The notes under the pieces are model-generated. The model was not told where the DNA came from. It did not search any database and worked only from the letters and a program-made list of their open reading frames with translations. Below, piece by piece: positions 1-64,000 of a stretch of DNA of 64,000 nucleotides. Source of the stretch: Desulfatiglandales bacterium (GTDB taxonomy: Bacteria; Desulfobacterota; DSM-4660; Desulfatiglandales; Desulfatiglandaceae). The stretch lies in the NCBI GenBank assembly GCA_963666345.1, contig OY762721.1, forward strand, positions 704,001 to 768,000. Direction: 5' to 3'. Each line of letters opens with the position of its first letter. Positions within the stretch are counted from its first letter, which is position 1. A program made the position numbers and the translations under genes.

Positions 1-1185
1 CAGTTTGATCTCCACCTTTTCTTCAAGATTCTGGTAATAATCCTGCAGGATACTGACTACTTCCGGCCTTGAAAATTCCGGGGGGAGGTCTCCGCCTTCA
101 CTAAGGGTCTTCCTCACCATGGTACCTGACAGAAGCAGCCTGTCATCCTTCCCGTGCGGACATGTCTTCATGGAAGCCATGCCGCCGCATTTGTAGCAAT
201 AAAAGGTCCAGTCTATATTGAGATTTTCACATTTGAGGCCACCGGCAGGTATCTGATCGAATATCTTCTGTGCATCAAAGGGACCGTAATAATCACCGAC
301 TCCTGCATGATCGCGGCCTATAATCATATGGCTGCAACCGTAGTTCTGTCTGAATACAGCATGCAGAAGTGCCTCTCTGGGACCGGCGTACCTCATCTCC
401 ATAGGATAACCGCCCTGCACGACAGTGCCTTCTACGAACCAGTTATCCACAAGCGCCTGGATGGCCTTAACCCTTACATCGGCCGGGATATCGCCAGGTT
501 TGAGTTTGCCGACCAGTTGATGGATATAGACCCCGTCCATCACCTCTACAGCGATTTTGGCTAGAAATTCGTGAGACCGATGCATCGGGTTCCTGAGCTG
601 AAGGGCGGCCACCCTTGACCAGCCCATTTCCTCAAAGATCTTCCTTGATTCGGCCGGTCTGTGATAGAGTCCTTTGAACTGCTCAGGGTAATAGCTCTCG
701 CTCACCACCTTGACCGGACCCGCGAGATTGTATTTGCTCTGGGCCATGACCTTTTCTACGCCGGGATGCTCGCTGTCTGACGTAGTAAAGACCTTCATGC
801 ATTCGTGTTCTTTGTCTATCTCATATTTTTCAGTTACCTTCATGGTCGCTATGGTTGTTCCAGTTTCGGTATCCACCAATGCCGCTTCATCCCCCTGTTT
901 TACCTCCTCATCATCGGTTGAAAGCGTTATAGGGATCGGCCAGAAGGTTCCATTTGCCATAGTGAAATTGTCGCAGACGCCCTGCCAGTCAGACTTGGTC
1001 ATAAATCCGGTGAGTGGTGTAAAGGCGCCGATGCCCATCATGATCAGATCAGAGGTCTCTCTTGAGGTCATTTTGATCTGCTTGAGCCCTTTGGCCCTTT
1101 CAAGCTCCCTTTCAAGGTCGCTACCTGCAAGCAATAAGGGCATCAACCTTTCTTCCTTTCCATGGGGTGGGATAAGTCCTGCCAT
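1..1185 (-). CDS. sat: Sulfate adenylyltransferase (ATP sulfurylase), 3' end runs off the window
   Basis: Not in the ORF track because no stop falls inside the window. Spot translation gives [12 protein letters not shown]..., the catalytic [11 protein letters not shown] motif and ...[13 protein letters not shown] at the edge. An AGGAGG RBS lies upstream. Confidence 0.95.
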
Positions 1186-1286
1186 AAAAAATCCTCCTTT
1201 CATATTTTGCCTGAACCTGCAATAGAAAATCTGATCAGATGGCAAATGATTAATATTTAAGGCTAAACTTCCGAAACAAACGACAT

Positions 1287-1661
1287 TTATTCTGTATGGA
1301 CCGATTTTCTTATAGAGATGTGATCCAGGATCTCCTTAAGATGTTCCTCACTTACCGGTTTTGACATGTAGTAGATAATTCCCAGGGTCCTGATTCCCCT
1401 TTCGAGTTCTTCCGTACTCTTTTCGGTCATGGTGACAATGCCCAGCCGGGGATTCAGTTCCTTGATCCCCCTGATCAATTCCTGCACAGACATATCCGGC
1501 ACCGAGACATCCATGAGAACCAAATCAAACGACCCTTTTCTTATCTTGTCAAGGGTTTCCCAGCCGGTTTCAGACATTTCGGCCTTATAGCCCCATCCCC
1601 GAATCAGACCAACTATCGTTAACAAGGCAGGGACATTATTATCTACTACCAAAACATTCAT
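1287..1661 (-). CDS. Single-domain response regulator (receiver)
   Basis: 124 aa with a VLVVD...DLVLMD...SKP receiver pattern. Confidence 0.85.
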
Positions 1662-1718
1662 ACTTTTAATGCCGTAATTTAATACAAATGTGAGATCATG
1701 TTGACTCCACTATATAAG

Positions 1719-1734
1719 GCAACATGCATGCCAA
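1719..1734 (-). promoter_or_regulatory. Sigma54 (-24/-12) promoter for the receiver gene and probably sat
   Basis: TTGGCATGCATGTTGC on the minus strand, about 57 nt upstream of the ATG at 1661. Confidence 0.8.
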
Positions 1735-1913
1735 CTTAAACCGAGCGGCTTAAGCTCATGATATAACTTATTATCTGGTTTTGATGCGCAAGTCAGGGGG
1801 AAATAAATGGAATGGGATGTCGGGCGTAAAAACCTTAAAGGAAAGAAAATAATGCCATATATAGCTGAAATACTTAAAGAACCTTAAATCGGGCTTTTAA
1901 GCCCGATTTAAGG

Positions 1914-4478
1914 TCAGGAAAGCCCGATTTTTTTCATCTTTACATAAAGGGTCTTTGGATCAATCCCAAGTTCAGCAGCAACTCTTCCTCTTTTCCATGA
2001 CCTTTTGTTTAATGCGGCCAAGATATAGCGTCTCTCAAAATTAAGTGTCGCCTCTTTTAGATCCGCTATCTCAGGTTCGACATCGGGATATACGTCTTCT
2101 TCCATCTTTTCATGAAGTCCGTTTATTTTAAGGAAATGGAAATTTCCTACAGCCAGATAACGCTGTATCACACTCTGAAGTTCACGGACGTTACCCGGCC
2201 AGTCATGATTGTTCAACACCTCCATGATCTTACCCGGTATGGTTGGGATTTTCTTATCCTTGCAATACATCCCGAGGAAATGCTCGACAAGTAGCGGGAT
2301 ATCCTCTTTTTTCTCCCTCAGGGGGGGCAGTACAATCGGAAGAACACTTATACGATAATAAAAATCCTGTCTTAATTTGCCTTCTGCAACCATGGCTGAA
2401 AAGTCTCTGTTCGTAGCTGCAATTATCCTTGCATGAGACCTTTGAAGTTTTGTGTCACCTACGGGGTTGTATTCACCGCTTTCAAGGGCCCTGAGCAACT
2501 TTACCTGCATAGTCAGACCAAGCTCCCCCACCTCGTCCAGGAACAGGGTCCCGCCGTCGGCTGTGTGGAGATAACCTGTTTTGTTGATATGAGCGCCGGT
2601 AAAAGCCCCTTTGACGTGTCCGAAAAACTCGCTTTCCACCAGATTTTCCGGAATAGCCCCACAATTGACAGGGACGAACGAATTATCCCCCCTTGAACTC
2701 ATTTCATGAACCGCTCTGGCCACCAGCTCTTTGCCAGTACCTGATTCCCCCAGGATCAGGACATTAGCCTCCGAACCCGCGGCCCTCAAAATAAGTTCAT
2801 ATACCTCCTGCATGGGACGACTCTTGCCTATTATTTCTCCAAAACGATACCTCTCCTTTATTGAGGATCTCAGTTTGATATTCTCTCGTCGCAGGTAATC
2901 GGTCTCTTCCTGCATGGATCTTTCCCACATGACCTGTTCAGTATCATCTCTTATTGCTGCAAGAATCGCAGCACCGGTTTTCAGGCTTATTATGCTCCTG
3001 TTTGTGGAGACCCAAAACTTCCTGCCCTCTCTGCTTACACCTATTCCCCTAAGTGTTGAACCAAGATCCTCATCGTTTTCAGAGGCATCAAAAACTCTTC
3101 TGAAAAGCTCTCTGAAATCCTTGTCAAAAAAGTCTGTTATCTCCACACCGTCCAACTCTTTAGAGTTCTGACAGCCGAACATATCGGCAAATGTATTGTT
3201 TGCGAAAAGGATCTTTCCTCCCTGCACCATTACAGCCCCTTCCGCTATAAATTCAGTGACATTCCGGTAAAGCATTTCTCTTTCTTCAAGGTCTTTCTGA
3301 GCATTTTTAAGGGCAGTGACATCCCTCAATATAGACAACTTGGAAAGGCTTCCATCCGGGTTTCTAAGGGGAGTATCAAGCACATCATAGATTTTTCCGT
3401 TCCTGGGAAAAACCCATTCCCGCCTGACTGTCTTTCCTCCGAATACCGCATCCAATTTGCAGTCTGAACAGGGAGTTTTGTTTTCCCGAAAATACTCGTA
3501 ACAGACCCTTCCCTGAGCCGGGCCGAATTCATGTTCGAGAGCGGGATTCACATATTCGATCTCGTATTGCTCATTAACCTTATACACAAGATCTTCCATT
3601 GATTTGAGTATGTTCAGTATATTTTTGCTTTCAAGCCTGAGTGCATCCTCCGCCCTGACCCTTTCGGCAATCTTACCCAGCCGCTCTGCAATAGCACCCA
3701 GCAGATCGCTTTCCTCCTTGAGAAAAAAACCACCGCCACTTTCAGGTTTTACAAGGTAATAGACCTCAAGCGTGCCTGCCCATTCACCATTCACCGTTAT
3801 ATCGCAGCTCTGCCTCCAGGGAGTTTCTATGAAATTTTCCGTCTTGAATTCCTGATAACCCATTATTATTCTGGCGCAGGTTATATCGGAATACTGCCAG
3901 GAAGAGGGGATAAGCTCCGCCACCTCGGCAAGGATCTCCTCTATCGAGATACCCGGTCTTTCCCGAAGCTTGGAAATGCTGTAGAGGCAGTTTAATTCCT
4001 TGACGCGTTTGCCGAGATCATATGTTCGTTCCCCCAGGATCGTGTTTTTTTCCTCTAAGAGAGTTTCAAGTTCATTCTTTTCTCTGATCAGACGATCATT
4101 CTTATCCTTAATCCTGAGCATGGCACTTATCTGCGCCATCAGCTCGTCATTTTCGATGGGTGTATGAAGGAAACTGTCCGCACCGCAAGCAGAAAGCTCG
4201 GGATAATATTCAGAGCCTTCATGCTTTGGGCAGACTATTATCAAAGGGATGCAGGAAGTCTCATCTCTTAATTCAAGCTCTTTACATATTTTTTTGACGA
4301 CCGCATTGCCTTGAGAAGGCCCTACTAATATTAGATCGGGATATTCACTGGTCACTTCACTGTGGATCTGATCTTCTGAACCTGAGGAAATCTCTATTAA
4401 CCGTAAAATAAGCGAATCATGCTGAGAAAGCGATCGAACGAGATCCTGAGTGTCGTTTATAAGCAAAAGTTTAGGCAT
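1914..4478 (-). CDS. Sigma54-dependent enhancer-binding protein (degenerate REC, PAS domains, AAA+, Fis HTH)
   Basis: GESGTGKE, GAFTGA, LFLDEV and WPGNVREL motifs, plus a C-terminal HTH. Confidence 0.95.
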   Translation of the reverse strand: MPKLLLINDTQDLVRSLSQHDSLILRLIEISSGSEDQIHSEVTSEYPDLILVGPSQGNAVVKKICKELELRDETSCIPLIIVCPKHEGSEYYPELSACGADSFLHTPIENDELMAQISAMLRIKDKNDRLIREKNELETLLEEKNTILGERTYDLGKRVKELNCLYSISKLRERPGISIEEILAEVAELIPSSWQYSDITCARIIMGYQEFKTENFIETPWRQSCDITVNGEWAGTLEVYYLVKPESGGGFFLKEESDLLGAIAERLGKIAERVRAEDALRLESKNILNILKSMEDLVYKVNEQYEIEYVNPALEHEFGPAQGRVCYEYFRENKTPCSDCKLDAVFGGKTVRREWVFPRNGKIYDVLDTPLRNPDGSLSKLSILRDVTALKNAQKDLEEREMLYRNVTEFIAEGAVMVQGGKILFANNTFADMFGCQNSKELDGVEITDFFDKDFRELFRRVFDASENDEDLGSTLRGIGVSREGRKFWVSTNRSIISLKTGAAILAAIRDDTEQVMWERSMQEETDYLRRENIKLRSSIKERYRFGEIIGKSRPMQEVYELILRAAGSEANVLILGESGTGKELVARAVHEMSSRGDNSFVPVNCGAIPENLVESEFFGHVKGAFTGAHINKTGYLHTADGGTLFLDEVGELGLTMQVKLLRALESGEYNPVGDTKLQRSHARIIAATNRDFSAMVAEGKLRQDFYYRISVLPIVLPPLREKKEDIPLLVEHFLGMYCKDKKIPTIPGKIMEVLNNHDWPGNVRELQSVIQRYLAVGNFHFLKINGLHEKMEEDVYPDVEPEIADLKEATLNFERRYILAALNKRSWKRGRVAAELGIDPKTLYVKMKKIGLS

Positions 4479-4884
4479 TGCTACTCCTTATAGCTTGCAG
4501 ACATTCAGATAAAATCCCTTGGACAAAAAGATGGAGCAGGCAGTTCATTAAAACGATAACTTTTTATAATATATAATTTCATGGCCCAGACAAGCACTAT
4601 TTTCAAAAAGCACACAGCAGTTATTACAGAAAGGCTTGAAATGACGGCATCTTGACTTCAAAATTAAGGGAACCGTCTTATCGATCTATGTTTAGAAAAG
4701 GAAAGGGGCACCAAACATTTTAGACTGCCCCTTATATCCCCTTTTAAAATTTATTTATCTGTTCATTTTTTTAATGCCCTAATGCTGATCCATTCGCAAA
4801 AGGTCAACTTTGAGGCGGCAGACTGGAAAGTTCCACCCCAAGGCGGGAAGTTATCCATTTCATGAAACAGCCGATGCCGATATA

Positions 4885-6585
4885 TCACACCATATTATAT
4901 TTGGGACCTCCACCGCCTTCAGGAGGAACCCATGTTATGTTTTCATAAGGATCTTTGACATCGCAGGTCTTGCAATGCAGACAGTTTGAAAAGTTGATCT
5001 TCATACGGGGATTTCCGGAAGATTCTTCCACTTCCATCTCATAAACATTGGCTGGACAGAATCTTAGGCATGGATTCTGATATTCTTCCATGCATTTTGT
5101 ATAACAGAGGTTAAGGTCTTTTATCCTCAGATGAGCAGGCTGCTTTTCTTCATGCGTGGTGGCCGAGTAATACACATCGGTCTCCTTGTCAAAGGTCAGC
5201 CGGCCGTCAAATTTCATAAGTCCCTTTTGTTCGTCTGTCGGTTCAGATGTCCCGTACAGGTCTTTCACCTTTCTTAAATGAGTGGAATCAGGTTCTGAAT
5301 AAAGCCTGTTTTTTAGAATTCTTCCACCCAGGAGATATTGCATCCCGCCTTTTATCAACCCTCCCCAGAGGCCTTTATGAAACGCCTGGTGAAAATTGCG
5401 GACCTTGTAGAGTTCTTTGCCTATGTAGCTCTCATAAAGTCTCTTTTCATATATGGAAAGCCGCGAATCTGAGTAATTTTTTTCAAGCAGCGACTGGAAC
5501 ACCGATTCGGCTGCAAGCATCCCGGATTTCATTACTGAATGAACGCCTTTTATCTTCTGGCTTATAAACAGACTGGCGGAGTCGCCTATAATAAGCCCCC
5601 CATCAACGGTCAGCTTTGGTATGGAAAAATACCCTCCTACAGGAGCGGTTTTTGCCCCGTACTGAACAAGTTTGCCCCCTTCCAGCAAGCCTTTGACAAA
5701 GGGGTGAAGTTTAAATTTCTGAAACTGAAGATGAGGATCCAGATATGGATCACTATAGTCCAATCCTGTCAGCAGACCTATGGAGACCTTATTGTCTTTC
5801 ATGCCATAGATAAATCCCCCGCCATAGGTATCATTTTTATGAGGATAACCCATGGTATGGACAACCTCTCCAGGCGCCATCCTTCCCTCCGGTATCTCCC
5901 ATACCTCTTTTGCACCTACGACATAGTTCTGTGGATTTTTATCCGCATCAAGTCTGAACTTATCTATCAGAGACTTTGTAAGACTGCCCCTTGATCCTTC
6001 TCCAAAAACGGTTACTTTTGCCTTGAGATCAATTCCAGGTTCAAAATTACCCTTTTTGGTTCCATCCGCATCAATGCCCTTGTCCCCTGTCCTTACACCC
6101 GCCACCGATTCATTCTCATAAAGCACCTCTGTGCCTGAAAAGCCGGGGAAGATGTCAACACCGTTTTCTTCCACAATTTTCCCCATCCACTCGGTCAATT
6201 TGGATAGAGAAACCACATAATTGCCATGATTGTTAAGAGGTGGTGGAGTGATGGGAGATTTTATCATTCCCTTGGCGGTCAGAAGACACACCTTCTCCTT
6301 GATTACCTCGCTTTCCAATGGGGCACCTTTTTCAAGAAAATCAGGAACGAGCTCTTTAAGCGCAACAGGATCCATAACCGCACCTGATATTGAATGAGCA
6401 CCGACATAGGCCCCCTTTTCAAGTACCGCAATCATTATCTCATCAAAAGATTCACCCTCTTTACCGTTTTTCACATCCTCGTTATGTCTTTTTATAAGAT
6501 TTGAAAGGTGCAACGCACCACTCAGGGAAGCTATCCCCCCCCCAACAAAAACCACATCAACCTCCATGACATCTCTTTCTTCCAC
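4885..6585 (-). CDS. Electron transfer flavoprotein:quinone oxidoreductase (FixC/ETF-QO with C-terminal ferredoxin)
   Basis: VFVGGG FAD motif, HSISGAVMDP and C-terminal CPANVYE...NCLHCKTCD. Start moved to GTG 6585, which follows AAGGAGG. Confidence 0.92.
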   Translation of the reverse strand: MEERDVMEVDVVFVGGGIASLSGALHLSNLIKRHNEDVKNGKEGESFDEIMIAVLEKGAYVGAHSISGAVMDPVALKELVPDFLEKGAPLESEVIKEKVCLLTAKGMIKSPITPPPLNNHGNYVVSLSKLTEWMGKIVEENGVDIFPGFSGTEVLYENESVAGVRTGDKGIDADGTKKGNFEPGIDLKAKVTVFGEGSRGSLTKSLIDKFRLDADKNPQNYVVGAKEVWEIPEGRMAPGEVVHTMGYPHKNDTYGGGFIYGMKDNKVSIGLLTGLDYSDPYLDPHLQFQKFKLHPFVKGLLEGGKLVQYGAKTAPVGGYFSIPKLTVDGGLIIGDSASLFISQKIKGVHSVMKSGMLAAESVFQSLLEKNYSDSRLSIYEKRLYESYIGKELYKVRNFHQAFHKGLWGGLIKGGMQYLLGGRILKNRLYSEPDSTHLRKVKDLYGTSEPTDEQKGLMKFDGRLTFDKETDVYYSATTHEEKQPAHLRIKDLNLCYTKCMEEYQNPCLRFCPANVYEMEVEESSGNPRMKINFSNCLHCKTCDVKDPYENITWVPPEGGGGPKYNMV

Positions 6586-6701
6586 CTCATACACCTCCTT
6601 GTTCCAGTTTTCTGTGATTATGATTAATCTCTCGTTCAAGAAAATTCTTTCTCTGAAAATAAGACACTATAAAAAATGTATTCTCCGACATAACAATGCA
6701 G

Positions 6702-6717
6702 GCAATTCATGTGCCAA
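6702..6717 (-). promoter_or_regulatory. Sigma54 promoter for ETF-QO
   Basis: TTGGCACATGAATTGC on the minus strand. Confidence 0.8.
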
Positions 6718-7021
6718 GGATACGGCGATAACAGCGGGGCATATAATACCCCCAAAATACTCACTACTTCTTTTATAGCACTTGATAAAGCAATACCAAA
6801 GGCTCCTTGACTGATGTCAGTTTTTTTTGCAGGATGTAAAGGCCTGACGGGCACGTTACCTTTAACTGCCTAATTTGCTGCAGCTTTAATCGTTTCTCAT
6901 ATCTTTCAGGTCAAAGAGATGAGCCATGGCCCTGTTTCGCTCTTAAGATAAGGGATGAGGCTGGCGCTGGGTTATTAATTTGCTTGAAGTCTACTTTAAG
7001 ATCGATCCTTTTGGAAGGTTA

Positions 7022-7999
7022 TCAAAAATCTCTGTCTATTACATATTGTTTCAATTCAATGAGATTTTTTTTTGCAGGAGAGTCAGGGAATTCTTTAAGA
7101 TTCTGTTCAGCCTTTTCTCCAAAGGCCCTCGCCTCATCCCTTATATCTTGGAGGCACCCGGTTTTTCTCACCAGATCTACCACTTCAAGCGCTTCCTCTT
7201 GAGTCCATTCCCCGGAGTTCAGCAATTCTTCAACATACCTCCTCTCAGTGCTGTCAAACCTGGGGAGAGAATAGATCAGAGGAAGAGTTATCTTACCTTC
7301 CTGAAAATCTTTGCCCACAGGTTTTCCAAAGACCTCCTGAGAGGAAGTATAGTCCAAAAGGTCATCTATTAATTGAAAGGATATACCCACGTTTCTCCCG
7401 AACTGCCCAAGGCATTTTACCTTCTCTTCATCAGCATCGGAAACCAGTGCCCCGCACGCACAAGCCGCAGATATGAGCGCGGCTGTTTTTGCTGAGATGA
7501 TTTCCATGTATTCCTCTCTGCTTGTTTTCCAATCTCCCGTGTGCATAAATTCATAGATCTGCCCTTCAGTCATCAGGGTGGTGGATTCGATTATCTTCTT
7601 TAAAAACTTGAAGTCGTTCGCAGCAAAGGCGACTGCACTTGATTTGGAAAATATATAGTCACCAACCAGCACTGCGGAATAATTACCCCACAGGTTGTTC
7701 GCAGAGGGTTTCTTTCTTCTAACATCTGCGTTGTCCAGCACATCGTCATGCAGCAGCGAGGCATCGTGAATACATTCAAAGATGGTTGAAAGGGGGTAAA
7801 CATCTTCGCCATGATAGTCACAGATTTCACAGGAAAGCACAAAAAAAAGCGGTCGAAGCCTCTTTCCTCTTCCGGAAAGGGTATGAGCTACGATCTCTTC
7901 GATAAGAGGTACCTTGGAACTCAGAACTTCCTTTAGACTTTCGTCAATGCGTTTAAAATGGCCCTGATGCTTATCCAATATTTTATTGCTGTGATTCAT
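7022..7999 (-). CDS. ispB: Polyprenyl (octaprenyl-type) diphosphate synthase
   Basis: GKRLRP, LHDDVLD...RR, FQLIDDLLD and GKDFQEGKITLP motifs. Confidence 0.88.
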   Translation of the reverse strand: MNHSNKILDKHQGHFKRIDESLKEVLSSKVPLIEEIVAHTLSGRGKRLRPLFFVLSCEICDYHGEDVYPLSTIFECIHDASLLHDDVLDNADVRRKKPSANNLWGNYSAVLVGDYIFSKSSAVAFAANDFKFLKKIIESTTLMTEGQIYEFMHTGDWKTSREEYMEIISAKTAALISAACACGALVSDADEEKVKCLGQFGRNVGISFQLIDDLLDYTSSQEVFGKPVGKDFQEGKITLPLIYSLPRFDSTERRYVEELLNSGEWTQEEALEVVDLVRKTGCLQDIRDEARAFGEKAEQNLKEFPDSPAKKNLIELKQYVIDRDF

Positions 8000-8425
8000 A
8001 AAACAAATTTGCTCCCCCGCCCCCGGGTGTGATCATGGACATTGCCGTTTGAAATCCCGCTGATCTGCCGGCAGGGAGGTTTATTTTCCATACGGGTATT
8101 GCATGAAATCTCTACGCTGTTGCGACAAAATCCGATGCATCTGAAAAAAAATAAAAAATCCTCCCGCCCATGCGGGAAATACCTTTCGACTCCTTATGAA
8201 TAAGACTCAAATACAGTAACAAAAAATAAAACATAATCCCGCCGAAGGCGGGACATTTGGACCTTTCACGAGGCCATCAACTCCTGGTTTTTATTACAAG
8301 AAAATTAGGCGCCGTTTGACTTGTTCTCATATTTGGGTCTTCACTACCCAACATTTTATAATTGCAAAGATAAAGCATTGTCAAAGGAATAATCCCAAAT
8401 TATCCTAATGGACAATCAAGGCTAT

Positions 8426-9040
8426 TCAGTCGGTATAGCCATCAAAAAACGAAACAAAGTCGAGCCTGTTTACAAGATCTGTAAATATCTCACTTAAAAC
8501 AGTATCCAGTGACCCGGTTCCGACAAGCCTCAAACGCTCTGCTTCCCCGCCTATTTTGCGTGTAACCGCAGTCTTCCCATCGACATTAAGCCTCGCCTCA
8601 TAGGCCATTTTTACCACCCAGTTTCTATCCACAATATCTATCAAAAATTCGATTAATGCTATCTCAACATCAAGTCTGCATTTTGAGTCTTGGCGCACTT
8701 CGAGACCCTCATTTTCAAGTCTTTTTTTGAACACCTCACTTAAAATTCGTTTCATCTCAAAAATACCCACCACATATCCTGTTTGATTAGGCTGTGATAC
8801 GCTTAAAGAGAGGCCTCCTGAGAAATTTTTCAGCTCTTTCTTTGCAATCGGAGTGAGTATTTCGCGATCATGACGAATGTCTGAAATTGTTAGAACAACC
8901 CCTTTCCCCTCCAGTTGAGGTTTCTTTATCGGGAGCTGATAATTTATCTTGATATCAGATATGGATGCGCACCCGAGAACAACACCCTGAAAAAGGATCA
9001 AAGGCAAAAAGATCTTTAAACCTTGCAACAACTTTTTCAT
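8426..9040 (-). CDS. Putative lipoprotein (YajG-like)
   Basis: MKKLL start, then a hydrophobic stretch and a VLG-C lipobox; family assignment tentative. Confidence 0.6.
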   Translation of the reverse strand: MKKLLQGLKIFLPLILFQGVVLGCASISDIKINYQLPIKKPQLEGKGVVLTISDIRHDREILTPIAKKELKNFSGGLSLSVSQPNQTGYVVGIFEMKRILSEVFKKRLENEGLEVRQDSKCRLDVEIALIEFLIDIVDRNWVVKMAYEARLNVDGKTAVTRKIGGEAERLRLVGTGSLDTVLSEIFTDLVNRLDFVSFFDGYTD

Positions 9041-9990
9041 AAAATGGCCTCTATTAATATTTAACTTGTCAAGTATAGATCTATGTTTACTTACAATAAA
9101 ACAAAATTTGATAGTATAATATATTTTATTGCGGTACATAGGTCCAGGTAGAAGGCCCTTTGATCTGTCTGATATTATTACAATTCAGATACCCTTTTAG
9201 TGATGTTAAAGGATAAGTTCCCATTATATCGCAACTTATCTGAGTGGATCGCACAGACAGCAAACAGGACTTTTCAGAAGTTGGAAAGTCGAAGGACTGA
9301 CAAACAGAAAAAGACATCAAGTTTTTTACCTCTGCCGATTCTATCCTCATAGGAAAACATTTCACCGGGGGTTTGTTTCAGGATATGCCTGTGGGATGTT
9401 TTTTTATGTAAGTCTACGGAAGCCTCAAATTTAAATTTGTATTGACATTGCAGATTTCTTAGGTGTATAGGGATTGACTAAATAACGCTAATATTCATCA
9501 TAAATAGTAGAAGGATTTTGACATATAGGTCAATTTTGGGAATGGCTTTATATTAAAGAGGACTTATATCATTTGTGACAAAAAGCTAAAAGTAAAAACG
9601 CTATATTGTTAAAAAAACCTTTCCCGATTCAAAGGTTAAATGGGAAACGGTATCCACCATAATGTTGAGAAATTTAGACAACTTTTTTATTTCAGCATAT
9701 AAGTTTTTCCATCGCGTTATAAAATAATTCATAAACAACGACCTTAAAAACACTCTCTGAGCAAAAGTTATCGCAAGGTAATAAGGCGGGATTGCTATAG
9801 ATAAAGGATTAATTTAATTGGTAATTTAGGTAAACACCTAATTTGAATTATTTTTTTACCCTTACATCTGTTCTATTTTAGACACACGAAAAGCCTCATC
9901 AGTTGATTTGCCGTTTTATGATTTAGCCTGCGTGGAAAAATGTGCAAATAATTGATGATACCTTTTCAAACCGGTCATCAGGCTTAAAAT

Positions 9991-10425
9991 TTGATGAAAA
10001 CTCGGGTTATTTCATTTGCAGACAGCTTACCTCTTTTTGGAAAAGTGGCTTATTCGATTTGTGAGGGAGTGCTGGGCACCATCTTGATATTTTTCCTATC
10101 TACTGCCCTGTTTCCACTTTCTCTTGCCGTTAAAATAGTTCCATGGGCAATAGGTTTCAACTCGGCGGTAACAGGCTATTCTCTGCTTAACAGAACTCAA
10201 GATTTATTTTCCCACAAGTTCACATATGCCCTTGTTGCAGGAGCGGTAAAGGTTCTGATTACATGGATTGTCCTGAACATAATGTTTTTATATCGAACGG
10301 ACGGATGTATCTTTTATGGATTGGATCTTATACTTTTTCTGATAATCGGAATGCCTTTCAGTGGGCTGGGCGCACTTCTGGCAATAAAATATTCAAAAAT
10401 CAAAAAAGCGAATAAAACTTTGTGA
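9991..10425 (+). CDS. Hypothetical four-helix membrane protein
   Basis: 144 aa with about four hydrophobic segments; first gene of a + strand cluster. Confidence 0.6.
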   Translation: MMKTRVISFADSLPLFGKVAYSICEGVLGTILIFFLSTALFPLSLAVKIVPWAIGFNSAVTGYSLLNRTQDLFSHKFTYALVAGAVKVLITWIVLNIMFLYRTDGCIFYGLDLILFLIIGMPFSGLGALLAIKYSKIKKANKTL

Positions 10426-10527
10426 AAGGAGGTAAAAACTGTCTGGTCATATTGTTTTAATGATGTGCATTTAGGCGAGATGTCATGTGCTCCATTTAAA
10501 GATCAACCACAACTCAAGGAGGAGGAG

Positions 10528-12207
10528 ATGAAAAGAATATGGTCTCTGTTTTTTGTGCTACTATTTATAGCAGCATTTATTTCAATACCTGCCGGTAACT
10601 CTTTTGCAGTAAACAAAGAGTACAAGGCGGGTGATGTAATTACCTTTGAGGGTACGATTCAGCCTGGCCAGGACATCTTTGTTACTGTTGCCATGCAGGA
10701 AATGTTTGCGCCAAAGCAGTCAAGCGGCCCTCATGAGGTAAAGACATTCAAAAAGGACACTAAAAAGGTTGGTTTCACAAACGACACCCAAGTGCCGCCC
10801 CTTTTCTACATCCTGACCAACAACCCTGAAAAATTCGGCAAGGTTGTTGACAAAAAATTCGGTGGACCTTCCTTCCTGGGTGGAATCTACAAGACCACGA
10901 TGTTCAAGCTCTCAAAGTTCGATAAGCTGGACGATCAGGCAAAGGCGATGCTCGGCCCCGTCAAGAGCCAGGAACAATGGAATTTCATGAAATACTGCCA
11001 TGAGAAGGGTTTCGGAATTAATACTGTTACCAAGGAAGGCTCAAAAAAGGGTAAAATCACTATCTTTGCAAGAAGTGTTCTTACAGACCATGGGACAAGC
11101 GGAAAATACTGGGATAAAGGCACGTCCATCAAACTTGACAAGAAGACCGGCAAATACACCGCCTCCTTTAAGTCCTATAGACACACACCGCCAGACACCA
11201 AGTTCGATTACTTTGTAAACGGCAAAAAAGAGGGCTCTTTCACGCTCGCGAAAAACGGATTCTGGCTCTCAAGGGGCTGCCGTTATATGAACCCGATCTG
11301 GATCATAATAGGAGCGACCCTCGTAGGCGCCTTTTTTACTCTTATCGGCGCAGCAGGCGGGATGCTCATGGCCGCCTTCCAGGTCATGATCGTACAGACC
11401 GCCGGTCCGGTAGGTATCAACGCGGCCAACGTACTTCGATCCTCGAATATTGCACTTACCCTTTTTGCACCCCTGGGCTCCTTTTACCGTTATGCGGTAG
11501 TTGAAAAGCGCGTTGCCTGGCCGGTAGGAATCTCCTTTGGCGTAGGTATTCTCGTAGGCTCTATCTGGCTCGGCAAATACGCGACCCAATATCTGCCCAT
11601 GAAGGCCTATAAGGAATGGCTGGCCGTACTGGTCGTGCTTATGGGCATCAGGACCCTGTTTGAGCTTTCGCCCAAGGTCATGGAAAAGAGAAAGAACATC
11701 AAGGCCATGGTCAAGAAATTCAACGAAGAGGTGGCAAAGGCCAAGGCAGAGGGAAGATCCGCAGAGATGGGCAAGATCGAGCCTGTCAAAACAGGGCTGA
11801 CCGATTACAGGTTCAAGTTCTGGGGTGAGGAATTCACCATCAATCCGCTCCTTTTTGGAATCTTGGGTCTAGCTATCGGTATTGTCTCAAGGAGTTTCGG
11901 TATCGGCGGCGGATTCCTTCTAGTGCCCGCCATGACCACCCTGGGAGCCCTTCCCATGTACGTTGCCGTGCCTATTTCGCTTATCGGAACATCCTTCAGC
12001 AGTGTGGGCTCATTCATAGGTTATATGATGAACGGCTACTGGCCTGATCTCTGGCTTGCCATTGCGATCATCATAGGTGGTTTCGCCGGTGGTATGATAG
12101 GAAGCCGTCTGCAGAAACTCTTTAGCGAAATAACCCTGAAATGGACACTCGCAATCGTCCTTTTCTTCCTTTTCTTCCGCTTCTTCAAGATCGAGATCTG
12201 GATCTAA
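10528..12207 (+). CDS. TauE/SafE (TSUP) family permease with a large N-terminal exported domain
   Basis: AAGGAGGAGG RBS and signal peptide (…SFA), then a ~230-aa soluble domain. The TSUP helices that follow carry GAAGG and FGIGGGFLLVP motifs. Confidence 0.85.
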   Translation: MKRIWSLFFVLLFIAAFISIPAGNSFAVNKEYKAGDVITFEGTIQPGQDIFVTVAMQEMFAPKQSSGPHEVKTFKKDTKKVGFTNDTQVPPLFYILTNNPEKFGKVVDKKFGGPSFLGGIYKTTMFKLSKFDKLDDQAKAMLGPVKSQEQWNFMKYCHEKGFGINTVTKEGSKKGKITIFARSVLTDHGTSGKYWDKGTSIKLDKKTGKYTASFKSYRHTPPDTKFDYFVNGKKEGSFTLAKNGFWLSRGCRYMNPIWIIIGATLVGAFFTLIGAAGGMLMAAFQVMIVQTAGPVGINAANVLRSSNIALTLFAPLGSFYRYAVVEKRVAWPVGISFGVGILVGSIWLGKYATQYLPMKAYKEWLAVLVVLMGIRTLFELSPKVMEKRKNIKAMVKKFNEEVAKAKAEGRSAEMGKIEPVKTGLTDYRFKFWGEEFTINPLLFGILGLAIGIVSRSFGIGGGFLLVPAMTTLGALPMYVAVPISLIGTSFSSVGSFIGYMMNGYWPDLWLAIAIIIGGFAGGMIGSRLQKLFSEITLKWTLAIVLFFLFFRFFKIEIWI

Positions 12208-12233
12208 GAAAAGGCATTAGGCTAATCTAGATA

Positions 12234-12268
12234 AAGGGGAAGGGATTGTTTCCTTCCCCTTGCTTTTT
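12234..12268 (+). terminator. Rho-independent terminator/attenuator
   Basis: AAGGGGAAGG...CCTTCCCCTT hairpin followed by GCTTTTT. Confidence 0.7.
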
Positions 12269-12285
12269 AGGATCAAAACAGGCTG

Positions 12286-12903
12286 ATGGAAAATTTATTT
12301 GATGTTATATGGTTCAAGATTTTGGACCTTATTTATTTTGCAAGAGGGCTTATGGACAACCTCTTTTCACCTCTGCATCTGCTCGGCCCTGCATTTACCA
12401 TAGCCATTATCGCCCTTCTGACAGTGCTTTTGACAAAGCTCCTTACAAGACTCTACAAGACAAAACGTCTCAAAAAACTGGAGAAAGAATTTATCCACTG
12501 GCATGATCTGAGGCAGGAGGCCATGAAATGTGAAGACCGTGATAAGGCAAAGCTTCTCTCCAAGAATATCGATCAGGCCAGATTGAACAGGGTGTATTAC
12601 GACTATTTTCTTGAAGGTTTTCTCAACGGCATTGCCACAAAATATCTACCCGTTCTTATCATGGTGGCATATGTAAACGAAAGCTATAACCCGGAGATGT
12701 TGAAAAGGATGTTTGGCCGCAGTTATATCTTCAGGCTGGGGGGCTCGGAGGTGGAACCCATTTTAATGGGCTCGGTCTTCTTTTTTATCGTCTCAATCAT
12801 ACTTTTCTATATAGCATGGGCAGCGACCAAGAGGATATACAGGAAAAGACACCCTGAAAAAAGCCCTGTTGCGTCCGAACAAGCATCCGAATCAAAATCC
12901 TAG
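12286..12903 (+). CDS. DUF106 / EMC3-TMCO1-like membrane protein
   Basis: Architecture TM1, charged coiled coil (RLKKLEKEF...), TM2, TM3, typical of the Oxa1-superfamily DUF106 group. Confidence 0.6.
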   Translation: MENLFDVIWFKILDLIYFARGLMDNLFSPLHLLGPAFTIAIIALLTVLLTKLLTRLYKTKRLKKLEKEFIHWHDLRQEAMKCEDRDKAKLLSKNIDQARLNRVYYDYFLEGFLNGIATKYLPVLIMVAYVNESYNPEMLKRMFGRSYIFRLGGSEVEPILMGSVFFFIVSIILFYIAWAATKRIYRKRHPEKSPVASEQASESKS

Positions 12904-12966
12904 ATCCTCCTCTGTCCCCATATTCCGCTGAAAGTGACACAATCCATTTCTAAAGATAGAACTCAA

Positions 12967-13719
12967 TCAGAAAAACCCCTTTTGAACAAGTTTCAGGGCA
13001 AAAAGGATTAATATCACCCCGAAAATTCTGCGCACAGTCGGCCCCTTTAATTTTTCAGCCATTACCATGGAGCCTGCCTGCCCGCCGATAATAGAAAACA
13101 GGGCCGCCAGGAGAACGAATTTCCAGTCGATATCGGCCAGTGACAGATGCGCTATAAACCCGCTGAAGGATGAAAATATCACAATAAAGATGGAGGTTGC
13201 CGCAGCTGTCTTTGTCGGCACCTTAAGCATATAAATAAGTAGAGGCAGAACAAATACCCCACCTCCGATACCAAAAAGACCCGCCATAAAACCTATCACC
13301 ACACCTATGGCTCCTCCCCCCAGGATCCTTCTGGCATTTCCTATCTCAATTCTTGCCTCTTCAGCCTTTTTCGAAAAAAGCATCCTTGCGGCGGCGATCA
13401 GTATCACAAGAGTCAACATGATGATAAACAGCCTCATGTTGATCCTGTTTGATATCATGGCACCCAGCGGTGCGAAAAGACAGGAGGTGATAAGAAGAGG
13501 AAGACCTATCTTCACATCCACCATCTTTTTTCGGAAAAAGGTTATTGCCGCTGACACGGCGGCTGTCCCGTTCAGGAATAGAGAGGCGGAAAGAGCAGTT
13601 GAAAGTGGAAAGCCCAGTAGTATGAAAAGGGGCGAAAATATGAGACCACCGCCCAACCCAACCATGGTTAAAACAAATGAAACGAGGCCTATGCCTAGGC
13701 ACAAAAGGACTATGGACAT
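12967..13719 (-). CDS. Sulfite exporter TauE/SafE family protein
   Basis: GLGGGLIFSP and GIGGGVFVLP repeat motifs, about 8 TM segments. Confidence 0.9.
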   Translation of the reverse strand: MSIVLLCLGIGLVSFVLTMVGLGGGLIFSPLFILLGFPLSTALSASLFLNGTAAVSAAITFFRKKMVDVKIGLPLLITSCLFAPLGAMISNRINMRLFIIMLTLVILIAAARMLFSKKAEEARIEIGNARRILGGGAIGVVIGFMAGLFGIGGGVFVLPLLIYMLKVPTKTAAATSIFIVIFSSFSGFIAHLSLADIDWKFVLLAALFSIIGGQAGSMVMAEKLKGPTVRRIFGVILILFALKLVQKGFF

Positions 13720-13842
13720 CAGAAACACCTTCTTCAGTATTGATATTAACGACCTGAAGGCCTGAATTAATCTTTGAAATTATACATTCAAGCATCCAGT
13801 TACAACAGGCAGATGAATCTTTTCAAAAAGGAGTCCAAAGAT

Positions 13843-13881
13843 AAAAAAAGGGCCTCCCCTCATACACGGGGAAGCCCTTTT
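13843..13881 (-). terminator. Rho-independent terminator after the molybdoenzyme gene
   Basis: AAAAGGGCTTCCCC...GGGGAGGCCCTTTTTTT on the minus strand. Confidence 0.75.
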
Positions 13882-13894
13882 GACGCTTCGATCT

Positions 13895-16693
13895 TTAGAC
13901 TTTTTCGATCTTTGTCTTTATGTATTTAAATGGGGGTGTGCCGCCCACATCTTCCGTGCAATTGGGCTTCATGATCCCCGGGGTATTGACCCCCCCGAAT
14001 TCCGGGAACTTGGGATCACCCTCCAGTCCTCTGGCATGGCCGAAGCCGCCGCCTGAGGCAAGCACTCCGCGCATGATCTCCCACGTAGGATGAGCCTTTA
14101 TCTCTATCTCACCCCATGGAGATGTCAGTTTTACCTTATCGCCCTCGCTTATCCCTTTCTCCTGGGCATCCAGCTGGTTGATCCATAGTACGTTCGTGGG
14201 ATTGGTCTTCATCAACTGGACATTGTTGAAGGTAGAGGAGTGCTCGTGGGTGAAGAATCTGAAGTTCCCGAAGATGAACGGATATTCCTTATCCGGGGCA
14301 AGGTCCGGATCAGGTTCCTTATAGTCCGGAAGAGGATCTATCCCCTTCTCCTCTGCAATGGTATTTAGAAAATTATATTTCCCCGTGGTTGTCTTGCCGG
14401 ACGAACCGTAACCGTCAGGGGTATTAAATGAGCCCCATTTCTTATATTTATAATACTCCGTCTCATCTGTAATAAGAAAGCCCTTTTCCTTCAGCTCGTC
14501 ATAGGACCACGGGGTCCCTGCCAGTTGGTTTCGCTCCGCCTCCTCAATATCTTCCCATGGGAAGTACTCGCCGAGATCCAGTCTTTTTGCAATTTCTCTG
14601 GTAATCCACCACATCGGTCTTGAATCATACATAGGTTTTACGATCTCAGCATAATAGGCGATAAAGGCGTCATAGAGCCAGTCAGCCTTGACCTGGCTCT
14701 GCTCGAGCCAAGTTGCATCAGGAAGCACAACATCACAGAGAAGCGCGGTGTTGCACATAAAGGCATCTATTGTCGCCTTGAAATCCATCATCTCGATTGC
14801 CTTTGTGGTCGCCTCCTGATTTCCCCAGGAAAGGACCGGGTCGCCGAAATAATTAATCATCCCCTTGAGCTTTCCGGCCTCCACGTCTTCAAGAAGGTAT
14901 GCCGGGGCCCATCCCGCCCATATACCGAACTTGTTGAGTTTGGGGGCATCCGTTGCAGCCGGTTTTTTCTGTCCGTCTCCCCACATCGGTTTCAGTTTTC
15001 TCTTGAACGGCAAGGCAGGTCCGCCAGGGGCGTCAAAGGTGCCACAGAGACCGTTTAGTGCCTGAATAGCTGCTGTCCCGTACATGCCGTTGTGGGTCTG
15101 GGCCAGACCGGTCCATGAAATACACCCCTTATTTCCTGCCAGGGCAAATTCGGTTGCGATCCTCTCTATGGTCTCGGCAGGAACGCCGCTTATCTTGCTG
15201 GCCCATTCGGGCGTCCGTTCCACCCCGTCTTCCTCGCCCATGACCCTCTTTTTGAACTCATCAAACCCGTGGGTCCAGTTTTCAACGAATTCTTTATCAA
15301 AAAGGTCATTTTTTATTATTACGTTGCACATCGCCAATGCCACTGCGGCATCGGTTGAAGGCTTGATCGGAATCCATTCCGTGGCAGCGTTTCCCGTATC
15401 AGATCTTCTGGGGTCAAACACAACAAGCTTCATGCCCCGCTTCAGGGCGGCACGCAGTTCAGCCGTTTTCCTCTGACTGTAAGATGTGGCAAGCTCATTC
15501 ATGCCGAAGTGTATGGCGTAGTCCGCTTCCTGATAGTTTATCCAGGGTCTCTTGTCATTGAGATTTTTCTCGTTCGCCATCCTGTTGGCATTATCGCACA
15601 TCGGTCTGTGAGTGGTCTTTGGGCAGCCGAGATGATCAAACAGTGCCTCATGTATCGAGTTGGCCCAATCATTTCCACGCATATATCCCAGTTTGCCCTT
15701 CTCAGTACCTTTAATTCCTTCAACCACCCGATCAAGGGCCTCATCCCAGGTAGCTTTTCTAAATCGACCGTTCTCCCTGATAAGAGGACTTTTTAACCTG
15801 TATGCCGAATACACATGCTTCGGGGCGGCCGCACCCTTGGGGCAGAGTCTTCCCCCACCTTTGGGATCCCCCTTCAAACCGCTTGTACCGGTAAGAATGC
15901 CATCCTCCAGCTTGGCCGTCATACCGCAAAGCGCACCACATGTATAGCAGTGGCTTGCCACGGTCTTGGCCGATTCCGGCTCTACTACTCCCTCAGCCAG
16001 GGTCGTATAGCCGGGCTCAAGATGCAGGGAATCGCATGCACCCACCATGCGTCTTGTGACCTCCTCACCCCTGGTAAAGCCCTCTATCCTCATGCTTTCA
16101 CACATCATCGCCCCGCGGATAAACTGGGCCAGCCCCTGATAAAAATCCGTTTTTGTGCAGGCGGCAAGCTGATCACAAAAGGCAGACACCCATTTAGTAT
16201 ACTTTTTCTTGAAAAAATCCTTGTAAAGCTCATCATTCCCATTTTCAAGAACATATCTGAGATATTCAAGCTGAACTGCGATATGGTCATCCAGATCCTT
16301 GTATTCGGGATTTTTATGCACACCGGCCTTTTTGAAATATTCTCTCATTTCGATTACCGGTTTTTGCATAACAATCGGATCCACGTTTACATGACACGAT
16401 TCATAAGGGAAAACCGGATTGGCGCCAGCGTTCAGGAAGATATCCGCATAATCGTATCTCAACTCATTGTATAACTCCTCAGCACCACGTTCCTTCAGGC
16501 AACGGGACATAACCTCAGCACCATTTATGAGATCAATGAATCCGCATCCTGTTACCGATTCATTGAATCCCTGCAGGAACTCATCCTTCTGCATGGCCTT
16601 GATCAGATCAAACGGAATTTCATCTCTCAATAATGTTGAAAGAAACTGATATCTTTTGGCCCTCGAACTCATGTACTCAACATCCATTGACAT
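13895..16693 (-). CDS. Bis-MGD molybdopterin oxidoreductase (Psr/Phs-like catalytic subunit) with N-terminal TorD/DmsD chaperone domain
   Basis: N-terminal PYES and DDHIAVQLE chaperone motifs; CYTCGALC...LCPKG Fe-S motif; HRPMC candidate Mo-Cys ligand; CDVVLP; C-terminal dinucleotide-binding domain. Confidence 0.88.
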   Translation of the reverse strand: MSMDVEYMSSRAKRYQFLSTLLRDEIPFDLIKAMQKDEFLQGFNESVTGCGFIDLINGAEVMSRCLKERGAEELYNELRYDYADIFLNAGANPVFPYESCHVNVDPIVMQKPVIEMREYFKKAGVHKNPEYKDLDDHIAVQLEYLRYVLENGNDELYKDFFKKKYTKWVSAFCDQLAACTKTDFYQGLAQFIRGAMMCESMRIEGFTRGEEVTRRMVGACDSLHLEPGYTTLAEGVVEPESAKTVASHCYTCGALCGMTAKLEDGILTGTSGLKGDPKGGGRLCPKGAAAPKHVYSAYRLKSPLIRENGRFRKATWDEALDRVVEGIKGTEKGKLGYMRGNDWANSIHEALFDHLGCPKTTHRPMCDNANRMANEKNLNDKRPWINYQEADYAIHFGMNELATSYSQRKTAELRAALKRGMKLVVFDPRRSDTGNAATEWIPIKPSTDAAVALAMCNVIIKNDLFDKEFVENWTHGFDEFKKRVMGEEDGVERTPEWASKISGVPAETIERIATEFALAGNKGCISWTGLAQTHNGMYGTAAIQALNGLCGTFDAPGGPALPFKRKLKPMWGDGQKKPAATDAPKLNKFGIWAGWAPAYLLEDVEAGKLKGMINYFGDPVLSWGNQEATTKAIEMMDFKATIDAFMCNTALLCDVVLPDATWLEQSQVKADWLYDAFIAYYAEIVKPMYDSRPMWWITREIAKRLDLGEYFPWEDIEEAERNQLAGTPWSYDELKEKGFLITDETEYYKYKKWGSFNTPDGYGSSGKTTTGKYNFLNTIAEEKGIDPLPDYKEPDPDLAPDKEYPFIFGNFRFFTHEHSSTFNNVQLMKTNPTNVLWINQLDAQEKGISEGDKVKLTSPWGEIEIKAHPTWEIMRGVLASGGGFGHARGLEGDPKFPEFGGVNTPGIMKPNCTEDVGGTPPFKYIKTKIEKV

Positions 16694-17411
16694 CCCTCCT
16701 TGAATTATTTTTAAATTATTTGTTAATGCTCCGAACCCATTTGATCAGGCAGATGGATACTTGCCCGACCAAAGCTATCATTCCTTAACCTCGCGGGTAA
16801 CAATGTGTTAAAAAAAACAACACCTGTCTCTTCGCAACAAAGTCCGGTTCTTGCCCTTTTCTGGAATTTACCGATTTATGATTATTTAAATTTGGGGGGA
16901 AACAGTGGTATTAATGGCATACAAGAAAGAATATATCAAGAAAAATCTATTATAATCAATATCTTAAGTCATCCATGACATAAGGTGTTTGATTCTCCCC
17001 CTGTCAGAGGCTTTTTCCCGTTACATCGTATAAATGAGGGCATGCTGTAAAAAAAGCTCAAGAGTATCCATTATTGACGCATTCATAAAAAGCCTGTTTA
17101 TACCTCTTTGCGGCAGCCTATGGGGAACGAAGCCGAACAATTCAACGGGATAAGTCATTGTCAGTAAACCGATCGGAAAAGACGAAAAAGCAAGTATAGT
17201 CCCGCCCAAGGCGGGACATTTGGATATTATGAAGTCGTCAATATTAAGAATAGATATAATCAAATATAGCTTAATTATTGATTTAATAGTATTGCATTAG
17301 TATAATCTTAAATTTGAAGGGATCAGGATAAATTTTCCATATACTATTCTTATTGATGTTCATATAAACTTTAGTTTTTTGAACTATCCTTCAAAAAAGG
17401 AGGGAGTATAA

Positions 17412-19232
17412 ATGACTGTTTATAGAGAATCGACCATGGCGGGTATATTCCAGAATCAGGCCGAAAGGTATGGAGAGAAGGCCTGCCTGGCCTACAAAAG
17501 GGAAGGTAAATACTCCGATTTATCCTGGAATCAAATAAATGAAATGGTCAGAAATCTCTCCTCCTTCCTGACATCCAAGGGCATAAAGAGAGGCGATAGG
17601 GTAGCCATATTTTCACCTAACAGGTATGAATGGTGGGTAAGTGATTTGGCACTGCTTTCCATCGGAGCGATTGATGTTCCGATATACGCCACAAACTCGG
17701 CTGAAGAGGCCCTTTATGTACTTGATCATTCAGGTGCAAAGGCATGTTTTACTGGTGAAGCGGAACGTCTGGAAAAACTTGTCGGGATAAGGGACAGGTT
17801 ACCGAATCTGGAATTTATGGTCTATTACGAAAGAGATGGACAAGAACTTGGAGATAATATCCTTGCCTACGATGATGCCTTGAAAATCGGCGAAGGACTC
17901 TATGACAGAGATAATTTCAATAAAACATTGGAAGACATACAACCATCTGATCCCGCCACCATTATCTATACCTCCGGCACGACAGGGCCACCCAAGGGAG
18001 TGGTACTTTCTCACAATAATTTTGTTTCCAATGTAAATCAGATAATGGCCGACTTCAGCCAACACCTTTCCGATCAGGATATTTTTCTCTCCTTTCTTCC
18101 ACTTTCACACGTCTTGGAAAGGACCGCCGGTTTTTATCTACCTGTCAGGTTTGGAGCGAAAGTCGCCTTCGCTGAAAGTTTTCTTACCATTCAGCAGGAT
18201 CTCCAAGAGATAAGGCCGACTCTCATAATAAGCGTACCGAGGCTGTATGAAAAGATACACATGGGTATACTTTCCAAATTAAAAAATGCGTCTCATATAA
18301 AGAAATCGCTGTTCGGCTGGGCCGTAAAGGTAGCAACGGAAAACCTCTCCTATGTATGTACCGGCAAGGATAGAAAGGGGGCCTTTGCGATCAAGTTCAG
18401 GATTGCGGATAAACTGATTTTTTCCAAACTAAAGGCTGCTCTTGGAATGGACAGAATGAAATTTGCAGTCTCGGGCGGGGGCCCGCTCTCCGTTTCGGAT
18501 GGCGAATTTTTTCTTGGAATGGGTATTATAATTCTGGAAGGATTCGGCCTTACTGAAACAACACCCGTGACCAACGTCAACAGACCGCGACTTATCAAAT
18601 CGGGAACCGTAGGCCCACCCCTACCGGAAACGGAAATAAAACTCTCGTCTGCGGGTGAAATCCTCATAAAAGGCCCCCAGGTGATGCTTGGCTACTACAA
18701 TGATGAAGAGGCAACGAGAGAGGTTTTCACGGATGATAATTTCTTTAGAACCGGAGATATCGGCTCCATAGATGAAGATGGTTATTTGTCTATAACCGGC
18801 AGGATGAAAGAGATCATTATTACCTCAGGAGGCAAGAATGTTTCGCCCCAGTACATTGAAAACAGCCTAAAGGATTCCCTCTATATCGAGCAGATTTCAG
18901 TTATTGGTGACAGGCGAAAGTACCTTTCAGCCCTTATAATTCCGGCATTTGACGAATTAAGAAAGTGGGCGAATGAAAATGGGATTAATTTTTCCAACAA
19001 CGAAGATCTTGTCAAAAATGACCTTGTCTGCGAACTTTACCAGGAAGAGGTTGACGAATATAATAAAAAATTTTCAAGGGTCGAGCAGATAAAGAGATTC
19101 ACGATCTTACCTAATGAATGGACCCAGGACAGCGGTGAATTAACGCCTACGCTAAAACTCAAAAGAAGAATAATAGAAAAAAAATATGCCGGTGAGATAG
19201 ACGGCATGTACGCTGAGGAATCCAGGTTATAG
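17412..19232 (+). CDS. Long-chain fatty acid--CoA ligase (AMP-binding)
   Basis: YTSGTTGPPKG, GFGLTET, RTGDIG and LTPTLKLKR motifs. Confidence 0.93.
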   Translation: MTVYRESTMAGIFQNQAERYGEKACLAYKREGKYSDLSWNQINEMVRNLSSFLTSKGIKRGDRVAIFSPNRYEWWVSDLALLSIGAIDVPIYATNSAEEALYVLDHSGAKACFTGEAERLEKLVGIRDRLPNLEFMVYYERDGQELGDNILAYDDALKIGEGLYDRDNFNKTLEDIQPSDPATIIYTSGTTGPPKGVVLSHNNFVSNVNQIMADFSQHLSDQDIFLSFLPLSHVLERTAGFYLPVRFGAKVAFAESFLTIQQDLQEIRPTLIISVPRLYEKIHMGILSKLKNASHIKKSLFGWAVKVATENLSYVCTGKDRKGAFAIKFRIADKLIFSKLKAALGMDRMKFAVSGGGPLSVSDGEFFLGMGIIILEGFGLTETTPVTNVNRPRLIKSGTVGPPLPETEIKLSSAGEILIKGPQVMLGYYNDEEATREVFTDDNFFRTGDIGSIDEDGYLSITGRMKEIIITSGGKNVSPQYIENSLKDSLYIEQISVIGDRRKYLSALIIPAFDELRKWANENGINFSNNEDLVKNDLVCELYQEEVDEYNKKFSRVEQIKRFTILPNEWTQDSGELTPTLKLKRRIIEKKYAGEIDGMYAEESRL

Positions 19233-19300
19233 AACCCGCTCAATTATATCCAGGACGTATAAACTCAGGAATGTGAGCCCCTGCAGATCAGAGGCAGTAG

Positions 19301-19819
19301 ATGGGAATAATGGGAACAAAAATCATGAAGTCTGTGACAAGACCTTATTCAAAAGGAAATTCATCATATTTTAAGGCGGCCCTGCTTATTATTGTTTTTT
19401 CCTTTGTATCGGCATGTTTTCAGCTACACGGAGGCATTCGCTTGATACATTCCCCCTACCGACCTACAATCGATGAACTGGTAGCCTGCAACGAGGAATA
19501 CAATATTTGGACTGCAGGTGAAGGCGCATATCTTACCGCTATACTCTTTGATCCAAAAGGCGACAACCGCCGGGTGGTCACTCATGAGTGGTGGATGCAA
19601 TTAGAAGAAAAAAAAGAGCTGTCAGGCCTGGTTTCATTTTTGGAATCCGATTATGTGTGGCCCCCAAGCCTTTACGAACTTATGGGGCCTGACGGCTCCA
19701 TTTTTGGATACATCTATTCAGTCGAATCAATGGTACCCCTTAATGTGATAGAAAAAGACACACTTCGGGTGGGTAATATACTTCCGGCAAAAAGAGACAT
19801 TATAGACGATAATTTTTAG
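19301..19819 (+). CDS. Hypothetical lipoprotein
   Basis: Hydrophobic stretch ending in VSA-C. Confidence 0.55.
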   Translation: MGIMGTKIMKSVTRPYSKGNSSYFKAALLIIVFSFVSACFQLHGGIRLIHSPYRPTIDELVACNEEYNIWTAGEGAYLTAILFDPKGDNRRVVTHEWWMQLEEKKELSGLVSFLESDYVWPPSLYELMGPDGSIFGYIYSVESMVPLNVIEKDTLRVGNILPAKRDIIDDNF

Positions 19820-19842
19820 CTGCACCCTCTTAGACATGTCTT

Positions 19843-21183
19843 TTGATTTCTAATATTATGACCGATTTATCAGAAAAGATAGAAAAATTTCGCTCCGGTG
19901 ATCTAGCCCTTTTGCCGCATCTGGAAAATCTGTGTAGCCTTATCGAAGAACAGGAACCTCGTCTATCAGTCTTTGTGCCGGGCACATTCAACCGGAAACA
20001 AATCATTGATCAGGGGAAGAGACTTTTTGAAAAATTTCCTGAACCGTCTGAAAGGCCTTCTCTTTTCGGCCTTACCCTGGGTGTAAAGGATATATTCAAT
20101 GCCAAAGGCTATTCCACCCGCTGTGGGTCCATGCTGCCTGAAGACGAATTCAAGGGTAAGCAGGCCTCCTCGGTAAGCAGGCTCATGGAAGCAGGGGCTG
20201 TAATAATGGGAAAGACCGTAACCGCCGAGTTTGCCATATTTGAGCCGGGCCCAACAAAGAACCCCTTTGATCATTCCCGCAGCCCCGGAGGTTCAAGCAG
20301 CGGCTCAGCCGCCGGATTGGCGGCAGGATTCTTTTCTTCATCACTGGGTACTCAGACCATAGGCTCTATTATAAGACCCGCAGCCTATTGCGGTGTAATC
20401 GGATTCAAACCCTCATATGGCAGGATACCGACTGACGGAGTAATTCCTGTATCCCCGAGTCTTGACCATGTCGGGTTTTTCTGCACCGATACCTCGGCTC
20501 TCTCTTTGATATCCGAGGCATTGCTTAAAGGATGGAAGCCATCCAAAAAGAATCTAGCTGAAGCGCAAAGAAAGACCTTGTTTATACCTGATGAAAAATA
20601 TGTCTTTCAGGCTTCCGAAAGGGAAAGGTTATATTTCTTTGATCAAATCGAAAATCTCAAGGCATGCGGCTACAGGATTGAAAATTGCGATTTCCTCTCG
20701 GATATATCCTCAATAAACAAAATCCATAGAAAAATAATGCAAGCTGAGGCTGCAAGGATCCATTCCAGATGGTATTCGGAATATGGTGGCACTTACAGGG
20801 CCGGGACAAAAAAACTGATAGAAGACGGGGCAAAGATAACCGTTGGAGAACTTGAGGAATTACAAGATAGACTCGATAAAGAACGATACAGGTTGAAAAA
20901 ACAGATAGCAGATATGGGAGCTGATTTTTTCCTTTCTCCCCCGGCGACAGACAGGGCACCCAAGGGCCTTGAATCAACGGGTGATCCTGTTATGAACCTT
21001 CCATGGACCTTTATAGGTTTGCCGGCGATATCACTTCCAACTTTCTTTGACACTGAAGGCCTCCCTCACGGGCTGCAGATAGCGGCAAACCACGGCACGG
21101 ATGAAGACTTGGTCTCATTTGCCGAGGCTATTTCCAAGCATTTTACCCTGGACCCGGTCCTATCAAGACCCTCTATTTTCTAG
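19843..21183 (+). CDS. Amidase signature family protein
   Basis: VKD, PGGSSSGSAA and GTQTIGSIIRPAAYCG motifs. Confidence 0.92.
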   Translation: MISNIMTDLSEKIEKFRSGDLALLPHLENLCSLIEEQEPRLSVFVPGTFNRKQIIDQGKRLFEKFPEPSERPSLFGLTLGVKDIFNAKGYSTRCGSMLPEDEFKGKQASSVSRLMEAGAVIMGKTVTAEFAIFEPGPTKNPFDHSRSPGGSSSGSAAGLAAGFFSSSLGTQTIGSIIRPAAYCGVIGFKPSYGRIPTDGVIPVSPSLDHVGFFCTDTSALSLISEALLKGWKPSKKNLAEAQRKTLFIPDEKYVFQASERERLYFFDQIENLKACGYRIENCDFLSDISSINKIHRKIMQAEAARIHSRWYSEYGGTYRAGTKKLIEDGAKITVGELEELQDRLDKERYRLKKQIADMGADFFLSPPATDRAPKGLESTGDPVMNLPWTFIGLPAISLPTFFDTEGLPHGLQIAANHGTDEDLVSFAEAISKHFTLDPVLSRPSIF

Positions 21184-21580
21184 TATAACATCCGATGAAT
21201 TACGACGGGTCCTTGAAACTGAATATCATCTTAACAACCCCCAAAAACGGGAAACGGAGTTCAAAAAACGGGGGAACAAATTGATTTTTATTTATTTAGA
21301 TGATATTGTAAATTGCAGATATATAATATCTCAAGTAAAGCATCAACAAAGGCTGGGCAACTCTGATTTACCATAAAGTTATCGTCGTAGTCGTTGTCTT
21401 CGATCGCTCAGCCTTGCGGCGTATCATTTATACGCCTCGGGCATTGTTCGCCGGCGCCTTATATCCGACACCTTGCCGGTGACCAGGAACACCGAATCCT
21501 CTTATCTTCGTACTGATATAAGAATTAGACGGTGGATAGGGGCGATATATCTTCCTGTTTAACTAATAGGAGTTTCAATC

Positions 21581-22801
21581 ATGGAAAAATTCAATACGCT
21601 TATAAAAAAGGGAGTTAATCAAGGGATGACCGACGTCCATATTTCGGGAGGACATCCTATTGTTTTCAGAAGAAACGGCAAGATCGGATTTGACCATAAA
21701 AACATATGGATGCACAAGGAAATCGATACCCTGGTCGGAAAGTTGCTAACGATTGAGCAGATCGAGACACTGAAAACGCGGCTGTCAGTCGATGTAGCCA
21801 AATCCGTGGCCCATGTAAGGCTCAGGATCAATATATTTTTAACTACAAGGGGAATTAGCATCGCAGTGCGTCTTCTGCCGGGCGCCGTACCTCGATTCGA
21901 AGACTTAAACCTTCATCCCTCACTGCGAAAATTCTGTGATCTTGAGGCAGGGCTCATACTCATCTGCGGTACGACAGGGTCCGGTAAATCAACCAGCATC
22001 GCAGCGATGGTCTCCGAGATAAACAACAGCCGTCCCGTTCACATAATAACGCTGGAAGATCCGGTTGAATACCGCTTCGTTTCAAGGATGGCTTTTATTG
22101 AACAGAGGGAACTCTATACCCATATACCATCATTTGAAAGAGGGCTGATTGATGTCCTGAGAGAAGATCCCGACGTAATAGTAGTAGGAGAGTTAAGAGA
22201 GCCTGAAACCATAAGGCTGACGCTTAATGCCGCTGAATCGGGACATCTGGTTATTGCCTCTCTTCACGCTACCAACTCAGAGGATGCCCTCTACCGGATC
22301 TGCAACTCCTTTCCTCTGGAGGCACAAATCTTTGTTCGAAGTCAACTCGCCTCAAGCCTTTCCTTGGTTCTTATACAGAGGCTGGACTATATGGAAAGGG
22401 TAGGTTTCAGGCTGCCGGTTCTCTCTATCATGGCAGGAACCCAATCAATCAAGGGGCTTATCAAAGACGATAAATTTTCTCAGATTGAAAATGCCATACA
22501 GACCGGAAAAAGTTCCGATATGTTTACTATGGGGCAATACAGAAAGGATTATCTGGAAAAAAGGACCAGATTTACTCCACCAGCTGAAATATTCCGCCCC
22601 TCTGAGGAGCAATCGGATGAAATCGTTTATGAATCTCCATTCCTTAAAAAATCGATGGCATATCACGATTTTTCTCCAAGAAAAACAGCACCAGTGGATA
22701 AAAAACTGAAGCAGACCACATTCAATCATCAGGGAGAGTATGTTATAGATAGTATGGATACCATGCAGGATGTTCTTAAAGAACTCAAACAAAGTGACTG
22801 A
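21581..22801 (+). CDS. PilT/PilU family ATPase
   Basis: GTTGSGKST, TLEDPVE, LREDPDVIVVGELRE and AESGHLV motifs. Confidence 0.9.
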   Translation: MEKFNTLIKKGVNQGMTDVHISGGHPIVFRRNGKIGFDHKNIWMHKEIDTLVGKLLTIEQIETLKTRLSVDVAKSVAHVRLRINIFLTTRGISIAVRLLPGAVPRFEDLNLHPSLRKFCDLEAGLILICGTTGSGKSTSIAAMVSEINNSRPVHIITLEDPVEYRFVSRMAFIEQRELYTHIPSFERGLIDVLREDPDVIVVGELREPETIRLTLNAAESGHLVIASLHATNSEDALYRICNSFPLEAQIFVRSQLASSLSLVLIQRLDYMERVGFRLPVLSIMAGTQSIKGLIKDDKFSQIENAIQTGKSSDMFTMGQYRKDYLEKRTRFTPPAEIFRPSEEQSDEIVYESPFLKKSMAYHDFSPRKTAPVDKKLKQTTFNHQGEYVIDSMDTMQDVLKELKQSD

Positions 22802-22996
22802 GACACATCAGGCTATCTAAAACATCAAGCTTGTTTTCTTATTTCGATTTCCCTATTAAACCGGGCAGCTTAGGCATCCAGTGGTAGGGGCATCCCTCTT
22901 GCCCTGACTCCGGCGGCCCGGCTCATGTCACCTCAACTCTTTCAACCATCTGAATCAATCAAAAAAAAGACGTTTTGTTCGGGAAGGGGACCTATT

Positions 22997-24028
22997 ATGG
23001 AGATTTATTTTTCGAGAGATAACGGTGCGGTTGATGAGGCGATAGAAGCACTTATAGAGATAACCGGAGGGATAAATCATCCGGGGATTGTAAGAGATAT
23101 GATTATTGCATCCCTTAAGGCCGGAAAGGAAAACATGGTTAATGCCGACCTCAAGATGATGAATTCGACCTTAAAGGAAATGCGTTACACGGCAAAGGTC
23201 TTTGAACCATATGGAAACATCAAAAAGGTGACTGTCTTTGGCTCGGCAAGGACCCTGAACAGTGAGCCCACATACGAAATGGCCAGGATGTTTGGGAAGA
23301 AGCTTGCCGATGCGGGCTATATGGTTATTACCGGTGGAGGAGGAGGCATTATGGAGGCCGCCAATGAGGGGGCCGGCCCTGACAGCTCTTTTGGCGTCAA
23401 CATACGCCTTCCCTTTGAACAAAAGGCAAATCCCGTCCTTGAAGGATCTTCCAGGGTCATAAATTATAAATACTTTTTCAACCGTAAGGTCGCCTTTATT
23501 AAGGAAGCGGACGCAGTAGCCCTTTTCCCTGGAGGCTTCGGCACCCTTGACGAGGCCATGGAGACACTTACCCTTCTTCAGACAGGAAAACGTTATCCAA
23601 TGCCTCTTATTCTCCTGGATGAGGAAAAAGGTGACTACTGGGCCAACTGGTACGATTTCATGAATAAAGGACTTGCATCAAAGGGGTATATAGACGATGA
23701 GGATTTTTCCTTTTTCCAGATGGTGGATTCGGTCGACAAGGCGGTGGATATAATCAATCAGTTCTACAGCCGCTACCACAGTCTGAGATATGTAGGCACA
23801 AAGCTTGTGATCCGCCTTCTTTCACCCATCGGCATTTATATGCTCAAAGAGATCAAGACCCGTTTCAAGGACATCCTGATCCCGGGAGGAGACATCTACC
23901 GGTCAGAGGCGCTGGACCGGGAGGCAAACGAACCTGAAATAATCGACCTGCCGAGGCTTGTAGTGGATTTCAATCAAAAGAAATTCGGCAGGCTGAGACA
24001 GCTGATAGATGCGATAAACCTATGTTGA
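22997..24028 (+). CDS. LOG family (TIGR00730-like) nucleotide monophosphate nucleosidase
   Basis: VFGSAR, TGGGGGIMEAAN and PGGFGTLDE motifs; start at MEIYF after AAGGGG. Confidence 0.9.
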   Translation: MEIYFSRDNGAVDEAIEALIEITGGINHPGIVRDMIIASLKAGKENMVNADLKMMNSTLKEMRYTAKVFEPYGNIKKVTVFGSARTLNSEPTYEMARMFGKKLADAGYMVITGGGGGIMEAANEGAGPDSSFGVNIRLPFEQKANPVLEGSSRVINYKYFFNRKVAFIKEADAVALFPGGFGTLDEAMETLTLLQTGKRYPMPLILLDEEKGDYWANWYDFMNKGLASKGYIDDEDFSFFQMVDSVDKAVDIINQFYSRYHSLRYVGTKLVIRLLSPIGIYMLKEIKTRFKDILIPGGDIYRSEALDREANEPEIIDLPRLVVDFNQKKFGRLRQLIDAINLC

Positions 24029-24141
24029 CCCCGCTGTTACTTCAATTTAGAAGGAAGAGCTACTATCTTTACCAATTAAAGCCCGCTGCTCAGTAAATCA
24101 AGACATATTTTCAAAACAGAATGCTTTATACATGGATCTTA

Positions 24142-24822
24142 TTATTTAACATATTTTTCAAGTACATTACGAAGTTTTTCAGAACTTGAATTACTTACGG
24201 ATTTTTTCACTATAATATCTGTGGGCCTGACATATTTACCATAATAGGAACTGTTCCAGTCGTCTCTTATCTTTAGCACGGCCCCCTCAAGAGACACCCC
24301 GCCGTAAAGCCCCTTTGAGCGGACAAAGCTGAGTATATCAGCCAGGACATTAGACTTGGCACCTCCGCCTATAGGCCCTGCGGCGACAGAGATATCTCCT
24401 CCCAGCTTAAAGGAAGACGCATAAAGCGATTCCAGCGCCCTCCTGGTCCTTATCATCATTATTACTTCAGATTTTTCCCCTCCTATTTGGAGTCCAAAGG
24501 TAACCGAACCTATTGTGTAAAACACCGGTTGACTCCATTTTCCGGTCTCCCTGTCCCTAGCCAAAAGCACCCCGCTTCCACCGCTTCCACCCAGGAAAAA
24601 TCCACCCTTTAAAAGCGACGGGACAATCAAAAGGCCCTTGGCCTGACTGAGATTTTCCCTGAACCACCCCATATTTTCATCCGCCATGAAACTTTCGAAT
24701 AATATTCTGGACCTCTCCACAAGCCCCTGCTGGTCAACGGTCTTAGAATCTGCAAAAAGGTTAGTCGGGGACAGTATGCTGAGCAAAAAAAGAATAGACA
24801 TCGATATTACAATTCTTCTCAT
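24142..24822 (-). CDS. Exported SYLF/Ysc84-like lipid-binding domain protein
   Basis: Signal peptide; GGSGGSGV...WSQP, GLQIG and SKGLYGGVSLEG motifs. Confidence 0.88.
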   Translation of the reverse strand: MRRIVISMSILFLLSILSPTNLFADSKTVDQQGLVERSRILFESFMADENMGWFRENLSQAKGLLIVPSLLKGGFFLGGSGGSGVLLARDRETGKWSQPVFYTIGSVTFGLQIGGEKSEVIMMIRTRRALESLYASSFKLGGDISVAAGPIGGGAKSNVLADILSFVRSKGLYGGVSLEGAVLKIRDDWNSSYYGKYVRPTDIIVKKSVSNSSSEKLRNVLEKYVK

Positions 24823-25341
24823 TTTAATCTCCTTAATCGTGACTCCATTCCATGTGGTTCATCTGGATGCTGTTGAGCGCCTGCTATGATTCTCCAAAAG
24901 CATTACACCCTCGAGTGTTTAAACGGCCTACCTACCTATACAACATCCAAGAGAAATAATCCATGCCTGTAAACAAGGCCTTCCGGCCGAAATAACGGGA
25001 CAGTCGGACATTGCCGCCTATCATTTTATATTTGCATAAAGTTATCAAATCATTAGATCAGCCAGACTCTGCCACCTGATTCAGGCGCAATCAACCAATT
25101 CAGACTTTATATTTCGACTGGGCACCCGCAAGATGTTGGATGCGAGCCGCCGGGGGCCCAGGACTGAGGCCTATGGCGTATACGCCTCAAGTCTCTTTTT
25201 GATCTTAGATCAGGGTTATGCGGTCGATTATTTCAGTTTGACCGCAAATTGTGTTATAGAAAATAATTATTGCTAAGGGTATCAATTTTCATATCATTTT
25301 TTCTGCTCTTTTTCTTTCTTAATATTTAAAGGAATCATTAT

Positions 25342-26751
25342 ATGCCCGATTCAATACTCAGATTCAGGCGCCGTTCACTTGCCAATATAACCAGGACCTG
25401 GCGTGAGATTAAGGGAACCGCCCGCCGAACGTTCACCGGGAGATTGAATCCCGACCTCCCGAAGGAGGACATGGAGTACCTGGGCAAAAAGATGCTTGAA
25501 TGTCTCGAAGGCAAGGGTGGCGAAGCAAGTGCCAGAGACAGGACGGAAGAACTGGGTCAAATCTATCTTAAGTTGAGCCCCGCCGGTAAAGAAAGGTTTC
25601 TTGGAAAACTCGCTAAAGACTATCCAATTGACCGGGATAGACTCAAAGAACTATCAAAGGCATATTTGCGCGCCAGGGATGAAAAAGACACAGAACCGAT
25701 AGAGAGGTCTTTAAGGGAAACGCTTAATTCCCCACGAACAAAAATCTTACGCCAGTTCAACACCCTTCCTGACGGGTTTAAATTCCTCGTAGATATGCGT
25801 GCCGATCTTTTACGCATGAGCAAAAAAGACAAATCCCTTAAAGGACTTGAAAGGGATCTTAAGCAGTTATTGAATAACTGGTTTGATGTGGGGCTTCTTG
25901 ATCTCGAGGAAATTACATGGGAATCCCCCGCCTCTCTGCTTGAAAAACTGATCGATTACGAGGCTGTCCACAGGATTACATCATGGAACGACCTCAAGAA
26001 CAGGCTGACGCTCGACCGCCGCTGTTTTGCCTTTTTTCACGGCAAAATGCCCTATGAACCGCTCATATTTATTGAAGTGGCGCTTACCAGAGGTCTGGCA
26101 GGAAATATCAAGCAACTCCTGGATAAAGGAGTATTACCTGAAAACCTGAAAAAGGCGGATACCGCTATCTTTTACTCAATAAACAGCACACAGAAGGGGC
26201 TTGCAGGCATCAGTCTCGGAAATTTTCTAATCAAGCGTGTGGTGTCCGAGATATCGAATGAGTTATCCAATATTAAAAGGTATTCCACCCTGTCGCCTGT
26301 TCCAGGATTCGGAAACTGGCTCACCCACCTGCTCAAAGGAGGCGATTCATCCATGCTTAGCGCGGAAGACATTTTGAGTATCAGGCAACTGGAGTCGGGT
26401 GATGACGCAGCCGTTATTCTTTTAAAGGCCCTTGATTCAAACCGACATGGTTTACCTGCCACGGCTTCCTCGCTTCGCCCCATACTGTTGCGGCTCATGA
26501 AGCACTATCTGTTAAAGGAAAAAAAGGGGATACATGCAGTAGATCCAGTGGAGAACTTCCACCTTTCAAACGGTGCAAGGATCGAACGCATAAACTGGCT
26601 TGCCGATACCTCGGAAAAGGGCATGAGACAATCTGCCGGAATGATGGTGAACTATCTTTACAGTTTGTCAGATATAGATGAAAACCATGAAGCCTACATA
26701 ACCGAGGGTAAAATATCTATCTCAAATGAGGTAAAACAGCTGCCGGGTTAA
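25342..26751 (+). CDS. Malonyl-CoA decarboxylase
   Basis: YEAVH, DRRCFAFFH, LGNFLIKRV, TLSPVPGF and DPVENFHLSNGA motifs. Confidence 0.93.
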   Translation: MPDSILRFRRRSLANITRTWREIKGTARRTFTGRLNPDLPKEDMEYLGKKMLECLEGKGGEASARDRTEELGQIYLKLSPAGKERFLGKLAKDYPIDRDRLKELSKAYLRARDEKDTEPIERSLRETLNSPRTKILRQFNTLPDGFKFLVDMRADLLRMSKKDKSLKGLERDLKQLLNNWFDVGLLDLEEITWESPASLLEKLIDYEAVHRITSWNDLKNRLTLDRRCFAFFHGKMPYEPLIFIEVALTRGLAGNIKQLLDKGVLPENLKKADTAIFYSINSTQKGLAGISLGNFLIKRVVSEISNELSNIKRYSTLSPVPGFGNWLTHLLKGGDSSMLSAEDILSIRQLESGDDAAVILLKALDSNRHGLPATASSLRPILLRLMKHYLLKEKKGIHAVDPVENFHLSNGARIERINWLADTSEKGMRQSAGMMVNYLYSLSDIDENHEAYITEGKISISNEVKQLPG

Positions 26752-26944
26752 AAAACGACATCAGATATCACATATTATTACACCCTGCAGCTTATCTCAA
26801 GGCCGCACGCTCTCATCCCGGTTTCATCCACCCTCATAAAACAGCAAAGGCAAATACTGCGGGTTCAAAAGGGAAATCAAAATAACAAAAAAAAGAGCAC
26901 CCGCGATTATTCAGCGGATACCCTTATTTTTTGTTTCAAGGTTT

Positions 26945-27145
26945 TTAGACCACGGTTACGTTCTTCGCGGCAGGTCCTTTTTGTCCCTGTTCAATCTCAA
27001 AGGTAACCCTGTCTCCCTCATTGAGTGAGCGAAAACCAGTTTTGCTTATCGCTGAGTGATGAACGAAAACATCCGGACCGTCTTCCTGCTCAATAAAGCC
27101 AAAACCTTTTTGGTCATTAAACCACTTAACAGTACCATTATTCAT
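26945..27145 (-). CDS. Cold-shock protein (CspA family)
   Basis: GTVKWFN, KGFGFI and DVFVH motifs. Confidence 0.97.
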
Positions 27146-27449
27146 GATAACATCCCCCTTTCGTACAGATTTTCAACATATTCGACTGGAGGATGCTACA
27201 TTAAAATAATGAATTTCCTTCAGATAAAAACTCCCCTGCGTTTAGCCTGGGTCATGTTGAATGCGCAAATAATAACATCATCTGCGACAAAATCAAGTTA
27301 AATTTTATCTTTTCTAGCCAACAATGATAATTTTTTAAAAAAAAAGGGCAAATCACCGGTCAAAAACATCAAAAAACCGGGTTTGTTTTGCCCATTTTCC
27401 CTGGAATACGAGTTCTTACAGCAGACAAAAAGCAGAATCTTGAAAAAAA

Positions 27450-28052
27450 TTACTTAAATTGAAGATAAGAAAGCCTTGATTCGACCTCCTGTATCTTATC
27501 ATCTTTTTTCTGCAGAACCGCCAGGGCATCCCATGACCCTTTGAGAAAGGCCTGTCTTCTTCCTTCAGGGAGTTCAAAATCGATTGTCTCCCCATCAAAG
27601 CTTATACTCTTTTTCTCCAGATCGATGTCAAACTCGGTCTCAGGGGCCTGCCTTACCTGTTGAGTCAATCGGATAATATCATCGTCTGAAACAGCGACTC
27701 CGACAACTCCAAGACTTGCACAGTTTCCCGCAAAAATCTCAGCAAAGCTTTCAGCTACAATTGCCTCTATACCATACCTGGCAAGGGCCTGGGGGGCATG
27801 TTCCCTTGAGCTTCCACAGCCATAGTTGGCTCCCGCAATAAGTATTTTCGCCCCTTTGTATTCCTGCTTATTGAATGGATGATCCGGGACAGGGGTTTCG
27901 TCTCTGAACCTTTCGTAATAGTAAAGATAATTTCCGATGTTGCTGAAGGTTATCTCCTTCAGGAATTTTGCAGGCAATATGTCATCGGTATTCTGTCCGT
28001 TTTCCGGTTTGGGAACCGCTCTTCCTTTGATACTTTTAATTATTGTTTCCAT
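27450..28052 (-). CDS. leuD: 3-isopropylmalate dehydratase small subunit
   Basis: TDDILP, NYGCGSSREHAP and SFAEIF motifs. Confidence 0.93.
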   Translation of the reverse strand: METIIKSIKGRAVPKPENGQNTDDILPAKFLKEITFSNIGNYLYYYERFRDETPVPDHPFNKQEYKGAKILIAGANYGCGSSREHAPQALARYGIEAIVAESFAEIFAGNCASLGVVGVAVSDDDIIRLTQQVRQAPETEFDIDLEKKSISFDGETIDFELPEGRRQAFLKGSWDALAVLQKKDDKIQEVESRLSYLQFK

Positions 28053-29448
28053 TTTTCATATATCTTTCCGGGTTAATAATCTTACCTTCAATCGCACATG
28101 CGGCGGCTGTAATAGGGCTGGCAAGGTGGGTCCTCCCTGCGGGGCTGCCCTGCCTTCCCTTGAAATTCCGGTTGGAAGTAGAAACGCTTCGCTGATTTCC
28201 GACTAGCTTGTCAGGGTTCATGGCAAGGCACATGCTGCATCCGGGATTACGCCATTGAGCACCTGACTGTTTAAATATCTTATCCAGCCCCAGCCCTTCA
28301 GCCTCTTTCTTGACCTGCTCCGAACCGGGTACGATCAAGGTCTTAACAGATACCTTGTTATCTTTAAGTATATCTGCGGCACCAATAAGATCATTGAGCC
28401 TTCCATTGGTGCATGAACCGATAAATACGACATCCACAGGGGTACCTTCAATAGGTTCGCCCGGCCTAAGCCCCATGTAATCATAGGCGTCCAGCGCCTC
28501 ATCCTTCGATTCCATTGCAGGAGTGCCGGGTTCCGGCAGGCTGCCGGCTATATCCATCACCTGGTCCGGGCTCACTCCCCAGGTTATTACAGGATTTATC
28601 CTTGTGACATCTATATCCACGATATCATCATAGTCTGCATCCTTATCCGAGGCAACGGCCTTCCAGTACTCCACCGCATCTTCAAAGTCTTTATCAGGGG
28701 CGTAGGGCCTTCCCTTCAGATAATCAAAGGTCGTTTCATCAGGATTTATATAGCACGACCTGGCCCCCCCCTCGATACCCATATTGCAAAGGGTCATTCT
28801 TTCTTCCATGCTCATATTATTCACCGTTTCTCCGGCAAGTTCATAAGCAAATCCTACCCCGCCTTTGGCTCCCAGCTTTCCTATCATACGTAATGCAAGA
28901 TCCTTGGCCGTAACACCTCTGTTCATTCGGCCGATGAAATTTATTTTTCTTACCTTGAGCGCAGACATGGATATGGTCTGAGTCGCAAGGACGTGGCTTA
29001 CCTGGGTAGTGCCTATCCCCATTGCAAGAGTGCCGAAAGCACCGTATGTGCTTGTGTGACTGTCTCCGCACACGACAACCTGGCCGGGCCATATAATCCC
29101 CAGCTCAGGATATATGACATGGCACACCCCCTGCCCCTTACCAGGAGCAAAATATTTTATACCAAACTCCGCAACATTATCTTCCAGCGTCTTTGTCATA
29201 AGCTCGGCCTTGGCATCTTCAAAGGGCCTCGATATATCATCCGTTGGGATGACATGGTCAAGTACCGCAAAGGTAAGTTCAGGACGCCTTATACTGATGC
29301 CTCTTTCTCTTAACATCTCAAAGGCCTGGGGGCTGGTAACCTCATGCATGAGATGCCTGCCTACAAAAATCTGGCGCTCTCCGGATTCCAGAACAGATGC
29401 CTTATGAGAATTCCAGATCTTATTATACAAAGTACCTTTAGCCATCAT
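28036..29448 (-). CDS. leuC: 3-isopropylmalate dehydratase large subunit
   Basis: HEVTSPQAF, CGDSHT, FIGSCTNGR, GCSMCLAMN and SNRNFKGRQG motifs. Confidence 0.95.
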   Translation of the reverse strand: MMAKGTLYNKIWNSHKASVLESGERQIFVGRHLMHEVTSPQAFEMLRERGISIRRPELTFAVLDHVIPTDDISRPFEDAKAELMTKTLEDNVAEFGIKYFAPGKGQGVCHVIYPELGIIWPGQVVVCGDSHTSTYGAFGTLAMGIGTTQVSHVLATQTISMSALKVRKINFIGRMNRGVTAKDLALRMIGKLGAKGGVGFAYELAGETVNNMSMEERMTLCNMGIEGGARSCYINPDETTFDYLKGRPYAPDKDFEDAVEYWKAVASDKDADYDDIVDIDVTRINPVITWGVSPDQVMDIAGSLPEPGTPAMESKDEALDAYDYMGLRPGEPIEGTPVDVVFIGSCTNGRLNDLIGAADILKDNKVSVKTLIVPGSEQVKKEAEGLGLDKIFKQSGAQWRNPGCSMCLAMNPDKLVGNQRSVSTSNRNFKGRQGSPAGRTHLASPITAAACAIEGKIINPERYMKNGNNN

Positions 29449-29674
29449 TCCATCCTCTTACACAATTACAGGTTTGTTTAAAAACCTATTAAAATATATT
29501 GATATAAGTTTAATCAAAAGCGCCCGGGAATTCTATTAAAAGCCACATCATATAACAGGGCAGAGATTCGGACGTTCTTATTGTGTCAGCGAGAGTGGTA
29601 CTATACATATTTCAGTCGGATATGAAAAGATTTTTTGGTTGTATCCCGATCATACGGAGATAAAGGAAGGAGAC

Positions 29675-29719
29675 AAAAAAACAGCGGGCCGGATTGAAAC
29701 CCGTAACCCGCTGTTTTTT
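29675..29719 (-). terminator. Terminator after tRNA-Pro
   Basis: AAAAAAACAGCGGG...CCCGCTGTTTTTT inverted repeat. Confidence 0.8.
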
Positions 29720-29733
29720 ATATCTTAGTTTAC

Positions 29734-29810
29734 TGGTCGGGACGCGGGGATTTGAACCCCGGGCCCCCTGAACCCCATTCAGGTGCGCTTCCAGACTGCG
29801 CCACGTCCCG
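29734..29810 (-). tRNA. tRNA-Pro(GGG)
   Basis: 77-nt cloverleaf CGGGACG...GTTCAAATC...CGTCCCGACCA; anticodon arm CCTGA-ATGGGGT-TCAGG. Confidence 0.96.
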
Positions 29811-30062
29811 ACAATTTAGAAGGTTGATATTATACTACCTGTCATCATTGTCAAGTGGTAATTTTGCACCCTGATCACCATCAAGATGTCATCACATGCA
29901 ACCGACGGTAGCCCCGGCAACCTGTTTGATTGCCATGAAAACCGGCTTGTAATTATTGCAGTGAATATAGTAATAAATGAATAATAGGCGCTGAGGTTTC
30001 CAGTAAAAGGATTAATTCATTAATGGCCCTCAGGCAGAAAAAATCTAAAGATTAAGAGGAGT

Positions 30063-30473
30063 TTGTTGACAATGGAACAAGAAAAGGTCTTTAACGCCCT
30101 TGTAATAGAAAAAGACGGGAAAGTGCGGGAGCTTGTTGAAACGCTGCTCAAAAAGAGAAATTACAGTCTGGAGTTTCTGTCAAATTCTTATGAGGCGATC
30201 TTGTTTTTAAAGGAAAACAACTGTCCCATAGCAATACTTGGAGATACCGATGACAATGCCGACCCCTTTGAGGCTATGAAAAAGATAGTCCCCGCCTCCC
30301 CCATGACCTCCCTGATACTGATAACGGACGAGGAAAAGGAGAAGGTGGATGACACAGCCGAGGGCTACGGAATACTGGGTCACGTAAAAAGAACCATACC
30401 TGCCGACCAGCTCACGCCGCTTCTGGCGCAGTTCGAGGCCATCTGCGCGGTACTCTCCCCGCCTGCCTGCTGA
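30063..30473 (+). CDS. Atypical receiver-domain protein
   Basis: Degenerate REC fold pattern (ALVIE..., ILGD, LILIT). Confidence 0.55.
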   Translation: MLTMEQEKVFNALVIEKDGKVRELVETLLKKRNYSLEFLSNSYEAILFLKENNCPIAILGDTDDNADPFEAMKKIVPASPMTSLILITDEEKEKVDDTAEGYGILGHVKRTIPADQLTPLLAQFEAICAVLSPPAC

Positions 30474-30597
30474 AAAACGCAAACCGGTTTCAAGGGGGCA
30501 AGGTGGACTTGAGCCCCCGAATCCCTGCCGGCCCCGGATCCTTTTCCAAAACAGGGACTCTCCATAAAAACAAGAGCAGACCCGCAGACATGAAAAT

Positions 30598-30638
30598 ATG
30601 CACATAAAGATGTGCATCTCTGCCCACAAAATAGTGCA
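30598..30638. promoter_or_regulatory. Tandem palindromic upstream activator sites
   Basis: ATGCACAT-AAAG-ATGTGCAT and TGCCC-N8-GTGCA, 50-90 bp upstream of a sigma54 promoter. Confidence 0.55.
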
Positions 30639-30686
30639 TCAACATCTTTGGCCTATAAAATCTTACATATATCCAATATGTTATGA

Positions 30687-30703
30687 TTGGCACAAGAGTT
30701 GCT
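30687..30703 (+). promoter_or_regulatory. Sigma54 promoter for the cyclase gene
   Basis: TTGGCACAAGAGTTGCT. Confidence 0.85.
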
Positions 30704-30767
30704 TAAATAATCAATTAAGGGATGTTTAATACAAAAGGGATAAATTTCAGTCGTCTGGACGGAAAAA

Positions 30768-32603
30768 ATGGACCGCGAAGACCGCATCAGCAATCGAAAC
30801 ATAAGGATCATCGCAGCCTATGTGGACAGCAAGCTTTCCGATTTTCATACCCTGTTCAACGGTCTTTCCTATCCTGAAAATGAATATCGTTCTCCAGAGG
30901 AATTCTTCCTGAATGAAGATGAGTGGACAAGCCTCAATAATTTTGAGCGAATCTTCAGGCGTGCCAGGAACCTGGTAGGCGAGGACAACTTCTACTTCAA
31001 CTGCGGGGCATCCTGCGCCAGGCTCAAATCGTGGGGGCGTTTCCATTATTTCGTAAGGGTATTTGCCACACCGAACGACGGGTTCAGAAAGCTCCCCTTT
31101 TTCAATAAAAATTTTAACGACACAAAAGAGGTCGAAATAATTTCTCCTCCCGCCTATGAAAGCAGGTCAAGGAGATTCAGGACCATACTGAAGATAAAGC
31201 TGCACTCCGATATCGATCCTCACAAAGACTACATCAGAGACCCTTATTTCAGGGGAATCATCTCATCCATTCCCACCATGTGGGGTCTCAAGCCTGCCTT
31301 GATCAGACAGGTCTTAAGCCCTTATAACCCTGAAATACTGTTTGAAAAGGAGCCTGAATTCGCCTTCCACGGCCTTAAGGCAAAAATCAGCGGAAACATC
31401 ATGACCGTAACCGACACTGTAAATGACCATTCCTTTACGGCCGGGAAAAAGATCATACTGCTTCCGGAAGAGATAACCGGCAAAAAGGTGTTTCTTGGAA
31501 AATATGACAGCCTTTTTGAAGCCGGAGGTTCAAGGCATGGGGAGAGACATGAGGCACTTCTCATAACAAAGACGGTCAAGTCAAACAATCACGTACTTCT
31601 GCAGGAAGGGGACATATACATGGCCCCCTATTTTATTCTTGATGTCTATTATGAAAGGATGACCCTTTTTCAGAGATTATCCCAGCTGTTCAGATTCAGG
31701 GAGAGCACTCAGGACACGGGCACAGAACTGATAGACACCATAAACAGGCTCAGAAAAAGCATAAAGGCGAAAAACGACGCCTATCAGGAGTTAAAGGAGG
31801 TAAACGCCGAGCTTCTCAAGGCAAAGGAGGGATTGAATAATTACGCGCAGGAACTTGAAGAGAGAGTTGAGGAGAGAACCAGGGAACTGACGGAGGCCAA
31901 AGATGAGCTCACCAATCTTAACCGCGGGCTTGAGAAAAAGGTCAGCGAACAGATCTCACAGCTTGAAAGGTACAACCTGCTGCGCCGGTATCTGTCACCT
32001 AAACTTTCCGAAAGGATACTGACAGGGGATCATTCATTCGGCCGGGGCTCGCAAAGAAAGATGATGACCGCCGTTTTCACCGACATAAGGGGTTTTTCAT
32101 CCCTCACGGACAGTCTTGAACCGGAAGAGATCTCTCAGCTCTTAAACAATTACCTAACCGAAATGATCCGGGTGGTCCATCACTTTGACGGCACCCTCAA
32201 CAAGATAATAGGGGACGGGATTCTGATATTTTTCGGTGATCCGATCCCCTTTAAAGACCACGCAGAAAGGGCCGTCAAGATGGCGATATCCATGCAGGAG
32301 GAGACCGTCAAGCTCAAAGATGAGTGGCAGCGTTTCGGTCATGAACTGGCAGTGGGTATAGGAATAAATACAGGTTATATGACCGTCGGGAACATCGGCT
32401 CTGACGCGCACCTTGACTATACGGTAATAGGAAACCAGGTGAACGTGGCTGCAAGGCTCGAGTCTTTGGCGGGACCGGGACAGATTCTCATCAGCCAGAG
32501 GACATATTCAAGGGTTAGGGATCTGGTGGCGGTCGAGGAGATGGGAGAGATCACCGTAAAAGGCATCCATAACGACATAAAGACATACAGCGTGGTATGG
32601 TGA
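30768..32603 (+). CDS. Class III adenylate/guanylate cyclase with uncharacterised N-terminal domain and coiled coil
   Basis: FTDIRGF, KIIGDG, GINTG and YTVIGNQVNVAARLES motifs. Confidence 0.92.
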   Translation: MDREDRISNRNIRIIAAYVDSKLSDFHTLFNGLSYPENEYRSPEEFFLNEDEWTSLNNFERIFRRARNLVGEDNFYFNCGASCARLKSWGRFHYFVRVFATPNDGFRKLPFFNKNFNDTKEVEIISPPAYESRSRRFRTILKIKLHSDIDPHKDYIRDPYFRGIISSIPTMWGLKPALIRQVLSPYNPEILFEKEPEFAFHGLKAKISGNIMTVTDTVNDHSFTAGKKIILLPEEITGKKVFLGKYDSLFEAGGSRHGERHEALLITKTVKSNNHVLLQEGDIYMAPYFILDVYYERMTLFQRLSQLFRFRESTQDTGTELIDTINRLRKSIKAKNDAYQELKEVNAELLKAKEGLNNYAQELEERVEERTRELTEAKDELTNLNRGLEKKVSEQISQLERYNLLRRYLSPKLSERILTGDHSFGRGSQRKMMTAVFTDIRGFSSLTDSLEPEEISQLLNNYLTEMIRVVHHFDGTLNKIIGDGILIFFGDPIPFKDHAERAVKMAISMQEETVKLKDEWQRFGHELAVGIGINTGYMTVGNIGSDAHLDYTVIGNQVNVAARLESLAGPGQILISQRTYSRVRDLVAVEEMGEITVKGIHNDIKTYSVVW

Positions 32604-32666
32604 AAAAAAAGGGTCAAGGGGATTAAAAGACATCACTTGATTCCTTGAATCCTTGGGCCCTGCCTT

Positions 32667-35186
32667 TTAAAACAGATCATCCAGTTCCGAATACCCTCCC
32701 CCTGGCATCCGGCCATGTTCCTTAAGGTAGCGCACTATAAGCTCGCTTTCCCTCTTTGAGTACATCCTGTCTTCCTCAAAATCAAAGAAGCGGGCATGTG
32801 CGCCTTGCTCAAGCTCCCCAAGAAGACTTTTTCTTATCGTGGCTGTACCCTTTATGGCAATGACGTTCCTTTGTTCACTGTAGAGACGATAGACACCTTC
32901 CCCTTGAGGACACCTCCCCACATTTTCTTTTGTAAAAGGCGTGACCTTTTCAGGCGGAAACTGGGCACGAGTGATACGGAGCCGCAGGTCGCAGTCAAGG
33001 CATCTTTTTGCCTCCCTTATCGCCTGATCGCGCCCTAGGCCCGGACATACCTCGTCAAAGCAGCAGCGCCTTTTTTCAGGTATTATCTTCGGGGCACTTT
33101 CCCGCGCAAGAGAGGCAAAACCCTCGATCTTTCCGATATGAGGCTCAGGCACGTCCCTGTCAAAAAGCACCTCATCAATCACTCCTTCACCTCCAAGTGC
33201 CCTGTCGATCGATTCGGCGGCCGTTCTTCCTGCTGAAACCGCATGAATAATGGAACCCGAACGGGTAAGATCTCCTCCCGCAAACACGCCCTTTAGACCT
33301 GTTTCAAGGGTTTTTTCATCGCAAACGAAAAGTCCTTCCCTGACCTCGATGGGGCGCGACTTTCCGGTAAAGGATAGATCAGGCACCTGGCCCGCGGCAA
33401 TGATGATCCGCTCCCCGTAGATGGTCTTTGCCGTATCGCCGAACAGGGGATTAAAGAGGCCTTTTTCATTAAAAACCGACACGCACTTTACAAGCATAAG
33501 CCCGATAATCTTTTCACCGGCCGTCAAAAGCCTTTGAGGCCCCAGACGGTTCATGATAGCTATTCCCTCATCAAGTGCGGCTTCTATCTCCCGCCTGCCT
33601 GCGGGCATCTTATCCCGCTTTTCAAGGCAGACCATTATCACCCTTTCAGCCCCCAGCCGCACGGCCGTGCGGGCCGCATCCACGGCCACGTTTCCCCCTC
33701 CTATCACTATTACCGAATCCTTCAGTTCAGGGGAACTTCCGATTGAAACCCTTTTAAGGAAATCCACCCCGAAAAGGATATCCTTATGATCCGATCCCTC
33801 AAAGGGGATATGGCGGCTTAGCTGCGCGCCTAAAGCCAGGAAGGCTGCGTCAAATCCCTCCCCTTTAAGGTCTTCAATGCTGAAGTCTTTTCCAACGACC
33901 GTACCGGGCATAAAATCGATACCAAGGCCCATTATCTTCCTTATCTCCCTTTCAAGGAGATCCCGAGGCAGCCTGAAACGTGGGATCCCGTATCGCATCA
34001 TGCCGCCCGGCCTGTCATGGGCATCAAACATGGTTATCGCGTGGCCAAGCCTTCTGAGATAAAAGGCGGCAGTGAGTCCTGCAGGACCCGCCCCCACAAC
34101 AGCCACCCTTTTTCCTGTTTCATCCCTTTGGATGGTTTTTTTCTTCCACAGCCCCTTTTCATTATCCGCGGCAAATCTTTTAAGGGCGCATATGGCTATT
34201 GGTTCGTCTATCTCGCCCCTCCTGCACGCATCCTCGCATGGAGCCGTGCATACCCTTCCGAGGATACCGGGAAACGGGACCTTTTCCCTTATTACCGCAT
34301 GAGCCTCATCCTCTCTTCCTTCGGCAATAAGCCTTATGTAGCCGGGGATATCAATATGCGCGGGACATGCCGCCCTGCATGGGACAAGGTCATCATCCCT
34401 TTTCCCCGGCCTTACGGCCTTATCCATGAGCGCTCCTGTGGGGCAGACCTCGACACAGGCGGTGCAGAACCTGCACCCGGATTCCTCAAGTGTAGGGGAA
34501 AGGGTGCCTACCCTGATCTTGCCCTTTTTATCAAAGACAAACCCTAGGGCCCCCACACCCCTGAGATCATTACAGGCCCTCACGCATCTCAGGCAACCTA
34601 TGCACAAGTTGTAATCGCGCGCAAAAAGTGGGTCTTTCTCTACCACCGGCAGATCTGTCGGCACCCATCTGGGGGTCTCAGGAAGTATGCCTATAAAATT
34701 TGCAACCGCCTCGAGTTCACAGCTCCCGAAAAGGGTGCAGCACCTCTCGTTTTGAGGCACGTCTAAAGAGCACTGTGTCATGCTGCATCCTTCCTGCTGC
34801 GCGCAGGTAAGGCAGGCGTGCCTGTGCCCGGAAAGGATCGGGACAAGCCTTTTACGTCTTTCTGCCTTTACCAGCTCGGTATCGGTTCTTACGACCATCC
34901 CCTCCATTACCGGTGTTGCGCAGGACCTCACAAGCTCATCTTCACCTTCAACCTCCACCAGGCAGAGCATGCAGCCTTCAGCCCTTTTTTCAGGAAATGC
35001 GTTTTCTATCCTGACATCTCCCTGATATACGGCGGATGCAGGTTCCATCCCCTCAGCCTTCGGCAGATCAGGATGTGAGCAGAGGCAAGGTACGTATATC
35101 CCGGCCATGCGCGCGGCCTCAAGCACGCTCGTTTCCTCCTCGGCCTTAATATCAAAGCCGTCTATTGTGAGATTCACCTTGGTCAT
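32667..35186 (-). CDS. bzdV: BzdV-like NAD(P)H:ferredoxin oxidoreductase (2Fe-2S, 4Fe-4S, GltD-like FAD domain, small C-terminal domain)
   Basis: N-terminal 2Fe-2S region, two ferredoxin motifs, CRAACP...GRVC, GAGPAG and GGGNVAVD; directly downstream of bzdQ. Confidence 0.7.
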   Translation of the reverse strand: MTKVNLTIDGFDIKAEEETSVLEAARMAGIYVPCLCSHPDLPKAEGMEPASAVYQGDVRIENAFPEKRAEGCMLCLVEVEGEDELVRSCATPVMEGMVVRTDTELVKAERRKRLVPILSGHRHACLTCAQQEGCSMTQCSLDVPQNERCCTLFGSCELEAVANFIGILPETPRWVPTDLPVVEKDPLFARDYNLCIGCLRCVRACNDLRGVGALGFVFDKKGKIRVGTLSPTLEESGCRFCTACVEVCPTGALMDKAVRPGKRDDDLVPCRAACPAHIDIPGYIRLIAEGREDEAHAVIREKVPFPGILGRVCTAPCEDACRRGEIDEPIAICALKRFAADNEKGLWKKKTIQRDETGKRVAVVGAGPAGLTAAFYLRRLGHAITMFDAHDRPGGMMRYGIPRFRLPRDLLEREIRKIMGLGIDFMPGTVVGKDFSIEDLKGEGFDAAFLALGAQLSRHIPFEGSDHKDILFGVDFLKRVSIGSSPELKDSVIVIGGGNVAVDAARTAVRLGAERVIMVCLEKRDKMPAGRREIEAALDEGIAIMNRLGPQRLLTAGEKIIGLMLVKCVSVFNEKGLFNPLFGDTAKTIYGERIIIAAGQVPDLSFTGKSRPIEVREGLFVCDEKTLETGLKGVFAGGDLTRSGSIIHAVSAGRTAAESIDRALGGEGVIDEVLFDRDVPEPHIGKIEGFASLARESAPKIIPEKRRCCFDEVCPGLGRDQAIREAKRCLDCDLRLRITRAQFPPEKVTPFTKENVGRCPQGEGVYRLYSEQRNVIAIKGTATIRKSLLGELEQGAHARFFDFEEDRMYSKRESELIVRYLKEHGRMPGGGYSELDDLF

Positions 35187-35192
35187 GGATAT

Positions 35193-36098
35193 TTATCCGG
35201 CAGAAAGAATTTTTCTTTTTTTCTTTTTCCCCTTCTTCGCAAGGGCGTACGCGAACAGGGCCGCCCCCACGGCACCTGCGATCTGGGGGTCCCACTCGCT
35301 CTTCAAGCGCCCTAATTTAAGCAAAGGCATGAGCCTGTCCATAACGCCCCTGTTTTTTGCCATCCCGCCTGTCACGGCAAACTCCGGAACTACCCCCAGC
35401 CGCTCCAGAAGGGAGAAGATCCGCTCGGACGTAGCCCGGCAGTACGCGGCAAGGACCGGTTCTTTTGCCCACCCCTTCCTTAAAAGCCCCGCAGCCTCTG
35501 ATTTTGCGTATACCACGCAGGTATTGGTCACGGCATCCGGCTCTTCACCTTCATATTGAAAGGATCTTTCCCCCACCTCCGTAACCGGTATCTCCAGAAG
35601 ATCGGCAAATACCTCCATGCCACGGCCTGTACCGGCTGCGCACTTGTCGTTCATGAGGAAATTTGACACCTTTCCCTTTTCATCGCACAGTATCGCCTTT
35701 ATGTCCTGCCCCCCCACGTCGAGTACCGTGCGTACCTGAGGGCCGTACATGAAATTGGCGCCCCTTGCGTGACATGCGATCTCGGTGATCGTTCGATCGG
35801 CCGCAGGCACATTCACGCGTCCGTAGCCTGTGCCCACACAGTAGCCGATCCTTTCTTCAGGAATGGCTGCTGCCTCAAGCGCAAATTTAAGGGCATTACT
35901 GCCGCTTTCCGCACTGTCAAAACCGGTCGCCATGTTCGAATAGGCAAGAATCTCCCCGTCCGCCATGATCACGGCCTGAGAGCTGACAGAGCCTACATCT
36001 ACTCCTGCGCTTATAAACCGGGCATCCTTCCATTTGATATCCCCGCTTTTCCAGATGCAATCCTTTAATCCGGCCGATTCCTGTTTTTTCTTCGCCAT
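35193..36098 (-). CDS. bzdQ: Benzoyl-CoA reductase bzd-type subunit Q (ATP-dependent activator)
   Basis: N-terminal extension, then GVDVGSVSSQ, GTGYGRVNVP, EIACHARGAN, DVGGQD and MNDKCAAGTGRG. Confidence 0.85.
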   Translation of the reverse strand: MAKKKQESAGLKDCIWKSGDIKWKDARFISAGVDVGSVSSQAVIMADGEILAYSNMATGFDSAESGSNALKFALEAAAIPEERIGYCVGTGYGRVNVPAADRTITEIACHARGANFMYGPQVRTVLDVGGQDIKAILCDEKGKVSNFLMNDKCAAGTGRGMEVFADLLEIPVTEVGERSFQYEGEEPDAVTNTCVVYAKSEAAGLLRKGWAKEPVLAAYCRATSERIFSLLERLGVVPEFAVTGGMAKNRGVMDRLMPLLKLGRLKSEWDPQIAGAVGAALFAYALAKKGKKKKRKILSAG

Positions 36099-36182
36099 TT
36101 ACATCTCCTTAAGATACACAAGCCTTGGTGCACTCGCTTAAGGGTGTTCAAATATGGACTCACGAATTGGTGTCTTAAATGC

Positions 36183-36956
36183 TCACATCCCTTCCGCGGC
36201 CAGAAGGGCCGCGCCAACTGCCGCGCCGAATTGGGGATTATCAGGGATATAAATCTTTTCGACCTTAAGCGCCCGCCTTACCGCCTCAACAATTGCCGGA
36301 TTGAATGCCACACCGCCCAGCATGACAACGTCTTCACTCACACCCACCCTCAGTATCATGGACACGATTCGAGCAGCCACCGCCTCATGCACCGCCCGGC
36401 TGATGTCCTCCCTAGCAGTACCGGCATGAATAAGCCCAACCACCTCTGATTCTGCAAAGACCGCGCACTGGGCGTTCATGGCAATTCCCCTGTCCGATTG
36501 AAGGGCCAGAGGCCCCATCTCCCCAAGGGGTATCTCAAGGATGCGGGCCATGTCTTCTATAAAAGTCCCCGTGCCTGCCGCACATCTTTCGTTTATCTCG
36601 GAATCTATCACATTTCCCTTCTGGTCGATCCTGACCGCCCTTCCCTCTTCAGCCCCCACATCAATCACGGTTCCCGCGTCAGCGAAGAAGTATCCGCCTC
36701 CCCTTGAAACGGCCCTGATATCGTCAAGCGGGCTGTCGGCTGTCCTGATAAAATCTTTCCCTGAGCCTGTGCCTCCGATCCTCTCTATCTCCTGTCTTGT
36801 TACGCCTGCGTCTTCAAGCGCACTCTCAAAAGACTCATAAATCGCCTTTTCCTGATCAAAACCCGTCAGCACGGAGCCCCTGCCGATAACCGAGCCATCC
36901 TTCATGATGACGGTCTTTGTATTCCTGGCGCCGCAATCGATTCCCGCAGTTATCAT
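36183..36956 (-). CDS. bzdP: Benzoyl-CoA reductase bzd-type subunit P (acyl-CoA dehydratase activase family)
   Basis: MITAGIDCG, DVGAEEGRA, NERCAAGTG and CAVFAESEV motifs. The ORF-track N-terminal extension reads partly from an upstream repeat. Confidence 0.8.
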   Translation of the reverse strand: MITAGIDCGARNTKTVIMKDGSVIGRGSVLTGFDQEKAIYESFESALEDAGVTRQEIERIGGTGSGKDFIRTADSPLDDIRAVSRGGGYFFADAGTVIDVGAEEGRAVRIDQKGNVIDSEINERCAAGTGTFIEDMARILEIPLGEMGPLALQSDRGIAMNAQCAVFAESEVVGLIHAGTAREDISRAVHEAVAARIVSMILRVGVSEDVVMLGGVAFNPAIVEAVRRALKVEKIYIPDNPQFGAAVGAALLAAEGM

Positions 36957-36980
36957 CTCTACCATCCCTTTCAGGCAAAT

Positions 36981-37136
36981 TTGACGGTCTCGTAAAAAGT
37001 CCAACTGCTGCGTTATGCTTCATCTTTCGTTATTGCGACGTACCGTGAGTACGTCTCATTCCTCAAGATTTGCAAGCCTTGCATTTGGGCCTTTTTACTT
37101 TGCCGTCCCAAGTATGACTTTTTACGAATTCATCAA
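36981..37136. repeat. 156-bp MITE/REP-like element with 21-bp terminal inverted repeats
   Basis: TTGACGGTCTCGTAAAAAGTC ... GACTTTTTACGAATTCATCAA (17/21 complementary), with an internal GACGTAC..GTACGTC hairpin. Confidence 0.75.
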
Positions 37137-37473
37137 ATTCATTCCCTGTATCTTTATACCGCATATCTTTACTATTTTATTCCTATAATATCAATCAACC
37201 ATATTGCCGATCAATAAGCCCTTTTTATTTTGCTATTGTTATTTATGCCTCGATATCATAATCTATCAGAACTGTCGGATAATATTATGCTTGCCGGTAA
37301 TTGTGGCGGGGCAAAACCTTTAACACTTGATCCATGAGACGAAGATTGGGATCCGCTCGGATTTTTTTAATTTTCCATTATCTGTCAGGTGGAAAATGCA
37401 ATGTAAACTTTTTCATATTTCATATTTTAATATGTCAATATAAGGAGTTATTTCCATTCTATAGAAACAATAC

Positions 37474-38064
37474 ATGCAAAACTTTCCTTATATTGGTGCT
37501 GTTGGGCCAAAGAGAGGCAGCAAATTGAAGACATTGTGGGGTACACGCGAGGCCGCAATAGCCGAACTCTCAACGGCAATGAAAGATGAAGCGGACCTTG
37601 TCGAGGATACGTTCAGGGTTATTGACAAAATCATAGTGCGCTTCGATTCCCGCCAGGCGGAGGATTCTTACGCCCGCGCCTGTGGCTTCACCTTGGCGAA
37701 AGCACGTAATCTTGCGCTTGGCTGCTTCAGTCTCGTTCTTGACGGCCTCGGGCAGGAAGCAGAAGCTCTTATGCGTCCCCTGCTCGAGGCTCACGAACTA
37801 CTCGTATATTTCCGGCTTGAGCCCTCTGGAGTCGACCGTGCGCTCCAAGGGCGCCTGCCTCCCGCCGGCAAGATAGCCAAACGGATCAAGGGACAATACC
37901 ACGATTTCAGAAAACACCTTAACGAGCATGCCTCTCATTTTGGCTTCAGTACATATTCGCTTAGACACATACTCGACGGTAAAGAGCTCAAAATCCGGAA
38001 GGTCCAGCCCATGCTTCCGTTGGTTCTGCGGCGCAACGTAAAAACTGGTCAAGTCTGCCTTTGA
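37474..38064 (+). CDS. Hypothetical helical protein, possibly 3'-truncated
   Basis: Contains a QEAEALMRPLLE...Y motif; the end runs into a GGTCAAGTCTGCCTTTGACC hairpin. Confidence 0.5.
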   Translation: MQNFPYIGAVGPKRGSKLKTLWGTREAAIAELSTAMKDEADLVEDTFRVIDKIIVRFDSRQAEDSYARACGFTLAKARNLALGCFSLVLDGLGQEAEALMRPLLEAHELLVYFRLEPSGVDRALQGRLPPAGKIAKRIKGQYHDFRKHLNEHASHFGFSTYSLRHILDGKELKIRKVQPMLPLVLRRNVKTGQVCL

Positions 38065-38353
38065 CCTTTGGCCCCTTTTCACACACCACCGCAACATCAG
38101 CTCCGGCTTTGTCTTAGCCTGGCATTCTGGTTGATATATTCAATATATTAACCTGATTCATCCTGATACGCATTTTATATATTTCTTTTGAATCAGATTT
38201 CGTCTGTGTTACGATCAGGTGATATTACGAACGAAATCCTCTCATGGCTACAGGACTCACATACATGGGACTTTCACCCCATAAGCCCTTCGGCCTTGGG
38301 CCAGGGGCCGAAGGGTTCACGCCAGCAAGATTTTATCTTGAGTGAATCATTTC

Positions 38354-38887
38354 ATGGAAAGAGAGGTTTTTATTATGCCTGTTTTGAAATTCTATACGAA
38401 CAAATTATTATTATCCGCCCTTGTTCTTTTTATGACCTCTTTTGGCTTGCCGGTTCTGGCTAGCTCCGAGGTACAATCTTCTGATGGAGCGACCATATAT
38501 GTCTCCATCTATTCTAATGTTTACTCCGGCCCCAAGAAGGTACCATTTCAACTGGCAGCGATGTTAAGCATTCGCAACACGGATCCCAAATACCCTATTA
38601 CGGTTTTGAAGGCAGACTATTATGATAACAATGGGAGGATGATCGAAAGATATATTGAAAAGCATATTGAATTGGGACCACTGACCTCTACGTATTTCTA
38701 TGTTAAGGAATACGATGAGAGAGGTGGACCTGGAGCCAATTTTATTGTCAAATGGTGTTCCGCCAATAAAGTGAACAAACCAATCATTGAAGGAATAATG
38801 CTGGGATTAACATCCGGACAAGGGTTGTCCTTTATCTGCCCCGGGCAACCGATAAAAGAGCATGGCAGCCGGAACCCGGTTAAATGA
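38354..38887 (+). CDS. DUF3124 domain protein
   Basis: IYVSIYS, LSIRNTD, YYDNNG and GGPGANFIVKW motifs. Confidence 0.85.
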   Translation: MEREVFIMPVLKFYTNKLLLSALVLFMTSFGLPVLASSEVQSSDGATIYVSIYSNVYSGPKKVPFQLAAMLSIRNTDPKYPITVLKADYYDNNGRMIERYIEKHIELGPLTSTYFYVKEYDERGGPGANFIVKWCSANKVNKPIIEGIMLGLTSGQGLSFICPGQPIKEHGSRNPVK

Positions 38888-38899
38888 ATCAGCCACTTA

Positions 38900-38995
38900 C
38901 TCCGGTAGCCGGGAGTATTACCCCCCAGCCCCCGCAACACCCGGCATGCGGGTCTCCTTCGGCAGGCTCAGGACAAACTCGCCCGGGCGTACCAC
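38900..38995 (-). mobile_element. Group IIC intron 3' remnant (domains V-VI) with a 25-nt insertion
   Basis: Minus strand reads ACGCCCGGGCG[insert]GACCCGCATGCCGGGTGTTGCGGGGGCTGGGGGGTAATACTCCCGGCTACC. Confidence 0.65.
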
Positions 38996-39060
38996 AAAGC
39001 ACTGCACAAGGATTTCTCAAATCTACACATCTTCGAAACCGGTGAGATTGAGTTGAGGAC

Positions 39061-39100
39061 AAAAAAGCACCCCATGATTAAACAGCTGAGATGCTTTTTT
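39061..39100. terminator. Terminator-like hairpin after the ABC-F gene
   Basis: AAAAAAGCA...TGCTTTTTT. Confidence 0.55.
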
Positions 39101-39134
39101 GATTCGTAACGCTGTGTGCGTTGAACCCGGTTAC

Positions 39135-40760
39135 TTAAGCGGCTTCACGGATCAGGGTCTCCCTGGTTTCCGCAACTTCCGTGCTCTCGATATACTCGTC
39201 AAAAGTCATAAGCCGGTCGATGACGCCGCCGGGGGTGATCTCGATAATCCGGTTTACCACTGTATTCACGAACTCTCGGTCATGGGAGGTAAAAAGGATA
39301 ACCTCTTGAAATTTCAGCAGGCTGTCATTTAAGGACGTGATCGATTCCAGATCAAGGTGATTGGTCGGTTCATCCAGCATCAGGACATTGGATTCCGAAA
39401 GCATCATCCTTGAAAGCATGCAGCGAACCCTTTCCCCGCCTGAGAGCACGTCGATCTTTTTCTTGGCATCATCCCCTGAAAAAAGCATACGACCCAGGAA
39501 GGTCCTGGCGAAACTTTCGCCCTCCGTGGGGGGCGCGAACTGCAGTAACCACTCGATAAGGGTTTTTTCGCCCTTGAAATACACGCTGTGTTCCTTGGGA
39601 AAATAGGATGGGGTAATGGTGACGCCCCAGGAAAACGTGCCGCTGTCCGGTTTTATCTCACCGGCCAAGATCCGGAAAAGGGTTGTCTTGGCAAGGCTGT
39701 TTTTACCCATAAAAGCGATCTTATCCCCGTTGTTTACTATAAAACTTATATTGTTCAGTACCTTCTCGCCATCTATGGTTTTGGTGAGTCCCTTTACCTC
39801 CAGGATCACTTTACCGCAGGGCCGTTCCGGCTTAAAGGATATAAAGGGATACTTTCTCGACGATACGGGCATGTCCTCGATGGTGAGTTTCTCCAGGAGT
39901 TTCTTCCGCGAGGTTGCCTGCTTTGATTTGGAGGCATTGGAACTGAACCGCCGTATAAAAGACTTCAGTTCATCGGCCCTGTTCGCGATTTTCTTGTTAT
40001 CCGCCTGTTTCTGTCTCAGATGCAGCCGGCTGGCCTGGTACCAAAAATCATAGTTGCCCATGTACACCGAGATTTTGCCAAAATCGATGTCTGCGATATG
40101 AGTGCACGCCTGGTTCATGAAATGACGGTCGTGTGATACCACGATGACCGTATTCTGAAACCTGTAAAGAAACTCCTCAAGCCAGGCAATTGACTTGATG
40201 TCAAGATTGTTGGTGGGCTCGTCAAGGAGCAGGACGTCCGGGTTTCCGAACAGGGCCTGGGCAAGGAGCACCCGGACCTTTTCCCCTCCCTCAAGTTCCC
40301 TCATCTTTTTGAGGTGCATCTCTTTGCTAATTCCCAGGCTGTTTAAAAGGACCGCGGCTTCAGTATCCGCCTCATATCCGTTCATCTCTCCAAATTCGGC
40401 CTCAAGCTCACCTGACTTGATTCCGTCTTCTTCGGAAAAATCGGGCTTGGCATAAAGCGCCTCCCTTTCCGTCATAATTTTATACAATTTTTCATGGCCC
40501 ATGATCACCGTGTTTAATACTGCCTCCTCGTCAAAGGCAAAGTGGTCCTGCCTTAAAACCGCAATTCGCTCTCTGGGTCCCACTGAAACTGCCCCCGAGT
40601 CCGGTTCGATATCCCCGGCAAGGATCTTAAGAAACGTGGACTTTCCCGCGCCGTTGGCGCCGATGAGTCCATAGCAGTTGCCCGGTGCAAATTTTATATT
40701 GACATCTTTAAACAAAACCCTCTTTCCGTAGGAGAGGGTGACGTTGGTTGCACAAATCAT
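39135..40760 (-). CDS. ABC-F family ATPase (YbiT-like)
   Basis: Two ABC domains (GANGAGKST, LDEPTN twice, SHDR) and no TM segments. Confidence 0.93.
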   Translation of the reverse strand: MICATNVTLSYGKRVLFKDVNIKFAPGNCYGLIGANGAGKSTFLKILAGDIEPDSGAVSVGPRERIAVLRQDHFAFDEEAVLNTVIMGHEKLYKIMTEREALYAKPDFSEEDGIKSGELEAEFGEMNGYEADTEAAVLLNSLGISKEMHLKKMRELEGGEKVRVLLAQALFGNPDVLLLDEPTNNLDIKSIAWLEEFLYRFQNTVIVVSHDRHFMNQACTHIADIDFGKISVYMGNYDFWYQASRLHLRQKQADNKKIANRADELKSFIRRFSSNASKSKQATSRKKLLEKLTIEDMPVSSRKYPFISFKPERPCGKVILEVKGLTKTIDGEKVLNNISFIVNNGDKIAFMGKNSLAKTTLFRILAGEIKPDSGTFSWGVTITPSYFPKEHSVYFKGEKTLIEWLLQFAPPTEGESFARTFLGRMLFSGDDAKKKIDVLSGGERVRCMLSRMMLSESNVLMLDEPTNHLDLESITSLNDSLLKFQEVILFTSHDREFVNTVVNRIIEITPGGVIDRLMTFDEYIESTEVAETRETLIREAA

Positions 40761-41028
40761 TTTTTTCCCCTTTTCATTAAATAAAAAACCACAGGAATGG
40801 CTCCTGTGGTTTGAAGTAAGGCGGTATCCTATCATCTTTGGAAATTAAAGGGAATCTTTTTTTCTCAGGCCCTAAAAGGCAAAGCGGTCACAGCTGCCTT
40901 TGGCTCTTGCCCCCTCTCACGAGCCACCCCTCAAAGCAGCAGGGATTCCCGGCTGAAAGCACCTGCAGACTTGAAACGTGAGTTGTTTATGGACTATATT
41001 AAGTTATGTTTATAAAGGGAGTATTCTC

Positions 41029-41454
41029 ATGAAAAGGGATCAGATAATCAGGATCATTCAGAAAAGGCTCGCGCTTGATGCTTCCGAGTTCCATGCGATT
41101 GAAAATAATCCCAGATTTCAGCGCCTGTTCGACAACGCCCTTGCCGCCTCCAGGTACAGGCTGGTGGCAGAGGTAATCGAATCCAGGGGCTGCCATTCGG
41201 GCCATACCGTGGGGCAGAGGATCATTTTTGATTCCACGGGAAATCTCCTTACCCGGGAGGCACCCGAGCGCGTCTGCTCATTTCTTTTGCCCAATCTGCT
41301 CCTTCTGGTAAACGTCTTTTTTGAAAACCTCATGAGCGGAAGGGACCCTAACGAGGTGATCTTCAACCGCACCGGCTGTTTCGACGTAGGTCCCGCCCGC
41401 GGCGGATGGGGCCATGTGGTAATGGAAATGAGGGCCGTAAAACAGGAGACTTAA
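41029..41454 (+). CDS. Conserved hypothetical Cys/His-containing protein
   Basis: AEV..SRGCHSGH.VG, VC and GCFDVG...GGWG; start follows AAGGGAG. Confidence 0.7.
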   Translation: MKRDQIIRIIQKRLALDASEFHAIENNPRFQRLFDNALAASRYRLVAEVIESRGCHSGHTVGQRIIFDSTGNLLTREAPERVCSFLLPNLLLLVNVFFENLMSGRDPNEVIFNRTGCFDVGPARGGWGHVVMEMRAVKQET

Positions 41455-41496
41455 AGTGCGAGCATATCGGAACCGGAAGGGACGGAAACATCCCTC

Positions 41497-42291
41497 ATGA
41501 AGACCTATGACATAATCCGTTGTGAGGACGGGCTAAGCCGCAGATGCGATCATGAGCTGATTCAGGAAGAGCCCCTTTTGATCCGTGTTGACGGCTCTTC
41601 CTATTCGGTTATCATGCGGACGCCGGGTGAAGAGATACCCCATGCAGCCGGTTTCTGTCTCGGTGAAGGGCTTGTGGATGACCGGAGTGATTTTGCGGCA
41701 ATAGGCTTCTGTGAGGATCTCGACCCGAATGTAGTGGATGTCGGACTCACACCTGAAAGAAGGGAAAAGGCCCATGACATGCTCAATCGAAGGGGCTTTA
41801 TAAGCCAGACAAGCTGCGGCATCTGCGGAAAAGAGATGTTGAAGGACCTGTACCAGATCCTGACGCCCATAGAAGAGGATACCAAAATCGAGCTTGGCAG
41901 GGTCTTTGCCTGTATTGACATGCTTTCGAAAAATCAGATCTATTACCACAAGACCCGGGGCTGCCATGCCGCGATGCTCTTGGATTCCCGTTTTGACACA
42001 TTGTCTTTTGCCGAAGATGTCGGCAGGCATAACGCCCTGGACAAGGCAATCGGGAAGCTCGTACTTGGTGGAGTTCTGCCGGATGCCTCAGTTCTGATTC
42101 TATCTTCCAGGATAAGTTACGAACTGGTGCAGAAGGCGGCCCGGGCCCGCCTGCCCGTTATAGTAGGCCTGTCCCGGCCTACGGCCCTTGCCGTTGAAAT
42201 GGGCCGGTCTCTTAATATGACCCTGGCATGCACTGCAAAGGATTCCGAGCTGATAATTTTTTGTGGAGAAAAACGGATTATAAGAAAATAG
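41497..42291 (+). CDS. fdhD: Formate dehydrogenase accessory sulfurtransferase FdhD
   Basis: EEPL, MRTPG, SCGICG, EDVGRHNALDK and SSRISYELVQK motifs. Confidence 0.95.
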   Translation: MKTYDIIRCEDGLSRRCDHELIQEEPLLIRVDGSSYSVIMRTPGEEIPHAAGFCLGEGLVDDRSDFAAIGFCEDLDPNVVDVGLTPERREKAHDMLNRRGFISQTSCGICGKEMLKDLYQILTPIEEDTKIELGRVFACIDMLSKNQIYYHKTRGCHAAMLLDSRFDTLSFAEDVGRHNALDKAIGKLVLGGVLPDASVLILSSRISYELVQKAARARLPVIVGLSRPTALAVEMGRSLNMTLACTAKDSELIIFCGEKRIIRK

Positions 42292-42293
42292 TA

Positions 42294-42884
42294 TTAAGTT
42301 GAAGGAAAATAAAGCGCCCTGGTTAAAACATAGGCTGCCTGCAGGGCCTCTGTAGGGCAAAGCGGAAAGCATTCCTTGCAGTCCCAGCACTCCTTGGCCG
42401 CTATCTCCGGGATGAAATTTATTTCTTTTCTCGTTCCTCTGTCTACAAATCCGACAGCGAACTTCTTTTTTACCTCTGCGCAGTATCTTACACAGAGACC
42501 GCAATGGATGCAAAATGAGGCCTCTTTTTCAAAACGGTCTTTGTCTGCTCCATACTCTTTAGCCAGCTCCTTCAATTCAAAGGCATCCGGCGCGTGAGCC
42601 AGCAGCAGCTCCAGGATTAATTTTCGAATTCTATCCACCTTCTCGGATCTGGTTCTCACTATCAGATCCTGTTCCACCGGAAAAAGGCAGGAAGCAACGA
42701 GCCTTGTCCGGCCGCCGATTTCCGCCTCTACCGTGCAGATCCGGCAACCCCCGTAAGGCTCCAGTTTCTCGTGGTGGCAAAGTGTCGGGATAAATATACC
42801 CACACTTTGTGCCGCCTCCAAAATGGTCATTCCTTGGGTGGCTTTGACCTTTTTTCCATCAATCTTTAAAAGAATTTCACTCAT
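42294..42884 (-). CDS. bamI: Class II BCR subunit BamI (NuoG N-terminal-like Fe-S protein)
   Basis: IPTLC, GGCRIC, CIHCGLC and CWDCKEC motifs; operon position. Confidence 0.88.
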   Translation of the reverse strand: MSEILLKIDGKKVKATQGMTILEAAQSVGIFIPTLCHHEKLEPYGGCRICTVEAEIGGRTRLVASCLFPVEQDLIVRTRSEKVDRIRKLILELLLAHAPDAFELKELAKEYGADKDRFEKEASFCIHCGLCVRYCAEVKKKFAVGFVDRGTRKEINFIPEIAAKECWDCKECFPLCPTEALQAAYVLTRALYFPST

Positions 42885-44809
42885 TTTTGTTTACTCTTTC
42901 TGGCTATGGTTCTTTCCTCTTCAGGGATAGAAGGCGGTACAGGCTCGCCGGAAATCTTTTTAACCGCAGAAAAACGAGACGGGCAGACTTCAAAGCAGGT
43001 TCCGCACTTTGTGCATTTGTCCTGGTCGATTACATGGATCATATTCTTGCCTCCGATAATGGCCCCGGCAGGGCACTTCCTGCCGCAGATCATACAGGCC
43101 AGGCACTTATCCGGATCAATATGAAACGAGATCAGCTCCTTGCACGAAAGAGCCGGGCACCGCTTCTCCTTGATGTGCGCCTCATACTCTTCTCTGAAGT
43201 AGCGCAATGTGCTTAAAAACGGGTTGGCCGCACTCTTTCCCAGGGCACAAAGGGAGGCCTCGCTCAGCAGTTCGGCTAACTCCTCCAAGAGCTCGATATC
43301 GCCCTCCCTTCCCTTTCCCAGGGTGATATTGGTGAGGATCTTGAGCATCTGCCTCATGCCTTCACGGCACGGCACGCATTTACCGCACGATTCATCGGTG
43401 AGGAAGTCAAGGAAGTACCTTGACACATCAACCATGCAGGTATCTTCATCCATTATAATCATCCCACCTGAGCCCATCATTGAACCGGCCTTGGTGAGTT
43501 CATCGAAACCGACTTCCAAATCCAGCAGTTCCTCAGGGATACATCCTCCGGACGGCCCTCCGGTCTGCACCGCCTTGAATCTCTTTCCCCCTGGGATTCC
43601 ACCTCCTATCTTGTAGATAATATCTCTCAGGGTAGTGCCCATGGGTACTTCCACAAGGCCTGTATTGGTTATCTTACCGACCAGGGAGAAGATCTTCGTG
43701 CCCTTGCTTTTTTCGGTTCCGAATTGATTAAACCAGTCAGCGCCTTTATTGATGATAAGCGGCACATTGGCCCATGTCTCGACATTGTTCAAAACGCTCG
43801 GTTTATCCCACAGGCCCTTGACGTTTGAGCGGATATACTTGGGTCTGGGCTCTCCGGCCCTGCCTTCCAAAGCAGTCATCAGGGCGGTGGATTCACCGCA
43901 GACGAAGGCGCCGGCCCCCTGGTGCACTTTGACGATGAAATCAAAGCCTGAGCCGAGGATGTTTTCCCCGAGAAAGCCATACTCCTCGGCATTCCGGATA
44001 GCGAGGTTCACATTTTCAACCGCTAAGGGATATTCCTGTCGAACATAGATATAGCCCTCGTGGGAGCCGATGGCATAGGCGCCTATGGTCAACCCCTCCA
44101 GGATTGAATGAGGATTTCCCTCAAGAAGGCTCCTGTCCATATAAGCACCCGGGTCCCCTTCGTCCGCGTTGACGATCACATATTTTGTTTCATCAGGGGC
44201 ATCGCGGGATCCCTCCCACTTTCTCCCTGCGGGAAAGCCGCCGCCGCCCCTGCCTCGCAGGTTGGATTTCTTGACTTCCTCAACCACCTCCTCCGAGGTC
44301 ATCTCAGACAGGACCCTGGCCAATGCGGAATACCCTCCGATTGCCAGATAGTCATCAATGCTCTTGGGATCGATATTACCGTTTGAGCCGAAAACAAGCC
44401 GTTTCTGGTTCTTGTAAAAGGGGATTTCAGATTCATGAACTATCTTTTCATTGGTTTCGGGGTCGGTATAGAGCAACCGCTCTATGACCTTCTTTTCTTT
44501 TATGGTCTGGGAGACGATTTCAGGGACATCCTCAGGCTTTATTTGCAGGTAGCATATTTCCTCAGGGTGAATAACGATAATAGGACCCCTCTCACAAAAA
44601 CCATGGCAACCGGTCTTCCTGATTTCGACCTCATCACTTAAGCCCTGTTTCTTTATCTCCTCTTCAAGACTCCGGGCCACATCACTGCTGCCGGAGGCAT
44701 GGCAGGCAGATCCGGAACAGAGTGTAATACAGGGCTTATTCGGGTCTCTTTTCGACAATATGCCCTTTCTTAATTCTTCCAATTCAGAGGGCGAATTTAA
44801 CCGTGGCAT
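42881..44809 (-). CDS. bamH: Class II BCR subunit BamH (NuoF-like NADH-binding flavoprotein)
   Basis: LRGRGGGGFP, NADEGDPG, FVCGES and ESCGKCVPCREG motifs; C-terminal ferredoxin. Confidence 0.9.
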   Translation of the reverse strand: MPRLNSPSELEELRKGILSKRDPNKPCITLCSGSACHASGSSDVARSLEEEIKKQGLSDEVEIRKTGCHGFCERGPIIVIHPEEICYLQIKPEDVPEIVSQTIKEKKVIERLLYTDPETNEKIVHESEIPFYKNQKRLVFGSNGNIDPKSIDDYLAIGGYSALARVLSEMTSEEVVEEVKKSNLRGRGGGGFPAGRKWEGSRDAPDETKYVIVNADEGDPGAYMDRSLLEGNPHSILEGLTIGAYAIGSHEGYIYVRQEYPLAVENVNLAIRNAEEYGFLGENILGSGFDFIVKVHQGAGAFVCGESTALMTALEGRAGEPRPKYIRSNVKGLWDKPSVLNNVETWANVPLIINKGADWFNQFGTEKSKGTKIFSLVGKITNTGLVEVPMGTTLRDIIYKIGGGIPGGKRFKAVQTGGPSGGCIPEELLDLEVGFDELTKAGSMMGSGGMIIMDEDTCMVDVSRYFLDFLTDESCGKCVPCREGMRQMLKILTNITLGKGREGDIELLEELAELLSEASLCALGKSAANPFLSTLRYFREEYEAHIKEKRCPALSCKELISFHIDPDKCLACMICGRKCPAGAIIGGKNMIHVIDQDKCTKCGTCFEVCPSRFSAVKKISGEPVPPSIPEEERTIARKSKQK

Positions 44810-44818
44810 AATTTTACC

Positions 44819-45292
44819 TTATTCGTAGTTTTTTAAAACACCCGCCGTCCCGGCCGGAGTCATCTTACCATGAGTCTTACCGTCGATTTCCATCACCGGT
44901 CCCAAAGCGCAGCAGCCGAGGCAGTTAACGGTCTCCAGGCTGAATTTTAAATCCAGGTCCGTTTCACCCGGTTTAATTCCTGTCAGTTCCTGCATTGCGT
45001 CGAGCACACGCGGCGCCCCTCGAACATGACAGGCGGTGCCCATACAGATGTGAATCTCATGACGTCCCTTCGGAACCAGGCTGAAGGCCTTGTAAAAGGT
45101 AGCGATATGCTGTATCCGGGTTAAAGGGACCTCAAGTTTTTCGCTGACCCTGTCTAATGCCTCCTTGGGAAGCCAGTGATTTTCACTCTGAATGTCCAGT
45201 AATACCTGAATAAGGGAACTGGCTTCGCCTTTATGTTTGTCAATAATCTGATCGATTCTGCCGTTATCCATGGTCGCAGTCCTTATCCTCAT
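44819..45292 (-). CDS. bamG: Class II BCR subunit BamG (NuoE-like 2Fe-2S)
   Basis: CMGTAC...CLGCC motif. Confidence 0.9.
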   Translation of the reverse strand: MRIRTATMDNGRIDQIIDKHKGEASSLIQVLLDIQSENHWLPKEALDRVSEKLEVPLTRIQHIATFYKAFSLVPKGRHEIHICMGTACHVRGAPRVLDAMQELTGIKPGETDLDLKFSLETVNCLGCCALGPVMEIDGKTHGKMTPAGTAGVLKNYE

Positions 45293-45300
45293 CTTTCACC

Positions 45301-46068
45301 CTAGGCCAGGGCAAAACGTTTTCCGCCTTCATCGTACCTGACAAATCCCTGTCTTGAGGAACTGTTCATGTGTCTTGATACTTCAGATGGGTTCAGTCCC
45401 AGAATTTCAGAGATTTCTCCCGTTGAAAGGGGTTTTTCCCTGAGTAGCGACAAAATCTGGCTTATTGCCAGTTTTTCCGCGATTAATTCATTAAACAACC
45501 TGTCTAGCTCGTCACCGCCGAAAAATTTTCTATAGGTCTCTTTCGATTTGACAGGAACTCTCAGTCTCTCCCTTTCCACCAGTTTGATGTAAGGGACCAA
45601 CCTATTAACCGCTTCAAGTTTAAACCTTAACCCGTTTTCATCTATCCCTTCGCTCGTGCCGAGCGGCCCCAGTTCCTTGATTTTTCTTCCAAAATCGCTG
45701 ACAACCTCCGTAAACAGGATCCCGTCACCGGAAGACATAAATTCAATCCTTAACCGTTCAGGGTTAAGGCCTATCTGTTCCATTATTTTTCTGCATAAGA
45801 GCACCATGCCCAATGCATCGTAATTTCCCTGAGTAATGTAATTACATTCATTAAGACGGCAGCCGCCTATAAACACCCCGTCCATTCCGTTCAAAAAGGC
45901 CCGGATTACAAATGCCATGTCAACCCTGCCGGAACACATGACACGAATAAGCCTGGTCTCGGTCGTATATTGTAGCCTGGAAACTCCAGCCATATCAGCA
46001 GCGCCGTAAGCTCACCAATGGCATACGAAACCTAATATCCTGGGTTTAAATTTGGCTCCTGCGCTCAT
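45301..46068 (-). CDS. bamF: Class II BCR subunit BamF (MvhD-like selenoprotein with C-terminal wHTH)
   Basis: The ORF extends through an in-frame TGA (46012-46014): MSAGAKFKPRILGFVCHW-U-AYGAADMAG. Also RVMCSGR and GCRLNEC motifs. Confidence 0.9.
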
Positions 46069-46201
46069 GTGTTTTCACCTCTTTTATTGCTCATTGAAAA
46101 ACAAAGGCTGTCAGACCTTTATCAAAGACAGTACGCCTTGCACCCTGTCCCTTGAGCCTGTTAATCAGTCCTCACCCAAAATTATCCTTTTACGGATTCG
46201 C

Positions 46202-46316
46202 GCTTTCAGCAGTCAGATTTCAGCGATCAGCAAAAAATGCATATCGACTAATTGGGCTGAGTGCTGATAGCTGATAGCTGGACGTCCCATCCTGAAATCT
46301 CTGATTTCCGGATGGG
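46202..46316. repeat. Inverted 7-mer arrays plus GC hairpin between bamE and bamF
   Basis: (GCNNTCA)x4 ... (GCTGANN)x3-4, then CCCATCCTGAAATC-TCT-GATTTCCGGATGGG. Confidence 0.7.
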
Positions 46317-46322
46317 CGTTAA

Positions 46323-49300
46323 TTACACATCTCCAACAGCGGCATCCATTTGACGAATAATCTCCTCATCTGAAACCGCCGCATCGATCTGGCTGAAGAT
46401 TTCATCATTGGTAAAGTGCTTTAGAAAAATGGCGTTTGTCGGGCACTTGGCGTTGCACACACCATCTCCTTTACAGAGAACGGGATTAACCCACGCCTTT
46501 CTGCCTTGAGTTGTATCACGAAACTCTATGGCGCCGTAGGAACAAGCCGTAATACATGCCCCGCACGATACGCAATCATCCTCCCTTACCTCGCAGACGG
46601 AACCGGAGGCAGTGACTGAATCCTGTGAGAGAAGGGCAATGGCGCGCCCGGCAGCCCCATAGGACTGGTTAATAGCCTCAGATATATGTTTGGGGTAGTG
46701 GGCTGTTCCACACAGAAAGACACCTTCCGTGGCAAAATCAACAGGTCTTAATTTGACATGGGCTTCCTTGAAAAAACCATCCGGCCCTAGAGTGACCTTG
46801 AACAGTTCAGATACTTCTTTGCTTTTCTTTGAAGGAATAACCGCTGCAGATAAAACAAGATAATCCGCTTCAACAGCCAGCTTCCGGCCTAAGATCGGAT
46901 CAGTTACAGCCACCCTTAAAACCGGCCCTCCCTCTCCCTCGGCAGGCTCCACCTCGGGCTTGTCATCCGGCTCATAACGGATAAACTTCACATCCTTTTC
47001 CGAGGCTTCACGGTAATAATCCTCCATTAGCCCGTACGTTCTCATATCCCGAAACAGGACATAGATATCCATGCCGGGGTTTATTTCCTTCAATTTCAAG
47101 GCGTTCTTTACGGCCTGGCTGCAACATACCCTGGCGCAATAATTTCTCTCTTCATTTCTGCAGCCTACACATTGAATCATCACGACAGTTTGTGCATTAA
47201 CCAGTTTTTCGTTTTCTTCGAAGATCTGTTCCTCCAGCTCCAGCTGGGTCATGACCCTTTCATCTTCATCATAAAGGTATTCAGTGGGTCTGTATTCATC
47301 AGCACCAACAGCAATGACGGCCGCCCCATGTTTTATCTCAGTTAGACCTCTTTCCGATTTTACCCTGGTTACGAAGTTCCCGACATAACCGGCAGCATCC
47401 GTAATAGAGCTATTAAGGTATACATGTATCAAGGGATGCTGATAAACCTTCCGTACAAGATCACGTAAATATGCCTGAACATCCAGCCCTTCCAGGGTGT
47501 AATGGATCCTTCTTGCTATTCCCCCTAAGTCCGACTCCTTTTCCACCAAGTAAACCTCATGCCCCTGCCTGGCTATGGACAGAGCACAATTCATGCCGGC
47601 GATACCTCCCCCCACCACTAACGCGGTCTTGTTTACCGGCAGATCAATTTCCTGCAAAGATTCCAGATGGCACGCTCGAGCTGTTCCCATTCGTACCAGA
47701 TCCTTTGCCTTTTGGGTGGACTCTTCAGGTTCTTTGGAGTGGACCCAGGAGTTATGCTCCCTGATATTAGTCATTTCCAGAAGATATTGATTGATTCCCG
47801 CTTCCCGGACGGTGTCCCGGAACAGCGGTTCAAGTGTCCTCGGACTGCAGGCGGCGACAACCACTCGATTAAGCCCTTTTTCCTTTGCAATATCTGCTAT
47901 TTCTTTGGCGGAATTGGTGGTACATGAAAAGAGCTGCTCCTGAGCGTAGGCAACATTAGGCAGGGTCAAGGCATAGTCAACCACGGAAGTAACATCCACC
48001 ACCCTCCCGATATTGGCGCCGCAATGACACACAAAAACTCCTACCCTCGGCTTTTCTTCTGACACATCCCTTTCAGCGGGATATATCCTTTCCTGTGTCA
48101 GTTTCCCCCTTCTGTAGTCGAGGATCTCACCACACTGGGATCCGGCTCCGCTGGCCGTAATGACGGACTCGGGGATGTCCAGCGGGCCCTGAAAGGCTCC
48201 GCTCACAAAAATTCCCGGACAGGATGTCTCAATCGGATTAACGGGATTGGTTTTACAGAAGTTGTGAGAAGTAAGCTCTATTTTGAACATTTCCGCCAGC
48301 TCATTATGATCGGCAGGAGGATTTAATCCGACAGACAACACCACCAGATCGAATTCTTCCTCTTTTACCCCCTCGTCGGAAGTAGCATATCTTAGGGTCA
48401 CATTCCTGGTTCCGGGGATCTCTTTTCCTATTGATACGTAGCTTCTTACAAACCTGACGCCCGGCAGATCAGCGGCCCGTTGATAATATGTCTCAAAGTC
48501 CTTGCCATGGGAACGAATATCGTTGTGGAATATGGTACAGTCCACATCAGGATAATGATCTTTCGTCAAAAGCACCTGTTTCTGGGTATAGGTGCAACAT
48601 ACGGCCGAACAATAGCTGTTATCCCCCTCGGTAACCCGTCTTGAACCTACGCATTGGATCCATGCTATCTTATGGGGATGTTTATCGTCTGAAGGCCTCC
48701 TTACCTCACCCTCATATGGTCCGGTCGCAGACAGTAACCGTTCAAAGTCAAGACTGGTTACCACGTTCGGCATCGTTCGATAGCCATACTCATCGTTCAC
48801 CCCGGGATCAAACGGCTCAAAGCCCGGAGACAGGAGTATCGCTCCTACCTTTACTTCCATCTTTTCCGGCTGCTGGCTGAAATCTATGGCGCCGTTCTCA
48901 CAAACCGCTTCACAAATACGGCATTTCTTCTCTTTAAGATAGAGACAGTTTTCATCTATATAGCTGATAAGAGGAACTGCTATGGAAAAGTATATATGGA
49001 CGGCCTTATTCGTGGACAATTCCTGATTATACGGATCAGGAATCAAAACCGGGCAGTATTCGGCACAGGTGGCACAGCCGGTACACTTATCCTCGATAAT
49101 GTATCTGGGCTTTTTTATCAGGGTTACCCTGAAATCACCCTTTTGCCCTTCTACGTCTTCAACTTCCGTATAGGTCAGTATTTCGATATTTGCATGACGG
49201 TCGGCCTCGACCATTTTGGGTGCAAGTATTCATGTGGAGCACTCATTGGTGGGGAACGTCTTGTCAAGCTGACCCATATGGCCGCCGACCGACGGTCCCT

Positions 49301-49445
49301 TCTCGATCAAATAGACCTTAAAACCGGCAGTGGCAAGATCAAGAGAGGCCTGAATCCCGCTGATCCCTCCTCCCACAACCATTACGTCTGCAAAATTACC
49401 TGATCCAAGACCTTTACGAAGCTGTTCAATTTGTTCTTTTCCCAC
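46323..49445 (-). CDS. bamE: Class II BCR subunit BamE (tandem HdrA-like flavoprotein), selenocysteine at codon 72
   Basis: The 71-aa and 963-aa ORFs are in frame across TGA 49230-49232: [21 protein letters not shown], matching the HdrA CxxC motif. Two GGG FAD motifs; 1040 aa in total. Confidence 0.9.
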
Positions 49446-49520
49446 GTCCGTCCGCCTTTATCAGATTTAAAGACCCTAAAAATCATCCGTATCCGGAATT
49501 AACCCGTTTCATGATAAGCG

Positions 49521-50672
49521 CTAAATCACTTCCTGAACGATTTCGGTTATGTCCTTGATCTCTATTTTTTCGTCCACACCCATGGTGATTCTGCTGTCTT
49601 CAAACATGGTAATACAGTATGGGCAGGCCGTAGCCAGCACCTCAGCCCCCACGCCCATGGCCTGCTCTATTCTGAGGTCGGAGAATCTTTCACCCTTTTT
49701 AGTCTCCATCCAGACCCTGCCGCCTCCCCCTCCGCAGCAGAGGCTGTCCGCCCGGGAGTCAGGCATCTCATTCAGCTCCAGACCGGGTATCTTCTTCAAG
49801 ACCTCCCTCGGCTCGTCATATATGCCGTTATGCCGACCCAGGTAACAGGGATCATGATAGGTGATTTTTTTGGCGTACTCCTTGTTAAGCTCAAGCCTTC
49901 CCTCATTAATAAGCTCAAACAGGTATTGAGATATATGAATCACCTCAAAATTCACCATAAATTGGGGATATTCGTTTTTAAAGGTATGATAACAGTGAGG
50001 AGAATTAACAAGTATTCTTTTTACCCCATTATCGACAAACGTTTTGATATTTTCCTTAGCCAAACGTTTAAACAGTTCTTCATCACCGGTCTTGCGGATA
50101 CTTTCTCCACAGCAGTTCTCCTGTTCACCTAATATCCCGAAATCCACCCCTGCCCGTTTTAGGATATCGGCTGTGGCCTGAGCCACTTTTTTCAACCTCG
50201 GGTCATAGCTGGGATAACAGCCGGGGAAATATAACACTTCCATTTCGTCGGTAAATTTTTTTACGGAAATGCCTTTTGCCCAATCGCCCCTCATTTTGCG
50301 TTCTTCACCAAAGGGATTTCCTTCACCCGTGAGGCCTCCGACCGCAGTACGGAAAGGCTTTACAGAGTCCGGGAAAACGCCGTATTCCGTGGCTATTCTG
50401 CGTAAGGCTATCCCGGATTCTATCTGCTGTACGTCCCTGGGACACTGCTGAGGGCATCTTCCGCAGGTCGTACAAAGCCACATATCTTCATTCTCTATTT
50501 CAGTAAAACCGAACACAGCCTGCCGGACCAGCTTGCGCATGCTGAAGGTTCTAACCCTGTTCCATGGACAAACCGTATCACATAATCCGCATTGAAAGCA
50601 TCTCTTGAAGGCGTCTCCGCCGCTTTCCTTTATAACATCGACGATCTCTTTGTAATCGGCTACATTCTCCAC
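49521..50672 (-). CDS. bamD: Class II BCR subunit BamD (HdrC/HdrD-like, CCG domains)
   Basis: CFQCGLCDTVCP, CTTCGRC, ENCCG, YHDPCYLGR and LCCGGGGG motifs. Confidence 0.9.
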   Translation of the reverse strand: MENVADYKEIVDVIKESGGDAFKRCFQCGLCDTVCPWNRVRTFSMRKLVRQAVFGFTEIENEDMWLCTTCGRCPQQCPRDVQQIESGIALRRIATEYGVFPDSVKPFRTAVGGLTGEGNPFGEERKMRGDWAKGISVKKFTDEMEVLYFPGCYPSYDPRLKKVAQATADILKRAGVDFGILGEQENCCGESIRKTGDEELFKRLAKENIKTFVDNGVKRILVNSPHCYHTFKNEYPQFMVNFEVIHISQYLFELINEGRLELNKEYAKKITYHDPCYLGRHNGIYDEPREVLKKIPGLELNEMPDSRADSLCCGGGGGRVWMETKKGERFSDLRIEQAMGVGAEVLATACPYCITMFEDSRITMGVDEKIEIKDITEIVQEVI

Positions 50673-50697
50673 GCTCTTTCTCTTTCGCCTTGATGTT

Positions 50698-51237
50698 TCA
50701 GCCCTGCTTTGCCTCGCTCATTCTGGCAATGGTATCCATTATCTTGTCCAATCCATATTTGTCCGCCAGCGATTCCAGCCCTATCTCCAGTTCCTCCAGG
50801 GGCTCATCTTCTTCCACTTCCTCTTCCCTTTCTTCGTAAGTAAGAGCATCGGTTATGCACCACTTAACGCACAGCGGCTCATCCTCGCCTTCGCACATAT
50901 CGCATTTCAGGGGGAGACCGGAATCGGGTTCCTTGAAAAGATCCCTGGACGGGCAGGAAGCCCTGCAGAAGGCACACTCTTCATACTCTTTTCCGTCAAT
51001 CACATATCTGTCTCTTCCCATGCATTCGGAGGGAGTATACTCACCCGCGTAAACAGGGATATAGACATCTCTGAGGGGATCGCGAATCACCCTGATGCGG
51101 GATCTGGCCGGATTATTGCTGCTGTATTTCGGTTCAGAGTGAAAGGCTGAGCAGATGACCTCACAGGCCCGGCAACCGTTGCATAAATCAGCATCAATTT
51201 TAATCGTCTTAATGATTTTCTTTTTTTTCTCGACCAT
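50698..51237 (-). CDS. bamC: Class II BCR subunit BamC (4Fe-4S)
   Basis: CNGCRACEVICS, CAFCRASCP and KCDMC...CVKWC motifs. Confidence 0.92.
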   Translation of the reverse strand: MVEKKKKIIKTIKIDADLCNGCRACEVICSAFHSEPKYSSNNPARSRIRVIRDPLRDVYIPVYAGEYTPSECMGRDRYVIDGKEYEECAFCRASCPSRDLFKEPDSGLPLKCDMCEGEDEPLCVKWCITDALTYEEREEEVEEDEPLEELEIGLESLADKYGLDKIMDTIARMSEAKQG

Positions 51238-51258
51238 GACGGCTACCACCTCTTCACT

Positions 51259-53265
51259 TTAGTTGTTCTCTTCTTCCGCATTAGTCCCTTTGGAAGGCTC
51301 ATCTTCACTATCCGTCAAAATCCCCCTCTCTGCAAAATCTTTGCTCACGTAATCCAATCCCAGCTCATGCAGAGACTCTCTGGTAGGGATACCCTCGTTG
51401 TTCCAACCCCTGAACCTGTAATAGGTATCCAGGAGTTCCTTTTCAAGTTCCGGAAATCTTTTCTTCCAGTGGTCCTCCGGAGGCTTCTCATCTTTTCTTC
51501 TCATGCCTCTTCGTATATTAACGGCCCTCACCAAAGTCCGGTATCTTCTGGCCGCCTGTGTCAGCTTGTCCTCATCCATATCGATCCCGGCCCCTGCCGA
51601 GATAAATTTCGGGTAATTGTGTATATGATAAGGGGGTTTAAGCGGAAATGACGATAAACCGGCGCACATGCCGAGCGCGTCATCGATGTAGTGCATCCTC
51701 TCCTGCCAGTCGACGATATCGCAGCACATCTCAACCGTCGGGTAATAGGGGATGGAGTTTTCTCCGCGCATTTCCCAGTCCACAAAGTACTGTTTAAATT
51801 TTTCATCCGGAACATGGTGCCAGTCCTTTACAAACTCTTCCCTGTGCTCTCTTTTGGGAAAAGGCGCCTGGGGGAACTGCCCTTCAATCTGGGTGATGTT
51901 TATCTTCTCGCCGGTGCAATACATCAGGAAATATATGGGATTCAGCATTGACAGTTTAAGAGGCAGCTGCTCATGCTTCTTTATGTTGTTATGGGCATAT
52001 TCCTCCGCGCCCTTGCCGATCTGTCGGGCCGCCCAGTAGGTACCATTTGCCAGGACATCTCCTATCCCTTCCCGCCGGACAATCCGGTCGAGCAGCCAGT
52101 AAAATCTTCCTTTGTTATCGGAGGGCATCCCGGGAAAATCATCATCCGTTAAGATGCCGTTTTCGTAAAGTTCAAGGGCGAATGCCATCACCTGCGGGGT
52201 TGAGTATCCGTCCACACCATATTCCGTAGCACTTTGGGCGATACCCAGACCGAATTCCAGGTCTGCGAAGGCCGCCATGGTATAGGTCAGCTTGGAGAAA
52301 CATTTCATCATGTATGTTGGAATTCCCGGCATGGAGATGGTTGCCCCGCATTTCATCGGACAATTGTAGCAGCTGACCAGCCTCCTCCGCGAGTTTTCAA
52401 GTGTCTCCATCCATTGAGCTGCGATTTCCTCATTCCAAAAATCTTTTCTGCGCACACGGGAATTGCCCCACATGAAATTCTCGGTGTGCCATTTCTCGTC
52501 ATGGACCTTCATCTCCTGCGGTGAGCCAAGCCCGGCCAAAATGGGCATTACCCCCGGAATAGGTCTTTCGTTTCTCCATTTGATATATTCCAGCACCTCG
52601 CTGCACAGTTCCATGAATTCAGCAGGCCGTGCGACATTGATGTCCCTTGTCCCCCGAACGGCTATAGCCTTTAACCCTTTGTCTCCCATAACCGCGCCTA
52701 TGCCCCCCCGGCTGGCACTGGACCTGCCCTGCTCGATGGAAGCGAAATAGACCCTGTTTTCACCGGCCAGGCCGATAGCCGCCACCTGCGCCTTCGGCTC
52801 ATTCAACTCCTGACGAATAAGTTCTTCAGTTTCAAGAGCGCCTTTTCCCTTCAGATGGGAGGCATCGCGTATTTCCACCTTGTCATTGTTTATCCACAAA
52901 TAAACCAGTTCGGGGGACTTGCCGCGAATGACCACCTTGTCGTAACCGGCATATTTCAACTCAGGCGCCCAAAACCCCCCCATCATTGAAAATGCCATTA
53001 ACTTGGTCTGAGGTGAAATGGTGGAAACAATGGTACGATTACAACCGGTAGCGGGTGTGCCGCACAGAAGACCGGCGCTGAATATTAACAGATTATCAGG
53101 AGAAAAGGGTTCAACTTCAGGGGGAACCCTGTCCCACAATATCTTGGCGTTCGTACCCAGGCCCCCCAGATAAAGTTCGGTATCTCTCGGGTCGGTTTCT
53201 TCCCTCTCAATGCTTCCCCGGGACAGATCAATCTCCAGATTAAACCCTGTCTCTGCGTACCTCAT
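51259..53265 (-). CDS. bamB: Class II benzoyl-CoA reductase tungsten subunit BamB (AOR family)
   Basis: MRYAETG start, PQEMKVHDEKWHTEN, SCYNCPMKC and YMMKCF; closely resembles Geobacter BamB as I recall it. Confidence 0.95.
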   Translation of the reverse strand: MRYAETGFNLEIDLSRGSIEREETDPRDTELYLGGLGTNAKILWDRVPPEVEPFSPDNLLIFSAGLLCGTPATGCNRTIVSTISPQTKLMAFSMMGGFWAPELKYAGYDKVVIRGKSPELVYLWINNDKVEIRDASHLKGKGALETEELIRQELNEPKAQVAAIGLAGENRVYFASIEQGRSSASRGGIGAVMGDKGLKAIAVRGTRDINVARPAEFMELCSEVLEYIKWRNERPIPGVMPILAGLGSPQEMKVHDEKWHTENFMWGNSRVRRKDFWNEEIAAQWMETLENSRRRLVSCYNCPMKCGATISMPGIPTYMMKCFSKLTYTMAAFADLEFGLGIAQSATEYGVDGYSTPQVMAFALELYENGILTDDDFPGMPSDNKGRFYWLLDRIVRREGIGDVLANGTYWAARQIGKGAEEYAHNNIKKHEQLPLKLSMLNPIYFLMYCTGEKINITQIEGQFPQAPFPKREHREEFVKDWHHVPDEKFKQYFVDWEMRGENSIPYYPTVEMCCDIVDWQERMHYIDDALGMCAGLSSFPLKPPYHIHNYPKFISAGAGIDMDEDKLTQAARRYRTLVRAVNIRRGMRRKDEKPPEDHWKKRFPELEKELLDTYYRFRGWNNEGIPTRESLHELGLDYVSKDFAERGILTDSEDEPSKGTNAEEENN

Positions 53266-53406
53266 TTTTTTCCCCTTCTGGCTGACCCGAATCCGCAGAC
53301 AGCCCTTCCCTTAATCACGGATTGCAGGCACTTAACAAAAAACTGTCTTCACCACTCAAAACTTCAATAGACCGCAAATAACACATACTCAGAGGATCCC
53401 GGAAAA

Positions 53407-53859
53407 TCAGTGGTCCAGGTCCCTGCTGAGGTTTATGAAGTTGCTCCTGTCAAATCCAAGGGTCTTGAAAAAGGACAGGAGATCCGCCGAATCCCACCTT
53501 ACAGAGGTAAAGATCCTGCTTATGCCCTGCTCACCGCATACCCTGAAGATCTCTTCAGCAAGCTTCACGCCTATACCCTGTCCCATGAATCCGGGTGACA
53601 CACCCATGGTGGCGATCCACGCACTTTTTTCAAGCCCGAATCCGCCGTTCAGCAGGTAGGTAATCATAAATCCGGCGATCTTTCCGTCTATCTCGGCCAC
53701 AAAACTCAAATTCCGGCTGTCTATCTCCTGATCTTCTATTAAATGACCGAAATCTATATCAACAGTGGACTTTGTGATGGTGGACTGAATGTCGGCAACA
53801 GCCGCCGCATCTTTGCTATCGATTCTTCTTACAACTAAAGATCCCTTTTCAAGCCCCAT
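53407..53859 (-). CDS. GNAT-fold protein
   Basis: FVAEIDGKIAGF, GVSPGFMGQGIG (acyl-CoA binding loop) and FFKTLGF motifs. Confidence 0.9.
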   Translation of the reverse strand: MGLEKGSLVVRRIDSKDAAAVADIQSTITKSTVDIDFGHLIEDQEIDSRNLSFVAEIDGKIAGFMITYLLNGGFGLEKSAWIATMGVSPGFMGQGIGVKLAEEIFRVCGEQGISRIFTSVRWDSADLLSFFKTLGFDRSNFINLSRDLDH

Positions 53860-53880
53860 ACCGGCCTTTCCAAAAAGCCA

Positions 53881-54072
53881 TTAGTCAATCCTTATTATTT
53901 TGACACGGCAACCCACCCAGTCGGGCGGCAAATATACCCGCCCGCTGTTACCGCTCAGCCTTACAACCTTCTCGAGCATTTCTTCACCATAGACCTCGAA
54001 TTTCACCTTTCTTTGCCCTCCTTCAGAGTCCTGAGGCTGCCCGGGCTTTGATTTTTTTTTATCAGCCATCAT
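53881..54072 (-). CDS. DUF2080 family small protein (AbrB/MazE-like swapped hairpin)
   Basis: EEMLEKVVRLSGNSGRVYLPPDWVG.RVKIIR. Confidence 0.8.
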   Translation of the reverse strand: MMADKKKSKPGQPQDSEGGQRKVKFEVYGEEMLEKVVRLSGNSGRVYLPPDWVGCRVKIIRID

Positions 54073-54162
54073 TCTCACATTTGTTTTCTGTCCTGGGCCG
54101 AATAAAAGGCCCTAATATATTGTTATAGTTGCTTTTAATTTCCACTTAGGTACCATTTCAGC

Positions 54163-54208
54163 AACTACAAATTAACTACAATCTAGCTATAAAGTAACTA
54201 TATGTCAA
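54163..54208 (-). promoter_or_regulatory. Sigma70 promoter overlaid by four 11-bp direct repeats
   Basis: TTGACA (54208-54203)-N17-TAGATT; plus-strand repeats are AACTACAAATT, AACTACAATCT, AGCTATAAAGT, AACTATATGTC. Confidence 0.75.
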
Positions 54209-54532
54209 GGAAAAAACAGGCCTCTCGGCATGTCCTTACCATGTGCCTCTAAGGTAAAAATAGGGAAGATTTCGGGAGAAGATATTGTGAATGGTTATTA
54301 AAATTATATCAAAGGATGGAGCCTGTCTTTAATAAAATACCAGATCCCTTTTCCGCCGACAGAATCCTGAAGATCAAGAGGAACCTCTATCCTGAAGCAG
54401 TATGCATATGGTGTTCTGATTTGATATGACGGTGAAGAAATAGATTAAATTGATCCGGGCATCAACCCGCCTCCTTGTACCCAAAGTGAGTAAGTATTGG
54501 GTGTAAGGGATGGATTCAATCGGGTAGGCAAT

Positions 54533-54559
54533 AAAAAAACCCACCGTTTCCGGTGGGTT
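54533..54559 (-). terminator. Terminator, probably the original tRNA-Leu terminator displaced by the integrated element
   Basis: AACCCACCG-GAAA-CGGTGGGTTTTTTT immediately past the att duplicate. Confidence 0.75.
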
Positions 54560-55184
54560 ATTATTTTTCTGGTGCGAAGGCGAGAGCCACATAGAAAGAC
54601 TTAAAGTATTGGAATTAATGTTAAATGTAAGTGCTTTAAGGGGTGGTAAGTTTAATATACCCGCTTTTGTACCCGCTTTTTACGGGAGTGAGTCGAGATA
54701 GTTCTTTCAGTTACTATTATTTAAAATGTTAAGTTTAAAGTTCAAACTTATTGTTTTTTATATGCCTTGTTCCTTACATATTTTTCTAAATAATTTAAAG
54801 TGCACACTTTATATTGTAGAATATCTCCGTATGGTTTTTTTGGCTACTTCAATAAATGATTTTTCGCCATGATATTCAAGGTTCCAGCACTATCTGAAGA
54901 CCTGTAATCAATAGCAGTTACATACAATTAGCGCTATACGTGAATATGTCAGACGTATCTAAGGTTTTCTGGCCAGCGGATACCCTTAGGGTTCTATAAG
55001 CTATCTCAAGGCGACCCGGTGAAAAATCGATCTCATAGAAAAATCTTTTACTTTGTTACCTCTTTCGTTAAAATACGATTCTGTCAATAGGCGTTGAAAA
55101 TTGACCCATCATCGGCGTCCAAAATTGACCCACCCCTGAGAAAAAAATATGGTTAAATAGTTGAGTAGTTGATCCCTTCTTTAT

Positions 55185-55916
55185 CTATGAAGCTGCGTGT
55201 TTCATTCTCCAGCTTTCGTTACCTGTTTCTATAATTTCACAATGATGAGTCAATCGATCAAGCATGGCCGTAGTCATCTTTTTATCTCCAAAGACTTGGG
55301 GCCATTCACCGAAGGTCAAGTTGGTGGTAATCACTATGGATGTCTGTTCGTAGAGTTTTGATATAAGATGAAAGAGCAGTTGACTGCCGTTTTTGGAAAA
55401 AGGCAGATAACCCAGTTCATCGAGGACCACAAGATCAAATCGAAGTAGTCTTGCTGTGATTTTGCCGGCCAATCCAATCATTTTTTCCTGCTCAAGCTCA
55501 TTTGCCAGATCCACCAGGTTATAAAACTTGCACTTCCTGCCATTCCTTATGGCCTGGGCCGCTATAGTTATGGCTAAATGGGTTTTGCCCGTACCGGTGC
55601 CACCTACAAAAATCAGGTTGATATGTTCGGCTATAAAATCACCCTGATAAATAGACCTAATCTGGGCTTCATCAACACAGGCCCCGTTAAAATCAAAGCC
55701 ATCGATATCTTTAAGGACAGGAAACCTGGCCTGTCCCATACGATATCGGATACTCCTTATATATCTTTCGGCAGCTTCAGCCTTGAGCAGTTCCAGGATT
55801 ACCTTTTCAGGAGTTGAATGGGTCTTGCGTCCATTGGAGACAACTTCATCATAAATGGACTGCATACCCCGCAACTTTAGTTTTTCCATATGGTCCATGA
55901 TATCATTGCGCAGCAT
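55185..55916 (-). CDS. istB: IS21 helper ATPase IstB
   Basis: [17 protein letters not shown] and LDRLTHH motifs. Confidence 0.96.
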
Positions 55917-57420
55917 GGTATCCCTCCCTTACCAAACGTTCATAGCGGTGGCAGTCTGCTATGGGCTCTTGCTTGAGAATCAGATGGGAGGGGATACCCA
56001 AATCAGGCGTGCAATCCTGATCCTGATCCCTGTTTAAAAGATTGAGAACCACCTCTTTACTTACGGCCCTGATCTCTAGGGCCTCCTTACAGGCTTTACT
56101 TACAGCCTCAAGTCCGTAGAAAGGAACAGCATTTAGAATGGCCACAAACTGACGGTCCCAGTCGGAAAAACGGTTTTGAAGCCCATTAAGGACGCCTTGC
56201 ACAGGATGAGGAAGTTGCCAGTCTTTAAAGGGTGCTCCATTACGGAGAGCCCCGGGCTTACGTTCAAGGACCGGGACATAATGCCAGGGATTAAAAATAG
56301 TCTTGTTCTTTCCAAAATGCCTATCATGCTCTCCTACGATACAACCGTTATTTACTATCACTATCCGATCGGCATATACTCTCATATAGACCGCTTTACC
56401 CACCTGGCTGCAATTAACGCTGTATCGGTTCCGGTCATAGGTTACAAGTGAGCTGGGGGTAACCCTGGCTGGACGTTGTGCATATCCATCAAAGGGAGGT
56501 GGTAGATTTATCAGATAGGGTCTCTCTTCACTGTAGACCTGCCAAACCGTCTTATCAGATATTGTTGGATGCTTACGGGTCTTTGCCCAGGTGATGCATT
56601 GTTCTCTAAGCAGCTCGTTTAGGTGTGTGAAATCCCTGGCCTTGATTCGGGGAGTGAAAAATCTCCTTCTGACCACACCTACCTGGTTTTCCACCTGACC
56701 CTTTTCCCAGCCTGCAGCAGGGGTGCAGCTTACCGGTTCAAATAAATAATGGGAACACAGTTGGCTGAAGCGGCTGTTGAACTGTCTTTCCCTTCCTCCC
56801 AGGATCTTGTTAACCACTGTTTTGAGATTGTCATATATGCCTTTACGGCAAACTCCTCCAAAAAACTCAAAGGCCCTGATATGGGCATCAAACACCATCT
56901 CCTGGGTCTCTCTGGGGTAGGCAATACAAAGGAAGTAGCGGCTGTGACATAACCTTATATGTGCGACCTTTGCCTTTACTCTGCTTCCGTCCAGATCTAC
57001 CCACTCATGACTCCAGTCAAACTGAAAGGCTTCTGCAGGATCAAATACCAAAGGTATAAATACCTCCTTTGGCAAGCTCCTTTGATCCTGGTGCCATCTT
57101 TGAACATATCTCCTTACGCTGTCATAGCCACCTTCGTAGCCGTTGAGTTGCAGCTCTTCAAAAAGTATCTGGGCTGTCCTGCGCAGTTTTCTGGGCAGTT
57201 TCTCATCTTCTTCCAGAAAGCCTTTCAGCATGTCTATAAACGGTCCTAGCTTGGGTCTCGGCTGGTTGCTTCGTTCGTACTGAAAAGATGTTTCTCCGCT
57301 CCTTATCGCCTTTTTTACTGTATTTTTGCTAAGGCGCAGATCCTTCGCTGTCTGACGTATGGATTTGCCATCTCTGAGAACAGCTAATCGTATCTTACGG
57401 ATTGTTTCCACTGTGAGCAT
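55903..57420 (-). CDS. istA: IS21 transposase IstA
   Basis: N-terminal HTH; FQFDW, YDNLKT and WEKGQVE (DDE) motifs. Confidence 0.96.
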
Positions 57421-57534
57421 CCCTTTCCGCCTCCTTCTACCATAGTCACAGCAGAATAGAAGGCTTTCAGGGGTGGGTCAATTTTGGACGCCGATTCGCC
57501 CTATAGGTGGGTCATTTTTGCATGCCGATTCACA

Positions 57535-58272
57535 GCTATTTCGATATTTAATATATTTTTCATCAAATCTATCTTGAAGCTGATATATCACTCCATCTTT
57601 GTCTTCAACACAGGCACCGTCCAATCCAACAAGGGTTACTTCCGGGCCTCCTGTTAGCATTTGAAATCCATGTTCAATGTCTATATTTTCAGTGCCTAAC
57701 ATAGGTAAATCCCATACACCATCAATGCTTGTTACGTTCCCCTTAAAACTCATTGTGGAAGGGGGTACTTTACCATCATATTTCTCTGATTCTTCACGTA
57801 TGTGGATGATAGCGGCTTCGATCATATCAGTGATAATATTAGTTTGTTCTTCAGGAGAATGCTTTTTCAATAATCTACTTTTCAACTCTTCATCGTGTCC
57901 CAACCGCTGTGGCCCGTTCTCATTAATCAACTCATCATCTTTTAAGTAAAAACCAATATCGTGCCCAGGAAAATGGACAGCTATCATCCCGTCACTCCTT
58001 CCACGCGTTTCCGCCGTTTGCCAAGATGCCATTTTTCTAAATTTTGTCTCCCACTCCTCAAAAGGAAGGAATTTTTCACCACGTTTGGCATGAGCATGAT
58101 TCACGAAGTTTACTGACAATTTCAGGTGTCTGTCCAGGGCAAGGCGTAATACATCGGATTCATTAACTTCCTCGCCGAACATAATTGATAAATATTTCGC
58201 GGCTTCTGGTATTGTTAGCCAGTTTTTCAACTGAAAAAGTTTACTTTTTCTGAGTGATTTAATGTCGTCCAT
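57535..58272 (-). pseudogene. Phage/satellite-type hypothetical gene truncated by IS21
   Basis: WLTIPEAAKYLS HTH-like N-terminus. The last ~18 aa in the ORF track are read from the IS end. Confidence 0.7.
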
Positions 58273-58290
58273 ATTCACTTACCTTTCAAT

Positions 58291-59529
58291 TTATATGCCT
58301 GCTACTTTACCAAAAGGAATAATCTTTGCGCCGGACTCCAATTGTTGAAGTTTATCTGCCCACCACTGCATTAATTTTTTTCGTTGTTCAATATAATCGC
58401 TCCGATGGTATGCTGCCCTTACTCGGTTGCGTTCTTCATGGGCCAGGGCCTTTTCTATAACGTCACCATCAAAGCCGGACTCATTTGCAATTGTTGAAAA
58501 GGTTGCTCTGAATCCATGAACGGTTGCTTGTGAGTGGTATCCTATCCGATAAAGGGCATAAAGCATTGTGTTTTCTGATAGTTGCTTACTGCCTTGCCTT
58601 ATCCCAGGAAAAAGAAATCCATCTTTCCCCCATAACTTGCCAGCCCTTTCAATTATTGAAAGAGCTTGTTTTGACAATGGAACGGTGTGTGGTTTGTCCA
58701 TCTTCATCCTAGTTGCTGGAATTTTCCAAAGTTTGTTTTCAAGGTCAATCTCATTCCAGGTCGCCCCTCTTACTTCCCCGCTTCTGGAGGCCGTAAGAAT
58801 AGTGAATTGCAATGCAAGTTTGGTGGTGATATGGATATCCCCATAAGATAAATCATGCAAAAACTTAGGCAGATCATCAATGGTGAGAGCGGCCCTGTGA
58901 GTCACTTTTCTACTTTTTAAAACTCCACGCATCTCGCCTGCCGGGTTGTAGGTGGCTTTACCTGTCTGTACTGCGTATCTAAAAATAGCCGTAATTCTTT
59001 GCAGTACCTTGGAAGCTATCTCCAGTGTGCCCCGCTTTTCAATTGGTTTAATTACTTTTAAAATTGTAGGTGGAGTGATTGTGTCTACTGGAAGATCACC
59101 GATGATGGGAAATACGTTCTTACGTAACGAATTAAGCACCGCGGAGGCATGGTTATTACTCCAGCGTTCCTCTTGTTGAGTAATCCACTCTAATGCAACA
59201 AATTCAAAGGTGTTCTTGTTGATTTGTTTTTCTGCTTCTGCTTTGGCAATTTCGGCCTGTCTCTTTTCTTTTCGGGTATGAGCTGGATTTTTACCTTTCT
59301 TGACTATTTCACGGGCCTCTTGCCTCTTAATTCTAGACGTTTCAAGGCTCATCGAAGGATATTCGCCCAGAACAACAGTCGATTCTTTATCTGCCAGCTT
59401 GAACCTATATCGCCACGTTCTTTTCCCGCTTGTGGAAACATGGAGATATAGACCTTTGCCGTCACTGAGTTTATAAGGCTTGTTTTTGGGTTTGGCGTTT
59501 CGAACCGCTACGGCACTAAGCTTTGACAT
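58291..59529 (-). CDS. P4-like tyrosine integrase with Arm DNA-binding domain
   Basis: KLSDGKGLYL, TASRSGE, HGFRATFST and LAH...VRAAY motifs. Confidence 0.95.
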   Translation of the reverse strand: MSKLSAVAVRNAKPKNKPYKLSDGKGLYLHVSTSGKRTWRYRFKLADKESTVVLGEYPSMSLETSRIKRQEAREIVKKGKNPAHTRKEKRQAEIAKAEAEKQINKNTFEFVALEWITQQEERWSNNHASAVLNSLRKNVFPIIGDLPVDTITPPTILKVIKPIEKRGTLEIASKVLQRITAIFRYAVQTGKATYNPAGEMRGVLKSRKVTHRAALTIDDLPKFLHDLSYGDIHITTKLALQFTILTASRSGEVRGATWNEIDLENKLWKIPATRMKMDKPHTVPLSKQALSIIERAGKLWGKDGFLFPGIRQGSKQLSENTMLYALYRIGYHSQATVHGFRATFSTIANESGFDGDVIEKALAHEERNRVRAAYHRSDYIEQRKKLMQWWADKLQQLESGAKIIPFGKVAGI

Positions 59530-59718
59530 TTTGAACCTCCATAAAATGGGTACAAAATAATGGGGGTATGTGGGTGCAAATGTTTGTACCCCCTTTTGTA
59601 CCCGCTTATTTTTAGGAAGTCAATGGAAAGTCTAGGAACACTTTGGATAACAAAAAACCCGCAAATCATTTCTGATCGCGGGTTCCATGTAAACTTAGGA
59701 CATTTTTAGACTAAAAAA

Positions 59719-59805
59719 TGGTGCCGAAGGCGAGACTCGAACTCGCACGGACCTACGCCCACTAGACCCTGAACCTAGCGCGTCTACCAGTTCCGCCACT
59801 TCGGC
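59719..59805 (-). tRNA. tRNA-Leu(CAG)
   Basis: 87 nt, GCCGAAGTGGCGGAACTGGTAGACGCG-CTAGG TTCAGGG TCTAG-long variable arm...CACCA. Confidence 0.96.
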
Positions 59806-59954
59806 ATGAAAAAGGGTTGAAATACTAGGGGTGAAGATTATATTAGTGCACAAGGCTTGTCAACAGGTTAATTATGTTATAAAAGACCGACGATTACAGT
59901 TGACGGCCTGGAAGTTAAATAATCATATTTTGGGACTATTTTTCAGCCTTTGGA

Positions 59955-60902
59955 GTGCATATTATAATGAAAACAATCTTTTCTCTGGACGAAATAGAAA
60001 AACCACTCAAAAACCCCGTGCTCACCATAGGCAATTTCGACGGCGTTCATCTTGGCCATCTGGCGCTCTTTGAAAAGGTAAAGGAAAGGGCAGCCAAGCT
60101 GAAAGGCCAGTCCGCGGTAATGACATTTCAGCCCCATCCAATCAAGGTAATGAAACCCGGTAACGGCCCGCCCCTTATTACACCGACCAGACAAAAGCTG
60201 AGCCTCATAGAAAAATCAGGAATAGACATAATATTCTGCATCCCCTTCACCAAACAGTTTGCAGCTATCACGGCGCGGCAGTTTATTGAGGATATCCTAA
60301 TAGCCAGGATAGGGATCAAGGAAATCATCGTAGGATATGATTATACCTTCGGAAACAGAAGAGAAGGCGACATTGAATATCTGAGGAAGGCCGGGGACCA
60401 TCTCGGTTTTACGGTGCATGAGGTTAAACCCGTTCAGATCGACCATACCCTGGTCTCAAGCACCTCTATCAGAAATCTTATCAGGGAAGGCGAGCTCAGG
60501 AAAGCGGAAAAACTCCTTGGAAGAAAATACCAGATAAGCGGCACTGTAGTGAAGGGTAAAAACAGGGGCGCCAGGCTGCTGGGATTTCCTACGGCAAATC
60601 TCAGGCTGGCGGATGAACTGACACCCAGACCGGGGGTATACGCGGTAAAGGTCCATCTCGATAACCGGGTATATGACGGGGTTACGAACATCGGATATAA
60701 CCCCACCTTCGGAAACGGGCAGTTTTCCGTTGAAACCCACCTGCTTGATTTCTCGGAAGATCTTCTTGAAAAGGATATCCGGGTTGATTTTATTGAAAGG
60801 CTTAGAAGCGAGAAGGGCTTTGACACACTGGAACAGCTTTCATCGCAGATAGCAAAGGATGTTCTGAGGGCACGGGAAAAACTGGCCGCTGAAGATATAT
60901 GA
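59955..60902 (+). CDS. ribF: Bifunctional riboflavin kinase/FAD synthetase
   Basis: IGNFDGVHLGH, VSSTSIR, GFPTAN and NIGYNPTF motifs. Confidence 0.96.
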   Translation: MHIIMKTIFSLDEIEKPLKNPVLTIGNFDGVHLGHLALFEKVKERAAKLKGQSAVMTFQPHPIKVMKPGNGPPLITPTRQKLSLIEKSGIDIIFCIPFTKQFAAITARQFIEDILIARIGIKEIIVGYDYTFGNRREGDIEYLRKAGDHLGFTVHEVKPVQIDHTLVSSTSIRNLIREGELRKAEKLLGRKYQISGTVVKGKNRGARLLGFPTANLRLADELTPRPGVYAVKVHLDNRVYDGVTNIGYNPTFGNGQFSVETHLLDFSEDLLEKDIRVDFIERLRSEKGFDTLEQLSSQIAKDVLRAREKLAAEDI

Positions 60903-60927
60903 GGTTCCAAAAAGGATTTTCCCGGGG

Positions 60928-61422
60928 CTAAGCCGGGTGTTCCCTCATGCGAAGCTTATCCGCGAATTGTTTATCCCTGTAGGATACAACGGTTACCGGG
61001 GAACGCCTGAAAATCTTTTCCGCCACGGATCCCAGCAGCACCTGTTCAAGGTCTGTCCGGCCTTTAGGTCCCATGACTATCATATCGACCTGCTCTTCCT
61101 TTATTATCTTAAGCAACTGTTCCATAGGATTTCCGATTTTAATCAGGGTCTTCATCCTTTCAAAGGGAAAGGAGGAGGCCTTTAGAATTTTTTCGATCGA
61201 GCCCTTTCTTCCCAGTTCTACACTCGAAATATAATGATCTCCATCAACGTTGTAACCCATATCGCTTACAACCCTGACAGCTTCAACGTCCCTGTTGTTG
61301 ATAATATTGGCAACTATCATATCTGCACCCAGGCCTTCGGCCAGGGAGGCAGCAAAATCAAAAACACCCTGGGAATATTCACCCAGACCGAGGGCGACCA
61401 AAATTTTTTCTGTCTTTTTCAT
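60928..61422 (-). CDS. Universal stress protein
   Basis: KILVA, DMIVMG..G and LLGSVAEKIFRRSPVTV motifs. Confidence 0.9.
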   Translation of the reverse strand: MKKTEKILVALGLGEYSQGVFDFAASLAEGLGADMIVANIINNRDVEAVRVVSDMGYNVDGDHYISSVELGRKGSIEKILKASSFPFERMKTLIKIGNPMEQLLKIIKEEQVDMIVMGPKGRTDLEQVLLGSVAEKIFRRSPVTVVSYRDKQFADKLRMREHPA

Positions 61423-61493
61423 CGGAGCTATGCCTCTAAAATAAAAGATACCTTTCCAGAGTTAAGACACTGGGTTTAGTTACACCATGAGAT

Positions 61494-63791
61494 CTAGCCT
61501 CCAGCTTCCTTTTTTTTCCGACGCTTCATCTGATATATATAAAGGCCTATAAATGCGGCGGCGCCTATTACCTGTAGCATCCTTCTGTTAAGCACAACAA
61601 GGTCGTCGAATGCGCCGGGACGAAACATTATAACGCAGAGAAAACCCAAAAAGATTCGCTCTCCCCAATTGCATAAATCGGCAAAATAACCTTGGACGGC
61701 CGATGCAAAAGAGAACATGGCAAGTACTGAAACAAAAAAGATCCATATAATACTGAACCAGTGATCTATCCATATCGGCGCACCCTCGGCATCCACACCG
61801 CTCATCATCAAAAGTTCAATATTTAACAGGAATACAAAAGGCAGGATGGCGGTTCTCATGTCATAGGTGAAGCCCTGTATGCCTGTCTTGATGGGATCCG
61901 ATTTCGCGATAGCCGCCGCCGCATAGGCGGCAAGGCCTACAGGAGGGGTATCATCCGCAAGTATGCCGAAATAGAAGACAAAAAGATGTGCCGCAAGAAC
62001 CGGAAACACGAGGCCCGCATCGCCCCCCAGTTTAACAATTACAGGCGCGGTTAGAGATGCCATCATAATATAATTGGCCGTAGTTGGAAGTCCCATACCG
62101 AGGAACATGCTTGTAATGGCGGTCAACACAAGGGCCACATATATATTGCCCATGGAGATCTTATCTATCACCATGATGAAACGTCCGGCCAAGCCCGTAG
62201 AAGTTACAACTCCAACTATGATACCGGCTGTTGCAGTCGCAACACCAACAGAGACCATGTTACGGGCGCCGGTGACAAGACTTGAGCATATTTCCTTAAC
62301 CCCAAGCCAGGTCTCTGCAAAAAGGAGTGAAAAAAGATCCTCTCTGCCTGTAAGGGTGCCCTTACTTTTGGCCACCCCCAGGCTGACCCATACCTTTATC
62401 GGTCTCTGGAGCAACATCACGACTCCCATTGTTTCAAGGGCCAGCATACATGAGGTAATGGCTGAACGTCTCAATACCACCAGATACATGATTAGAACTA
62501 CTACGGGTATCAGATAATGGGCACCCCTCAGAAATGTCAGGAAAAATGGCGGAAGCTCGGATTTGGGAACCCTCTTCAATCCCAGTTTCATCGATTCCAG
62601 ATGAACCACGAAAAGCAACGCGATATATGAAACGACTGCAGGGATGAAGGCCGCACGGACGACATCTATATATGGAATTCCTATGGTCTCCGCCATTATA
62701 AAGGCTGCTGCTCCCATGATTGGGGGCATTAACTGGCCGTTTGTAGAAGCGGCTACCTCAACCGCAGCAGCTTTGTAATCCGGGAGTCCCACCTTTTTCA
62801 TGAGAGGGATAGTAAAAGTTCCCGTTGTGACGGTGTTGGCAATGGAAGAACCTGATACAAGACCGTTCATTCCCGATGCAAGGACCGCCGCCTTTGCAGG
62901 ACCTCCCCTGAATCTGCCCATCAACGAAAAGGCAACATCAATGAAATATTTTCCCGCACCAGCCTTTTCAAGAAGTGCCCCGAAAAGAACAAAGAGAAAA
63001 ACGAACTCCGCAGATACCTTTAGCGGTACCCCGAATACTCCGTCTGTTGCGATATATTGTGAAGACATTACAAGAATTACGCTATCCGCGCTGTGCCGAA
63101 GGAATTCCGGCATGTGACTACCAAGCAGATTGTATGCCAGAAAGACGCTTGCAATTATCGGAAGTGCAGGCCCGAGGCATCTCCTTGCAGCCTCAAGGAG
63201 AACCAGGATCATGGCAACACCCAGCCACATCTCATAGTTTTCGGGGATCCCTCCTCGCATTATTATGTCTTCATAATTAAACCAGATATAAAGGGCAAGA
63301 CAGGCTCCGACTGCTGCAAAAATCCAGTCGTAAATCGGAACATAAGCCCTGATAGATCTTTTTGATTCGGAGGGTGGAAAAATCTCCTGGAATATACTTA
63401 CCAAGAAGAAAGGTTTGCTTTCCTTATATGCGGGGAATGTCAGAAAGACAAGGGCCATGGCAAACCCCAGATGCCAGGACCTGGCCATGAAAGAATCCAA
63501 CCGGAAATCAATGGTAAAGGCAAAAGGAGTTTCAAAGACAAGTTTAAAACCTGAAGGGCTCTGCGCGTAGAAAAGCTGAAAACAGGACCAGATGAAACAG
63601 AGCGCGATTATCACCCCCGAAGCTATGCGACCCTGGGGTTCGCGTGGTCCCGTTTCGGCCATGGCCAAAATTTTGCTGGCAGTATCCTCTCCATTTTTTT
63701 CCTCGCCAGAGCCTTCATTTTTCTCTTCAGTCAAATCCTTTTCGGTTTCCGGATTTCTCTCTGCCATATCCTTTTCGCTCATGGCGTTCAT
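61494..63791 (-). CDS. TRAP transporter fused (4TM/12TM) permease
   Basis: GGPAKAAV, ASTNGQLMPPIMGAAAF, LGMGLPTTANY and ADDTPPVGLAA motifs. Confidence 0.95.
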   Translation of the reverse strand: MNAMSEKDMAERNPETEKDLTEEKNEGSGEEKNGEDTASKILAMAETGPREPQGRIASGVIIALCFIWSCFQLFYAQSPSGFKLVFETPFAFTIDFRLDSFMARSWHLGFAMALVFLTFPAYKESKPFFLVSIFQEIFPPSESKRSIRAYVPIYDWIFAAVGACLALYIWFNYEDIIMRGGIPENYEMWLGVAMILVLLEAARRCLGPALPIIASVFLAYNLLGSHMPEFLRHSADSVILVMSSQYIATDGVFGVPLKVSAEFVFLFVLFGALLEKAGAGKYFIDVAFSLMGRFRGGPAKAAVLASGMNGLVSGSSIANTVTTGTFTIPLMKKVGLPDYKAAAVEVAASTNGQLMPPIMGAAAFIMAETIGIPYIDVVRAAFIPAVVSYIALLFVVHLESMKLGLKRVPKSELPPFFLTFLRGAHYLIPVVVLIMYLVVLRRSAITSCMLALETMGVVMLLQRPIKVWVSLGVAKSKGTLTGREDLFSLLFAETWLGVKEICSSLVTGARNMVSVGVATATAGIIVGVVTSTGLAGRFIMVIDKISMGNIYVALVLTAITSMFLGMGLPTTANYIMMASLTAPVIVKLGGDAGLVFPVLAAHLFVFYFGILADDTPPVGLAAYAAAAIAKSDPIKTGIQGFTYDMRTAILPFVFLLNIELLMMSGVDAEGAPIWIDHWFSIIWIFFVSVLAMFSFASAVQGYFADLCNWGERIFLGFLCVIMFRPGAFDDLVVLNRRMLQVIGAAAFIGLYIYQMKRRKKKEAGG

Positions 63792-63840
63792 CTACCTCCG
63801 AATAGCAGTCGATATCTCTCCAGGGGCCAGTTTTAATAAT

Positions 63841-63872
63841 AAAAAAGGCGGAATCCCGCAGGATTCCGCCTT
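63841..63872 (-). terminator. Hairpin/terminator between the TAXI binding protein and the permease
   Basis: AAGGCGGAATCC-TGCG-GGATTCCGCCTTTTTT. Confidence 0.75.
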
Positions 63873-63882
63873 GCAAAGGCAA

Positions 63883-64000
63883 TTACTTCCAACCCTTTTC
63901 CTTGTAATACTTGAGTGCTCCGGGATGGAGAGGTGCTGTCAACCCCTCGAGCATAGCCTTTGGATCAAGGGTCCTGAACGCGGCGTGAGTGCCCTTGAGC
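63883..64000 (-). CDS. TAXI family TRAP solute-binding protein, C-terminal fragment
   Basis: ...HAAFRTLDPKAMLEGLTAPLHPGALKYYKEKGWK*. Confidence 0.88.
   Translation of the reverse strand, partial: LKGTHAAFRTLDPKAMLEGLTAPLHPGALKYYKEKGWK

Follow-up and report, generated by a model that had tools for sequence, protein, structure and literature searches.

A DUF2080-GNAT gene pair and a helically phased 11-bp repeat as a candidate regulatory system of anaerobic aromatic catabolism

Genes and promoter of the benzoyl-CoA reductase locus

The window analyzed here is a 64,000-nucleotide stretch of a Desulfatiglandales bacterium genome (contig OY762721.1). Its minus strand carries a benzoyl-CoA reductase operon, preceded by two small genes and a promoter with a tandem repeat:

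42294..51249, minus strand: bamC, D, E, F, G, H, and I, by domain make-up and order
51259..53265, minus strand: bamB, tungsten-type catalytic subunit of class II benzoyl-CoA reductase, by AFOR_N and AFOR_C domains and gene order
53407..53859, minus strand: GNAT-fold protein of 150 aa, candidate acyl-CoA sensor, above the PF00583 cut-off
53881..54069, minus strand: DUF2080 microprotein of 62 aa, candidate repressor, above the PF09853 and NF033496 cut-offs
54124..54130, plus strand: lone inverted repeat core, read from the sequence
54163..54202, minus strand: four-repeat array, candidate operator, with core T[A/G]TAG[C/T]T on the minus strand in 11-bp phase
54180..54208, minus strand: sigma-70-type promoter TTGACA-N17-TAGATT, overlapped by repeats 1-3
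54538..54559, minus strand: terminator-like hairpin with a T run, parting the promoter from the upstream island

The bamB-I set of a class II benzoyl-CoA reductase operon is present by domain content and order. The gene order DUF2080, GNAT, and then bamB-I, which the initial annotation had read from the sequence, is confirmed by the PF09853, NF033496, and PF00583 models together with the bam domain order. Both bamE and bamF contain an in-frame TGA (49230-49232 and 46012-46014, respectively) that likely encodes selenocysteine, and BamF carries a C-terminal helix-turn-helix domain. In a check of the same genome for had, oah, and glutaryl-CoA dehydrogenase, TIGR03200, TIGR03201, and NF045552 were all above cut-off; the best match of the hydratase was to TIGR03189, below cut-off. 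Convergent on bamI is fdhD (41497-42291). The bamL gene of Geobacter metallireducens also encodes FdhD, and the correspondence of bamL to DUF2080 was therefore rejected. Metatranscriptome contigs from relatives, mostly less than 90% alike, overlap bamB and DUF2080 as well as parts of the GNAT gene; the promoter is not covered by them, and neither a start site nor co-transcription is visible.

Upstream of the promoter are a terminator and then an integrase island. No adjacent regulator gene, including an Rrf2 gene beside the DUF2080-GNAT pair, was found in the window, which bears out the earlier remark that no conventional regulator is adjacent. The island (54575-59805) is located at tRNA-Leu (59719-59805) and ends approximately 370 bp from the bam promoter. 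It contains a tyrosine integrase (58291-59529) and IS21 istA/istB (55185-57420), has an 11-bp copy of tRNA sequence at its edge (54575-54585), and includes a 21-bp repeat at 54658-54678 and 59587-59607.

Four tandem 11-bp repeats had been described over the promoter, and the sequence confirms this. On the plus strand, the cores (A[A/G]CTA[C/T]A) occupy 54163-54169, 54174-54180, 54185-54191, and 54196-54202, a spacing of exactly 11 bp. On the minus strand, the promoter consists of TTGACA (54208-54203), 17 nt, and TAGATT (54185-54180); with 10 of 12 matches, it ranks highest among 10 promoter-like sites in 52000-56000. Counted along the minus strand, core 1 adjoins the -35 box and core 2 ends at the first base of the -10 box, while core 3 is over the likely transcription start and core 4 is just downstream. 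No sigma-54 site was found in 53261-54560. A single heptamer core occurs 866 times in the 4.16-Mb genome, two heptamers in phase occur at four loci in total, and four in phase occur once, at the bam promoter. An inverted copy had also been reported, at 54123-54130. Its core is present at 54124-54130, but an inverted core downstream of the array occurs in only 3 of 65 related promoters, and the copy is therefore probably incidental rather than a conserved part of the site.

Conservation of the gene pair and of the repeat

DUF2080 is immediately 5' of the GNAT gene in all 80 loci that were fetched with the GNAT. The next gene is bamB in 24 of these, while 10 loci end too early to decide and the remaining 46 have different neighbors, often redox or CoA-enzyme genes. 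Of the DUF2080-GNAT-bam synteny that the initial annotation proposed to examine, the pair itself is fixed, and direct linkage to bamB is seen in these 24 of 80 loci. At the level of whole genomes, a 401-genome sample of the phylum was scored for strong DUF2080 matches (two weak ones, E ~3e-4, were left out). Of the 62 genomes with DUF2080, 60 have the GNAT as well, usually with a single copy of the pair. A BamB-clade gene accompanies it in 55 of the 62, compared with 123 of 401 overall, and counting from coordinates gives at least 33 of the 62 in which the pair precedes bamB by no more than 1 kb. The gene bamB is absent from 7 of the 62 DUF2080 genomes, and DUF2080 is absent from 68 of the 123 bamB genomes.

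Several variations on this arrangement were observed. In more than 20 loci (within L003-L079), a divergent 230-aa gene, transglutaminase-like by reading, and a methyltransferase-like gene lie upstream. The present genome has a second pair (G000:C1:2088257-2088868; L002, L083) that lacks the repeat; its members are 74% and 58% identical, and it follows a CBS-domain gene (AcuB-like by reading) and a formyltransferase-like gene. Genomes of family f17 (L140-L158) have up to seven DUF2080 paralogs each, most without a GNAT; these include paralogs with altered hairpin residues inside operons of CoA ligases, dihydrolipoamide dehydrogenase-like genes, or xanthine-dehydrogenase-family genes.

For the repeat, a matrix was built from the pair loci themselves and applied with a threshold of 12 bits; 77 loci were scorable and three were too short. 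The repeat is upstream of the pair in 67 of the 77, the same loci that trained the matrix: 24/24 that are bamB-linked, 34/43 others, and 9/10 that are cut short. At the same threshold, coding stretches gave 0 of 82 and shuffles 7 of 1,580. Out-of-sample pair promoters have the repeat in 17 of 20 cases, and more distant pair loci have it directly upstream in only 5 of 12. The offset of the array from TTGAC (n = 65) is +6 in 24 promoters, +15 to +17 in 23, +23/+24 in nine, +35 in two, and -25/-26 in seven; TTGAC has the same offset as at the present locus in 24 of these 65 related promoters. With several offsets from the -35 box, the array is therefore no by-product of the promoter sequence. In every case it overlaps or adjoins the polymerase site, in keeping with repression.

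The repeat follows the pair and not bamB. In 20 genomes hand-picked from the 123 with bamB, the 500 bp upstream of bamB contain the repeat in all 5 genomes where the pair is unlinked and in none of the 15 that lack it. The exact two-unit pattern is present in 38 of 62 DUF2080 genomes; among bamB-only genomes it occurs in 8 of 68, and among the rest in 23 of 271. The reversed-pattern control gave 16, 16, and 47 genomes, respectively, and kin genomes, which are not independent, are included in these counts. Of 20 solo DUF2080 paralogs, 19 are without the repeat. At the bamB promoter of two pair-less genomes (L108 and L112) there is a different palindrome, ACTAGTC-N7-GACTAGT, which suggests a third type of regulator.

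The pair and repeat in archaea

A distant GNAT representative retrieved 48 metagenome loci, about nine of them bacterial-type. DUF2080 is present in 36 of the 39 loci that have upstream sequence, and the bacterial matrix scores at least 12 bits in 36 of 38 scored loci, both misses being at contig starts. In the main archaeal clade, DUF2080 consists of nothing but the 47-aa core, and the pair is followed by bzdN and bzdO of a class I reductase (above cut-off in 6/6 tested). Two BzdO proteins from metagenome contigs bear the NCBI name Thermoplasmatales. None of 29 arrays has a TTGAC within 45 bp upstream, and thus none has a -35 box; a TATA-like stretch is found at all 29 by a permissive pattern.

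The occurrence of the same site and the same two genes before another reductase class, and with another transcription machine, is the strongest argument that the pair reads the site. Judging from these sequence comparisons, it is likely that DUF2080 binds the repeats. Alternatively, a different, unlinked regulator could bind them, with the pair merely one of its targets. Direct repeats of 11 bp are typical also of winged-helix response regulators, and arrays without detectable DUF2080 occur in three genomes (G287, G378, and G163, the last two near contig ends). However, in G287 (95% complete), where the array precedes glutaryl-CoA dehydrogenase, bamB is also absent, and the absence of DUF2080 may be an assembly gap. 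Additionally, the 80 loci show no recurring regulator family next to the pair, and the repeat accompanies the pair in both archaea and bacteria, a distribution that an unlinked third gene would need to share. A regulator of this kind is regarded as rather improbable, and binding by DUF2080 is preferred. The helix-turn-helix tail of BamF was also considered as a repeat binder and was excluded, since pair-less genomes with bamF lack the repeat.

Promoters marked by the repeat

The genome was scanned with a matrix trained on other genomes, the window's locus being left out. Ten matches exceeded 17 bits, at six places, while three shuffles gave one to three. The top matches precede an SDR-had-oah-hydratase operon, a CoA ligase-iorAB operon, and the bam operon; further top matches precede a 2-hydroxyacyl-CoA dehydratase-type pair and an FAD oxidase-ligase-thiolase set. 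The sixth place is inside an ORF and is probably due to chance. A weaker match of 16 bits precedes glutaryl-CoA dehydrogenase. The initial annotation had proposed a search for the motif at other aromatic operons, and it is indeed found before had-oah, CoA ligase-iorAB, and glutaryl-CoA dehydrogenase. The repeat-marked 2-hydroxyacyl-CoA dehydratase-type set (G000:C1:3815565-3820226; L099) also includes two activator-like genes, and it scores under the cut-offs of the models for class I benzoyl-CoA reductase.

Two-unit sites away from the pair were surveyed in DUF2080 genomes (neighbors: 22 scanned). By reading, 21 of 29 such sites adjoin genes of acyl-CoA or aromatic catabolism, including iorA at six sites, a molybdo-enzyme flavin subunit at four, and a sodium-pumping decarboxylase subunit and a BamE-like gene at two each; the other eight have neighbors without clear assignment. 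The reading of the repeats as a regulatory site for aromatic acyl-CoA catabolism is well supported and regarded as highly probable. The first reading of the locus as a switch of a single bam operon was thus right about the kind of target, aromatic and acyl-CoA genes, but too small in scope, as a whole regulon and archaeal class I genes are involved.

The GNAT protein and its relatives

The GNAT retains a glycine-rich CoA loop, in which M92 and G97 are invariant. At the positions that are Asn and Tyr in two solved GNATs it carries Ser and Phe instead, within WD and LSFF motifs that are invariant. Therefore, the acyl-CoA loop previously called intact is kept in its glycine-rich part, but the usual Asn and Tyr are replaced. 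In two pair-less genomes, a related GNAT gene is divergent from bamB, and in one of them (G305) an Rrf2 gene then follows; this layout is that of Gmet_2096-2097 and badL-badM, as given in the accessible part of PMC6191541. Profiles of DUF-linked and Rrf2-linked GNATs align over 99.3% of their length (E 1.6e-20) at 23% identity, and the match is specific, with 65-85 bits for Rrf2-linked GNATs compared with 18 for other GNATs of this genome. Eighteen GNAT-only relatives, with unrelated neighbors, no DUF2080, and no repeat, nevertheless outscore the Rrf2-linked GNATs. In a quick tree, the latter nest among the GNAT-only relatives, while DUF-linked GNATs are apart and not sister to them. As the tree separates the two groups despite the specific profile match, the GNAT is regarded as a probable cousin of BadL-type GNATs, and orthology is not claimed. 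The Rrf2-linked GNATs are themselves presumed to be BadL orthologues from gene order and length.

The subfamily is variable in architecture. Many members are tandem two-domain proteins of 300-345 aa, and fusions to a flavin oxidoreductase or to a helix-turn-helix-like domain also occur (P0258, P0268, P0274, P0365, and P0377). The helix-turn-helix fusion is the distant member P0377, and it would be in line with a regulatory role of the subfamily. DUF2080 was found in none of 150 distant GNATs. Two apparent DUF2080-GNAT fusions (P0408 and P0428) were set aside, being single records on 600-800-base contigs that may be frameshift artefacts.

An alternative is that the GNAT acts as an enzyme like BadL, acetylating a small aromatic amine whose product would induce by binding DUF2080. 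However, the profile identity is 23% and the tree branches are separate, a DUF2080 core of 42-47 residues would leave little room for a ligand pocket, and BadL activity itself was too low for kinetics, according to the portion of PMC6191541 consulted. This alternative is considered unlikely, and direct sensing of an acyl-CoA by the GNAT is favored over it.

The pair could also be a type II toxin-antitoxin system, with a GNAT toxin and a DUF2080 antitoxin, that autoregulates and hitch-hikes on catabolic operons. The small gene does precede the larger one, a DUF2080-type antitoxin has been validated with a nuclease toxin (PMC10440598, from the part seen), and a fusion of DUF2080 to PF13274 exists (P0448). 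Nonetheless, the repeat is found at many unlinked promoters of catabolic genes, the pair usually occurs once per genome and is associated with bamB, and the archaeal DUF2080 is a core without an extra neutralizing tail. No toxin or defence model (NCBIfam, PADLOC) matched the GNAT beyond weak generic GNAT matches. A toxin-antitoxin system is thus judged very improbable compared with a catabolic switch. The initial annotation had supposed that the switch was repurposed from such a system; this origin is unsupported, because no toxin model matched and the subfamily of the GNAT includes Rrf2-linked, BadL-type members.

The DUF2080 protein

In an alignment, the last 42 residues of DUF2080 are nearly invariant and the N-terminal tail is variable. 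A hairpin-like stretch, GNSGRVYLP, is present. The AbrB-type model PF04014 is matched weakly by 29 of 36 DUF2080 members, all below cut-off (best E 0.0034), and in hhalign the DUF2080 profile scored 13.3 against 30 AbrB domains, inside the shuffled range of 5.6-15.3. The monomer model has low confidence (pLDDT 57.7), and no solved structure matched the DUF2080 profile. With a weak PF04014 match, a profile score within the shuffles, and a poor model, an AbrB-like fold is only a lead.

Three lysines of DUF2080 (K23, K34, and K57) are invariant. This would suit another mechanism, in which the GNAT acylates a DUF2080 lysine with an acetyl or benzoyl group and DNA binding is switched off, and benzoate-pathway enzymes of Syntrophus are abundantly acylated on lysine (PMC8942843, in the part available). 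However, no conserved deacylase gene was seen beside the pair, and BadM was not acetylated by BadL homologues in the accessible text of PMC6191541. Acylation of the repressor is accordingly given little probability, and the GNAT is treated below as a sensor.

Proposed switch and its significance

On balance, the DUF2080-GNAT pair is probably a two-protein switch of the anaerobic benzoyl-CoA pathway, in which DUF2080 represses and the GNAT senses the inducer. DUF2080 would bind the 11-bp repeats as small dimers, side by side on one helix face, with one dimer per repeat and two to four per promoter. The loaded protein would block RNA polymerase, resulting in both autoregulation and control of the regulon. 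An aromatic acyl-CoA, most likely benzoyl-CoA, would be sensed by the GNAT and repression would be lifted. In this last and less supported step, the GNAT may be mainly a CoA-ester-binding partner and less a fast enzyme, because the usual catalytic tyrosine is absent and a repressor of 42-47 residues would offer little space for a ligand pocket of its own.

More broadly, and more tentatively, the system could be a portable switch, consisting of a 47-residue protein and a GNAT-fold aryl-CoA sensor that use the same 11-bp operator in bacteria and archaea, at sigma-70 and TATA-type promoters alike. It is conceivable, with somewhat less than even confidence, that many sulfate reducers, syntrophs, and sediment archaea use it as the central regulator of anaerobic aromatic degradation that has so far been missing, and that it serves both benzoyl-CoA reductase classes.

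The conserved regulon is real and apparently undescribed, and DUF2080 is a strong candidate for its regulator. A description of the pair as a regulator was not found in the literature covered, from which subscription journals were mostly absent. The induction of benzoyl-CoA reductase in strict anaerobes outside Geobacter is poorly described, with no such regulator in the portions of the literature seen, and an analysis of bam operon regulatory elements has been called for (PMC13119186, in the part read). The present result provides a named candidate regulator, a site, and a regulon. If correct, it would also give a function to the DUF2080 family, whose present annotation is "transposon-encoded", and the repeat could serve to flag unknown aromatic-degradation genes.

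Comparison with known systems

In the parts of the literature consulted, "DUF2080" appears in connection with CRISPR CalpT and toxin-antitoxin networks (PMC10440598, 10.1101/2024.05.08.593097). The pair shares its two-gene layout and likely autoregulation with GNAT-RHH type II toxin-antitoxin systems (PMC2701414, as far as accessible) and with the SpnP2/DUF2080 antitoxin (PMC10440598, likewise). Unlike GNAT-RHH systems, it lacks an RHH domain, matches no toxin model, and is associated with a catabolic regulon.

Likeness to regulators of the AbrB/MazE/SpoVT type consists of a small beta-rich protein with a putative fold, the hairpin-like GNSGRVYLP, and a helically phased site. MraZ, which is of this type, acts on phased direct repeats. 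The AbrB of Geotalea daltonii acts on the rpoN promoter and through rpoN, at a TGGNA-type site and so unlike the present case, according to the available portion of PMC11497800.

Further GNATs have been reported near bam genes. BamK of the G. metallireducens bam cluster (Gmet_2077) is 21.8-fold up on benzoate (PMC1924859), and BamK of Desulfococcus multivorans (Dmul_24550) is directly before bamB2 (PMC5109826). These resemble the present protein, as far as their description goes, in being GNATs of 150-155 aa tied to a bam cluster; they differ in that the parts of both reports consulted describe no DUF2080 partner, operator, or function. In a benzene degrader, a GNAT and a "transposase-associated protein" lie beside BamQ, inside a candidate benzene-activation cluster, with no role assigned in the accessible text of the 2026 paper (PMC13101534). 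According to the same text, that pair was undetected in proteomes and may have no part in benzene degradation. The named ORM2a record of this organism (L063) carries both the pair and the repeat.

The closest parallels are BadL/BadM of Rhodopseudomonas palustris and Gmet_2096/Gmet_2097 of G. metallireducens, where a GNAT is beside a repressor that controls benzoyl-CoA reductase genes (PMC6191541 and PMC1924859, from the parts seen). The GNAT described here belongs to the same broad subfamily as the Rrf2-linked GNATs beside bamB; the comparison with BadL is made through these proteins rather than through the sequence of BadL itself, and the GNATs are on separate branches. The partner is a DUF2080 protein of 47-62 aa with no adjacent Rrf2 repressor, and the 11-bp repeat array is absent from Rrf2-type bamB promoters. 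By analogy, the DUF2080-GNAT system would work like BadL/BadM in its logic, while its different repressor places it outside that group.
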